This document shows, piece after piece, positions 1 to 64,000 of a DNA stretch of 64,000 nucleotides (the first letter of the stretch is position 1; each line of letters opens with the position of its first letter). Made by a program: the position numbers and the translations under genes. This DNA is from Mobula hypostoma (Eukaryota). The stretch is from the NCBI RefSeq assembly GCF_963921235.1, contig NC_086097.1:85376001-85440000 (forward strand), in the 5' to 3' direction. A model generated the notes under the pieces. That model saw only the letters and a list, made by a program, of their open reading frames with translations, ran no database searches and was not told the origin of the DNA.

Positions 1-1450
1 AATATCTGATATTTAATGTTTTGGACGCAAGATTGGGATGAAATTCATTGTCCACGATGGGTGAACCTTAAGGGTGAGTCTGTGCAGGGGTTCTCATTGG
101 CTTCTATTTTAGGAGCTTCACTCCCCTTTGCATTAACCAAACTGAATAAACAAATAATTAATCCAATAATTAAACATACAATACGAATATGGTTTCAATT
201 TCATAAATTTTTTGGATTGAACGAATCTAGTCCTATTATATCTAATTTTTTCTTTCAACCTTCTAGAATTGATCAAGATTTTTCCTTATGGAAAACGAGG
301 GGAATAGCATGCTTTCATGATTTATCCATGGATAATTGTTCATGTCGTTTGAACAATTATCTAACAAATATAAGTTGCCTAGTTCACATTTTTTCCGATA
401 TCTGCAGATTAGAAGTTTTTTGAATGGTATTTTACCTAATTTTCCAACATTTCATCCAACCAATATTACAGGAAAAAATTTAGGTTTAAATCCCTATCAG
501 AAGTGCTTAATAGCAGTTTTGTATGATTTAATTAAGAAAATACATCTCAGTACATCTGATAAAATAAAAAATGAATGGGAAAGAGAACTTCAGGTATCTT
601 TACTTATAGAGAAATGGGAGAAACTTTTTCAACTAGTTAATACTTCCTCAATGTGTGCTAGTTTTACACTGATACAATTTAAAATAGTCTATAGGGCTCA
701 TATGTCTAAGGATAAATTAGCTCATTTTTACCGACATATAAATCCTGTGTGAGACAGATGTAACTCTGAGGTGGCCTCTCTGACACATATGTTTTGGTCT
801 TGCCCTCTTTTAGATAAATATTGGAAAGATATTTTTGATATTATTTCAACAGTTTTGCATATTAATTTAAAACCTCACCCTATTACTGCAATTTTTGGAT
901 TATCAGTGACAGATGTTGGTCATTTATCCGTTTCAGCTTGCCGTTTGTTACACTAACAGCTAAAAGATCCATCTTACTTAAATGGAAAGATTCTGATCCT
1001 CCTACTACTTTTCAATGGTTTTCTCAAACTATATTATGTTTAAACCTGGAAAAAATTAGGTGTGGTATGGTTGATTCTTCAGTTAAATTTGAAGAAACCT
1101 GGAGACCATTTATTCAACATTTTCATATGATGTAAGCTGTCCCTTTCAGAACCCTGTTTTTTAATAATCTTTTGTTTTTCTATGGAGGAGTGGAGTTAAT
1201 GAAAAAAAATGTTCTTATCTGAGGGAATAGGACATCCCAGTCTTTGTTTTTTTAAAGTTTAGGGGGTTCTTTAAAAAACTCTTTTTTCATGTTCAATTAC
1301 TTAGAGATTGGGAGGCTTGAATTATATATTTTACTCGAATTATGTTTGTTCATGTTAACCATTATCAACGTTACACTGATCTCTTTGTATCATTAGTATT
1401 GTTAGGTATATTAATCTGAAATTTAATAAAAAGATTGAAAAAGGAAAAGT
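1..1450 (+). mobile_element. L1-clade LINE, decayed ORF2 C-terminus and 3' end
   Basis: Frameshifted ORFs 16-1135 include the zinc-knuckle remnant (*)DRCNSEVASLTHMFWSC and the AKRSILLKWK..PPT..QW motif; AATAAA at 1425-1430 followed by an A-rich tail. Confidence 0.85.
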
Positions 1451-2540
1451 AGTGCAACTCTCTGCCCCTCTTTCACGTCCTTTTCTATCTTTTCTAAAAC
1501 TGTGAAAACCTGGTACATTAATCACTCATTCCTGCCCGTCTCTCAACCAAGTTTCAGTCATGGCCACAATATCGTAGTTCCATTTTCTGATCCATGCTCT
1601 AAGCTCATCACCTTTACCTATAATGCTTCTAGCATTAAAATATACACACTTCAAACTATCCAACCCATCATACCTGCTATTTCAATTTTGCCTTTCAATA
1701 CTTTCCCTGATATCTATCTTCCAGTCTGATCCTTAACTTACTGACCTGGGGATCCGGTTCCCAGCCCTGTGCAAAACTAGTTTAAATGCTCCTGAGTAAC
1801 ATTAGCAAACCTCCTGTCCAGGATATTGGTTCCTCTCCAGTTCACGTGCAACCTGTGCCTCTTGTACAGGTCACTTCCTCAGAAAAGTTTCCAATGATCC
1901 AAGAACTTGAAACCCCGTCCCTACATCATCTCCTCAGCCACTTGTTCATCTGTGGTATCACCCCATTCCAACCTGCACTAGCCCATGGCACGGGGAATAA
2001 TCCAACGATTACAAGATTGAAGGCTCTTCTCTTCAGCCCCTTTCCTAACTCTATATTCTCACTGTGTACGACCTCTTCCCCTTTTCTGCCTATGACATTG
2101 CTGTCAATATGCACCACGACCTCTGGCTGTTCCCCAAACCCTTGAGACTATCCACTACATCCTGGGTCCCAGCACCTGGCAGGCAGTACACCATCCTTGT
2201 GCCTCTTTTGCTGCCACATAATCCCCTGTCTGTCCCCCTAACTATCGAATCCCCTATAATTACCCTTCCCTGTTGAGCCTCAAAGCTGGTTACATTGCCA
2301 CTAGCCTGGCTGCTGTTGTTCTGCCCTGATGGGTCAAGCCCCCAGCAGCATCCGAAGAGCTATACTTGTTGCTGAGGGAAACGACCACAGGAGAACCCTG
2401 CACTGACTTCTTAATCGACTGTCCGAAGACTCTACTTTGGCTGTAACCACCTTTTCAAACGTCTCATCTCTAAAGTCTTCACCCTCCCGAATAATCCTGA
2501 GTACATCCAACTCCAGCACTTCCCACGGATGTAGTCATAG
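1451..2540 (-). mobile_element. CR1 LINE 5' fragment (ORF1 SGNH-esterase remnant plus start of ORF2 endonuclease)
   Basis: Minus peptides VHIDSNVIGRKGEEV..IVGLFPVP (same family as 61684-62013) and CVYFNARSIIGKGDEL..IVAMTETWL. Confidence 0.8.
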
Positions 2541-2974
2541 GTTCTTCTTACGCAATTTGAGTTGAGCCATCCTGTTGGAGCACTCTAGACCTTTAGAGAC
2601 TGGGGACACAATACCAAGCATGCAATGCAATATTACTATTTCTGATACCAAGCATAAGTATCTAATAGATTTGAAAAACATTATCTTATAAGCTCCATAT
2701 ATTTTAAACATCCCTTATAATGCTTAAGGGATATATAAAGACCATAAGATATAGGGGCAGAATTAGGCCATTTGGCCCATTGAGTCTGCTCTGCCATTTT
2801 GTCATGGCTGATCCATTTTTCCTCTCAGCCACAATCTCCTGCCTTCCCCCCTATCCCTTCATGTCTGATCAATTAAGCATCCATCAACCTCTGCCTAAAA
2901 TATACCTGAAGACTTGGCCTCCACAGCTGCCTGTGGCAAGGAATTCTACAGATTCACCAATCTGGGGCTCTCTG

Positions 2975-3258
2975 TATCTGATACACTATTACTGCTCGGG
3001 GCATCAGAGTTTGGAGTTCAATCCCGATGTCCTCTGTAAGGAGTTTGTACGTCCGCCCCAAGGATTGTGTAGATTTCCTCCAGGTGCTCTGGTTTCCTCC
3101 CACAGTCCAGTACCAAGGTGTTCTGGTTAGTAGGTTAATTGACCATTGTAAATTGTTGCATGATTGGGCTAGGGTTAAATCGAGGGTTGTTGGCAGCACA
3201 GCTTGAAGGTCCAAAAAGGCCGATTCGGTGCTGTATCTCTAAGTAAGTAAATAAATAT
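2975..3258 (+). mobile_element. V-domain tRNA-derived SINE (HE1-like)
   Basis: B-box-like ggagttcaatccc followed by the core ggagtttgtacgt...ggtgctctggtttcctcccacagtcca; related copies at ~4100-4305(-), 29125-29400(+), 30480-30680(-), 42270-42485(-). Confidence 0.7.
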
Positions 3259-4384
3259 AGCAAGATGCTTCATGTCATACAGGAAGATAAATTCTGAAGT
3301 GATCCTTGGCAGGAAGTTGATCTCCAAGAAGCTGTTTCCCATTGATACGACTAGTAGGCCATAGGCTGGCATCATACTTAGCACCAAAAGATTTGATATG
3401 CAATGCATGTTGACATATGCCTAATGGGCAGCCCAAGCCAGAAGGATTGCTTTTGCTAATCCCTAATGATTTGAAGCAATGAAGGTTTATAATCCCATGC
3501 ACAGCACAGCAATAAAAAGTACACATGCACATACTGTGATGTCAGAGAGGCAAGAATCAGAATTCCAGCTTCTTTACCTGTTAGGAAATGGTGAAGAACA
3601 TGAAAGGCATCTCTGGGCAACTACTTAGATGCATTTGAACGCTAGAATTGAGATATAATACAAACCACAAGAAATCTTTCTAATTGAAGCTCTGTACTGA
3701 ACTTCACTTCCATATATTCTTTCCACTCAGTACCACACACTGTGGAAAAAGCAGAGACTAATTTCGTTCAGTATTTTTCCCCATCTATTAAACTTTCTCA
3801 TCTACTTGTCGATCCATCTCAGAACCTTAGAAATTAGTTACTTTTTTAAAAAAATCTAAATTTCTAATTGGTTTAAATGGGAATGAGTTGCAGACAATTC
3901 CTGAATGGTGAAAATTAGAGCTGATGTGACTGCTGTGTGATGCTATCCTCCAGAACTAATCACAGCTTTCCTATTGTGGAATGATAGATATAGATTAGCT
4001 CAGCATAGAAAAGGGCATTCAGCACCTCAAGTGTGTGTCAACCCTCAACCTCCCCGTCCACAATAACCCTATTTTATCCTCTCCAGGTTCCCATCAAGTG
4101 CTCCAAATTCTACCACTCACTTGCGCACTAGGGACAATTCACCGTAGCCTACTGATCTATCAAATCGCACGTCTTTGTGATGTGGGAGGCAAGCTAAGCT
4201 CACTGAGAAGAACCCCACACAGCCACAGAGAGAGGTTGCAAACAACACCAGAGGTTAGGATTGAACCAAGTTGCTCGAGTTATGAAACAGCAGCACCGTG
4301 CCACCCAAATGATCTGTTTTTAGGAAAGTATTATCTTAATAAGAAATCATTCTTTGTTTGTACATCTATCTTAAAAATCTAACA

Positions 4385-5278
4385 TATAGTAAGAACATAG
4401 AATAGGATAGTACAGTACAGGCCCTTCAGTCCATCGCATTGTGCTGACTCTTTAACCTACTCTATGATCAATCTAACCTTTCTCACATAGCCCTCCAGTT
4501 TCCTTTTATCAATGCGCTGAAATCTCTTAAATGTGCCTTAATATATCTGTCTCCACCACCATCCCTTGCAGCATGCTCCACGCACCTACCACTCTCTGTG
4601 TAAAAGACAGGTAAGTTCCACACTTTTCTCCAAACACCACAGAAGTTCTGCCTCCTCATATTATCCATTTCTACCCTGGGAAAAAGTTTCTGGCTGTCCA
4701 CTCTACCTATGTCTTTTATCATTTTGCACACTTCTATCAAGTTTTCTCTCATTCCTCTTAGTTCTGGTGAGAAAACCCTAGTTTGTTCAACATGCATGCT
4801 CTCTAATCCAGGCAGCATCCTGATAACTCTCCTCTGCACCTCTCTAAAACTTTCACATCCTTCCTATAATGAAGCAACCAGAAGCGAACACAATATTTGA
4901 AATGTGGTCTAACCAGAGTTTTCTAGAGCTGCAACATTATTGGCTCTTGAACTCAAAAAACCAGACTAATGAAGGCCAACACATCATATACCTTCTCAAT
5001 CACTTTATCAACTTGTGCTGCAATTTTGAGGGATCTATGGATGTTGACCCTCTGTTCATTGACATTATTAAAAATCCTGCCATTAACCCTGTATGTTGCC
5101 TTCAAGTTCAACCTTCCAAATGAATCACTTTTCCAGATTGAACACATCTGCCACTTCTCAGCATCCTATCAATAACCTCTGGCAACCTTCCACACTGTCC
5201 ACAATACCTGCAAACTTTGTGTTATCCGCAAACTTGTTAAGCCACCCTTCCACTTCCTCATCCAAGTCATTTGATAAA
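4385..5278 (-). mobile_element. CR1 LINE 3' fragment
   Basis: Minus peptides QRRVIRMLPGLE..RENLIEVCKMIK; (CATAGAA)-type tail at the left end. Confidence 0.85.
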
Positions 5279-6369
5279 ATCAAACATGAGTACTTTTTAA
5301 TTCCTTTTCTTTCAGAAGAAAAATAAATGAGTAAATGTTATATTGAATTTGAGGAGTTGAGCTCACAACCTGGAGGGACTTTGGCTCCTCTTGTTAGCAT
5401 TGGGATACAGGCAATACCAGACTGACTCACCCTGTTTATATTCAAAGAGTCAGGTAGACTTACATGCTAGACATGGTCATCTGCTTATCCTAAGGAGTGG
5501 GAAACATGAGCTCGTAACTGCAAGCCCTGGGACTGCTGTATAATCTTCATTTACATAAAGACTTCAGTCGGAACCAAATTCCTGTATTTATCTGCTAAAA
5601 ATTGGCTTGTTTACAGATTAGGATTACCGATAGTGTTTGGCTGTCAGATTGGAAGATTTAGAACGTGATTTCCCTCTGTTGCTTGGTATGATTCAAATTT
5701 TGTTTCCTCCATTTCTAGCTGTATTTCCTCAGCAATTTACAACAGTGTTAAAAGGAAATGAAGAAAGAGCACAATACTTTTTACAGATATTTTCTGCAAT
5801 TTTTCCCCACCTTCCTTATAGCAGTGCTCAGCAGATTAATTTTAATTCCCAGTAGACTGCAACCCACACCAGGAATACTGGCAACCCTTTGGCATGTGCT
5901 TGTCGCAGGGCTGTTGTGTGGCTGCTGCATCCGCAAAACTCAAATGTTCAGGAGATCCATTCATTCTTGCCACAGCATTTTCTGTGGCAAGTCATTCATT
6001 ACTGCAAAGGAACCGAAATATTCTTCATCTCCAGGATGTTTAATGCAAAACTGCTAATATTCAAAGCAAATCACAAGATGTCAAGATTGAAATGCAGAAA
6101 TTCACCATGCCAGTGTTCACTGCGAATGAATTACTCTGGTATAACTGATTCACAAGGTCACTACAATCTCCAGTCCATTGACTAAGGTATGTGTTATTTT
6201 TCATCGGATCTGAGGCTTTCCATTTAACACTTTTAGATCTAAATTGTCAAGAAAAATTGAATTTCAGCACATCAGCACCTCCTGTCTATATGTTGGCCTT
6301 TCTACTATGTGTGTGTGTGTGTGTTTTGAGGCAATATGGTGCCTCTTCTCTCTCCTTCTATTGGTGAAG

Positions 6370-7260
6370 TATTACAGTGCCCTCCTGCTCTTAGTCCACC
6401 AGTACAGTGACCTCCCTGACAACTGTGTGGCAGCACAACCTTGGTCCTTCTGCTGTGTGGCAGCGTGGACCTCCTCCTACTGTCTGTGTGGTACTGGAGT
6501 GCTTTATCTTCGGTCTTCATAGCAGTGCAGTGCCTCTCCTACCATCACTGTGGCAGTGCAGTGCCTGTCTAGTCTGTATGGCGATGCATTACCCCATGGA
6601 GATCCCTGTGGTCTAGGTGCTGCCTGCGTTCCTGTACAGACCCCATCGGCTATCTCTGCGGCAATATCACCCCTCCACCTTCCACGCATTGCACCATGCC
6701 GTTGAATCCTTTGCCTGAATTCTCCCAGTGTTTGCCTGTTGCCAGTGCTACAGCATTGCCGACTGTGTCACAACTATTTCCTACTGTTGGTTTGCCTGTG
6801 CAGTGGCCTATTGAGCCAGCACAACCTCATTTACTGCCTGCATGCCAAATCCATGTCCCTTGCTCTGTGTGTTGCCAAAATGGTCCAATCAACAGTCCTG
6901 CGCCAACATGGTGCCTGCATTTTCAGTGTGCTGGTAGAACATTCTTTAATCTGAATATGTCAGTGCAGCTCTCCTTCCTGACCGGCTGGGATCATTCTCC
7001 CTGCCATCGAGATGCCTGAGCCATGTGTCCTAGAGTCAGTACAGTGTGTCTACATAATCACAGCTACTGTCACGATGCCAGACCAGTCCCCCACTGCTAA
7101 TGTACCATTACAGGCACTTCCACTTAGTATGGTGCATACAGTCCATACACCAGTGCAGTGCTCTCTACTGTCCATCTGCCCCTCATATCAATTTAGATTC
7201 TCAGTGCCTGCACAACAGTATCTATTCCTTGTGCCCCTTCCTCTGTGTGCTGGACTGGAG
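6370..7260. repeat. Degenerate ~30-bp minisatellite-like tract downstream of the DESI2 stop codon
   Basis: Recurring ctgtgtggcag / cagtgcagtgcct words at ~30-bp spacing (6400, 6429, 6459, 6490, 6522, 6553); (TG)n at ~6308-6324. Confidence 0.5.
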
Positions 7261-7739
7261 CTCATTACAACATCATAAAGCAAAATTTGGCAAAAGAAAA
7301 TCCGTATGAGGTCAATGCTGTCCTGTTTCCAAGTCAAATTGTTCTTATAAATATATTTCCTTTTTGATGTTATTTACTAACACTGCGTGGACGTATTCAC
7401 TGCGCAGACAAGTGCAGTCCACACCAGATGTTCTTGCAGTTTCCAGCATATGTAAACGGTTGGTTGTCAGTGTGAAATGTGCACAAGAGGTATTCTAAAA
7501 AAGAATCTGGAATATCGAATGGGAAATAGGCTCCGATACCATCTTCTTGTCAACCCAGGTCCCCTGGGAGTTAAGCTCTTGATGATCACTCAGTTATCAT
7601 TCCAAACCATTGTTTTATGCCTCTCATTGGGTTTTGACTTGGTATCAGACCTAGGCTGTAAAGCTTATCACAGAAAGTCTACAAAAACAGATATGAAAAA
7701 CTGGAAAAGGGTCAGAGAAGTTACAGTTCAGAGACATGT

Positions 7740-7985
7740 TTAGACTCTGGTGTGTCTGCAGGTCCTGGTAGATCCTGAGGTGGTTGCAGAGGCTGAGGTG
7801 GACGGGGAGTCATCGTCTCCTGTGTCACTCTGATCGTCCTTGTTTAAGCCCTGGCTGCTGATGTGGCTCTGGAGAGCTGCGGGCGTGAGCCATTCCTTGG
7901 GGAGACAACTCTGGAGGAACGGGATACAGGAACTGAAGTAAGCCAACCGATTCACCCAGCGAGGGATCTCCTTACCACACAGGAT
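7740..7985 (-). CDS. DESI2: DESI2/PPPDE1-like isopeptidase, last coding exon (exon 5)
   Basis: Translates [40 protein letters not shown]...HTRV*, matching the DESI2 C-terminal region; acceptor ttgtttctttcctAG at 7987-7986, phase 0; TAA at 7742-7740. Confidence 0.95.
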
Positions 7986-8119
7986 CTAGGAAAGAAACAA
8001 GGCCAGCTTCAGAAAGTGAAGGTAAGTGACTGCGCGGAACTCCATAGTTATATCATCACAGAGTTTCAAAACAAAGCCAAGGATTAGTTTACAGCTGAGC
8101 TACCCCCAGAGAAATATGT

Positions 8120-8570
8120 TATAGAATCATAGAGTACCACAGCTCAGAAACAGACCCATTGGCCCATCTAGGCCATGCAACTGGTATTCTGTCTAGTCCC
8201 ATCGACCCGCACCTGGATCATAGCCCTCCATAACCCTCTCATCCATGTGCTTTTCCGAACTTCTTTTAAATATTGCAGTCAAACTCATCCTGCACTAACA
8301 TCAACCTCTTAGTGAGATGTACCCCTCAGGTTCCCCTTCAATATTACACCATTTACCTTAACGTATGACCACTAGTTCCTGTCTCACCCAACTTCAGTGG
8401 AAAAAGCCTATTTGCATTTACCTTATCTATACCCATCATAATTTAGTACACACTGACCAAATCTCCCCTTATTCCCAACTTTCCAGGAAATAAAGTCCCA
8501 ACTATTTCCACCTTTCCCTTAAGTCCTGACAACATCTAGTCAATTTTCTCTGTACTCTTCCAATCTTACT
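8120..8570 (-). mobile_element. CR1 3' end
   Basis: atagaatcatagag tail plus cagaaacagacccattggccc 3'UTR motif shared with other CR1 copies in the window. Confidence 0.75.
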
Positions 8571-8999
8571 GGAACTATGATGGTGCCAGAGGGAAACTTC
8601 TTCAAGCTCATCTGTGGAAACTGTTTAATTTCTAACTTTAATGTCTCTTTTTTTCTTTACAAGTGAATGGGGTTCTGTTAGTGCTCTTGACCTGCAGCTG
8701 TACTCAAACTGTGGTCCGTTATGGTGATGGATCCCGCTCCTGCGGCTCACCAACCGGCATTTTTTGATATCCCAAGGGCATGGCCGAGAAGACAAGTGCA
8801 CCTCCAGGCTGCCAAGGCTTTGCGGCTCTCTGGATAAGCTCATTACTGGCCAGTGATGCTAACTGAAGCGTCACAGGAGAATGGAATATCATAAACAGTG
8901 GATCAGCTGACAGAGGTTTCTGTACTTGGTCAATCGCTAACTCTCTGTCTTTCTTTCGATGGTGGGGAGGAGCTTGCTGCTGATTCTCGAGTCGGAGAG

Positions 9000-11853
9000 C
9001 TTAGAAAATCAAATGCATGGATTGATACCTGGAAGTATGATGTGGTAGCTATTAGTGAAACATGGTTACAGGAGGGGTGTGATTGGCAACTAAATATTCC
9101 TGGATTTAATTGCTTCAGGTGTGATAGAATCGGAGGGACAAGAGGGGGAGGTGTTGAATTGCTTGTCAGAGAAAATATTACAGTGGCGCTCTGGCAGGAT
9201 AGATTAGAGGGCTCATCGAGGGAAGCTATTTGGGTGGAATTGAGGAATGGGAAAGGTGTAGTAACTCTTATGGGGGTGTATCATAGACCAGCAAATGGGG
9301 AGCGAGAATTGGAGGAGCAAATTTGTAAGGAGATAGCAGATATTTGTAGTAAGCACAAGGTTGTGATTGTGGGAGATTTTAATTTTCCACACATAGATTG
9401 GGAAGCCCACACTGTAAAAGGGCTGGATGGTTTAGAGTTTGTAAAACGTGTGCAGGATAGTTTTTTGCAGCAATACATAGAAGTACCAACTAGAGAAGGG
9501 GCAGTGTTGGATCTCCTGTTAGGGAATGAGATAGGTCAGGTGACAGAGGTTTGTGTTGGGGAGCACTTCGGGTCCAGTGATCACAATGCCATTAGTTTCA
9601 ATATAATTATGGAGAAGGATAGGTCTGGACCCAGGGCTGAGATTTTTGATTGGAGAAAGGCTAAATTGAAGGAGATGCGAAAGGATTTAGAAGGAGTAGA
9701 TTGGGACAATTTGACTTATGGGAAGAATGTAATAGAAAAATGGAGATCATTTAAAGGTGAAATTTTGAGAGTACAGAATCTTTATGTTCCTGTTAGGTTG
9801 TAAGGAAAGGTTAAAAGTTTGAGAGAGCCATGGTTTTCAAGGGATATTGGAAACTTGGTTCAGAAAAAAGAGAGATATCTGCAATAAATATGGGCAGCAT
9901 GCAGTAAATGAGGTGCTCGAGGAATATAAAGAATGTAAAAAGAATCTTAAGAAAGAAATTAGAAAAGCTGAAAGACGATATGAGGTTGCTTTGGCAAGTA
10001 AGCTGAAAATAAATCCCAAGGGTTTCTACCGTTATAGTAATAGCAAAAGGATAGTGAGGGATAAAATTGGTCCCTTAGAGAATCAGAGTGGACAGCTATG
10101 TGTGCAGCCAAAAGAGATGAGGGAAATTCTGAACAATTTATTTTCTTCAGTATTCACTAAGGAGAAGGATATTGAATTGCATAAGATAAGGAAAACAGGT
10201 AGGGAAGTTATGCAAACTATGATGATCAAAGAAGAGGAAGTACTGGAGCTTTTAAGGAATATAAAAGTGGATAAGTCTCCGGGTCCTGACAGGATATTCC
10301 CTAGGACCGTGAGGGAAGTTAGTGTGGAAATAGCAGGGGCTCTGACAGAAATATTTCAAACGTCATTAGAAACGGGGATGGTGCCGGAGGATTGGCGTAT
10401 TGCTCATGTTGTTCCATTGTTTAAAAAGGGTTCTAAGAGTAAAACTAGCAATTATCGGTCTGTGAGCTTGACGTCAGTGGTGGGGGTAAATTGATGGAAA
10501 GTATTCTTAGAGATGGTATTTATAATTATCTGGATAGACAGGGTCTGATTAGGAACAGTCAACATGGATTTGTGCGTGGAAGGTCATGTTTGACAAATCT
10601 TATTGAACTTTTTTGAAGCGGTTTACTGGGAAAGTTGACGGGGGTAAAGCAGTGGATGTTGTCTATATGGACTTCAGTAAGGCCTTTGACAAGGTTCCAC
10701 ACAGAAGGTTAGTCAGGTAGGTTCAATCATTGGGTATTAATATTGAAGTAATAAAATGGATTCAACAGTGGTTGAATGGGAGACGCCAGAGAGTAGTGAT
10801 GGATAACTGTCTGTCAGGTTGGAGACCGGTGACTAGCGGTGTGCCTCAGGGATCTGTACTGGTCCAATGTTGTTTGTCATATACATTAATGATCTGGATG
10901 ATGGGGTGGTAAATTGGATTAGTAAGTATGCAGATGATACTAAGATAGGTGGCATTGTGGATAATGAAGTAGGCTTTCAAAGCTTGCAGAGAGATTTAGG
11001 CCAGTTAGAAGAGTGGGCTGAAAGATGGCAGATGGAGTGTAATACTGATAAATGTGAGGCGCTACATTTTGGTAGGACTAATCAAAATAGGACATACATG
11101 GTAAATGATAGGGCATTGAAAAAATGCAGTAGAACAGAGGGATCTAGGAATAATAGTGCATAGTTCCCTGAAGGTGGAATCTCATGTGGATAGGGTGGTG
11201 AAGAAAGCTTTTGGTATGCTGGCCTTTATAAATCAGAGCATTGAATATAGGAGTTGGGATGTAATGTTGAAATTGTACAGGGCATTGGTGAGGCCAAATT
11301 TGGAGTATTGTGTAGTTTTGGTCACCGAATTATAGGAAAGATGTCAACAAAATAGAGAGAGAACAGAGAACATTTACTAGAATGTTACCTGGGTTTCATC
11401 ACCTAAGTTACAGAGAAAGGTTGAACAAGTTGGGTCTTCACTCTCTGGAACGTAGAAGGTTGAGGGGGGACTCGATAGAGGTATTTAAAATTACGAGGGG
11501 GATAGATAGAGTTGACGTGGATAGGCTTTTTCCATTGAGAGTGGGGGAGATTCAAACAAGAGGACATGAATTGAGAGTTAAAGGGCAGAAGTTTAGGGGT
11601 AATATGAGGGGGAACTTCTTTACTCACAGAGTAGCTGTGTGGAACGAGCTTCCAGCAGAAGTGGTTGAGGCAGGTTCGATGTTGTCGTTTAAAGTTAAAT
11701 TGGACAGCTGTATAGACAGGAAAGGAATGGAGGGTTATGGGCTCAGCGCAGATCGGTGAGACTAGGTGAGAGTAAGAGTTCAGCACAGACTAGAAGGGCC
11801 GAGATGGCCTGTTTCCGTGCTGTAATTGTTATATGGTTATATGGTCATATGGT
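9000..11853 (+). mobile_element. CR1 LINE ORF2 (endonuclease + RT), nearly complete, several stops and frameshifts
   Basis: ORFs 8898-9803 (SETWL, GDFN, SDH), 9847-10494 (KSPGPD, NYR.VSLTS), 10867-11163 (YADD), 11382-11759; (ATATGGTT)-type tail. Confidence 0.95.
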
Positions 11854-12539
11854 TAAATGACGTGCCATACTTTTTAACACTGTAATCAACAAGTACCTTT
11901 GTTTCTGTTTTGTTAGTCTGCTCTCTCTGCCCCTTAATAGGGAGGGAGAGAGCCTGTGGTATATCGAATTAGTCGGGTGAACAATTAGCTTTTGTTGTAC
12001 TGAAGATCATGGTCTCTCTTGCTATTGTTTGCTTGGTGGGTGGTGGGTGCTGATGCTTTTGGCTGTAGTGAGTCGAGTGGGAGGGAGAATGTTGATGCTT
12101 GCTGCTGCTTGTGTGTGGGAGGGGGTGTGGGGTGGGGCTTTGGGTTTCTAATGTTTGAGGTACACTTCTGTTTTTGTGGATGTCTGCAAAGACCAGGAGT
12201 TTCTGGTTGTATACTGTATACATTCTATGATACTAAATGGAAATATAGATATCTTTCCTATAGCTGGGTGACCAGAACTGCACACAACACTCCAGATATG
12301 GCCTCGCCAATGTCTTATAACATAATATCCCAGCTCCGGTACTCAATACTCTGATTTATGAAGACTGAGTATTGTTAGCACTAAATAATTTATAATTTCA
12401 TTATAGTAAATACAAATAATAGTTGCTGGAAATCAGAAATAAAAGCAGAAAATACCAGGCCACATCAGTGGAAAAAGAAATATGCTCCTTCAACTGTGTA
12501 TACGGCATTACAGTTTAAAGCAACAGTATAATAAGAATA

Positions 12540-13109
12540 GTTCCAAGGTTGTCAAGCCGAGGAGTGGTAGTGGAGACAAGCTACCACTACCTAAAAGTGC
12601 TCCTCACGGCATGCGCCTCAAATAGCCTCTGACAACCAAGTCCAACTCCTGGCCTTCTTGTGTGGCTTAGCCTCTAAGCCTGGCGGAACTGTTTCTGCTG
12701 ACAGGAGAAGGGGCAAAGGCGGGTCCTGGTGCCTTAAAACCAGTGCTTCGGGTAGATGGAGCTTGTCAGCCTGGGAAGGCAGTCCATCTAAGAGAGGGAA
12801 AACTCTGATTTCAAACTTCCACTGCCTTGCGGCCATACCAACTCATGGGAACGGCTTCGGGAGTAAACCAGAGCTGGAGACCCTAAGGCAGTCCAACGTT
12901 GCCTTCAACTTCGTTCTGGCAACTCCTGCGACGATACTGGTGCCAAGTTGTATTGGCCCTTGCCTTTCCCTTGGACAACATCGGTACATGGAGAGGGGAG
13001 ACTTGCTGCATGGGCAACTGCCGGTCTTCCATATAACCCTGCCCAGGCCTGCGCCCTGGAAATCTTCCAGGCGCAGATCCACGGTCTCACAAGACTAACG
13101 GATGCCACC
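12540..13109 (+). mobile_element. Short non-coding retroposon, probably derived from an RTE 5'UTR
   Basis: 12-bp TSD ATAATAAGAATA at 12528-12539 and 13110-13121; 3' ~180 bp shared with the SINE at 38603-38918; homologous to 20142-20560(-); RTE assignment from recalled motifs. Confidence 0.65.
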
Positions 13110-13384
13110 ATAATAAGAATAAAGATCTATCAGAGCTTTAACTCTTTTTCTTTTATTTCAGATGTTCCCTGCCCTGTTGAGTGTTTCCAGCTGATCTTTG
13201 TTTTTATTAATGACTTCACCACCATTTTTGACCAAAACCATCCACTTCCTTTGTCGTCTCGTAGATTTTATTTTCTTTGTCAGATTCTGACTCTAAACCT
13301 ATGCTCTCTGTTATGTTATTGCTCCTGTGTTCTCCTTTCAATTAGTTACAGTTACACAACATAACAGAGAGCAAAGGTTTAGAA

Positions 13385-15141
13385 TGTTATTAATTTTAAG
13401 TTTGGCCACTTAATTTTTTTTTGGCTTTCTTAAAAAAGTGAGCCGCTTACTTATGACGTGGTGGTGTAAGGACATTTGGCATTCACATACTTCTTACATA
13501 TAACCCATAATGAATTATATAAACAAATGAAGAATGCTTAATCAAACAATTTATTTAAAATATTACTCAAATATTACTGAAATATTAAATACACTACACT
13601 CCTCCCTACTTAGCTATAAACTCCAACTTAATATAGAATGCATCTCAACTCAGTTATGTAACATATTGCTCTCTAGTCATTTTACATATACTCACAGTAT
13701 ACTATATAATACAACTATTATATAGACATCCACAGCATTGTAAATTATAAATTGTCCCATTCGGGCCTAAAGATTAAATCACTGTGAAGGATTTCTTACT
13801 CTTGTGGGATAATGTCTTCCCTGACAAGGAGGGTTAATCTGCCAGTGTCCATTTCTATTTTAATTAATTTGCTCTTCACTTCTGGTGTAAACCATATTGA
13901 TTGTCTCTTGTTAGTTTTCACATTATAAATATCAAAGCCACTCAGACCTGTGTCAGTTTTATCATAATCAGATTTTTCATCAGCAGCATGCAGATTTGTT
14001 CTCGGTTTGAAACTGCAACTTATCTTTTTATCATTTTCTCATCCCTGCAGACTCCATCTATTTTTGTCTTTCCAACATGCTCTTTGTGTGCATCCTACTT
14101 TGTTGCATTCTCTGCGAGTTTCACCTTTAAACCTGGCACAATGATAACACAATTTGTTTGGCCAGGCAGGTTTCTGATAAGATGTTTCAATTTTGTTCAC
14201 ACTCATTTTCATTCCTGACTGCAACTCAATTTCATTTCTGGCTGTTGTTTCCATTGATACAGGTATTTCAACTGCTCTGTTAAAGAACTGACACTGACTC
14301 TGTTTGGACAATTTCTTCCATTCAGCCACATAAACTGAAATGGTCTCTACTTCCTTTTGATTCTGCTTATGAAACCTAAAGTGCTCTGCAATCAACAATG
14401 GTTTTCATTCTAAATGTTCCTGCATTGCATTCATGATATCAGCAAAGCTCATTTTGGCTGGTTTGGTTGGAGCAGTTAAACTTCTAAGCAAACTACTCAT
14501 TTCCATCTAACGAACTCATCAACACTGCCACTTGTTTTTCATTGACTATTTCATTTACTTTAAAATACTGCTCAATTCATTCAGTATACAGAATCCAGTT
14601 ATCTGTTATCTTTCCAATGTAGCCAGCCATTTCAGATTTTGAAAATTTATTATTATTTCAGGGTACTCACTGTTTGTGAACCCGCGGGCCTACTCATAGC
14701 TTGTTAATTTCTTCCATTTTCTCCCTTTCTTAAAACCTCAAACCTCTCACTCTCTCACTCTCTCCTTCTGAAAAATAACATACTGCACTTTTTTAAAAAA
14801 CTCGAACGTTTCTCTCTCTCTCCTCCTAAGTAAAAATGTGTTGCGCTTTAATAGGTAGGTAGTTGTCATCTTGGGTTCATTTTTAAACTTCCTCATTGCC
14901 TCTGTTATTTTGTAACTCCAGAAACTAATTGAAAGAAAAACACAGGAACCAGGATATATTTTCCTACTTCTTTTCTTCCTATTTTTGGTGAGGAGCTCAC
15001 ATATAACATGGTGGTGTAATGATATTTGGAATTCACATATTTACATATAACCCATAATGAATTTTGTAAACAAAAAATTCCAAATCAAACAATATATTTG
15101 CAATATTACTCAAATATTACTGAAATATTGAATACATATAC
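13385..15141 (-). mobile_element. Internally deleted Gypsy/Ty3 LTR retrotransposon
   Basis: Direct LTR repeats ~13385-13598 and 14903-15141; PPT taagtagggaggag at 13612-13599; degenerate PBS ~14902-14890; gag from ATG 14630 (LIAEHFRFHKQNQKE, CYHC knuckle remnant); protease IEMDTG ending 13841; pol tail RHYPTRVRNPSQ*. Confidence 0.85.
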
Positions 15142-15199
15142 CCCCATTGCTAATATTTTGTTGCAAAATATAGACAAATGCTCAGCTGAATAGTCACAG

Positions 15200-16085
15200 A
15201 CCATGTAACATAGGGCAGGACCACAATATTGCGCTGAACTAGATAAAAAGCAAATCATAAACACCCAAACACCAATCCCTCCTGCTTACACCATGTCCAT
15301 ATCCCTCCATCTTCCTTATATCCATGTGACTATCCAAACATCTCTTAAAAGCCTCTAATGTATTTACCTCTACCACAACACCAGGCAATACATTCCAGGC
15401 ATCCCGATCTCTGGCTAAAAAACTTACCCCTCACATCCCCTTTGAACCTATCCCCTCTCACCTTCAATACATGCCCTCTGGTATTAGACTTTTCAAACCT
15501 GGGAAACAGATACACTCTGTCCACTCTGTCTCTGCCTCTCATAATCTTATAAACCTCTATCAGATCTCCCCTCAGCCTCTGACACTCCAAAGAAAACAAC
15601 CCAAGTTTTTCCAACTTCTCGTGATAGCACATGCCCTCTAAACCAGGCAGCATCCTAGTAAAGCACTTCTGTTCCCTCTTCAAAGCCTCAATATCCTTCC
15701 TACAGTGGGCCGCCCAGAACTATACACAATACTCCAGATGTGGCCTAACCAGAGATCTATAAAGTTGCAACATAACCTCCCACTTTTGAACTCAGTGCTT
15801 CGACTATTAAAAGCAAACATTCCATAAAGCTTCGTAAGCGCCCAATCAACCCGTGTAGCCACTTTCAAGGAGCTATAAACTTGGATCCCAAGATCTCTCT
15901 GCTCAGCAACAGTGTCAAGGATCTTGCCCTTAACAATGTATTGTCTTCTTGCATTTGTGCTACAAAGTGCAACACCTCACATTTATCTGGGTTAAACCCT
16001 ATCTGCCATTTCTCACCCCATATTTGCAACTGCTCTATATCAAGCTGTATTCTTTGCCAGTCTTCTACACTATCCACAACTCCAC
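15200..16085 (-). mobile_element. CR1 3' fragment (RT C-terminus)
   Basis: ORFs 15865-16077 (WGEKWQ.FNPDKCEVLHF) and 15345-15683. Confidence 0.9.
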
Positions 16086-16099
16086 TTTAAATGTTATTT

Positions 16100-17150
16100 C
16101 CATAAGACTATGTGTTCGGAGCAGAATTAGACCATCTGGCCCATCGAGTCTGCCTGCCATTCCATCATGGCTGATTTATTATCCTTCTCAACCCTATTCT
16201 CCTGCATTCATCCATAACCTTTGACTCCCTTACTAATCAAGAACTTATCAATCTTTTCTTTAAATATACCAATGATTTAGCCTCAGATTCATCAACACCT
16301 GGCTAAACGAATTCCTCCTCTTCTCTGCTCTGAAGGGGCTTCCTTGAATTCTGAGGCTGTGCCCTTTGAAGCTAGATGCCTACAGGGAATATCCTCTCCA
16401 AGTCCACTTTATCTTGGCCTTTCAGTATTCGATAGGTTTCAATGAGATTCCCCCCCGCCCCACCATTTCTTCTAAACTCCAGTGAATATAGGCCCAGAGA
16501 CATCAAACACCTCTCATACGTTAACCCTTTCATTCCCGGAATCAGTCTCATGAACCTCCTCTACACCAGTGGTCCACAACCCTCGAGCCGTGGACCGATA
16601 CGGGGCCGCGAAGAATGCAGTGGTGCAGCAGTAGCCGGAACGCACCCAGCACATCTTTAAGAAAAAAGCCGAAATAAACAAGCTAATTGTTTAGGTGCCA
16701 CCTGGCACGTAAATGTCGGCCCAGATCAGAGGTGATTGCCGAAGCCCAGAGGTTGGGGACCACTGCTCTACACCCTCTCTGATGGCAGCAAATCAATGCC
16801 CAAAACTGCTCAAGATAGGCCAATGTGTCTGACCAATGTCTTATAAAGCCTCAGCATTAGTCCCTTGCTTTTATATTCTAGCCCTCTCCAAATGAAATAC
16901 TAACATTGTATTTGGCTCCCTTGCTCAATCTGCAAGTTAACCTTTAGGGAATCTTGCACAAGGACTCTCAAATCCCTTGGCATCTCTGGTTTCTGAATGT
17001 CTTCCCATCTATAAAATAGTCTATGCCTTTATTCCTTCTACCCAAGTGCATTCCCCTACACCATATTCCATCTGCCACTTCTTCATCCATTCTCCCAATA
17101 TGTCCAAGTCCTTCTGCTTCTTTAACATTACCTGCCCTTCCACCTATCAT
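16100..17150 (-). mobile_element. CR1 3' fragment interrupted by a hAT MITE
   Basis: cataagactat..ggagcagaattag tail and CR1 RT C-terminal remnants on the minus strand. Confidence 0.8.
16567..16765. mobile_element. hAT (Charlie-like) MITE, 199 bp
   Basis: TIRs CAGTGGTCCACAACC / GGTTGGGGACCACTG; perfect 8-bp TSD CTCTACAC at 16559-16566 and 16766-16773. Confidence 0.92.
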
Positions 17151-18914
17151 TTGCAAACCCTGTTGGACATTGTTAATGTGGAATGCTGCAAGTCCAATTC
17201 ACTGATTTACTGGCGGACGGGGGGGAGCTGCATAGCCTTGGTTATAGCAAGGACTAGGCCTCAAGCCGTGGTGTTGCTTGCTGATTGCTGCCCAGGAGAG
17301 AGGCGTCAGAGTTGGTGCACTCCATTGGTGGTGGTGTGATGTGATGTCCAAGCTGGAGTCGGTGCTGTCCTCTGGTGATCGATCAGCGGGAGACAAGTCG
17401 TTTTGTGTTTGACTGCAGATTTCTGCAACATCCATGGACTCAGTGTCCTGGACTATATTTTTTGTGATTGGATTTTATTGTATCTTATATGTACTAAATG
17501 TGACTTGCGCTGTGTGTGACTGTTGGTACTGTGTGTTGCCCCTTGGCCATGAAGTAATGCTGTTTTATTTGGCTGTATTCATGGGTATTTGTGTATTGTT
17601 AAATGACCATTAAACTTGAACTAAGTATGAAAACTTGGCTACAGACCCATCGATTATGTCATCCACAACATTGACATATAATTTGAAAAGAAGCGGTGTG
17701 AATCCTGATGCCAGCAGAACACTACTTGTCATCGGCAACTAACCAGGAAAGTTCTTTAATCCCACTCTGTCTCCTACCAGCCAATCTTCTAAACATTCCA
17801 GTATCAGATTATATCACAGTAAAAAGTACAAAACAGATCTCCGTAACTTTCTTGGTTGCATTGGCACTTTAAAAGAGTATTTTTATAGGACTCTTACTAT
17901 GAAAAGTGTTACTATTCACTGTAGGTTTGACTGTTATCATGTATAGGCAATCTAACACAATCTTATGATAGAATTTTATAAGATTGTGGGAGGCATAGAT
18001 ACTGTAAACAGGCAGACTACATTTTTTTCCCAGTGGAGCTATGTTAAATCCTAAAGACAATGCATTTAAAGTGAGAGGGAGAAAGTTTAGAGATTTGCGG
18101 GGCAAGTATTTTTTCACATCTCTACGGTAGGTACCTAGTGGAAGTGGTGGAAACAAGCATGATAATGGCTTAAAGAGGCTGTTAGGCACATAACTATCCA
18201 AGAGACGGAAGGGGGTGGATCATCTACAGGCAGAAGAGATTTATTTTAATTTGGTATTGTATTCACGGAATCTGTTCCTGTGCCACACTTGTCTGTGATA
18301 ATGATCAGGGTTTAAAATGAAATTGTCTGTAAAGAGTTAATACCAGAAAATAGTAACACCACCTAATGTCTGAAGTAGAACCTTCCTATCAATACATTTT
18401 AAATCAGTGCCTAAAGAGGTGGATTTTATCAGTAGATGACAAATGAACAACAATTGCCAAACTTGAATTAATCATCCAGTTGAACAAGTGAAGGAAAGTC
18501 AACATTGATTGTTTATTCATTGCCATAGATGCTGTCTGACCCACTGAGTTCATCCAGCAGTTTGTGTGTGTTGCTCTAGATTTCCAGCATCTGTAGAATC
18601 TCTTGTGTTTATAAATACTTTCCATTATCATTCTGTCTTGGACCTTAATGAAACTGCTAACAATCTGATGCATTGGCTACAGGCTGTGATTTATTACCCT
18701 GAGTAATCTTACCTTCTGCATCAAAGGCAAACACTCTTGGTCTATCACTGACAATCTAGCAAAGAGATGAAAGGTGTAAAGAGTATCATCTGTACCCCTG
18801 CATATCACAAAATCCTGAAATTTGACCACATGTGGAAATAGGCACAAGATTCTGGCAGGGCTCCACATTCACCTATAAAAAGGATTTCAGGGAGCAATTT
18901 GAAACTTTTGCTCT

Positions 18915-20085
18915 ACGTCCTTACCATAACATTTTTTTGACAAGGTGATACAGATAGAGCAGTGAATGTTGTCTATATGGATTTTAGTGAGGAATTTGAT
19001 AAAGTCCCTCATGGGAAACTAATCCAGAAGATTAAGATGCGAATTGACTGGATTCAGAAATAACTTGCGCATAGAAGACAGAGGTTGAAAGGGTTTATTT
19101 GAGCTGGAGCATTGCAATTAGTGGAGTTCCACAGGGATCTGCGCTGGGACCTCTGCTGTTGGTGATGCTTATAAATGACCTGGATGAAAATGCAGATGGG
19201 TGGGTTAGTAAACTTGCAGATGATACCAAGATTGGTGGAGTTGTGGATAGTATAAAAGACTAGCAAAGAATACAATATAGATCAGTTGCAGATATGGGCA
19301 GAGAAATGGCATATGGAGTTTAATCCAGATAAGTGTGAGGTGTTGCACTTCAGTTGGGCAAATGCAAGGAGACAGTACGCTGTTAAGGGCAAGATCCTGA
19401 ACAGTGTTGCTGAGCAGAGAGATCTTGGGATCCATGTTCATAGCTCCTTGAAAGTGTCTGCACAGGTCTCTAAGGTGATTAAGAAAGCTAATGGAATGCT
19501 TGCTTTTATTAGTCAAGGCATTGAGTTCAAAAGTCAGGAGGTTATGTTGCAACTTTATAAAATTGGTTATGCCACATCTGGAGTATTGTGTACGTCTCTG
19601 GTTGTCCCATGATAGGTAGGATGTTGAGCCTTTGGAGAGGGTGCAGAAGAGGTTTACCTGGATGCTGCCTGGTTTAGAGAGCATGTGCTGTCATGAAAGG
19701 CTGGATAAACTTGTGTTATTTTCTCTGGAGCATCACAGGCTGAGGGAGATCTGAAAGAGGCTTACAAGATTATGAGAGGCATAGGTGGAGTGGACAGAGT
19801 GTATCTGTTTCCCAGGGTTGAAATGTCCAATACCAGAGGGCATGCATTGAAGTGAAAGTGAGGTTCAAGGAGAGAGTCGTGGATGCCTGGAGTGAACTGC
19901 CTGGTGTGGTGATAGAGGCTTTTAAGAGATATTTGGATAGACACATGGATGTAAGGAAGATGGAAGGATATGGACATGGGGTAGGTAGAAGGGATTAGTG
20001 TTGGAGTGTTTTGATGTGCTTTTTAGCTGGTTCAGCATAATGCTGTGGGGCCGAATGGCCTGTTCCTGTGTTGTACTGTTCGATG
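18915..20085 (+). mobile_element. CR1 RT/3' fragment
   Basis: gttccacagggatct (VPQGS), gcagatgataccaag (ADDTK), ORF 19286-19612. Confidence 0.9.
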
Positions 20086-20141
20086 TCATGAAATATGTGA
20101 TTTTGTGGCAGCAATACAGTGCGATACATAAAAATTACTAT

Positions 20142-20560
20142 CATGGCTCCGTCTGTCTAAGTAGACAATGGATTGTGCCCATTTTCTCGGGATGCAGACC
20201 TGGGCGATGAATATGAAGATCCTGAGCTGCCCAGACATCAAGATCCACCTCTCGGCCTTGCAGATGTGGTCCAAAGGAATGCGAAGCAGTACTTTTGGCA
20301 TCAGCTTGGCTGCAGGAGCTCCCAGGAGGTGACGTGATACATCATCCAACTGGCTTAGGGGCTTCACTCCGGATTTGTGTAGGGTTTACTCCTCAGCCTT
20401 CCCTTCTCCCGAAGATACCCACAAGGCAGTGGGTTCCGTAACCCAGGATAGGGGCCCATACCGGGTACTGTCAGCTGGAGACAGCAGAACCCAGGACTTG
20501 TGTAAGGCAGGGTCGTCACGCATTGTAGTCATAACATACGGAGCCACTACCCACTACCTT
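20142..20560 (-). mobile_element. Diverged relative of the 12540-13109 RTE-derived element
   Basis: 20195-20400 aligns by eye with the reverse complement of 12860-13060 (cctgggc..atatg.agatc, gatgtggtccaa.ggaa, ttggca.cag..gcaggag, ggtttactcc); imperfect TAAAAAT(AT)TACTAT flanks. Confidence 0.6.
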
Positions 20561-20639
20561 AAAAATATTACTATAAATTACAATAAAATATCTAAAAATA
20601 TAGTGCAAAATGAAAGCAAACTAGTAAGGTCGTGTAGAG

Positions 20640-23600
20640 TCATAGACTGATAGAAAAGTACAGCACAGAAACAGGCCCTTCAACCTATTTAGTCTGCACT
20701 GAACTATTTAAACTGCCTTCTCCCATCGACCTGCACCAGGACCTCAGCCCGCAATATCCTGACTATCCATGTTCCTACCCAAACTTCTCTTAAATGTTCA
20801 AATCGAGCTCATATACACCACTTGCACTGGCAGCTTGTTCAGCACTCCCACAACCTTCTGAGTGATGAAGTTTCCTCTCATGTTCTTCTTAAACTTTTCA
20901 CCTTTCGGATGACTCTGCCATAGTTGGATGCATCAGCAAGGGAGATGAGGTTGAGTACAGGGCTATGGTAGGAAACTTTGTCACATGGTGTGATCAGAAT
21001 TATCTGCAGCTTAATGTGAAAAAGACTAAGGAGCTGGTGGTAGACCTGAGGAGAGCCAAGGTACCAGTGACCCCTGTTTCCATCCAGGGGGTCGGTGTGG
21101 ACATGTTGGAGGATTACAAATACCTGGGGATACGAATTGACAATAAACTGGACTGGTCTAAGAACACTGAGGCTGTCTATAAGAAGGGTCAGAGCCATCT
21201 CTATTTCCTGAGGAGACTGAGGTCCTTTAACATCTGCCGGACGATGCTGAGGATGTTCTACGAGTCTGTGGTGGCCAGTGCTATCATGTTTGCTGTTGTG
21301 TGCTGGGGCAGCAGGCTGAGGGTAGCAGACACCAACAGGATCAACAAACTCATTCGTAAGGCCAGTGTTGTTGTAAGGATGGAACTGGACTCTCTGACGG
21401 TGGTGTCTGAAAAGAGGATGCTGTCCAAGTTGCATGCCATCTTGGTCAATGTCTCCCATCCACTACATAATGTACTGGGTGGGCACAGGAGTACATTCAG
21501 CCAGAGACTCATTCCACCGAGATGCAACACAGAGCGTCATAGGAAGTCATTCCTGCCTGTGGCCATCAAACTTTACAACTCCTCCCTTGGAGGGTCAGAC
21601 ACCCTGAGCCAATAGGCTGGTCCTGGACTTATTTCATAATTTACTGGCATAATTTACATATTACTATTTAACTATTTATGGTTCTATTATTTATGGTGCA
21701 ACTGTAACGAAAACCAATTTCCCCCGGGATCAATAAAGTATGAGTATGACTATGACTATTGACCCATGACCTTTAGTTGTGGTCCCATCCAACCTCAGTG
21801 GAAAATGTCGGCTTGCATTTATGCTATCTATACTCCTCATAATTTTGTATACCTTTATCAATCTCCTCTCAATCCTTTACATTCTGAGGAATAAAGTCAT
21901 AACCTATTCAATCTTTCCATATAACTCAAGTGCTCCAGACCTGACAACATCTTTGTAAATTTTCTCTGTATTCCTTTGCATCTCCTGTACTCACTACTTT
22001 GATTTATGAAAGCCAATGTGCCAAAAGCTTTCTTTACAACCCTATCTACCTGTGATGCCATTTTTAATGAATTATGAACTTGTATTCCCAGATCCCTTTG
22101 TTTACTGAGCTCCTAAGTGCCCTGTCCTTCACTGTGTAAAAGCTATCCTGGTTGGTCCTACCGAAGTGCAAGACCTTGCACTTGTCTGCAGTAAATACCA
22201 TCTGCCATTTTTCAGCACTTTTTTCCAGCTGGTCTAGATCCCACTGCAAGTCACAATAGCCTTCCTTGCTGTCCACTACACCTGCAATCTTGGTATCATC
22301 TGCAAATTTGCCGATCTATTTAACCACATTATCATCCAGATCATTGATACAGATGATAAATAACAATGTACCCAACACGGTTCCCTGCGGCACTCCAGTA
22401 ATTACAGGCCTCCAGTCAGAGATGCAACCATTCACTATCGCTCTCTGTCTTCTCCCATGAAGCCAATGTCTAATCCAATTTACTACCTCATCTTGAATGC
22501 TGAGCATCTGAACCTTCTTGACCACCCTCCCATGTGGAACCTTGTCAAAGTCCTTGCTAAAGTCCGCTGCCTTGCCTTCATCCACTTTCCTGATAACTTC
22601 CTTAAAAAGCTCTGTAAGATTGGTTAGATATGACCTACCACACACAATGCCATGCTGACTATCCTTAATCAGTCCATATCTATCCAAAACCTCATATATC
22701 CAGTTCCGTAGAATATGTTCCAATAATTTTCCTATTCCTGATGTCAGGCTCATCGGCCTATAATTTCCTGGTTTATTTTTAGAGCGTTTCTTGAACAGTA
22801 GAACAACATTGACTACCTTCCAGTTCTCTGGTACTTCACCTGTCTCTGATGTTGATTTAAGTATCTCTGCGAGGGCACTGCCAATTTCTATACTTGCCTG
22901 CTACAGGGTCTGAGGGAGTACCTTATCAGGCCCTGGGGATTTATCTACCCTAATTTGCCTCATGACAGAAAATACCTCCTCCTCTGTAATCTGTATAGGG
23001 TCTATGAAGTTGATGCTGATTCATCTCACTTCTATAGATCCTGTCCATCTCCTGAGTAAATACAGATGCAAAAAAATCATTTAAGATCTCCCCCATCTCT
23101 TTTGGCTCCACACATTGATTATCATTCTGATTTTCCAGAGGACCAATTTTGTCACTTGCAATCCTTTTGCTCTTAACATATCTGTAGAATCCCTTAAAAT
23201 TCTCCATCACTTTGTCTGCTAAGGCAACCTCATGATTTCTACTAGCTTTCCTGATTTCTTTCTTAATATAAGCATTTCTTATATTCCATAAGCAACTCAT
23301 TTGTTCCTACCTGCAATGCACCTCCTTTATTTCTTAACCAGGGTCTCAATATCTCTTGAAAACCAAGGTTTCCTACACCTGTTATCTTTACCTTTTATTC
23401 TGACAGGCACATACAAGCTTTGTACTCTCAAAATTTCACTTTTGAAGGCCTCCCAGTTACCAAATACACCATTGCTGGAAAACAGCCTGTCCCAAACCAC
23501 ACTTGCCAGATCCTTTCTGATACCATCAAAATTGGCCCTTCTCCAATTTAGAATCTCAACCCTCGAACCAGACCTATCTTTTTGCATACTTACTTTGAAA

Positions 23601-23945
23601 CTAATAGCATTATGATCACTTGATGCAAAGCGTTCCCCTACACAAACTTCTTTCACCTGTCCTCCCTCATTCTCTATTAGCAGAACAAGTATTGCACACT
23701 CCCTTGTTGGGACTTCGATGTACTGATTAAGGAAATTATCCTAAACACATTTGACAAACTCTATCTGATTTAGTCCTTTTACAGTCTGGGAGTCCCAGTT
23801 AATATGTGGAAATTTAAAATCACCTACTATAACAACCTGTCTCTCCACAAATTAGTTCCTCTAAATTCCCTTAGACTATTGGATGGTCTGTAATGTAGCC
23901 CCGTTAACATGGTCATATCTTTCTTATTACTCAGTTCCACCCAAA
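20640..23945 (-). mobile_element. CR1 ORF2 (EN+RT), decayed, interrupted at 20905-21760
   Basis: ORFs 23327-23656, 22950-23300, 22316-22753 ([18 protein letters not shown]), 22064-22276. Confidence 0.9.
20905..21760 (+). mobile_element. Rex/Babar-type LINE 3' fragment
   Basis: ORF 20965-21615 WCDQNYLQLNVKKTKELVVD..YKYLG..LYFLRRLRSF; AATAAA then (TATGAC)n tail. Confidence 0.85.
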
Positions 23946-24059
23946 AACAGGTGGGAAAACAGTCCTTGCTGGGCCTCAGCACCTTCCTCTGTAACTGGAT
24001 CCTGGACTCCTTAACAGAAAAGTTAGTGTCAGTCCATGTGGGCAGCAACGTCTCTAGTT

Positions 24060-25078
24060 ACATGGAGGACGGTGACCAGTGGTGCTCCGCAGGGATCCGT
24101 TCTGGGACAACTCCTCTTTGTGATTTTTATAAATGACCTGGCTGAGGAAGTAGAAGGGTGGGTTAGTAAGATTGCTGATGACACAAAAGTTAGGGGTGTT
24201 GTGGGCAGTCTGGAGGGTTGTCAGAGTTTACACCGTGACACTGATAGGTTGCAGAACTGGGCTGAGAAGTGGCAGATGGAGTTCAACTCAGGTAAGTGTG
24301 TTCATTTTGGTAGATCAAATTTGAAGACAGAATAAAATATTAATGGTAATACTCTTGGTAGTGTGGAGGATCAGTGAGATCTTGGGGTCTGTGCCCATAG
24401 GACACTGAAAGTTGCTGTGGAGGTTGACAGTGTTGTTAAGAAGGCGTATGCTGTGATGGCATTCATCAACCATGGGGTTGAGTTCAAGAGCCTTGAGGTA
24501 ATGTTACAGCTTTATAAGACCTTAGTTAGACCCCACTTGGAGTGCTGTGTACAGTTCTGGTCACCTCATTACAGGAGGAATGTGAATACGATAGAGAGAG
24601 TGCAGAAGAGATTTACAAGGATGTTGCCTGGATTGGAGAGCATGCCTTATGAGAATAGGTTGAGTGAACTTGGCCTATTCTCCTTGGAGTGACAGAGGAT
24701 GAGAGGTGACCTGACAGAGGTATATAAGATGATGAGAGGCATTGATCGTGTGGATAGCCAGAGGCTTTATCCCAGGGCTGAAATGGCTAACGCGAGGTGC
24801 ACAGTTTTAAGGTACTTGGAAGTAGGTACAAGGGGGATGTCAGAGGTAAGTTTTCACACGGAGAGTGGTGGGTGCATGGAATGCACTGCCTGTAATGGTG
24901 GTAGAGGCGGATACAATAGGGTCTTTTAAGAAACTCTTAGATAGGTACATGGACCTTAGAAAAATAGAGGACTGCGCAGTAGGGAAATTCTAGGCAGTTT
25001 CTATATTAGGTTACATCATTGGCACAACATTGTGGGCCGAAGGGCCTGTAATGTGCTTTAGATTTCCATGTCCTATAT
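24060..25078 (+). mobile_element. CR1 RT/3' fragment nested in a Rex/Babar fragment (~23950-25605)
   Basis: GAPQGSVLG..IADDTK ORF; the flanks (LCNWILD before, STGAP..FVDDTTVVGLI after) belong to a split Rex-type RT. Confidence 0.8.
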
Positions 25079-25979
25079 TCCATTATGCTGAGCACTGGCG
25101 CTCCCCAAGTCTGTGTGCTCTGCCCACTGCTGCTCACACTGCTGACGCATGCTGTGTCGCAGGATTCAGCTCAAACCCTGTCATCAGGTTTGTGGATGAC
25201 ACAACAGTGGTTGGCCTCATCAATAATGATGATGTGTCAGAGTCGGAGCTGGTAGACTGGTGTGAGAAGAACAACCTAAGTCTCAACATGGATAAGACCA
25301 AGGAAATCTTTGTGGACTTCAGGTACATGCAGATGAACCATCTCCCCGCCCCCCCACCCACCCCCCATGAATACCTGGCTCCTCTGGAAAGAGAGTTAAG
25401 TTCACCAAGTTTCTGGGAGTTCACATCATGGATCCCTTCATCTGGTACCTCAATATCACCTCCCTGAACAAGAAGGCACAGCTTCTTGTGTATTATGTGT
25501 GTGTTATTTGTACTACTGTACTTTACACCCTGGTCCAGAGAAATGTTGTTTCATTTGACAGAATACATGAATATAGTTAAATGACAATAAACTTGACTTG
25601 ACTCAACTTGATAATGCCTCAGTAGACAAGTTCTCCAGTCTTTCATGACTGAGCATTGTTGTGATATTTTCCCTGGCTAGTGACACTAATCCTCCATCTT
25701 TAATCTCTCCTGCTCTGTCATATCTAAAATAATGGAACTTCAGATAATTAAGCTGCCAGTCCTGCCACTCCTGTAACCAAGTCATAATTCATAATTCCAG
25801 GTGTTGATCCATGCCCCGAGCTCAGCTATCATTCCTACGATACTTTTGCATTGAAATATATGCAGCTCAGGGCACGAGTCACACCATGCTTAGCCTTTTG
25901 ATTCCTGTCTTTGTCTGAGGTCTTAACAACATCTTTCTTCACAACTTCTCCACTATCTGGCGCTCTGGTTCCATCCCCC

Positions 25980-26440
25980 TGTTATTCATGGGTCCATTGG
26001 CCCTTCAGTCATCAGATGGCAGAGGGGAAGAAGCTGTTCCCCAAACGATCAGGCTCCATTACCTCTTCTTTGATGATGGTAGTGAGAAGAAGGTAGGCCC
26101 TTGATGCTGAGGGCCCTTCAGGATGGATGCCTCCTTCTTGAGGCATCGCTTTTTGAAGATGTCCTCAATGTTGGGCAGGCTAGAGCTCATGATGAAGCTG
26201 GCTGAGTTCGCAACCCTCCGCAGCTTCTCCAATCCTGTGCATTGGTGCCTCCATACCAGACGGCGATGCAGCCTGTCAGGATGCTCCCCACGGTACATCT
26301 GTACACATTTTCCGGAGTCTTTGGTGGCATATCAAATCTCCCCAAACTCCTAATCATATATGTTTGCTGCCTTGTCTTCTTCAGAACTGCATCACTATGC
26401 AGGGCCCAGGTTAGATCTTCAGAGATGTTGACTCCGCATT
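25980..26440 (-). mobile_element. Rex/Babar 3' fragment
   Basis: GVNISEDLTW..YRCTVGSILTGCIAVWYG. Confidence 0.8.
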
Positions 26441-27404
26441 TTCCTACATTGTTCATTGGCTTGGGGCTTGGATAACTGGATTTGATTGGGAACCTTTCTA
26501 AACAGCCAATACATTTGAAATGAAGGCATAAAGCAGTACAAATCAAACACCCAGGTAGGTCTGGAAGACTCTCTTTCATTCTGCAGTATGAAGTAATCAG
26601 AAAGTTCCCTGGAAAACCATCTTGACCAGTAAGTAAAATCTCTATAGACATTAATGCCACAAAATACCCTCTTGAATATGGATGGACTGCAGAATAGGAA
26701 TGAAATGATTCAGTAGAGCAGTGAAGATAAAAATCTTTTTTGTTATTTTACTCTTTCTAAATACACTTGTACCACCCTCATTTTCTATACTCACAGTGCT
26801 CTGCTGTGACATCTCCTTCTATTCTAAAGTCATAGACAGAGCAAGAAAGCATGAAAACCCTTCAGTCCACTAAGTTCCTGCTGACCATCAAGAACCTATT
26901 TTTACATTAATCATACCCTAACTTATTTTGCTCCATGCACGGTCCTAACCACTCCACCCCAATCCCACTCCCTAGATCTAACCACTCATCTACACACTAA
27001 CAGTGACCAGTTAACCCCCTAACCCAGACATTTGGGATGTGGAGGTAAAATTGGAGTCCCTGAATGAAATCCATGTGGTCACAGGAACGATGTTCACAGA
27101 TGGCACAAGAAGGCATCTTCACTAGTTCCAGTAAACACAATTTTGGGCACCACAAGGGGAATGGAATATTATGGAGAAGAAATAGGATTTGAGGCAGTCC
27201 AACTGGCCCCTCAGGTCTGCCCCACCATTCCATACGATTATGGCTGATTGACCACAGGCCTCAGCTCCTCTATGCCAGATTCTCATGGCCATCAATCCCA
27301 TTGGTGGGCTTTGGAGTCACCTATGGCAGACCTCCATCAGTGAAGCAGGTAGATTTTTACACCAGTTTCATGTTGCTTATTGCTTCATGGTATTCTTTAT
27401 CTTC

Positions 27405-27740
27405 TCCAAGGATCGTCACCTTGTCATGGCGCAGAAGCTTGTGAGCTCCTGATATCCCAAGAGTGATGCCGCCTGGAGTTTAGCCGTCTGGCGCTTAGCT
27501 GCAGGTAGGGTCACCCATGATGGTAAGGTCAAGAGGAAGACCAGGCAAAGAGTGATCCAACCAAGACCTTCATAGTAGAGCTGCCAAAAGATGATGACAC
27601 ATCACAAAGGCAGTTGTTTTGCATTGCATGCCACAGGACCCTGACCCCGATTGTTCAGGACTGTGTGGCAGTTGTCCATGCATCAGCTTCTCCATGTTAA
27701 TCCAAGTCATGCATGGTCATTCTCCACTAAGGGAATACAG
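27405..27740 (+). mobile_element. RTE (Expander/BovB-like) 5'UTR-derived short element
   Basis: caccttgtcatggc..gcttgtg..ggtagggtcacccatg..aaggtc motif recalled from RTE 5' ends; no coding part. Confidence 0.5.
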
Positions 27741-29594
27741 CCACCTGAACACCCACCAGTCGACACCTGGTGAGGAGAACATCAGACTTAACTTGAGCGA
27801 TCGCACCTCCACTACTGCTTACACTTTTTTTGAATTTCTGTATTCCCCAGCTGCCACTTAAGTTCCTGTGCTGGATCAGTAGTTCAGGGCTCCAGCTGCC
27901 AGTCCAGTAAGCACGATCACCTACAGTACTGCATCCCAACAGCTTAACGACTATTGTGTTCAAATCGGCCCTTTCTTTTGCAGGCAGAGTCTGCTTGCCT
28001 TTTAAGTGGCGTCAGAAATGCCCCAACCCACCAGGTGATCTTGCGCAGTCCAGTTAAGTATTACCATGACTCAGAACTTTACTAAAATGTCTGAGGGGCA
28101 TCAAAGGTTGGAGCAGAGTGAAAAGACAAAGCATATGTTCCATACACTGTGTGATGTAATTTCTGTGTTGAATTCATAGGTGACAATCCAGAAATCTAAA
28201 CATTATTACTCTGAATAGGGATCATATTCACAGTGCTGAACACCAGTATCAGATAACGTTGCCACCTCTATTTGCTTTGAAGGGTTCAATTCCTCAGCTG
28301 CTTTGCTGCTGAAGGGTCTCTTTTCTGAACCAATTGTACTGGCTGCTAAGAAATGCATCAGGGTCTGTCAAGAGTCCTGTTGGCTCAGCCGTGTGCTCCA
28401 GTGTAAAATGAGAAGCAGACTTTTGCAATTCCAACAGCTGGTAACAACAGAGCAATAAAAATAGGACAGATGATGGTTATTTCGTCAATTCTGTCATATC
28501 CAATGTGAGCTAGTATTAGCTGTTGGCAGAATGAGAGGACATTGACATTATCAAAATGACAATGGATAGATGTTGATGTAAATGGAGGAGAGCTCAGAAC
28601 GAATGCCAAGAGTAAATGGCTACTCATTTTTTATTGAAAGGTGTATAGATTTGCTAATATAGGCCGTCCCTCAGTAATAAACAAGTTCTGTTTATTAAAC
28701 AGATATCCTTAAGTTGATTTTGTTCATAAATCGGAAAATACAGAGAAATCACGTGATGCAGTCACCATACCTCTACAATGTAATAAATGGCATCAAGTAC
28801 ACGTAAGACTGATAAAAGAACAACAACTAAATATTGAGAATAAGAGCAGAAACTGGTTCTGCTATTCATTAGAACAAAGAAAGAAGTTGGACTTTGGAAT
28901 TTAATAATAATAATAATGATATGGGAGTCCACTCATATGCTGGCGGTGTCCATAAATTGTAAAGAAAGCTTTTAGCACGTTGGCCCACATAAATCAAGGC
29001 ACTGAATACAAGAGTTGGGACATTTTCTTGAAGTGGTACAAAATGTTGGTAAGGCTGATATTAGTGTATTGTGTACAGTTCTGGTCACCCACCTACAGGA
29101 AAGATATCAATATGTTTTAAAGAGGGCTCCACGATACTGTAGCGGTCAGTGGGGCGCTAACAGAGTTGGGGGCACTGGAGGTCAGAGTTCAATTCTGACG
29201 CTATCTGTAAGGAGTTTGTACATTCCTCCCCGTAACCACATGGGTTTCTACCAAATGCTCCGGTTTCTTCCAGAGACATACTGGTTAGTAGGTTAATTGG
29301 CTGTTGTAAATTGTCCAGTGATTAGGCTTGGGTTGCTGGGCAGTGCGGCTTGTGGGGCAGGAATGTCTGTTCCACACTGTATCTCTAAATAACATAAATA
29401 ATGCAGTGAAAATGTACGAGGATGTTCCCGGAATATGAGGACCAGAGTCACAGGGAAAAGGTGAACAGATTAATACTTTATTCCCTGCAGCACAGGAAAA
29501 TGGGGGAGGTGAGGATTTATAAAGGTACAGTATTCAAAATTACAAGGAGGTATAAATAGTGTAAATGCATGCCAGTTTTTTCCTCTTAGGTTGG

Positions 29595-29969
29595 TTTATT
29601 CTAATTGTCAGACGTCACTTTGTCGTGATTGGTTAGTTTAGAAACTGCAGCAGCTTTCCCCATTGGTTAGCTGCCTGGTGTCAAGTTTCAAATATCCTGG
29701 GCATACAGAGAGCATGTGTAGGGGATTGTTTAAGGCAAGCACTGCACGTGACCGTTGGAAAGATTTGCTCTGGGCATGCTTTTAACTAAGTATCTTTGCT
29801 GAATGTACTGTATGTCAATTGAATGTTCAGCTTAGTAGCTTCTGTAACTTGGGGAACATGAATGTTCCGTTGAATTTTTGCTGTTTGTAAATAAGTGATT
29901 AATATACTAATTCACAGTCAGCGTCTTCTGTCTCACTTGCTAGACCTGTGAACCTGATTCAACATCACA
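29595..29969. mobile_element. Probable solo LTR inserted in a CR1 fragment (~28960-30330)
   Basis: Flanked by GTTGG at 29590-29594 and 29970-29974; ends ...CATCACA; two ATTGG (CCAAT) boxes; the CR1 sequence resumes after it; 5' TG not intact. Confidence 0.5.
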
Positions 29970-30749
29970 GTTGGGTAAAATGACAACGAGAGGTGTTAGG
30001 CTTATGGTGAAACATAAAATTTAAGGAGAAACTGAGGGGAAATGAGTGTAGATCGAGCTGCCAGCAGAAATGGTAACTGTGGGTTCGAGAAAAATTTGAA
30101 CAGGTACATGGATGGGAAGGGTTTGGAGGAATATGGTCCAGGTGCAGAAGATCAGGTTGGCATTGACAAAATTGGCTGAGGGGTCTGCGTCTGTGCTCTA
30201 GTACTTTATAAGTGTAAGGGAGGCATAGATAGACAACGTATCTTTTTCTCAGGGTTGAAATGTATAATACAAGACATGTATTTAAGGTGATGGGGGGTAA
30301 TTTCAAAGGAGATGTAAGGGACATATTTATTATTTACTTTGTGGTCATTTCTTACTTATATAATTGGTTTGGAAAACCTTTGCAAGCTGAAAGGCCTGTT
30401 TCTGGCTGTGTTCTTCTATGCTGGCTTTCAGATCAATCCTATCACACATTTCCCTACAATCACGTTCATTAGCTCCCCTCTGATTCTACCACAACTCCCC
30501 CTGCACCAAGGGCAATTAAAGGAGCTAATTAACTTTTCAATTAGCACTTCTCTGTGATGGTGCAAGAAACCAGAGCACCTAGGGGGAATTCACTTGCTCA
30601 GGGAGAACCCACAGCCTCCGGCTGGAGGCCAGGCTTGAACCTACGTCAGTGAGCATTTGAGAAGCAGCACTCGCTGCTGTTCCCTATCCACTGAGAGAGT
30701 TCCTGCGCCCCAAGAGGGAGCAGAATTCCTTTCTCTCTTTCTTTTCCCT

Positions 30750-31655
30750 ATACAAGTTTGCTGATGACACCACTGTTGTGGGCTGTATCAAAGGGGGTGA
30801 TGATTCAGAATACAGGAGGGAGATTGAAAACTTGGGCTGAGTAGCATAACAGCAACAACCTCTCAATGTCAATAAGACTGCGGAACTGATTATAAACTTC
30901 AGGAGAGGGAAACCAGAAGTCCATGAGTCAGGAATCAACAGAGGATCAGAGATGGAGAGGGTCAGTAACTTTAAATTTCTGGATGTCACTCTCTCAGAGG
31001 ATGGGTCCTGGACCCATCACATAAATATAATTGCAAAGAAAGCAGAACAGTGCCTCTACTTCCTCAGGAGTCTGTGGAGGTTCGGCATGTCATCGAAACC
31101 TTGGCAAACTTCTATAGCTGTCTGGTGGAAAGTATGCTGACTGGCTACATTATGTCCTGGTATGGGAACGCCAATGCCTTTGAGTGGAAAATCCTACAGA
31201 AGGTGGTGGATTCAGCCCAGTACATCAAGAGTAAAACCCTCTCAACCATTGAGCACATCTACGTAAAATGTTGCTGTGGAAAAGCAGCATCCAACATCAA
31301 AGGCCCTAACTGCCCAGGCCATGCTCCTTTCTCACTGCTGCCATCAGGGAGAAGATACAAGTACCTCAGGACTCACACCAGCAGGATCAAGAACAGTTAC
31401 TACCCCTCAACCATAAGGCTCTTGAACAGAAGGGGATACATACACTCATTTAAGGACTCTGTTATATTGCTATTTCATGCTCATCATTTATTGCTATTTA
31501 TTTATATCTGTATTTGTAGTTTGTTTACAGTTAACAGCCTTTGACGTTACAGTTTACAGTTACTGTTCTATCTAAGTTTGCCTGCAGAAAAAGAAGTTCA
31601 GGGTTGTATGCGGTGACATATATGTACTCTGATAAGAAACTTTACTTTGAACTTT
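30750..31655 (+). mobile_element. Rex/Babar RT/3' fragment
   Basis: KFADDTTVVG, ERVSNFKFL, ORF 31050-31544; (ACTTTG)-type tail. Confidence 0.85.
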
Positions 31656-33124
31656 GAAGTTTTCCCTGTGGACCTCAATTGCCAATGGAGAAAGAAGAAA
31701 ATTTGTGTCTGAGTTTCTACTGAGTCGGAAAGTGACTAGAACTATAGGTCATGGGTTAAGGGTGAAAGGTAAAATGTTTAAGGGGAACACGAGGGAGAAC
31801 TTCCTCACTCAGAGAGTGGTGAGAGTGTGGAACGAATTGCCAGAAGCAGTGAAAATAAGTTTGATTTCAACATTTAAGAGAAATTTGGATGGGTGCATGG
31901 ATTGGAGGGATATGGAGGGCTATGATCTGCATGCAGGATAATGGGACTAGGCTGAGTTTGTTGCCCATCAATGACTAGATGGACCAAATGGCCTGTTTCT
32001 GTGCTGCAGTGTTCTATGACTATGATTCTGAGAAGAGGAGTTGAGGCCAGAATAGATCAAACATAATCACAACAAACAGTGGGGCAACCTGGAGGAGTTC
32101 AGTGGCCTATACCTGCACCTATCTTCTACTGTTCTTGTGTTGTGGTCCACAGTCACCTGTTGTGGCTTCTCCAAAGGCAATTAAGTTTTTACAACAATCC
32201 ACCAGTTTCATAACTGTAATTACCTAGAGTATCGTTTTTAAATATCTATCTAGGTTGGATTTACGCTCCTAGTTCTAGATCAGTGTCCACAGTGCACCAG
32301 CTGCCCTCCAGTAATATAGCTACTGTGGGGACACATGGCACAGCCTAATGATTGCTGCATTAATAAATATCCCCTTCCTCCTGCAGGTAGTGTGTTTCAG
32401 TCAAATCTACCAGCAACAATACCCGCTGTGTTACAGTGTCACACCTTCCTCGAGCCTGTCCACTGTTCAACTTGTGATACATACGAACACGGCCAAGAGC
32501 GCACTGAGATGGGAATGGAGTGAAGGAATACTAGATCAGAGCAGGATGAGGGCGAGAGCTGAACTCTGACAGATATGGATTAACAAAGAAAGGAAACCAT
32601 TGCTGAAGGCAGTTGACATTTGGGTGATGGATTTTTCTGGCATTTAAACGAATGGAAGAATTGTACACTCTCCTGCAGCTGGCTTCAATTCACCATTAAC
32701 ATTGTCCTCAGGTTCTGTAACATTTCAGATCTTCACCAAATATTAAATGAGGAAAGGACTTATTTCCCAGTGGGATTTGTCAGCAGGACATAAGAAAGAA
32801 TGAAAGGTGATACGAAGCACCAAGAGACGGTTCTGTCCACTACCACACTCTATCCTTGACAACATGGCAATTCTTCTTTGAAATTAAATTTGTTATCACG
32901 CTTTATCTATTTTCTTGCACAGCTCATCAGTTTTCACACACACACCCTGTCAAGAGCATTCCCTCACTTTCCTTCGTTCTTTTCCACAGGGCTCAGCTTA
33001 TAATTGTGTTGTGTCAGAAGCAGGAGCTTCTTCCATTTACCAGCAGCCTCGCTGATCACTGCATTGCCATTTGTCGAAGCCAAGTCAGCACAGGCACACA
33101 GAACAGGAATCCAGATCATGCTAG

Positions 33125-33310
33125 CACAATGCACACCAAATGCTGGAGGAACTCAGCAGGGCAGGCAGCGTCTACGGAAATGAGTAAACAGTCGACATTT
33201 TGAGCTGAGACCCTTCTTCAGGACTGAGAAGGAGGGGGAAAACGCCAGAATAAAAAGATGCGGGGTGGGTAAGGAGGCTAGCTGGAAGGTGGTAGGGGAA
33301 ATAAGGTGGC
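33125..33310 (-). mobile_element. Penelope-like terminal repeat with degenerate hammerhead
   Basis: Minus 33226-33189 reads cagtc CTGAAGA agggtctcagctc AAAA tgtc gactg; same family as 52645-52737. Confidence 0.7.
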
Positions 33311-33431
33311 TGTCATGCTACCAGCAGTCTTAATGCTCTCATTATATTACCTCACTTGACCAATGGGATGATTTGATCACTTCGTATTTCCCGCCCTGAC
33401 GATTCCACAGATGAAGCTCAGGTTGGAAATT

Positions 33432-36310
33432 ACATAGAAACATAGAAAATAGGTGCAGGAGTAGGCCATTCGGCCCTTCGAGCCTGCACCGCCATTTATT
33501 ATGATCATGGCTGATCATCCAACTCAGAACCCTGCACCAGCCTTCCCTCCATACCCCCTGATCCCCATAGCCACAAGGGCCATATCTAACTCCCTCTTAA
33601 ATACAGCCAATGAACTGGCCTCAACTGTTTCCTGTGGCAGAAATTTCCACAGATTCACCACTCTCTGTGTGAAGAAGTTTTTCCTAATCTCGGTCCTAAA
33701 AGGCTTCCCCTTTATCCTCAAACGGTGACCTCTCGTTCTGGACTTCCCCAACATCGGGAACAATCTTCCTGCATCTAGCCTGTCCAATCCCTTTAGGATT
33801 TTATACGTTTCAATTAGATCCCCCCTCAATCTTCTAAATTCCAACGAGTACAAGCCCAGTTCATCCAGTCTTTCTTCATATGAAAGTCCTGTCATCCCAG
33901 GAATCAATCTGGTGAACCTTCTTTGTACTCCTTCTATGGCAAGGATGTCTTTCCTCAGATTAGGGGACCAAAACTGCACACAATACTCCAGGTGTGGTCT
34001 CACCAAGGCCTTGTACAACTGCAGTAGTACCTCCCTGCTCCTGTACTCGAACCCTCTCGCTATAAATGCCAGCATACCATTCGCTTTTTTCACCGCCTGC
34101 TGTACCTGCATGCCCACTTTCAATGACTGGTGTATAATGACACCCAGGTCTTGTTGCACCTCCCCTTTTCCTAATCGGCCACCATTCAGATAATAATCTG
34201 TTTTCCTATTTTTGCCACCAAAGTGGATAACTTCACATTTATCCACATTAAATTGCATCTGCCATGAATTTGCCCACTCACCCAACCTATCCAAGTCACC
34301 CTGCATCCTCTTAGCATCCTCCTCACAGCTAACACTGCCGCCCAGCTTCGTGTCATCCGCAAACTTGGAGATGCTGCATTTAATTCCCTCATCCAAGTCA
34401 TTAATATATATTGTAAACAACTGGAGTCCCAGCACTGAGCCTTGCGGTACCCCACTAGTCACTGCCTGCCATTCTGAAAAGGTCCCGTTTATTCCCACTC
34501 TTTGCTTCCTGTCTGCTAACCAATTCTCTATCCACATCAATACCTTACCCCCAATACCGCGTGCTTTAAGTTTGCACACTAATCTCCTGTGTGGGACCTT
34601 GTCAAAAGCCTTTTGAAAATCCAAATATACCACATCCACTGGTTCTCCCCTATCCACTCTACTAGTTACATCCTCAAAAAATTCTATGAGATTCGTCAGA
34701 CATGATTTTCCTTTCACAAATCCATGCTGACTTTGTCCGATGATTTCACCGCTTTCCAAATGTGCTGTTATCACATCTTTGATAACTGACTCCAGCAGTT
34801 TCCCCACCACTGACGTTAGGCTAACCGGTCTATAATTCCCAGGTTTCTCTCTCCCTCCTTTTTTAAAAAGTGGGGTTACATTAGCCACCCTCCAATCCTC
34901 AGGAACTAGTCCAGAATCTAACGAGTTTTGAAAAATTATCACTAATGCATCCACTATTTCTTGGGCTACTTCCTTAAGCACTCTGGGATGCAGACCATCT
35001 GGCCCTGGGGATTTATCTGCCTTTAATCCCTTCAATTTACCCAACACCACTTCCCTACTAACATGTATTTCGCTCAGTTCCTCCATCTCACTGGACCCTC
35101 TGTCCCCTACCTTTCTGGAAGATTATTTATGTCCTCCTTAGTGAAGACAGAACCAAAGTAATTATTCAATTGGTCTGCCATGTCCTTGCTCCCCATAATC
35201 AATTCACCTGTTTCTGTTTGTAGGGGACCTACATTTGTCTTTACCAGTCTTTTCCTTTTTACATATCTATAAAAGCTTTTACAGTCAGTTTTTATGTTCC
35301 CTGCCAGTTTTCTCTCATAATCTTTTTTCCCCTTCCTAATTAAGCCCTTTGTCCTCCTCTGCTGAACTCTGAATTTCTCCCAGTCCTCAGGTGAGCAGCT
35401 TTTTCTGGCTAATTTGTATGCTTCTTCTTTGGAATTGATACTATCCCTAATTTCTCTTGTCAGCCACAGGTGCACTACCTTCCTTGATTTATTCTTTTGC
35501 CAAACTGGGATGAACAATTGTAGTTCATCCATGCAATTCTTAAATGCTTGCCATTGCATATCCACCGTCAATCCTTTAAGTGTCATTTGCCAGTCTATCT
35601 TAGCTAATTCACGTCTCATACCTTCAAAGTTACCCCTCTTTAAGTTCAGAACCTTTGTTTCTGAATTAACTATGTCACTCTCCATCTTAATGAAGAATTC
35701 CACCATATTATGGTCACTCTTACCCAAGGGGCCTCTCACGACAAGATTGCTAATTAACCCTTCCTCATTGCTCAAAACCCAGTCTAGAATAGCCTGCTCT
35801 CTAGTTGGTTCCTCGACATGTTGGTTCAAAAAACCATCCCGCATACATTCCAAGAAATCCTCTTCCTCAGCACCTTTACCAATTTGGTTCACCCAATCTA
35901 CATGTAGTTTGAAGTCACCCATTATAACTGCTGTTCCTTTATTGCACACATTTCTAATTTCCTGTTTAGTACCATCTCCGACCTCACTACTACTCTTAGG
36001 TGGCCTGTACACAACTCCTACCAGCGTTTTCTGCCCCTTAGTGTTATGCAGCTCTACCCATATCAATTCCACATCTTCCCGGCTTATGTCCTTCCTTTCT
36101 ATTGCGTTAATCTCATCTTTAACCAGCAACGCCACCCCACCTCCTTTTCTTTCATGTCTATCCCTCCTGCATATTGAATATCCCTGAACGTTGAGCTCCC
36201 ATCCTTGGTCACCCTGGAGCCATGTCTCTGTGATCCCAACTATGTCATAATCATTAATAGCTATCTGCACTTTCAATTCATCCACCTTGTTACAAATGCT
36301 CCTTGCATCC
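33432..36310 (-). mobile_element. Young CR1 LINE, ORF2 almost intact (EN 36310-35107, RT 35086-33524), 5'-truncated
   Basis: 410-aa and 520-aa ORFs (ETWL, DWVL, SDH; QHGF, DFQKAFD, PQGS, FADD) joined by one frameshift near 35110; (TTTCTATG)n tail. Confidence 0.97.
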
Positions 36311-37160
36311 CTTACATCTAGGCCTCTAGTCCATGCCACATGCTTGGGGATAAAAGTAGAACTCAGATGAGCTGCCTTTGGTGCTGCTTTGAGTTCAGCA
36401 ACATGGTGGATTTATTGTGGAACAAATAAAGGAGGTTTGTAGCTTGCCCAGGGGAGCAGATGGTATCAGCTTTAAAATCATGGCCAACGTGAGAGCAGTG
36501 TGTTTATTTAATACTATTATTTTAGTGTCTGTGATTTACTGTTCTTCCTCTTCCACCATTTACCACGAATTGTGTACTTGCTGATAAACCAGCTTGAAAG
36601 TTACAGTGATTCATAAGTCCTGCTGCTAGCTGTCCAGTACCCAAGGTCACGGTGATGAATATGCCCTGCTATTAACTGTTCCCTACACAGACTCGGTGCG
36701 CTGAGAGCCTCATGCTGTCACATGCCCACTCAGAGAGGAGTAAGACCACCCTTTTCTCACACTTCAATATGTCTTCCTCACAATAACTGGCTATTCAGAC
36801 ACAAAGAGATGTCCCTGCCACCATTGGAGATGATGGCTGACTCCTCCTCTCAACTGTCACTCCACACCATGTGATAGGCGCGCCTTGCTGCCAACTGCTC
36901 CCAACGCACTGTTGTAGGATGATCATGGACTCCTCTCACGTTCTGAGTGATGATGGTGCTCGGCTCTTGATAGACCCCCAACGAAACTTGAGAGCATGAG
37001 TTTAAGGAGAGAGGGGAAAGATTTAAAGGGGACCTGAGTGGCAGGTTTATAACACAGGTGGGTATATAGACCGGGCTGCCTGACAAGGTGGTAGAGGCAG
37101 GTACAATTATAACATTTAAAGAGTGTTTAGATAGATACATGGAAAGGCATGGTTTGGATG

Positions 37161-37241
37161 TAAGGGTTCCCAATCTGGGGTCCATAGACCCCTTACTTAA
37201 TGGTATTTGTCCATGGTATTAAAAAGGTGTTGGGAACCCTG
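37161..37241. mobile_element. Tiny hAT-type MITE (~80 bp) inside a CR1 3' fragment
   Basis: Inverted ends AGGGTTCCCAA / TTGGGAACCCT; imperfect flanking repeats GTTTGGAT / GTTTAGAG. Confidence 0.65.
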
Positions 37242-38602
37242 GTTTAGAGGGATGTGGACCGAATGAAGGATAATGGATTAGCTCAGTTAAACACCTCAGT
37301 CGGCCCGGATGAGTTCTGTTCTGTTCTGTGCTGTATAACTCTTTGACTCCAAATGTATTTTATTAACGTGATCATATTTATAATACCTTCCATTTCCAAC
37401 CAGAGCATTATCTATTACTAAACATTACATTATCAGTGAAGCATATTATTTTCTTCAATCATTTCAATAAATTTTAAGATTTCTTTCTAGAAACTGGCTG
37501 TCAATTATTCATGTTGCAGCAGCAAGCCAGATAATCTGATTGGATGCCTGACATTCTACAGCCATCAAGTGGGCAACTCACTGTCCAATGACAAACCTGA
37601 TGAACTCACAGGGAATTTTGGCAAATGGGTCACACTATGGCACTTGGCATTTATTGTCCAACAGGAGGCAATCATGTAACCAGCTCCTCTCACACTTCCT
37701 TTCTATCATACATGATTGGTGATGCCTCTAGTCTGTGTCTTTGTTGCAGTGATGTGTGACTACATATCTGTCTCTTCCAACCTGAAACCACTGCTGAGAA
37801 ACAATTCCCATATTGACTATTAGAAGACTGAATATGTTTTAAAATATTGCTTTAATTAGTGTTAAGCCTTTATTTATTAGGGGTTAGAAGAAAGAGTGAG
37901 GATCTCATGGAAACATACAGAATTCTGACTGGGTTCAAGAGGCTGGGTGAAGGGAAAATGTTCTGCCTCGCCTGGGGAAAGGGGATGTTATGGTCACAGG
38001 ATACAGGGTACAGCATTTAGAACTGAGGGTGGTGAGCCTGCAGAATTTTCTACCACAGGAGGCAGTACAATCATATCATTGAAGAAGAAGCTGGATAGAT
38101 TTCTAAACACAAAATATATCAAGGGATGTGGGGAAAGAGCAGAAATAGGGCAATGACTCAGCCACGACTACATAGAATGACAGAAAAGCCTAGAGAGGAC
38201 GGATGGTCTAATTACATTCCTATTTCTGATGTTCTGATATTTTTGGTTTTATTTTAAAATTCTAAATTCAGTCCCAGTTTTCATTGAATTAATTGGCCAG
38301 GATATCCTGCTTAGTTGGCTGGGAAACACCATGGACCGATACAATTAATTGCCCAAAATACCAGCCAAAAAAGTATGGGTACAGGTGGAAGACACTTACA
38401 TAGGCACATAAAGTTTACAAAATTCACTGAAATTATTGGGATCTCCATACAGATCTTGGACCAGTTGCCCAATCTGAGTAGCACGTTTTGTTCGGAAACA
38501 CCAGAAAGATTAGGCTCCACCAGTCCAGAAGCACATCAGAATCAGGTTTATTGCACTGATATATGTTGCGCAGTGTGTTGTTTTGTGGCAGAAGTATAGA
38601 GC

Positions 38603-38918
38603 GCGTGGCGCATGTATTGGCGTGTGGCCAAGAGATTAAGGCGTTTGTCTAGTGATCTGAAGGTCGTGAGTTCGTGCCTTGGCTGAGGCAGTGTGTGTGT
38701 CCTTGAGAAAGGCACTTAACCACACATTGCTCTGTGACGACACTGGTGCCAAACTGTATGGGTCCTAATGCCCTTCCCTTGGACGACATTGGTGGCGTGG
38801 AGAGGGGAGACTTGCAGCATGGGTAACTGCTGGTTTTCCATACAACCTTGCCCAGGCCTGTGCCCTGGAAACCTTTCAAGGTGCAAATGCATGGTCTCAA
38901 GAGACTAACGGATGCCTA
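38603..38918 (+). mobile_element. tRNA-derived SINE with CORE-like middle and RTE-derived 3' part
   Basis: A-box-like TGGCCAAG at 38625, B-box GAGTTCGTGCC at 38668-38678, gtgtccttgag.aaggcacttaac core; 8-bp TSD TATAGAGC at 38595-38602 and 38919-38926; sits in a minus-strand Rex 3' end (~38535-39300). Confidence 0.85.
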
Positions 38919-40574
38919 TATAGAGCAAGACATAAAAAAAACTATAATTTACAATAAATAAAAGAACTGTGCAAAAGCAGGGTAATGAAATAGGGCTCAG
39001 GGGTTCATGGAGCATTCAGAAATCTGATGGCAGAAGGAATAAACTCTTCCTACAGTGCTGGGTGTGGGTCCTCAGGCTCCTGTACCTCCTCCCTGATGGT
39101 AGTAAGAGAAGACAGCATGCTCTGGATGGTGAGGCTCCTCAATGATGAATGCTGCCTTCTTGAGACACCACACCTGCTGTGGATGCCCTTGGTTGTGGGA
39201 AGCTTGGGCCCAGCCATGGGACTACATGCCTCAGCAGCACTTGATCCTGTGCATTGGAGGCTCCATAGCAGGCGACGCAACCACCATGGTTACACCTCAT
39301 GTTTACATAAGCAATGACACCTGTCACTCAGCAAGGCTGACCTTTGCAGGGTGAATGGCATTTCCCTTTCGAATCGTTGTCACTGCCAGCACTAGTAATA
39401 TAAATTAGATAATACAGTAAATCACATCCTTTTAAACACTGTTTACTTACTAATGAGAAGCCAGGAGTATCAGTAAAAGCACAGCTTTATTCTTCTGGGA
39501 TTTCCATAACAGAATCTTGGCTGCAGACAGTTTATTGTAGTGATGATTGCCTCTGATGTCTGCCTTGATTGGCAGAGCTAAACACACTACATGGCGAGGT
39601 GGCAAGTTGTTACCTGTCTCCAAAATTCAGCAGCATAGTGAAATTCAGTTTCCCTACACTTGTGCAAATATTTCATAAGAGAAAGTAAAGAGCAACTCCT
39701 GTGAGACACCCTCTTCTTACAACTGGCATTAAGGAAAGAGGGTTCGATCCACATTGCACGCATGATCTCCCGACAAGATAACAACGCAGGGGTTTCTGTC
39801 TTTGGGTCCACATAATACAAGCAGAGTAGGGATGGGAGTACAAGTTAATAAAACAGAACCAGTCAGTCTTTCCCTGTTCTAAATGCAGAGGTGAGACGTG
39901 GGGACAGGAGTGTGAAGATGGAATGCAGGAGGAAAATCCAATTACCTCAAATGTGAGTTAGGTGCACTGGGCCAGGCGTAACTTGAATCACAAACTATGA
40001 AGGCTGGGTAATAGGAAGCAATAGGGCACGTTCACTTTAATGTATTCTCGGCTTCTGAATAACAATTCATGCTTTAGTCACCACGGCCATGATTGAGTGA
40101 CAATATCCATCATGGGTCTGGGTGACAGGAAGTTGAGGGCTCTGCCAGGGCTGACTGCCTGCCCGTCTTCCGAGGATGCATTAGTGCCTGGCTTTCAATG
40201 GAGAGGGAGTATGCGGTCACAATGGGGCATTTCCAGTAGCAGAGGGCCCCCCCAGGAAATTAACTGTTTTATAGACAGTCGTAATCATATTTTAATTTTG
40301 AATCTATTCTCTGTCTTGAAAATACTGAATGTTTGTACTTTGTGTATATGTTGTGTAAATAAACTTGAATAGTTTTGTAAAAAAAAAAGGAGCAGAATGA
40401 TTTCTTTCACCAATTGGGGGCCCTTCCCACAGAGAACCAGGTTGCACCACCTCCTGCTGAGAAGATGCACAAAGATTATGGCTCACAGGTAAGCAAAATG
40501 TGATCGTTTTGTTGTCGCAAACAACAAAACCATTCCCTTTCAAGAAACAGTTAAAGCAGGCATGTAAACTGAGT

Positions 40575-41275
40575 TACACACAGAGGAGCTGAAGGAACAC
40601 ATTGGGCCAGGCAACATCTAGGGAGGGAAATGGCCAGTTGACATTTTGGGTCGAGACACGTCATCAGGCTTGGAAAGGAAGAGGGGACGTAGCCAGTATA
40701 AAAAGGTGGGGGAAAGGAGTGGAGCAGGAGCTCGTGGGTGATAGGTGGATCTTGGTCAGGGGAGGGCGAGAATGGGAATTATGCAAGAAGCTGGGAGGTG
40801 TTTGGGGAAATGACAAACAGCTGAGTAAGATAGAATTTGTTGGCGAGGACAGTGGAACATGGAATAAAGGGATGTAAGTGAGGATTCCAATCGGAGGAAT
40901 GTGTGTGTGATGGGCAGATTGAGAGAACGAGTCAGGGTAAGGAAATGGGGTGATGGGGGTCAGTGGACTGGTTACCAGATGTTTGAGGAGTCAAAATTCA
41001 TGCCTTTAGATGGAGAATACCAAGGCAGAATGTGAGGTACCGTTCCTCTAATCTATGCCTAGCATCAACTCAGCAGCAGAGGAGGTTGTGGGCAGACATG
41101 TCGGTGTAAGAACGGGAAGTGGAGTTTCAAAAGGTGGTGCGGTGGATGGAGTGAAGATGCTTGATGTGTCAGGTGTGGAGGAGGCAGCACCAGGAGTACT
41201 GAATGCATCAAGTGACACTGAAAGACTCAGATGTGAAGAACTGCCTCCCCTGGCAGTACGGTTTGAATGGAGGAG
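40575..41275 (-). mobile_element. Penelope-like element remnant (GIY-YIG region plus terminal repeat)
   Basis: Minus peptide FTSESFSVT*CIQYSWCCLLH resembles Penelope FTC.S..VIYCI.CS.CGLLYIGET; degenerate hammerhead CTGATGA..AAAA at 40670-40635. Confidence 0.6.
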
Positions 41276-41794
41276 AGGGAGGAGGTACGAGGATCTTGGG
41301 GTCCACATCCAGAAATCCCTCAAAGTTGCTGCACAAGTTGATAGGGTTGTTAAGAAAGCATAAGGTGTTCTGGCCCACATTAGTTAGGGGATAGAGTTCA
41401 AGAGCTATGTGTTAATGTTGCAGCTCTATAAAACCCTGGTTAAACCACAGTTCTGGTCGCCTCATTATAAGAAGGATGCAGAAGCTTTACAGAGGGTGCA
41501 GAGGAGACTTGCCAGGATGATGCCTGGGTTAGACAGCATGTCTTATGAGGATAGGTTGAGCAAACTAGGGCTTTTCTCTTTGGAGTGAAGGAGGATGAGA
41601 GTTAGCATGATAGAGGTGTTCAAGGTGATAGGAAGCATAAATTGAGTGGATGGCCAGGTACTTTTCTCCCAGGGCAAAAATGGCTAATATGAGGGGGCAT
41701 AATTTTAAGGTGACTGGAGCCAAGTACAGGGGGGATGTCAGAGGTAAGCTTCTACATACAAAGTGGAAGGCAGAGGGAGAGAGAGAGAGAGATT

Positions 41795-41990
41795 TTGATT
41801 AAGTACTCTTATTCATTTGAATAATTCATTACAGGTTATATGTATAAGTATGGGAATTGCATACATCATCACGCTACCACGTGATACGTGCTCACCTTGC
41901 TAAAAGAAAACTCAAAGTTAGTCCCGCATTTTCAGGCTCCTGTGCCTTCTTTTGAATTAGTTTAATGTTTTGAAGTTACAGAAAATAACA
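41795..41990 (+). mobile_element. Partial LTR of the Gypsy family at 13385-15141, opposite strand, inside a CR1 fragment (~41285-42070)
   Basis: aattcatta..ggttatatgta..ttttgaagttacagaaaataACA is the reverse complement of the LTR seen at 14903-15141 and 52856-53083. Confidence 0.7.
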
Positions 41991-42632
41991 GTTAGATCAT
42001 AAGTTAAAAGGTCAGTACAACATTGTGGGCTGAAGGGCCTGTACTCTGTTAAAATATTCTTTGTTGTATGTTCTTTGAATCTTGTTGTCCAGATGGCCAT
42101 GCATAATTATTTTCAAATGTTTAGAGCTGTTATTAACCACAGGGTCAAGTTCTTCATTGGCAGCATTTGCACCTGCTCAGCTGAAGAGCCAGTAGGGAGG
42201 TTACAAATTGTTAAAAATTGAGATGCAGCATGGAATTCCGGCCCTTCAAGCCTCCCAGCCAGCAATCCGCTGATTTTAATCCTAGCCTAATCAGGGGCAA
42301 TTTACAATGACCAATTAACCTTCCAATATTACGCCTTTAGGCTCTGGGAGGAAACTGGGGCACCTGGAGGAAACCTACGCATTGACAGGGAGAACATGCA
42401 AACTTCTTACAGGCAGTGGCGGAATTGAACTTGGGTCACCTGTACTGTAAAGTGCTGTGCTAACCACTATGCTACTGTGCCACCCAAATTTCTTTACAAG
42501 GAAAATAATGCCTCTTATTAACATTAGTAATGGTCCAAAGAAGAAGATGATCAGAGAAAGTAGGAAATTATTCTGTTATATTGCAGAATCAAAGAGCAGG
42601 CTAATACAGAGGAGTTAACTGGATGAAAGGAT

Positions 42633-42846
42633 GGTCGGCTGGTGGCGCAGTGAGATCAGTGCCGGGCTTGAGAACAGAGGTTCCCGAGTTCGATCCAGTG
42701 ACAGACCGCTCCCGAGTGCGCTCTCCATCCGCGCCGAGTTGATGTCGAGTTCGCAACTCGACCTCATAAAAAAAATCACTAACACTCCCACCTCCAGTTT
42801 AACTTCCCACACGGAATATTGTGGAGGATCAAATACCCAAATAACC
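42633..42846 (+). mobile_element. tRNA-derived SINE
   Basis: A box TGGCGCAGTG, B box GAGTTCGATCC; possible 6-bp TSD AAGGAT at 42627-42632 and 42847-42852; head shared with 47929-47663. Confidence 0.75.
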
Positions 42847-43931
42847 AAGGATTAGAGAATTAATTCTGTGGGTACAGCTGAGAAATTTGCATAGAATTCA
42901 TTTATAAATTTAGAATCTGTAATTTATCAGTATATCTAAAGTTTGTTTATCAGATATAGGCTGAATTATTTCAATAGGAATAAAAAAAGTACTCAAACAG
43001 GTCATTTGGAAACTGTGGAGAAAAAAATCATGTTAACCATTCTAGACAAAAGCCCTTCAAAAGAATTGAACTTTACTACTAACTCTCATTCACACATGAC
43101 CTAATGAATCATTGCAGAATTTTCAGCATTTATTTTAGTCTTCTAGCATCCACAATTCATTGATTTTCAGTCCGAATTGCAAGATAGGGGCAGAGGTTTA
43201 AAGTATGAGTGAGAATAACAGAGAGATGGACAGAAAGCACCCCTGTGGTCCAACATGTTGTGTGAATGTCAGTGAAAACAAAACAGGGTTATAAATTGAT
43301 TCTTTAGTGTTGAATTTTACTCTTCACACATAATAAATCACTCTTATTTGAAGGATTATAAAACTTGTGGAGAGTAATTGCCAGATTTACAAAATGACCG
43401 GGGCCTGAAGAGACTTGTCCAACAACAATCCATTTTCCTCAAACAGTGAAAAGCTGCTTAAGGTCAGAAACAAATTAGTGATGTTTTATATTACAGGAAA
43501 ACCCCTCGCTAACAAGAATAAAATAATAATGAATCTGCCTCCTCTAAGGATAGAGATACAATCTGAGAGAGTTTTGCATAGGATGTGCAATTATCTATTC
43601 CATTAAATACAACTGGTAGGTCTGTGTGTATTTCATAGATAGGTAAAAGGAATCTTCTGACATGAAGACAAGTTCAGCCAAGAATCTACTTTATCTTAAT
43701 ATTATGCACAATCACACTTAGAGTTAATAGTTTTGGCACTGGGGAATCCTACAGGACAAATTGGAACTTAATACAAAGTGCATTAAGTTTACATCATGAA
43801 GTAAATCCATTCGACCATTTTACAAAATGCATTTAAGAGTGTTCTTCGTTAATTAGTGCATACTTGTGTAGTTTCATATTTTATCATACAGGATTATTAG
43901 AGTGCATTCAGTAACTCAGGCGTTCCCTTAC

Positions 43932-44073
43932 CTCTGCCAGGCCTGCAGAGAAGTGGTTGCAGTTCTTGTGCATGAGATGGTAAGCATTGCCCTTGAACTC
44001 CTTCCCAAGCTCTTCAATAATTTTGTCAACATCTTCCTCTGTGAAGTCTGTGGTGCCAAGGGCAATGGCCTCT
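43932..44073 (-). CDS. DESI2: DESI2-like exon 4 (142 nt) with catalytic Cys motif HKNCNHF
   Basis: (K)[47 protein letters not shown]; acceptor cattcAG at 44075-44074, donor GTAAGG at 43931; phases join exon 3 and exon 5. Confidence 0.96.
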
Positions 44074-44629
44074 CTGAATGAAAACAACAGACTTCTTTTC
44101 AGGTTTACATCCTGCACATATAGATTCCCTGTGGCAATGCTCGCAGTTGGAAGATGTATTGTGCATTTGGTTGAATATATTGACGAATACCAAGAGAACA
44201 ACCCAATTTCTGTACTTGCCACACAACTCTAGAGATTTCTAGTGGTGCTAAAAGGGTGAATTTCCATAATTCTGTGAGAATTCTAGATCAGTAACTTGAT
44301 TTTTCTGAATAAACACAAATTATAATTTGTAGGTATTTATAACATATACTAAAAGACTGACTGGTTTTAACATATCTCCCATCTGATGATCAGCAGAGTA
44401 GCGAACTCTGCCCAAACAAGCAGGCCCAATACCCATTCCTATCCACGAAGTGGAACTGGTTAAAGAGCTGAATGAACGTACTGTGAGAGGACAGGAAGTT
44501 TAAACCAATGGCAACTTCTCACCATCTTTAGCTCCTAATGTAGCCGGCTGGGATTTTGTGGCTGTCTGAGATGAACCAGGACCACTGAGAAGATCTCTAC
44601 ACCTCAAATCACCTTGGGTATTATGAAGT

Positions 44630-46030
44630 TAGGCAGGATGGTCGATATTATTCTTTTGTTCAAGAAAGGTAATAGGAAAAACATTGGGAATTATAGACCA
44701 GCGACTTTTACATCAGTAGTAGGTAAACAATTGGAGAGGATTCTTAGAGAGTGTTTACAAGCATTGTGAAGGGCAGGTTGTGTTTCAAGAGCCTGATTGA
44801 CTTTTTCAAGGAACTGACAAGAGATAAATGTTCTATGCTCTAGGTGACAAAACAGATTGATGAAGCTGGAGCAGTGGACATGATGTATATGGATCTTAGT
44901 AAAGTGCTTGATAAGTTTCCCCATAGTAGGCACATTCAGAAAGTCAGGAGACATGGAAACCAGAGAATCGTGGCTGCATGCATACAGAATTGATTGCCCA
45001 CTGGGGACAGAGGGTATTAGAAGATGGAGTGTATTTTGTCTGGAGGTCCGTAACTAGTGGTGTTCTGCAGGGATCTGTCCTGGGACTCCGGCTTTGACTT
45101 AGATGAGGGTTAGTAAGCATGCAGATGACATAAAGGTTGGTAGTGCTGTGGATGGTGTAGAAAGTTGTCATAGGTTAAAAGAGGGGAATTGACGGGATGC
45201 AGAGCTTGGTTGAAAAGCAGCAGGTGGAGTTCAGTTCAGAGAAGTGTGAAGTGATACACTTTGGAAGGTCAGCCATGATGGAGAATAGAAGGTTTATAGC
45301 AGGATTCTTAGCAGTATGGGGGAACAAAGGGATCTTGGGGTCCATGTCAGTAGTTCCCTCAAAGTTGCCATTTAAGTTGATAGCAAGTTAAGAAGGCATT
45401 TGGTGTATTGGCCTTCGTTAGTTGAGGATTGGGTTCAAGAGCCGCCAGGTAATGTTGCAGCTCTATAAAACTCTGGTTAGACTGCTCTTGGAGTGTTGTG
45501 TTCATTTCTCATTGCCTCATTATGATGAGGAAGGATGTGGAAGCGTTGGAGAGGGTGTAGATGAGATTTACCTGGATGCTGCCTGGATTACAGTATGTCT
45601 CGTGAAGAAGGGCTGAGCAACCTAGGGCTTTCTTCTTCGGAGCAAAGAAGAAAGGGAGATTATTTGAGAGAGGTACAAGAGGCATAGATCGAGTGGATAG
45701 CCAGAGGCTTTTTTCCAGGGTATAAATGGGTAATACAAGGGGACATAATTTTAAGGTCATTGGAGGAGAATCTAGAGGGGATGTTAGAGGTAAGTTTTTT
45801 TTTACACAGGGAGTAGTGTGTTCATGGAATGCCATGCTAGGGGTAGTGGTAAAGACAGATACATTAGGTACAATTAAGAAACTCTTAGATAGGTACATGG
45901 ATGAAAGAAAAATAGAGGGCTATGTGAACAGCAAGGGTTAGATTGTCCTTGGAATAGGTTAAAATGTTGGCACAATATTGTGGGTTGAAGGGTCTGTACT
46001 GTTTTGTGTTCTATGTTTTATGTTCTATGC
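44630..46030 (+). mobile_element. CR1 RT/3' fragment
   Basis: NYRP, ADD.K, SEKCEVIHFG, LYKTLVR remnants; (TTCTATG)n tail. Confidence 0.85.
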
Positions 46031-47662
46031 TATTAATCAAGTTGTCCCAGTTAACTAATACACACGTGTGTCAATTTCTGAGTCACAAAGTGGGTCACTA
46101 CCTTTAATCTTCAACAATGCTTACATTGAGATATTCCAAGGACACAATAATTCTCTGACGTGTAGCCATAAATATCATCAGGAGTTTCCAAACAGCACAT
46201 TGGTAAAAAGAACTACATTTGATTCACAGAGGCCCGAAATAGAGTGAACCCTGATTTCCAAAGCAACTTTTGAATCCACAAGCACTTCTTCAATGATCAC
46301 TGAGCTCAATAAATGATTTTACCAGGAGCTGGAGCTGAGGCAGCACTAAGAATTTTGATGCAGTTAGGAACATGAAAAGGCAATTCATTTAACAAGATAT
46401 AAAATAGAAATAAGCAGCAGAAAATACTTTTTGTGAACTTTAAATTTTTGTAAGAACTGTGATGGTGGGAAAACCTTCAGAAACAATTATCTGAAAGAAA
46501 ATGAATTGCCACCTGAAGGAAAATAGATTAATAAGCTGAGCCCATGTGAATTTATTAAGGGTAGATTATTGTTAATCAATTTGATAGAGTTTTCAGATGA
46601 GGTAGCACATGGAGCTGATGAAGGCAATGCAATTGATGTGTTGTACGTGCTTCATATTGTGTGTGTGTGTGTGTGTGTGTATACAGTATATATAGATATA
46701 GGTTTTCAGTAACTGCAGTTGTTTTTTTAAATTACCATTTACTGTAACAATCTGATGGACTGACTATATCTGCCAGTCATTCACATGCCCATAAGTAAAT
46801 AAATAAATAAAATATCAGCAAAGTTGAAACATATGGTGTGAAAGGGATGTTCATAGCATGGATAGGAGGTTGTCTAAATAAATGCAATGCAGTTTTATGG
46901 CGAATTGACTGGAGGACAATGGTGTTTCTGAAGGAACAGTATTGGAGACATTCCTCTTTCTGATCTATACTAATGGGTGCAAGCCACACTTTCCAAAGTA
47001 GCAGGAAGATATAAATAGGCTGGAAGAATGTCTGGAATGGGTAATACCAGGTGGAGAAATGTGAGATGCTGCATTTTGGAAGCAAGAATGAGGAGAGGCT
47101 AAGTAGAATAAAGGATACTGTCTGAAAGACCTGCAGAAATACATGGACCTGAGAATTATATGTGCACAAATCACTGAAAGTGACAGGGCAAATTGAGAAC
47201 ATATTTAATAAGTGTTACATATTTCGGAGCTTTATCATTACAGGCATACCGTACAAAAGCAGGGACATTATGCTGAACTTTTATAAAATACAGGTCTAGC
47301 TCCAATTGTGTTGAATTTAGTTGCCACACTTTGGGAAGGATGTGAGGGCATTAGAGAGAGTCCAGAAAAGGAAAGTTACAATGATGGAGAGGTTGGGACT
47401 GTTTTCTTTGTAGAAGGGAAGCTGAGGGGAAACTTGGTTGAAGTAAATCAAATGGTAAAGAGACAGGACGGAGTGGTTATTGGTGAGCTGTACTCTGTAG
47501 TGGAGGTGTCAATGGTTAGAGATCAGAGGTACAAAGCAAATGAAAAGTGACGTGAGGAAAAATGCTTTTACTTCTTTTGTAGCTGGAACTGGGTATCCTT
47601 TCCCAACAGATGTGCTGGAGGCAGGTTCTATTGTGGCCTTTGAAAGGAATTGCATAAATATA

Positions 47663-47929
47663 GGAAAGGAAAGGTACGTCGCATCTGGAGTTTCTCCAGT
47701 TAGTGGACGATTTCCTTCCACGCCTCTCTGACATAGCGGGGAACTGCGTACGAGGCAAGTTACAGCAGTGGTTTGCCATTGCCTTCTGCCGGGTGAGTTT
47801 CCAAAGAGATCACCAGGTCATAACCCAGCACGGATGGAAAGTGTATAGGGGAGCCGGCCGGAGCTGGATTCGAACTCTGGACCTTTCATCCCAAAGTCTG
47901 ACGCTGATGCCACTACGCCACCAGCCGGG
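47663..47929 (-). mobile_element. tRNA-derived SINE with RTE/BovB-like tail motif
   Basis: Minus ggctggTGGCGTAGTGG..GAGTTCGAATCC; AGAAGGCAATGGCAAACCACTG motif; (TTTCC)n tail; 13-bp TSD TTGC(A/G)TAAATATA at 47650-47662 and 47930-47942; inside an old CR1 (~46540-48070). Confidence 0.85.
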
Positions 47930-49349
47930 TTGCGTAAATATAAATTGAGGTAAAAATTGTAGGTTTACAGGGATAGGGCAGAAGGGTGGAATTAGAGGGC
48001 TGCTCTGATAGAGAGGTACCATGAACATGATGGGCTGAATGGCCTCCTTCCCTGCTATAAGCATTCCATAATTCCATGAAATAAAGTCCAGATAAATGAG
48101 TCATAGGTCCACCATAAAACTGGAGGTTTTCCCTGTAGTTTAAAGCTGGTTTATTTTACACCTTCTACAATATTGATTTTGCAAAGATTTATAAAGTTCA
48201 TCTTTGTTTGAACATGATTATTAGGGGTGTTAGTGGCACCGCAGTTAGTTAGTCATGGGCTGCATGCTTCTGAATATCCAAGTGTAAATACGAGGCCAAC
48301 ATCAAGGGGATATAAAACTAACAACCAAAGTAAATAAAGAGCTGCAGGCAGAGCATGGACCTTCAGTATAGAGTTTATAGGGAGTTTTGCTGAGTAAAAA
48401 CACTCAACTACTTATAAATTTGATGTAGAAATTAAATTTTCATTAATGGAAATTTTAATCTGCATACATCAGAGTTCATTCATCCAAATTCTGGTGGCCA
48501 CTATACATTACAATTTGATCCGCACATAAACAATCAAGGCAATCCTATTCAAAATGAAAAATGTACGCACAGAATTCAGCCATTTTATTAAGAGACTGTT
48601 GAATGGAATTATTGATTTTTAGATGCTGACCTTTAATCTTAATTCATTTATATGTTCACTAGAGCAAGGGGCATTAGTACTCAGTGATGAGGTAGCTTTT
48701 CTGCTTCACCATCTGCTGGCAGCACTGGATGCTTAGTTTATGAGAAGCCTCTTTACTCTGCCTCAACCATGGCAATGCAATTATTACCGCACCCATTTTC
48801 TGCTTCGTGAAGCAGTAGATGAGATTGTCATGTTAAATGGTCAGTACATCATGTCACTGATACTGCTTTTTCAACCTGTGTGTCCTTCCAGCTAGAGCTC
48901 ATTTCCATAATAACCAGGATATCTGGAAATAGACATGACAGGCTGCCATCCTGGGCTGGGTTTGAACAATTCATAGACCCATTGTTGTGCTCCATCTACC
49001 ATGCTCTTAGCAATGAATGGACAGCCCAGATGCAACAACACAGCTATCTTGCGATTGTTAATGTTACACCTTTGCCATGCTTTCACTTGAAACTAGGTTC
49101 TCAGTTTGAATTTGACTGGACAAAACAACAGCTCCCTCAGGAAGAGGCTGTAGTTTCACAAAGACCTTCCTTAGTTGGATGAACAATAGACATAGACCTT
49201 GCTTTTCAGCATACCACTGATCTGTAGCAAAGTGTCCTCTAGCACAGTGGTAGCAGGGAGGACTATGTAGATTATCAGACAACTAACAGTGAAAGGAACC
49301 ACAGCAGTGGGGGAATCCTCTCAACTTACTTCAACTTCTTACCCGCTCC

Positions 49350-50760
49350 TCTTTCTCTCCCTTGGTTAATGACTCACATGCTAAAACTGTTCCTACAGAA
49401 AGAGTTGGAGACAAGTCTCACTGGACAGCAGGTAGAGCTGAGAAGCCCTCTTCCTATTGTATAAGGGGGCAAAGAAGGTGAAGGCTTACAGTTACTCAAA
49501 GTTACAAACTTAGCTGTTATAGACAGTGTTATGTTGTTGAGATTAAGTGTGTACAAAGCAGATATACAGTATGTTATCCTAGAAAATAGATCCTGCAGTG
49601 CTGTTTTATGAATCAGTGCATGAACAGGAATTGATGTTATCTCTAGTAGATCAGACTGAGTGAAAACACACCGATCAAGAGACTGGGCATGTTGTTCCAC
49701 ATTCCTGGTGTCAGGTGGATACCTTGTTATATATCGCAAGGTTCACACTTAAGCTTAAAGCCCTGCACAATGACTGCCATGGAATAGTCTTACCAGAACT
49801 AGGAGTACACTTTGCTTTCCTCACTGAAAGGGACACTCTGCTGACATTTGAAGACTTGGTAACCTTCACGATTGGATGCTTCCTAATCAAAACTTCCAAC
49901 CTCCGCAGAGTAGGCTACAGCTAATAGGCAGTGCTTTCTCCAACATATAGATGTTCACTCCAGGAGTGTCACTGTGGGCTGCTCTCCAATTGCTAAAGGT
50001 ATTATGATAGTTTGGCCACTCAGGCAGGGTAGGAGGGCTCGTGGCAAAGTACACATCCATCAGTGAGGAGTCTACAGGAAAACGTCATCTGATCTGCACT
50101 CTCCTGAAGAACAATTGCTCTGTATGCTCGTGCTTCTCAAAGATGCACCACAGAGATTTGTGGCATCCCATGGTGTGACCTAGAGACAAACTTACAGCTT
50201 CTTTTGTAGAGGGGAAAGTATCAGTCGGTCTCTGTTTCCTGGCCACTGGCCCATTCCAGGTCTATCAATGTTGATGCTTTCTGTAGCACAAGAAATGCCA
50301 CCCAGGCACTCAACTCATTAAAGAATGGGTTCATATATTTGGATTTTGGTGACAGGAAGGTAAGTTGTCAAGCAACTGTCAGTATTGCTGGTAGACTTCT
50401 TCACATGATTTCAACATTTGGACATAGAACTGACTAACCCTGAATCACAATGGCCTGGCCCCCAACTATCTCAACTCCTCTGTGGATTTTGCATATGGTT
50501 GTTGGTGATTGCACTAGTGGAAGTGAAGGGACCATCACAATAATCAGGGCATGTCAGTCATCCTGAGTAGCAATATATACTGCTGGTGATAAATCTATAA
50601 GGTAATGAAAGGACTTTCTGAATGCTGAACTGCAATCCAAGTATGGATCATAATCTCCCAGCAGCTGTACTTCCTCACTACAAATGAGTAATGAAGCAAC
50701 AATGAGTAACCCAAAGTTAGAGCTGAAAACCACCATAGTATAGCGCCAGTAGAGCGATTA
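49350..50760 (-). pseudogene. Possible decayed env / F-type fusion glycoprotein remnant (tentative)
   Basis: Interrupted minus-strand peptides with Cys spacing KRSCKF..P.ISVVHL..TFSC..GCVLC..LLPC, then PGVNIYML; no similarity to other repeats seen in the window; impression only. Confidence 0.3.
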
Positions 50761-50860
50761 ACATGAGAAGCTGCCTCTCCAGAGGGGGTTACGTGTGCTG
50801 AGCTGAGTATGCTGAAGTGAAATGAAAGAAAAGGGATCTAGTGCTTTCCCGCCGTATATG

Positions 50861-51172
50861 ACGAATAAACTCTTTTTGGGCTTCCAGCTGGGTACAGGTA
50901 TCACCTGAAATGAAACTGGAGGAAAAGAATTTTTAACAGAGGTGAAGGTCTCAAAGTAAGAACTAGAATTTGATTGTAAACAAGGTGGGAGAGTGGAAAC
51001 CTGATTGGATGAGGACTAACTAATCAGGAGGCACGGACTATGGGGGTATAAATACCACCAGACTAGACATGCCCAGGCATCAACTCTGAAGAAGATAGCA
51101 GAGCTTTTCACTGAAACATTGGTTATAATTGACATCCGTACCCTGCTGGAAGCCCAAGATGAGTTTATTCAT
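50861..51172 (+). mobile_element. Penelope-like element 3' relic with inverted terminal arms
   Basis: EMKLEEKNFNRGEGL (end of GIY-YIG ORF); inverted arms 50863-50895 / 51138-51170; TATAAAT; degenerate hammerhead CTGAAGA (51086)..GAAA (51113). Confidence 0.75.
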
Positions 51173-51187
51173 GAATTGAAAGTTGTT

Positions 51188-51650
51188 ATAAGACCATAAG
51201 ATATAGGAGCAGAAGTAGGTCATTTGGCCCATTGAGTCTGCTCCACCATTCAATCATGGGCTGATCCAATTCTTCCAGTCATCCCCGCTCCCTGCCTTCT
51301 CCCCATACTCTTTGATGCCCTGGCTAATCAAGATACTATCTATCTCTGCCTTAAATGCACCCAATGATTTGGCCTCCACAGCCACTCATGGCAACAAATT
51401 CCACAGATTTACCACCCTCTGACTAAAGTAATTTCTCCGTATCTCTGTTCTAAATGGACATCCTTCAATCCTGAAGTCATGCCCTCTTGTCCTGGACTCC
51501 CCTACCATGGGAAGTAACTTTGCCATATCTAATCTGTTCAGGCCTTTTAACACATTCGGAATGTTTCTATGAGATTTCCCCCTCATTCTCTTGAACTCCA
51601 GAGAATAAAGCCCAAGAGCTGCCAGATGTTCCTCATACGGTAACCCTTTC
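51188..51650 (-). mobile_element. CR1 3' end
   Basis: GLPYEEHLAALGLYSLEF..FSQRVVNLWNLLP; ataagaccataagatat tail. Confidence 0.9.
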
Positions 51651-51945
51651 ATATTGGATCTGCTTTGACATAAGTCACCAATTTCACTGGTTTCACCACA
51701 TCCACACTCAAATGCCCCATATTCAATAAAATCTCGTTTGATGGGTTGAAATGGATTCAAATACTAGTTGGCTAAAATAATGACTACTTCACCACATACA
51801 TGTTGTCATTAAATCCTTACTTCTTCATTTCACAAAGAAGTTAGACTAGTTCCTCCCGCAATTTATTCTTCTCCTTTGCAATTTACTGCATGTGTGTCGT
51901 GGATCTGCACATGCGGCATTGTGTGTATTGCAAAAAAATCCTTAC

Positions 51946-52039
51946 TTGAATTTAAATGTCTCCCCCAATTCTGCAGCATTTCCAGGTGTGATCTCGAAGA
52001 TTCCACTGAAAGAGTACGGGTGTCCTCCATAGGCATACT
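51946..52039 (-). CDS. DESI2: DESI2-like exon 3 (94 nt), absent from the ORF track
   Basis: (E)[30 protein letters not shown](K); polypyrimidine tract tttctctgttctctttgccAG, donor GTAAGG at 51945; ends in phase 2, matching exon 4. Confidence 0.96.
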
Positions 52040-52160
52040 CTGGCAAAGAGAACAGAGAAAACGTCTCTTTAGTAAGGTTCAGCAACCCAGAGTCATGAAA
52101 TTCCTCAACAGACATTCACTAAGCACACGGCTTGATGGAAGCTATGTGCTCTACTCCACA

Positions 52161-52288
52161 ACACAAAATACTCTGCAGGTGCTGGGGTCAAAGCAACACT
52201 CACAACACGCTGGACGAACTCAGCAGGTCAGTCAACATTTCCAAAGATGCTGCCTAACATGCTGAGCTCCTCCAGCATATTGTGAGTG
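52161..52288. repeat. Fold-back (inverted) insertion derived from a Penelope-type terminal repeat
   Basis: Arms cactcacaacacgctggacgaactcagca / tgctgagctcctccagcatattgtgagtg; 15-bp direct repeat GTGCTCTACTCCACA at 52146-52160 and 52289-52303. Confidence 0.8.
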
Positions 52289-52642
52289 GTGCTCTACTCC
52301 ACACCTGAAATTTCCTCCTGTGCCATAATAAAGCAATGGGAAGTCAAAGGAGTTTAGGATGGTGGATAATCAGGAATGTAAATACTTAGCAGGGAACATA
52401 AATGAGAAGCAAAGCTCAAAGTAAATTTACTATCAAAGTACATATTTGTCACCGTATAAAACCCTGAAATTCATTTTCTTGCAGTAAATACAAAGAAACA
52501 GCAAAAAAAACCAGACAAAATAATAATAATAATAAATAAGTAAGCAATAAATATCTAGAACATGGGATGAAGAGTCCTTGTAAGTGAGTCTATAAGTTGT
52601 GTAAACAGCTCGGTGTTGGGGTGAAAAAAGTTATCCACTCTG

Positions 52643-52676
52643 GTCCTGACGAAGGGTCTCGGCCTGAAACGTCGAC
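52643..52676 (+). ncRNA. Minimal type-I hammerhead ribozyme motif (Penelope-associated)
   Basis: gtc CTGACGA (52646-52652) agg-gtctcgg-cct GAAA (52666-52669) cg TC gac; helix I gtc/gac, helix II AGG/CCT, palindromic ACGT in place of helix III; predicted cleavage after C52673. Confidence 0.75.
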
Positions 52677-52855
52677 TGCGCCTCTTCCTATAGATGCTGC
52701 TTGGCCTGCTGCGTTCACCAGCAACTTTGATGTATGTCACTCTGGTTCAAGACCTGGTGGTTGAGGGGTAATAACTGTTCCTGACTCTGGTGGTATGAGT
52801 ACTGAGGCTCCTGTACCCTCTTCCTGATGGCAGCTGTGAGAAGAGAGCATGGCCT

Positions 52856-53083
52856 TGTTTTGGTTTGTAACTCCAAAGCATAAAATTAATTGGATGAAAC
52901 ACAAGGGAGTCTGGAACGCGAGTCAAACTTTATTTTTATTTAAAGTGAGGCATGGGTATATGACATGTTGGCGTGATGACATGCCATTCACATACTTCAT
53001 GAATATAACCATAATGAGTTATTTAAACAAGCAATACATTTACAATATTATTCAAATATTACTGATATATTAAATACATAACA
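52856..53083 (-). mobile_element. Solo LTR of the Gypsy family at 13385-15141
   Basis: TG...CA ends; flanks GGCC(T) at 52851-52855 and GGCC(A) at 53084-53088; shares ccataatga.tt and caaatattactga..tattaaatac blocks with both LTRs. Confidence 0.85.
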
Positions 53084-53569
53084 GGCCAGGATGGTGAAGG
53101 TCTTTGATTGTGGATATTGCTTTCCAGTAACAGCGTTCCATATAGATGTGCTCAGTGGTGGGGATGACTTAACCTATGATAGACGGAGCTGTATACACTA
53201 ATTGTGTTGGCTTTTCTGATAAATGACATTGGTGTTTCTATACTAGGCCATGATGCAACTGCACCATGCATCTATAGAAGATTGTCAAAGTTTTAAATTT
53301 TCGTAAACTTCTAAGAAAGTAATGGCGCTGCTGTGCTATCTTTGTAATCGCATTCACATGCTAGATCCAGGACAGATCCTCTGAAATGAAAACACCAAGG
53401 AAGTTAAAGTTGCTGACTCTCTCCAGCTCTGATCCCCCATTGAGGACTGCCTCGTGGACCTTCGGTTTCCTCCTCCAGGAATCAATAACCAGCTCCTTGT
53501 TCTCACTGACATTGAGTGTAAGGTTGTTTTTGTGGCACCACTCAGCCAGATTTTCATCCTCTCTCCAAT

Positions 53570-54835
53570 ATGTCAACAGGTCAACGGCAGATGCCATCTC
53601 TCTGGCTCTACATTCCTCCTTAGAACACCTGGAGAATAAAGACACATACATAAGGCTCCTTTTCATTGACTACAGCTCTGCCTTTAATACCATCATTCCA
53701 AATAAACTGATCCTAAGCTCTGGAACCTGGGCCTTAACACTTAGATCTGCAGCTGGATCTTCAACTTCCTCACAGACAGGATCCAAGCTGTAAAAATAGG
53801 GGACAAGCTCTCCTCTGCAATCACTCTGAGCACCGGTGCCCCACAAGGCTGTGTACTCAGGCCCCTGCTGTTCTCACTGTACACCCATGATCGCGTAGCC
53901 AAGTTTCCATCAAACTCAATATATAAGTTTGCTGGTGACATCACAATTGAAGGCCGTATCTCGGGTAATGATGAGTTTGAGTACAGCAAGGAAATTAAGA
54001 ACCTGGTGGCATGGTGCAAAGACAATTACCTATCCCTCAATGTCAGCAAGGCGAAGGAATTGGTTGTTGACTTCAGAAGAAGTAGCGGACTGCACGACCC
54101 CATTTACATCAGTGATGCGCAAGTGGAACAGGTTAAAAGCTTTAAGTTCCTTGGGGTCAGTATCACAAATGACCTGACTTGGTCCAACCAAGCACAGTCC
54201 ACTGCCAAGAAGGCCCACCAATGCCTCTACTTCCTGAGGAAGCTAAGGAAATTTGGCCTGTCCCCTAAAACCCTCACTAATTTTTATAGATGCACCGTAG
54301 AAAGCATTCTTCTGGGGTGCATCACAACCTGGTATGGAAGCTGTCCTGTCCAAGACCGGAAGAAGCTGCAGAGGATCACGAACATAGCGCAGCACATCAC
54401 ACATACCAATTTTCTGTCCTTGGACTCACTTTACACCGCACGCTGCCGGAGCAGTGCTGCCAGGATAATCAAGGACATGACCCACCTAGCCAACACACTT
54501 TTCATCCCTCTTCCCTCCGGGAGAAGGCTCAGGAGCTTGAAGACTCATATGGCCAGATTTGGGAACAGCTTCTTTCCAACTGTGATAAGACTGCTGAACG
54601 GATCCTGACCCAGATCGGGCCGTACCCTCCAAATATCCCGACCTGCCTCTCGGTTTTTTTTGCACTACCTTACTTTCCCTTTTCTATTTTCTATTTATGA
54701 TTTATAATTTAAATTTTTAATATTTACTATCAATTTGTACTTCAGGGAGCATGAAGAGCAGAATCAAATATCGCTGTGATGATTGTATGCTCTAGTATCA
54801 ATTGTTTGGCGACAATAAAGTATAAAGTGTAAAGT
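53570..54835 (+). mobile_element. Rex/Babar RT/3' fragment nested in the minus-strand Rex
   Basis: [30 protein letters not shown] 54006-54608; AATAAAG(TATAAAG) tail. Confidence 0.9.
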
Positions 54836-55886
54836 ATATGCTGATTCATCACCATCTTTGATTTGGCCAGCAAGAGTGGTGTCATCAGTAAAGTTAAATA
54901 TGGCATTGGAGCTGTTCTTAACCTCACAGTTGTAAGTAAAAAAAAGTAGAGTCGGGGGCTAAGCACGCAGCCAAATTGACTGAGGTCTGCAAGGGAGGAA
55001 GTCGAGGATCCAATTGCACAAAGAGGTATTGAGGCCAAGGCCTTGAAGCTTATTGATTAGTTTTGATGGGATGAAAGTATTGAATGACAAGCTGTGGTCA
55101 CTGATGAGCATCCTGATGTATATATCTTCTCTGTCTGGATGTTCCAAGGTTCAGTGAAGATCCAGTGAAATGGCATCTGCTGTTGACCTGTTGAGATGCT
55201 AGGCAAACTGGAGAAATTCTGAGTCTATCCTCAGGCAGGAGTTGACATGTTCATCACCGACCTCTCAAAGCTCTTCATCATAGAGGATGTATATTCTACA
55301 GGATGATAGTCTTTGAGGCAGTTTATCACTTTCTTCTTAGGCACCGGTATAACTGAAGCTTGCTTGAAGCAGATGGGTACCTCAGACTGCCAAAGCGAGA
55401 GTTTAAAGATATCAGTGAACACTCCAGACAGTTGATCAGCGCACGTCTTCAGTACTCAGACAGGAACACTGGCTAGGCTGGAAACTTACCATAGCTTCAC
55501 CCTCCTGAATAATGCTCTCATGTTGGTCTGAGAGACTGAAATCACGGGTTCATAGAGAGCTGTGGGAGCTCCTGGAGGTGTCTCCATGTTTTGATGGCTA
55601 AAGCGAGCATAAAAGGCATTGAACTCATTTGGGAACAAATCCTTGTTGTCACTATGTCAATTGGTCTCACTTTGTAGGAGGTGATAGCATTCAAGCCTTA
55701 TCACAGCTATCGAACATTCTTCAATGTCTTGAGTTTGGTCCGGTATTGCCAAGTCACATGTGAGATGGCTTTCTGGAGGTTGCACCTAGACCTTTTGTAT
55801 TTTACTTGGTCAGCAGAACTGAATACCACTGATCTAGCCCTCTGAAGATTACAGATCTCTTTGTTTATTTAGGCCTTCTCTTTGGG

Positions 55887-58800
55887 CAGTAATCTCGGGA
55901 TTGCTGCAGGTGGCATGCATCATGAGGTGCATAAGATGATTTGGCAGATGAATGCATGGCTGAGAAACTGGTGCAGGGAACAGGGGTTCTGATTTCTGGA
56001 TCATTAGGATCTCTTCTGGGTCTGGGGGAGTGAGGTACGACCTATACAAAAGGGGCAGGTTGCACTTGAACCCCAGAGGAACCAATATCCTTGCTAGAGC
56101 AACGAATATGGTAGGGGGGTGGGATCCAGTGTTAGGGCTGAGGAAGAGCAGTTGGTTTACAAACAGAGACAGTGTGTAGTGAGACTACTAGTAAGGAGAG
56201 CCTGATGATAGGGCAAAATTGGAGTCAATGGGATGAGCTGCAATGTAAAAGGGGGACCAAAATCAAAAAGAGTGATGAATACTTGACTGAGGTGTTATAT
56301 TTGAATGCATGTAGTATACAAAATAAAATAGATGAACTTGTAGTACAATTACAGATTAGCATGTATGATGTTGTGGGCATCACTGAGTTGTGTCTGAAAG
56401 AAGATTATAGCTGGGAGCTTAATGTCCAAGGACACACTTTACATCAAAAGGACAGACAAGTAGGCAGAGAAGATGGGGTGGCTCCATTGGTAAAAAGTGA
56501 AACCAAATCACTAGAAAGAAGTGACATAGGGTCATAAGGTGCAGAATCATTGTGGATTGAACTAAGCAAACTGCAGAGGTAATAAAGACCCCAATGGGAG
56601 TTATAGATAGACCTACAAATGGTAGCATAGATGTGGTTTACAATTTACAATTGGAGATAGAAAATGCATCTAAAAAGGCAATAGTATGATAGCCATGGGA
56701 GATTTCAATAATCAGGTAGATTGGGAAAATCAAGTTGGTGCTGGATCCCAAGAGGGGGTATGCCTACGTAATAACTTTTTTAGAGCAGCTCATTGTAGAG
56801 CCCACAGATATTCTGGATTGGGTGTTGTGCAACAATCCAGAATTGATTAGAGAGCTTAAGGCAAAGGAACCCTGAAGAGACAGTGATCATACTATTATAG
56901 AATTCAGAGTATGAAGACCATAAGACAAAGGAGCAGGAGTCGGCCATTTGGCCCATCGAGTCTGCTTCACCATTTTATCATGAAATATGAGAAAGAGAAG
57001 CTAAAGTCAGACGTATCAGTATTACAGTGGAGAAAAGGGAATTACAAAGGCATGAAAGAGGATTTGGCCAAAATTAATTAAATAAGAACACTGGCAGGGA
57101 TGACTACAGAGCAGCAGTGGCTAGAGTTTCTGGAAGTAATTTGGAAAGCACAGGATAGATACATCCCAAAGAAGAAGAAGTATACTAAAGGCAGGATGAT
57201 GCAACCGTGGCTAACAAGAGAAGACAAAGTCAACATAAAAGCCAAAGAGAGAGCATATAATACTGCAAAAATTAGTAGGAAGATACAGTAGAGGATTAGG
57301 AAGCTTTTAAAATCCAACAGAAGGGAACTTCAAAAGTCATAAAAGGAGAAGATGGAATACAAAGCCAATAATATTAAAGAGGATACCAAAAGTTTCTTCA
57401 CATATAAAAAGTGTAAGAGATGAGAATAGATATTGGACTGCTGGAAAACAATCCTGGAGAGGTAGTAATGGGGGGCAAGGAAATGATGGACAAACTGAAA
57501 AAGTATTTTGTATAAGTCTTCACTGTGCAAGACACTTGCAGAATGGTGGAGGTTCGAGAGGGTCAGGAGGCAGAAGTAAGTGAAGTTGCCATTACTAGGG
57601 AGAATGTGCTTGAGAAACTAAAAGGTCTGAAGGTAGATAAGTCACCTGGACCAGATGGTCTACACCCCAGGGTTCTGAAAGAGGTGGCTGAAGAGATTGT
57701 GAGGCTTGTAATGATTTTTCAAGAATAAATGGATTCTGGCATGGTTCTGAAGACTGGAAATTGCAAATTTCACTCCACTGATCTTGAAGAGAGAGAGGCA
57801 GAAGAAAGAAAATTACAGGCCAGTTAGTCTGACCCTAGTGGTTGGGAAGATGTTGGAGTCCATTGTTCAGGATGTGTTTCAGGGTTCTTGGAGGCACATG
57901 ATAAAGCTGGCTAAAGTCAACATGATTTCCTTAAGGGAAAATCATGCCTGACAAATTTGTTGGAATGCTTTGAAGAAATAACAAGCCTGATAGACAAAGG
58001 AGAATTGGTGGATGGTGTGAACTTAGATTTTCAGAAGGCCTTTGACAAGGTGCCACACATAAGGCTGCTTAACAAGTTAAGAGCCCATAGTATTACAGGA
58101 AAGATACTATCATGGATAGAGGATTAGCTGATTGGCAGGAGACAAAGAGTGGGAATAAAGGGAGCCTTTTCTGGATGGCTGCTAATGATCAGTGGTATTC
58201 CACAGGGGTCTGTGTTGGGACTGCTTCATTGTTTTTGATGAAGGAATTGATGGCTTTGTGACCAAATTTGTGTTTGATATGAAAATAGGTGGAAGGCACA
58301 TAGTGTTGATGAAGCAGATAGGGTACAGAAGGACTTAGACAGACAGAAGAATAGAAGTGACAGATGGAATATAGTGCCGGGAAGTGTATGGCCACGCATT
58401 TTGTAAAAGAAATATAATTATAGACTATATTCTAAATGAAGAGAAAATTCAAAATCTGAGGTGCAAAGGGACTTGGAGTCCTTGTGCAGATTCCCTAAAA
58501 GTTAATTTGCAGATTGTGTCAGGGCTGAGGAAGGCAAATGCAATGTATTCATTTTGAGAGTATTAGAATATAATAGCAAGGATGTAATGTTAAGGTTTTA
58601 TAAGGCACTGGTGAGACCTCATTTGGAGTATTGTGAGCAGTTCTGGGCCCCTTATCTAAGAAAGGATGTGCTGACTTTGGAAAAGACTTAAAGGAGTTTC
58701 ATGAAAATGATTCTGGAATTAAAACACTTATCATTGGAGGAGTGTTTGATCGCTCTGGGCTTGTACTCACTGGAATTCCTCAGAATAGGAGTGGGGATGG

Positions 58801-59185
58801 TCTGATGAAACCTATCAAATGTTGAAAGGCCTTGACAGAGTAGATTTGGAGAGGATGTTTCCTCTGGTCGGAGTGTCTAGGACCAGAGGACACAGCCTCA
58901 GAATACAGGGACATCCATTTCGAATAGAGATGAGAAGGAATTTCTTAGCTAGAGTGGTGAATCTGTGAAATTTGTTGCCATAGACAGCTGTGGAGGCCCA
59001 GTCATTGGGTATACTTAAGGCAGAGATTGATAGATTCTTGATTAATTAGGGCATGGAGAGATAGATGGTGAAGGGAGAAGACTGGGGCTGAGGGGAAAAA
59101 TGGATCAGCCATGACGAAATGGCAAAGCAGACTTAATGGGCCAAATAGCTTAATTCTGCTCCGATATCATCTAGTCTTATGGTCT
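55887..59185 (+). mobile_element. CR1 LINE (end of ORF1 through 3' end), decayed
   Basis: YLNACSIQNKIDEL, KSPGPDGLHPRVLKE and RT remnants; tcttatggtct tail; host Rex resumes at 59186. Confidence 0.9.
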
Positions 59186-60339
59186 AAGACTCTGAATGAT
59201 TTTGTGGGAACACACTCACCAACAAATGTTTTTATAAAATTGGTGATAACAAGGATTATTCATTCAGATCCCTTGATAAGTGTTTGAACGGCCCAGTTGA
59301 CCAACTCAAAACAATCCAGTATCCACCTCTCTGCCTGCCCTGCCCATCTCTTCATTGTTTTTATCTCTGGAGCCTCACTCTTCAGATAGAAGGAAGATAG
59401 CCAGACTGTCAGATTTCCCAAAATGCGATCAAGGCATTTCTAATCGTAGTATAACAGTGGTTGTTTCTGTTGGGACCCCTTGTGCTGAAGCTCATATGTT
59501 GATGATAAACGAGCAGAGACTTGGTCGAATAAGCCTGACTGAAAGTCCCTCTCAATGATTTGAGAAGTGTTGGGGTAGGCTGTTTCATGCTTGCTAATTG
59601 CTACACTCAATAGCTCGTGTGCCTGCTTAACATTGGCCTTTGGTTGTGTGTAAACTGTGGTCAGGGTCACGGAGGAGAACTATCTTGATATGTAGAATGG
59701 TTAGCACTTAATCATTAGATGTTCCAGATCAGGGGGCCAAGAGTGTGACAAGGCAACTTCTTCTGAGCACTCCAAAGAGTTTATCATGAAATACAGAGCC
59801 CCTCAGCTTTTGCCCAATTTGAATCAGCAGTCCAGTCTATCTGTGTATTGAGAAGCCCTCAGGTCTTACTGACGTATGCAGCTTATCCGAGGTGAGCCAG
59901 GTCTCCATGAAATACAGAACACAGAAATCTTTCATTTCCCTCTGATATAGCAATTTTGTCCTTAGGTCTTCTGTCTCCAGTGACTGTATATTTGCTAACA
60001 AGATACTGGGTAGGGGAAGTTTTACACCCCAGCATTTCAGTCTGGCTTGGAGTCCTCCCCTCCTCCCTCGCTTCTGGACATAGTTTCTTCATCCACTTAC
60101 CTGCATTTCTGAGAATTAAGTTTGCAGGGTCCTTCAGAAGATTGTGAAATTACTAGTTCATTAAGAAGGTTCAGAAGTACATTACTTAAAGGGGAATTAC
60201 AGACTGAAGACTGCAGTGAAAGCATTTCAGATTAATTATATTTAGAAGTTTTGTAACCTGTCTGCAGAGCATCGCTGTGTTTCACCAGCACCATCTTCGA
60301 TCAGAGTATTAGAGATTTATCATTACAGCAATAGCATTA

Positions 60340-60850
60340 AGAATCAGAATCAGAATCAGGTTTATGTTGTGAAATTTGTTAACTTAGCAGCAGCAGTACA
60401 ATGCAATACCTGATAATATACAAAAAATGTGAATTACAGTAAATATATATACATTTCCAAATATAAAATAGTTAAATAGTAGCACAAAAAAAAAGAAATA
60501 AAAAGGCAGTGTGATGGTGTTCATGGGTCAATGTCCATTCAGAAATTGGATGTCAAAGGGTAAGAAGCTGTTCCTGAATCATTGAGTGTGTGTCTTCAGG
60601 TTTCTTTATCTTCTTCCTGATGATATGAATGAGAAGAGGGCATGTCCTGGGTGGTGGGGGGTCCCCTAATGATGGACAGTACCTTTTTGAGGCACCGCTC
60701 TTTGAAGATGTCTTGGATACTAGAGAGCTAGTGCCCATGATGGAGCTGACTAATTTTACAACTCTCTGCAGCTTACTTCGATCCTGTGCAGCAGCCCCCC
60801 CCCCCATACAAGACAGTGATGCAGCCAGTTCAAATGCTCTCCATGGCACA
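60340..60850 (-). mobile_element. Rex/Babar 3' fragment
   Basis: (AATCAG)n tail at ~60340-60360; AAAQDRSKLQRVVK remnant. Confidence 0.75.
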
Positions 60851-61087
60851 TAACTGGCGGACCAATCGTGAGTTGGAGAGCTTCGAGTGAGGAGGTGGTG
60901 CACAGGTCCAGGAGCAAAGATTAAAAGGAGAAAGCTTCATGGGAACTCGGCTATAACTGGAGCACCAATTGTGAGTTGAAGAGCTCTGAGAGAGGAGGTG
61001 ATGCACAGGTCCGGGAGCGAAGTTTAAAAGGAGAAGGCTTCGCAGGACCTCGGCTATAACTGGAGCACCAATTGTGAGTTGGAGATC
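60851..61087 (+). promoter_or_regulatory. 2.3 x 103-bp tandem monomers in the CR1 5'UTR
   Basis: TAACTGG starts at 60851, 60954 and 61057; each has CCAAT, and the two full units have TTAAAAG. Confidence 0.75.
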
Positions 61088-64000
61088 AGGGAAGGTTCAG
61101 GCATAAAAGGGAGACACTGCCTAGTGAAGCAGTCATCGATGGAGTAGTCTGAGGCAGAGTGGTAGGGCTTTGGTTGATTCAGGCTTCGGCGAGGTAAGTG
61201 GGTAAGTGAACTTCATTTTTTTCCCTTGCTTTTTTTGGAGGAATAGAGAGCATGTCTGTAGGGTTAGTACTTTGCTCTGGGTGTCAGATGTGGGAATCCT
61301 GGGAATCTTCCAGTCTCCCAGATGGCCACATCTGCACCAGGTGCACCGAGATGCAGCTTCTGAGAGACCGTGTTAGGAATCTGGAGCTGCGGCTTGATGG
61401 CCTACAGCTTATTAGGGAAAGCGAGCAGGAGCTACAAGGAGTTAGTCACCCTGAGGCTGCAGGAGTTAGACAGTGGGTGACTGTCAGGGAAGCGAGGGAA
61501 AGAGCTCAGATAGTAGAGAGCACCCCTGTGGCCATCCCCCTCAGTAATCGTTATCTCATTTTGCAAGTGGTTGAGGGGGGATGACCTGACAGAGGACGAC
61601 CACAGCGATCGGTCCTCTGGCACTGAGCCTGGTTCCGTGGTGCAGAAGGGAGAGAAGAAGATGTAGTCATTTGGAATTCCATAGTGAGGGGAACAGACAG
61701 GAGGTTCTGTCAGCCTGATAGAGATACCCGCATGGTGTGTTGCCTCCCAGGTGCCAGAGTACGGGATGTCTCGGATCGGGTGAAGAGTATTCTGAAGGGA
61801 GAGGGTGAAGAGCCAGAAGTCTTGGTACACATTAGTACCAATGACATATGTAGAAAAAGGGAGGAGGTCCTGAAGAGAGAATTCAGGGAGCTGGGTAGGA
61901 AGCTGAAAAGCAGGACCTCTAGGGTAGTAATCTCAGGATTGCTGCCTGTGACACGTGCTAGTGATTGCAAGAATAGCACGATCAGGCGTATTAATGTGTG
62001 GCTGAGAGGCTGATATAGGGGGCAGGGCTTCAGATTCCTGGATCATTGGGGTCTCTTCTGGGGGAGGTATGACCTGTACAAAAAGTACGGGTTACACTGA
62101 ATCCAAAGGGGTCCCATATCCTAGCAGGCAGGTTTAATAGAGCTGTTAGTGAGGGTTTAAACTAATTTGTCAGGGGGATGGGAACCGGAGTGATAGGGAT
62201 GAGGAAGGGGAAAACAGAAATAAATCAAAGAAAGTGTGCGACAGAGATGATAGAAAGGACAGGCAGGAGATGAGGCATAATCACAGCCAGTGGGATGAGT
62301 TACAGGGCGATAGTGGCATGGTGCAGTTAAAACAGAAAGCAACAAATACTGGACTGAAAATATTAAATTTGAATGCATACAGCATAAGAAATAAAATGGA
62401 CGATCTTGAAATTCAGCTACAGACTGGCAAATATGACATTCTGGCCACCTCTGAAACTTGGCTAAAGGATGGCTGCCATTGGGAGCTAAACATCCAAGGA
62501 TATATGGTATATCAGAAAGATAGGTTAGTAGGCAGAGGGGGTGGTGTGGCTCTGTGTATAAGAAATAATATTCAATCATTAGGAAGGGATAACATAGGAT
62601 TGGAAGGTCTAGAGTCTCTACAGGTTGGGTTAAGAAATGACAAGGATAAAAGGACCCTAATGACAGGCCACCAAACAGCAGCCGGGATGCGGATTACAAA
62701 TCACAGCAGGAGATAGAAAAGGTGTTTCAGAAAGGCAATGGCATGATAATCGTTGGGAACTTTAACATGAAAGTGGATTGGGAAAACCAGGCCAGTACTC
62801 TACCTCAAGAGAGAGATTTTGTAGAACGGCTAAGGGATGGCTTTTTAGAACAGCTTGTTGTTGAGCCCACTAGGGGATCAACTGTGCTGGATTAGGTGTT
62901 GTGCAATGATCTGGAGGTGATAAGAGAGCTTAAGGTTAAGGAACCCTTAGGGAACAGTGATCACAATATGTTCGAGTTTGCTTTGAAGTTTGAGAAGGAG
63001 AAACTAAATTCCAATGTGTTGGTATTTCAGTGGAATAAAGAACATTACAATGGCGTGAGAGGGGAAGCGGCCAAGGATGACTGGAAAGAGACACTAGCAG
63101 GAAGGACAGGAGAAGCAGCAATGGCTGGAGTTTCTGCGAAAAATGAGGGAAGTGCAAAAGAGATATATTCCAAATAAGAAGAAATTTTCAAAGGGAAGAA
63201 GGACATGATCGTGGCTGACAAATCAAGTCAGAGCCAAAGTAAAGGCAAAAGAAAGGGCATACAAGGAAGCCAAAGCTAGTAGGAAGATAGAGGATTGGGA
63301 GGATTGGGATCGGGATAGAGAATTAGAAAACTTGCAGAATGAAACTAAGAAGGTCATTAGGAAGGAGAAGATGAATTATGAAAGGAAGCTGGCAACTAAT
63401 ATCAAAGAAGATACTAAAAGCTTTTTTAAGTATATAAAGGGTAAAAGAGAGTTGAGATATAGGACCAGTAGAAAATGATGCTGGAGATATTGTAATGAGA
63501 GATGCTGATTTGGCAGAGGAACTGAATGCACATTTTGCATCAGTCTTCACAGTGGAAGACATCTGCAATATACCGGACATTCAAGAGTGTCAAGGAAGTG
63601 AAGTATGTGCAATGAAAATTACAACTGAGAAGGTGCTCAGGAAGCTTAATGACCTGAGGGTGGATAAACCTCTTGGACCTGATGGAATGCACCCTCTGGT
63701 TCTTAAGGAAGTAGCTAGAGAGATTGCAGAGGCATTAAACAATGATCTTTCAACAATCGATAGATTCTGGCATTGTACCGGATGACTGGAAAATTGCAAA
63801 TGTTACTCCACTATTTAAAAAGGGTAGGAGGGAACAGAAAGGAAACTATAGACCTGTTAGCCTGACATCAGTGGTTGGGAAGTTGTTGGAATCAATTGTT
63901 AGGTATGAGATTAAGGAGTACTTGGAGGTACATGACAAGATAGGCCAAAGCCAGCATGGTTTCCTGAAAGGAAAATCCTGCCTGACTAACCTACTGCAAT
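60851..64000 (+). mobile_element. 5'-complete CR1 LINE (5'UTR monomers, ORF1 zinc finger + SGNH, ORF2 EN to RT start), runs off the window
   Basis: ORF1 MSVGLVLCSGCQMWE..HICTRC (61252) and RMVCCLPGARVRDV..VHISTND (61684); ORF2 LNAYSIRNK..SETWL, SDH, GPDG, NYRPVSLTS, QHGF. Confidence 0.92.

Follow-up and report, generated by a model that had tools for sequence, protein, structure and literature searches.

Penelope-like elements (PLEs) are characterized by a reverse transcriptase (RT) followed by a C-terminal GIY-YIG nuclease (PMC8557442), and minimal type I hammerhead ribozymes have been described in the pseudo-LTRs of metazoan PLEs, including the fish elements Xena, Poseidon, and Neptune (Cervera and De la Pena 2014, PMC4209133). 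Published PLE insertions have target-site duplications (TSDs) of 8-10 bp, microhomology at their 5' junctions, and optional tails (PMC3846280; PMC8557442), and PLE copies are heavily 5'-truncated (PMC8557442). For a PLE of the anole, in vitro work describes reverse transcription that starts inside the RNA at two sites bounding the tail, hammerhead cleavage that requires protein, and uncleaved RNA as the main substrate (PMC11167929).

In a second group of hammerhead-bearing sequences, the non-LTR retrozymes, units are repeated in tandem, and two or more adjacent units each contain a complete hammerhead (PMC7229834; bioRxiv 10.64898/2026.07.22.740005). Those described by Cervera and De la Pena in 2020 measure 150-450 bp and yield circular RNA (PMC7229834), and Li, Clavereau and Pollet (2026, bioRxiv 10.64898/2026.07.22.740005) derive non-LTR retrozymes from PLE repeats. 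Here, we analyze a 93-bp insert that carries a hammerhead motif, within a 64-kb stretch of DNA (hereafter, the window) that is LINE-rich and has a GC content of 42%. In our assessment, this insert very probably arose by a single, ordinary retrotransposition of an abundant endonuclease-bearing PLE of a batoid-like fish, and is a 5'-truncated, tail-less copy.

Insertion, target site, and host element

An earlier note on this DNA had described a 93-bp insertion, flanked by a 9-bp direct repeat, inside a LINE. The repeat scan recovered CACTCTGGT on both sides of the insert, bracketing 93 bp (Table 1). Pairs of identical 9-mers at the insert's spacing occur at 55 of the 63,991 positions of the window, and the direct repeat alone is therefore little proof of an insertion. 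Decisive evidence came from the empty site. Contigs from four runs (X1, X5, X6, and X10; 24 runs were listed) were mapped on positions 52400-52999, with all mapped run records being contigs, and the host-family consensus obtained from loose ends before 52753 has the target only once (241 contigs in X1, 255 in X6, and 253 in X10, with an agreement of 0.69-0.70). Because the target is single-copy in the empty site of the host family, the 9-bp duplication is genuine, and the CACTCTGGT pair is a true TSD, in agreement with the earlier description. Both TSD copies carry an A where the empty-site consensus reads C.

The claim of a LINE host was likewise confirmed. Positions 52753-52854 (minus strand) encode the C-terminus of a LINE RT ORF. 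The window contains further RT ORFs whose C-terminal ends are matched by this fragment (64% over 42 aa, E 2e-11), one of them with RVT_1 and PF09004 hits. The insert is antisense to the host LINE, which we take to be of the Rex (Rex1/Babar) type, and sits at the very end of the host ORF. Long open frames were also seen at 33524-35122 and 35107-36411 (minus strand; 532 and 434 aa), the first with an RVT_1 hit; together they presumably represent a young LINE of the CR1/L2 type.

Summed contig depth over the insert amounted to 2.6-8.4 million (X1, X6), as compared to about 40-150 in the flank at 52920-52999, a measure that is not copy number and is read here only as "very abundant." One X6 contig, from organism B, covers 52561-52667 across the left junction, and its 107 nt, T52665 included, show 0 differences. 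With fewer than 31 letters on the insert side, this contig provides only a hint that the insertion is shared by organism B.

Table 1. Positions of the insert, its hammerhead motif, its target site and host, and its relatives in the window
Feature	Positions	Strand	Basis or partner
Insert: 3' end of a PLE pseudo-LTR, putatively 5'-truncated within helix I, without the optional tail	52645..52737	+	
Left TSD copy, 9 bp	52636..52644	.	CACTCTGGT; repeat scan, empty-site consensus
Right TSD copy, 9 bp	52738..52746	.	Repeat scan, empty-site consensus
Host LINE 3' fragment (C-terminal end of RT ORF and 3' UTR), abundant	52410..52855	-	
Minimal type I hammerhead core, CUGA-N-GA, predicted cut after C52673	52646..52673	+	Pattern and descriptors of PMC4209133
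Helix I 3' strand, GACUG	52674..52678	+	Native partner CAGUC in the 33-kb relative, 33226-33222 (minus)
33-kb relative: native pyrimidine tract and CAGTC, then decayed hammerhead (C3 at 33221), tail-less	33133..33296	-	
40-kb relative, longer and older: decayed PLE-type ORF end, 3' region, decayed hammerhead (C3 at 40667)	40575..41252	-	
Shorter PLE end, starting downstream of the hammerhead, with tail	18507-18610		
Fold-back PLE 3' end remnant: two head-to-head arms, each tailed, no hammerhead	52160-52320		

Hammerhead motif of the insert

The motif had been read as a complete CUGANGA/GAAA/UC core with a palindromic ACGU, and all core positions were indeed found: C3-A6 at 52646-52649, G8 and A9 at 52651-52652, an extra A at 52653, GAAA at 52666-52669, the palindrome ACGU at 52669-52672, and U16.1-C17 at 52672-52673, with helix II occupying 52654-52665. 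Its description as an intact hammerhead was not borne out, given that the 5' strand of helix I is mostly host-derived and that base pair 10.1-11.1 is a G-U. Helix I can reach 5 bp only with host bases, two of the pairs being G-U (C-G, U-A, G-C, G-U, and U-G), with pair probabilities of 0.09-0.26 in a 55-nt fold. Only one of the five bases in its 5' strand (C52645) comes from the insert, the other four (52641-52644) being supplied by the left TSD copy, such that helix I is reduced to 1 bp when built from the insert alone. Since the 33-kb relative keeps the native CAGTC upstream of the core, the last GT of the target (52643-52644) constitutes a 2-nt 5' microhomology, and the 5' boundary is consequently ambiguous over 52643-52645.

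In helix II, pair 10.1-11.1 is G52654-U52665, which departs from the conserved G10.1-C11.1. A G-U pair at 10.1-11.1 would lower hammerhead cleavage; our literature search found no text on this effect. At 11.1, both the 33-kb and the 40-kb relatives read C, followed at 12 by A in each case, and we infer that the pattern at 11.1 and 12 may reflect one ancestral CpG decaying on either strand.

Pattern searches differed in how far they separated the motif from chance. The loose core pattern gave four matches in the window against a shuffle mean of 2.25, which is not above chance, whereas the core with a helix I of at least 4 bp gave two matches against a mean of 0.055 (200 shuffles). The second of these matches lies at 51081. 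The covariance check proposed in the earlier note did not recover the motif, as the Rfam scan of 50000-56000, run to E values of up to 1, returned no hammerhead. The one Rfam hit, MIR1033 (27 bits compared to a gathering score of 70), was rejected as spurious; it falls on the fold-back PLE remnant.

Free folding of the insert gave no hammerhead fold, with a stability not above that of shuffles (z = +1.15). The monomer fold favored by the energy model preserves helix II and 4 bp of helix I, with G5-G8 pairing to the cut-site segment (-10.8 kcal/mol), and the modeled dimer hammerhead scored -8.9 versus -29.9 for the best two-strand fold. The energy model does not score the hammerhead core, hence this folding evidence is weak. 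Among mapped contigs, C17 makes up about 93% of summed depth in both X1 and X6 and 79% in X10. The insert itself carries a minority letter at 52680, where another letter accounts for 98% in X1, and at 52701 (84%). We take the hammerhead to be a passenger (solo, presumably dimer-dependent, weakened, and probably inactive at this locus), and the insert is not a self-contained ribozyme.

Relatives of the insert and extent of the family

None of the four other relatives examined in the window starts at the insert's 5' end; two extend upstream of it (the 33-kb and 40-kb relatives) and two are without a hammerhead. The 40-kb relative is identical to the insert in 65 of 98 columns (66%). The upstream ~100 nt of the 33-kb and 40-kb relatives align with one another, at a score attained by 0 of 200 shuffles. 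The DNA upstream of the insert aligns with neither of them, the scores being equaled in 186 and 135 of 200 shuffles. A tail of about 35-40 nt is found in the relatives at 18507-18610 and 52160-52320 and is absent from the insert and the 33-kb copy.

A pyrimidine tract precedes helix I in both upstream-extending relatives (33226-33245 and 40670-40690, minus strand), ending in CAG and splice-acceptor-like in the 33-kb copy. In Penelope of Drosophila virilis, an intron is described as ending at the 5' end of helix I (PMC4209133).

Mapped contigs likewise show the family running beyond the insert. The largest listed group of loose ends inside the element lies upstream of 52643 in all four runs, with 702 upstream loose ends among 51,504 mapped records in X1, 872 among 69,170 in X6, 537 among 33,487 in X10, and 93 among 3,475 in X5. 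By-eye comparison places a pyrimidine tract followed by CA at the end of their consensus, as in the 33-kb and 40-kb relatives. Among the listed rows (24 of 1,885), agreement of these upstream loose ends is 0.37-0.39 and median lengths are 106-197 nt, and some of them may be copies that stop shortly upstream and run into unique DNA. In two of the four runs, contigs also continue downstream beyond 52737 with a shared start, 383 of them in X6 and 56 in X5.

Link to a Penelope-like ORF

The 40-kb relative contains a decayed C-terminal ORF end, from 41252 to about 40975, with the part related to the insert lying about 310 bp downstream of it. Upstream, this PLE copy is cut off by other repeat DNA. 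The decayed ORF end, translated with X at its four stops, matched no Pfam family, and the word-indexed protein search gave 0 matches among eight candidates. HMMER against 1.84 billion proteins returned three hits (E 2.1e-6, 5.8e-5, and 6.0e-4), all of them proteins of the stingray Hypanus sabinus, and the nearest relatives of one such protein are from H. sabinus and Mobula hypostoma, pointing to a batoid-like cartilaginous fish as the source of the window. Using tblastn, four of seven proteins with an RT/PF26215/GIY-YIG architecture were found to match the window, all starting at 41252.

Domain content was traced through two proteins in particular. For P0002, 327 relatives were recovered at E values up to 1e-10, and among the best 120 of these most have PF26215, many RVT_1, and a few GIY-YIG. 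Its nearest Atlas clusters (score 0.96) have PF26215, with GIY-YIG on 15%-21% of members. The Pfam scan of P0002 itself found 0 families, the listing of relatives gives PF26215 for it, and 0 PDB matches were obtained. In P0003, the GIY-YIG match scores 18.7 bits, below the Pfam cut-off of 22.6. A CxxC linker in both P0002 and P0003 suggests that the PLE clade is of the Neptune type. Based on this chain of similarity, running through the diverged 40-kb relative, the insert's family would be the 3' repeat of a PLE with RT and GIY-YIG domains. Scans with DNA patterns gave 0 matches in metagenome contigs, viral contigs, and prokaryote genomes.

PLE-derived sequence was also seen inside the annotated ray proteins P0003, P0007, and P0009, whose host-gene names are mucin-2, divergent protein kinase domain 1C, and chitinase domain-containing 1. 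Their PLE content is probably due to gene-model artefacts or exonised repeats.

Origin of the insert

Family members run on at both ends of the insert, and the 40-kb relative follows a PLE-type ORF end, which together support the reading of the insert as an extremely 5'-truncated Penelope copy, one of two origins raised in the earlier note. Relatives extend upstream, one of them as far as the ORF end, and downstream into the tail. On its 5' side, the insert retains 29 nt ahead of the predicted cut site, and it ends 64 nt after that site, and its template was accordingly not cut there. Weighing against this origin, the ORF link rests on a relative as diverged as the 40-kb copy, and no ORF-bearing parent of the insert's exact subfamily was seen. 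Also on this side of the balance are the empty Pfam and word-indexed searches of the decayed ORF end, the sub-threshold GIY-YIG match of P0003, the low agreement and considerable length of the upstream loose ends, and three joints that land at 52643-52645 (see below).

Following the published behavior of PLEs, the insertion could have proceeded as follows. The PLE protein would have nicked the LINE fragment with a stagger of 9 bp, and reverse transcription would have begun internally on the RNA, at the start site that leaves out the tail (52737), copying 93-95 nt straight through the uncleaved hammerhead before halting in the 5' strand of helix I. The cDNA end would then have been joined to the target via the 2-nt GT microhomology, and later decay may have changed C11.1 to T at a CpG.

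It has also to be considered whether the 5' ends of this amplified ray PLE family pile up at the base of helix I, with the hammerhead region setting the length of a ~93-bp class, possibly as self-propagating tandem or circular units; we regard this as unlikely. One version, in which the hammerhead fold or a bound protein is a preferred stop for the PLE RT in helix I and yields a recurrent ~93-bp by-product class that is not self-propagating, seems to us quite improbable. The insert's 5' end does fall inside helix I, the upstream loose ends are heterogeneous, as their low agreement shows, and three of the 15 listed joints (of 264) land at 52643-52645, namely 52410 to 52644 (three runs), 52485 to 52645 (X1), and 52676 back to 52643 (three runs). 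However, the reference matches the family only from 52643 on, so that joints and loose ends are expected to collect there regardless, and the intervening letters are given for one of these three joints. Moreover, no end pile-up at 52644-52646 appears among the 24 listed loose-end rows of 1,885, the contig mapping of 52400-52999 listed no site at which molecule starts or stops accumulate, and, as noted above, the relatives examined in the window begin elsewhere. The joint from 52676 back to 52643 is carried by two contigs per run in X1, X6, and X10, and suggests that somewhere in those genomes the hammerhead core is repeated head to tail over a short distance, an arrangement for which a dimer fold is possible in principle.

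The other origin raised in the earlier note, a tiny family of retrozyme-like retroposons, would have the insert as a mini-element with a fixed unit of ~93 nt, producing tandem transcripts, dimeric cleavage, and circular RNA, and mobilised in trans by a PLE. A PLE ancestry has been proposed for non-LTR retrozymes, whose consensus sequences measure 51-972 bp and which also occur as monomer copies; the single chondrichthyan sampled contained them (bioRxiv 10.64898/2026.07.22.740005). In addition, the insert's terminal GT would let a head-to-tail join rebuild 3 bp of helix I, and one X6 joint (depth 75.7) connects 52732 to 52646, with three intervening letters. The joint from 52676 back to 52643 and the landing of three listed joints at 52643-52645 also count in favor of this origin, although such clustering is expected from where the reference begins to match the family. 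The 52732-to-52646 joint, however, leaves helix I unrestored, a stretch this rich in GT can be expected to end in GT, and no joint from 52737 to 52645 was present among the 15 and 12 joints listed (with 249 and 177 others). The copy is solo, with no tandem array at the insert locus, it lacks its own helix I 5' strand, and it starts 29 nt before the cut, whereas a monomer released by cleavage would begin at 52674 and not at 52645. The relatives are furthermore colinear with the PLE 3' region. The retrozyme-like family is thus not supported, and we give it very little credence.

Finally, there is next to no chance that both the direct repeat and the hammerhead-like string arose by coincidence in old repeat DNA, as could be argued from the chance-level loose core matches, the lack of an Rfam hammerhead in the region scanned, and folding no better than shuffles: the empty-site consensus already refutes it, the relatives share the motif with a native 5-bp helix I, and the motif fits the published features of minimal hammerheads (PMC4209133).

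Taken as a truncated PLE copy, the insert is one of very many decayed PLE ends, of a kind described in 2014, and a tidy example of PLE insertion from RNA uncut by its hammerhead, in line with the in vitro work on the lizard element. The abundance of the family gives numbers with which to test the in vivo role of PLE hammerheads, on which a genome-wide peak of 5' ends at helix I or at the cut site, if true, would bear. If a recurrent ~93-bp class were real, it would be a genomic footprint of the PLE ribozyme region acting in vivo.

Comparison with known systems

No description of the ray family was found among the titles and abstract openings searched or in the main-text passages of PMC4209133 consulted. 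Compared to the minimal PLE hammerheads described in that source, the insert shares the complete set of core bases, the base left unpaired between 9 and 10.1, a helix I of 4-5 bp insofar as host bases contribute to it, and a palindromic segment at 15-16, as well as occurrence as a single motif, which is the predominant state there and is related by its authors to truncated PLEs. It differs in being without its own helix I 5' strand and in the G-U pair at 10.1-11.1. With the retrozymes (PMC7229834; bioRxiv 10.64898/2026.07.22.740005), the insert has in common a type I hammerhead, no coding capacity, and a probable PLE origin, but it is solo and its helix I is incomplete. As against the truncated PLE insertions described in PMC3846280, PMC8557442, and PMC11167929, the insert is very short (93 bp) and has no inverted 5' copy, and the optional 30-40 bp tail of such insertions is missing from it and present in some of its relatives. 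With those same insertions it shares the 9-bp TSD, the microhomology at the 5' junction, and a template left uncleaved by the hammerhead.
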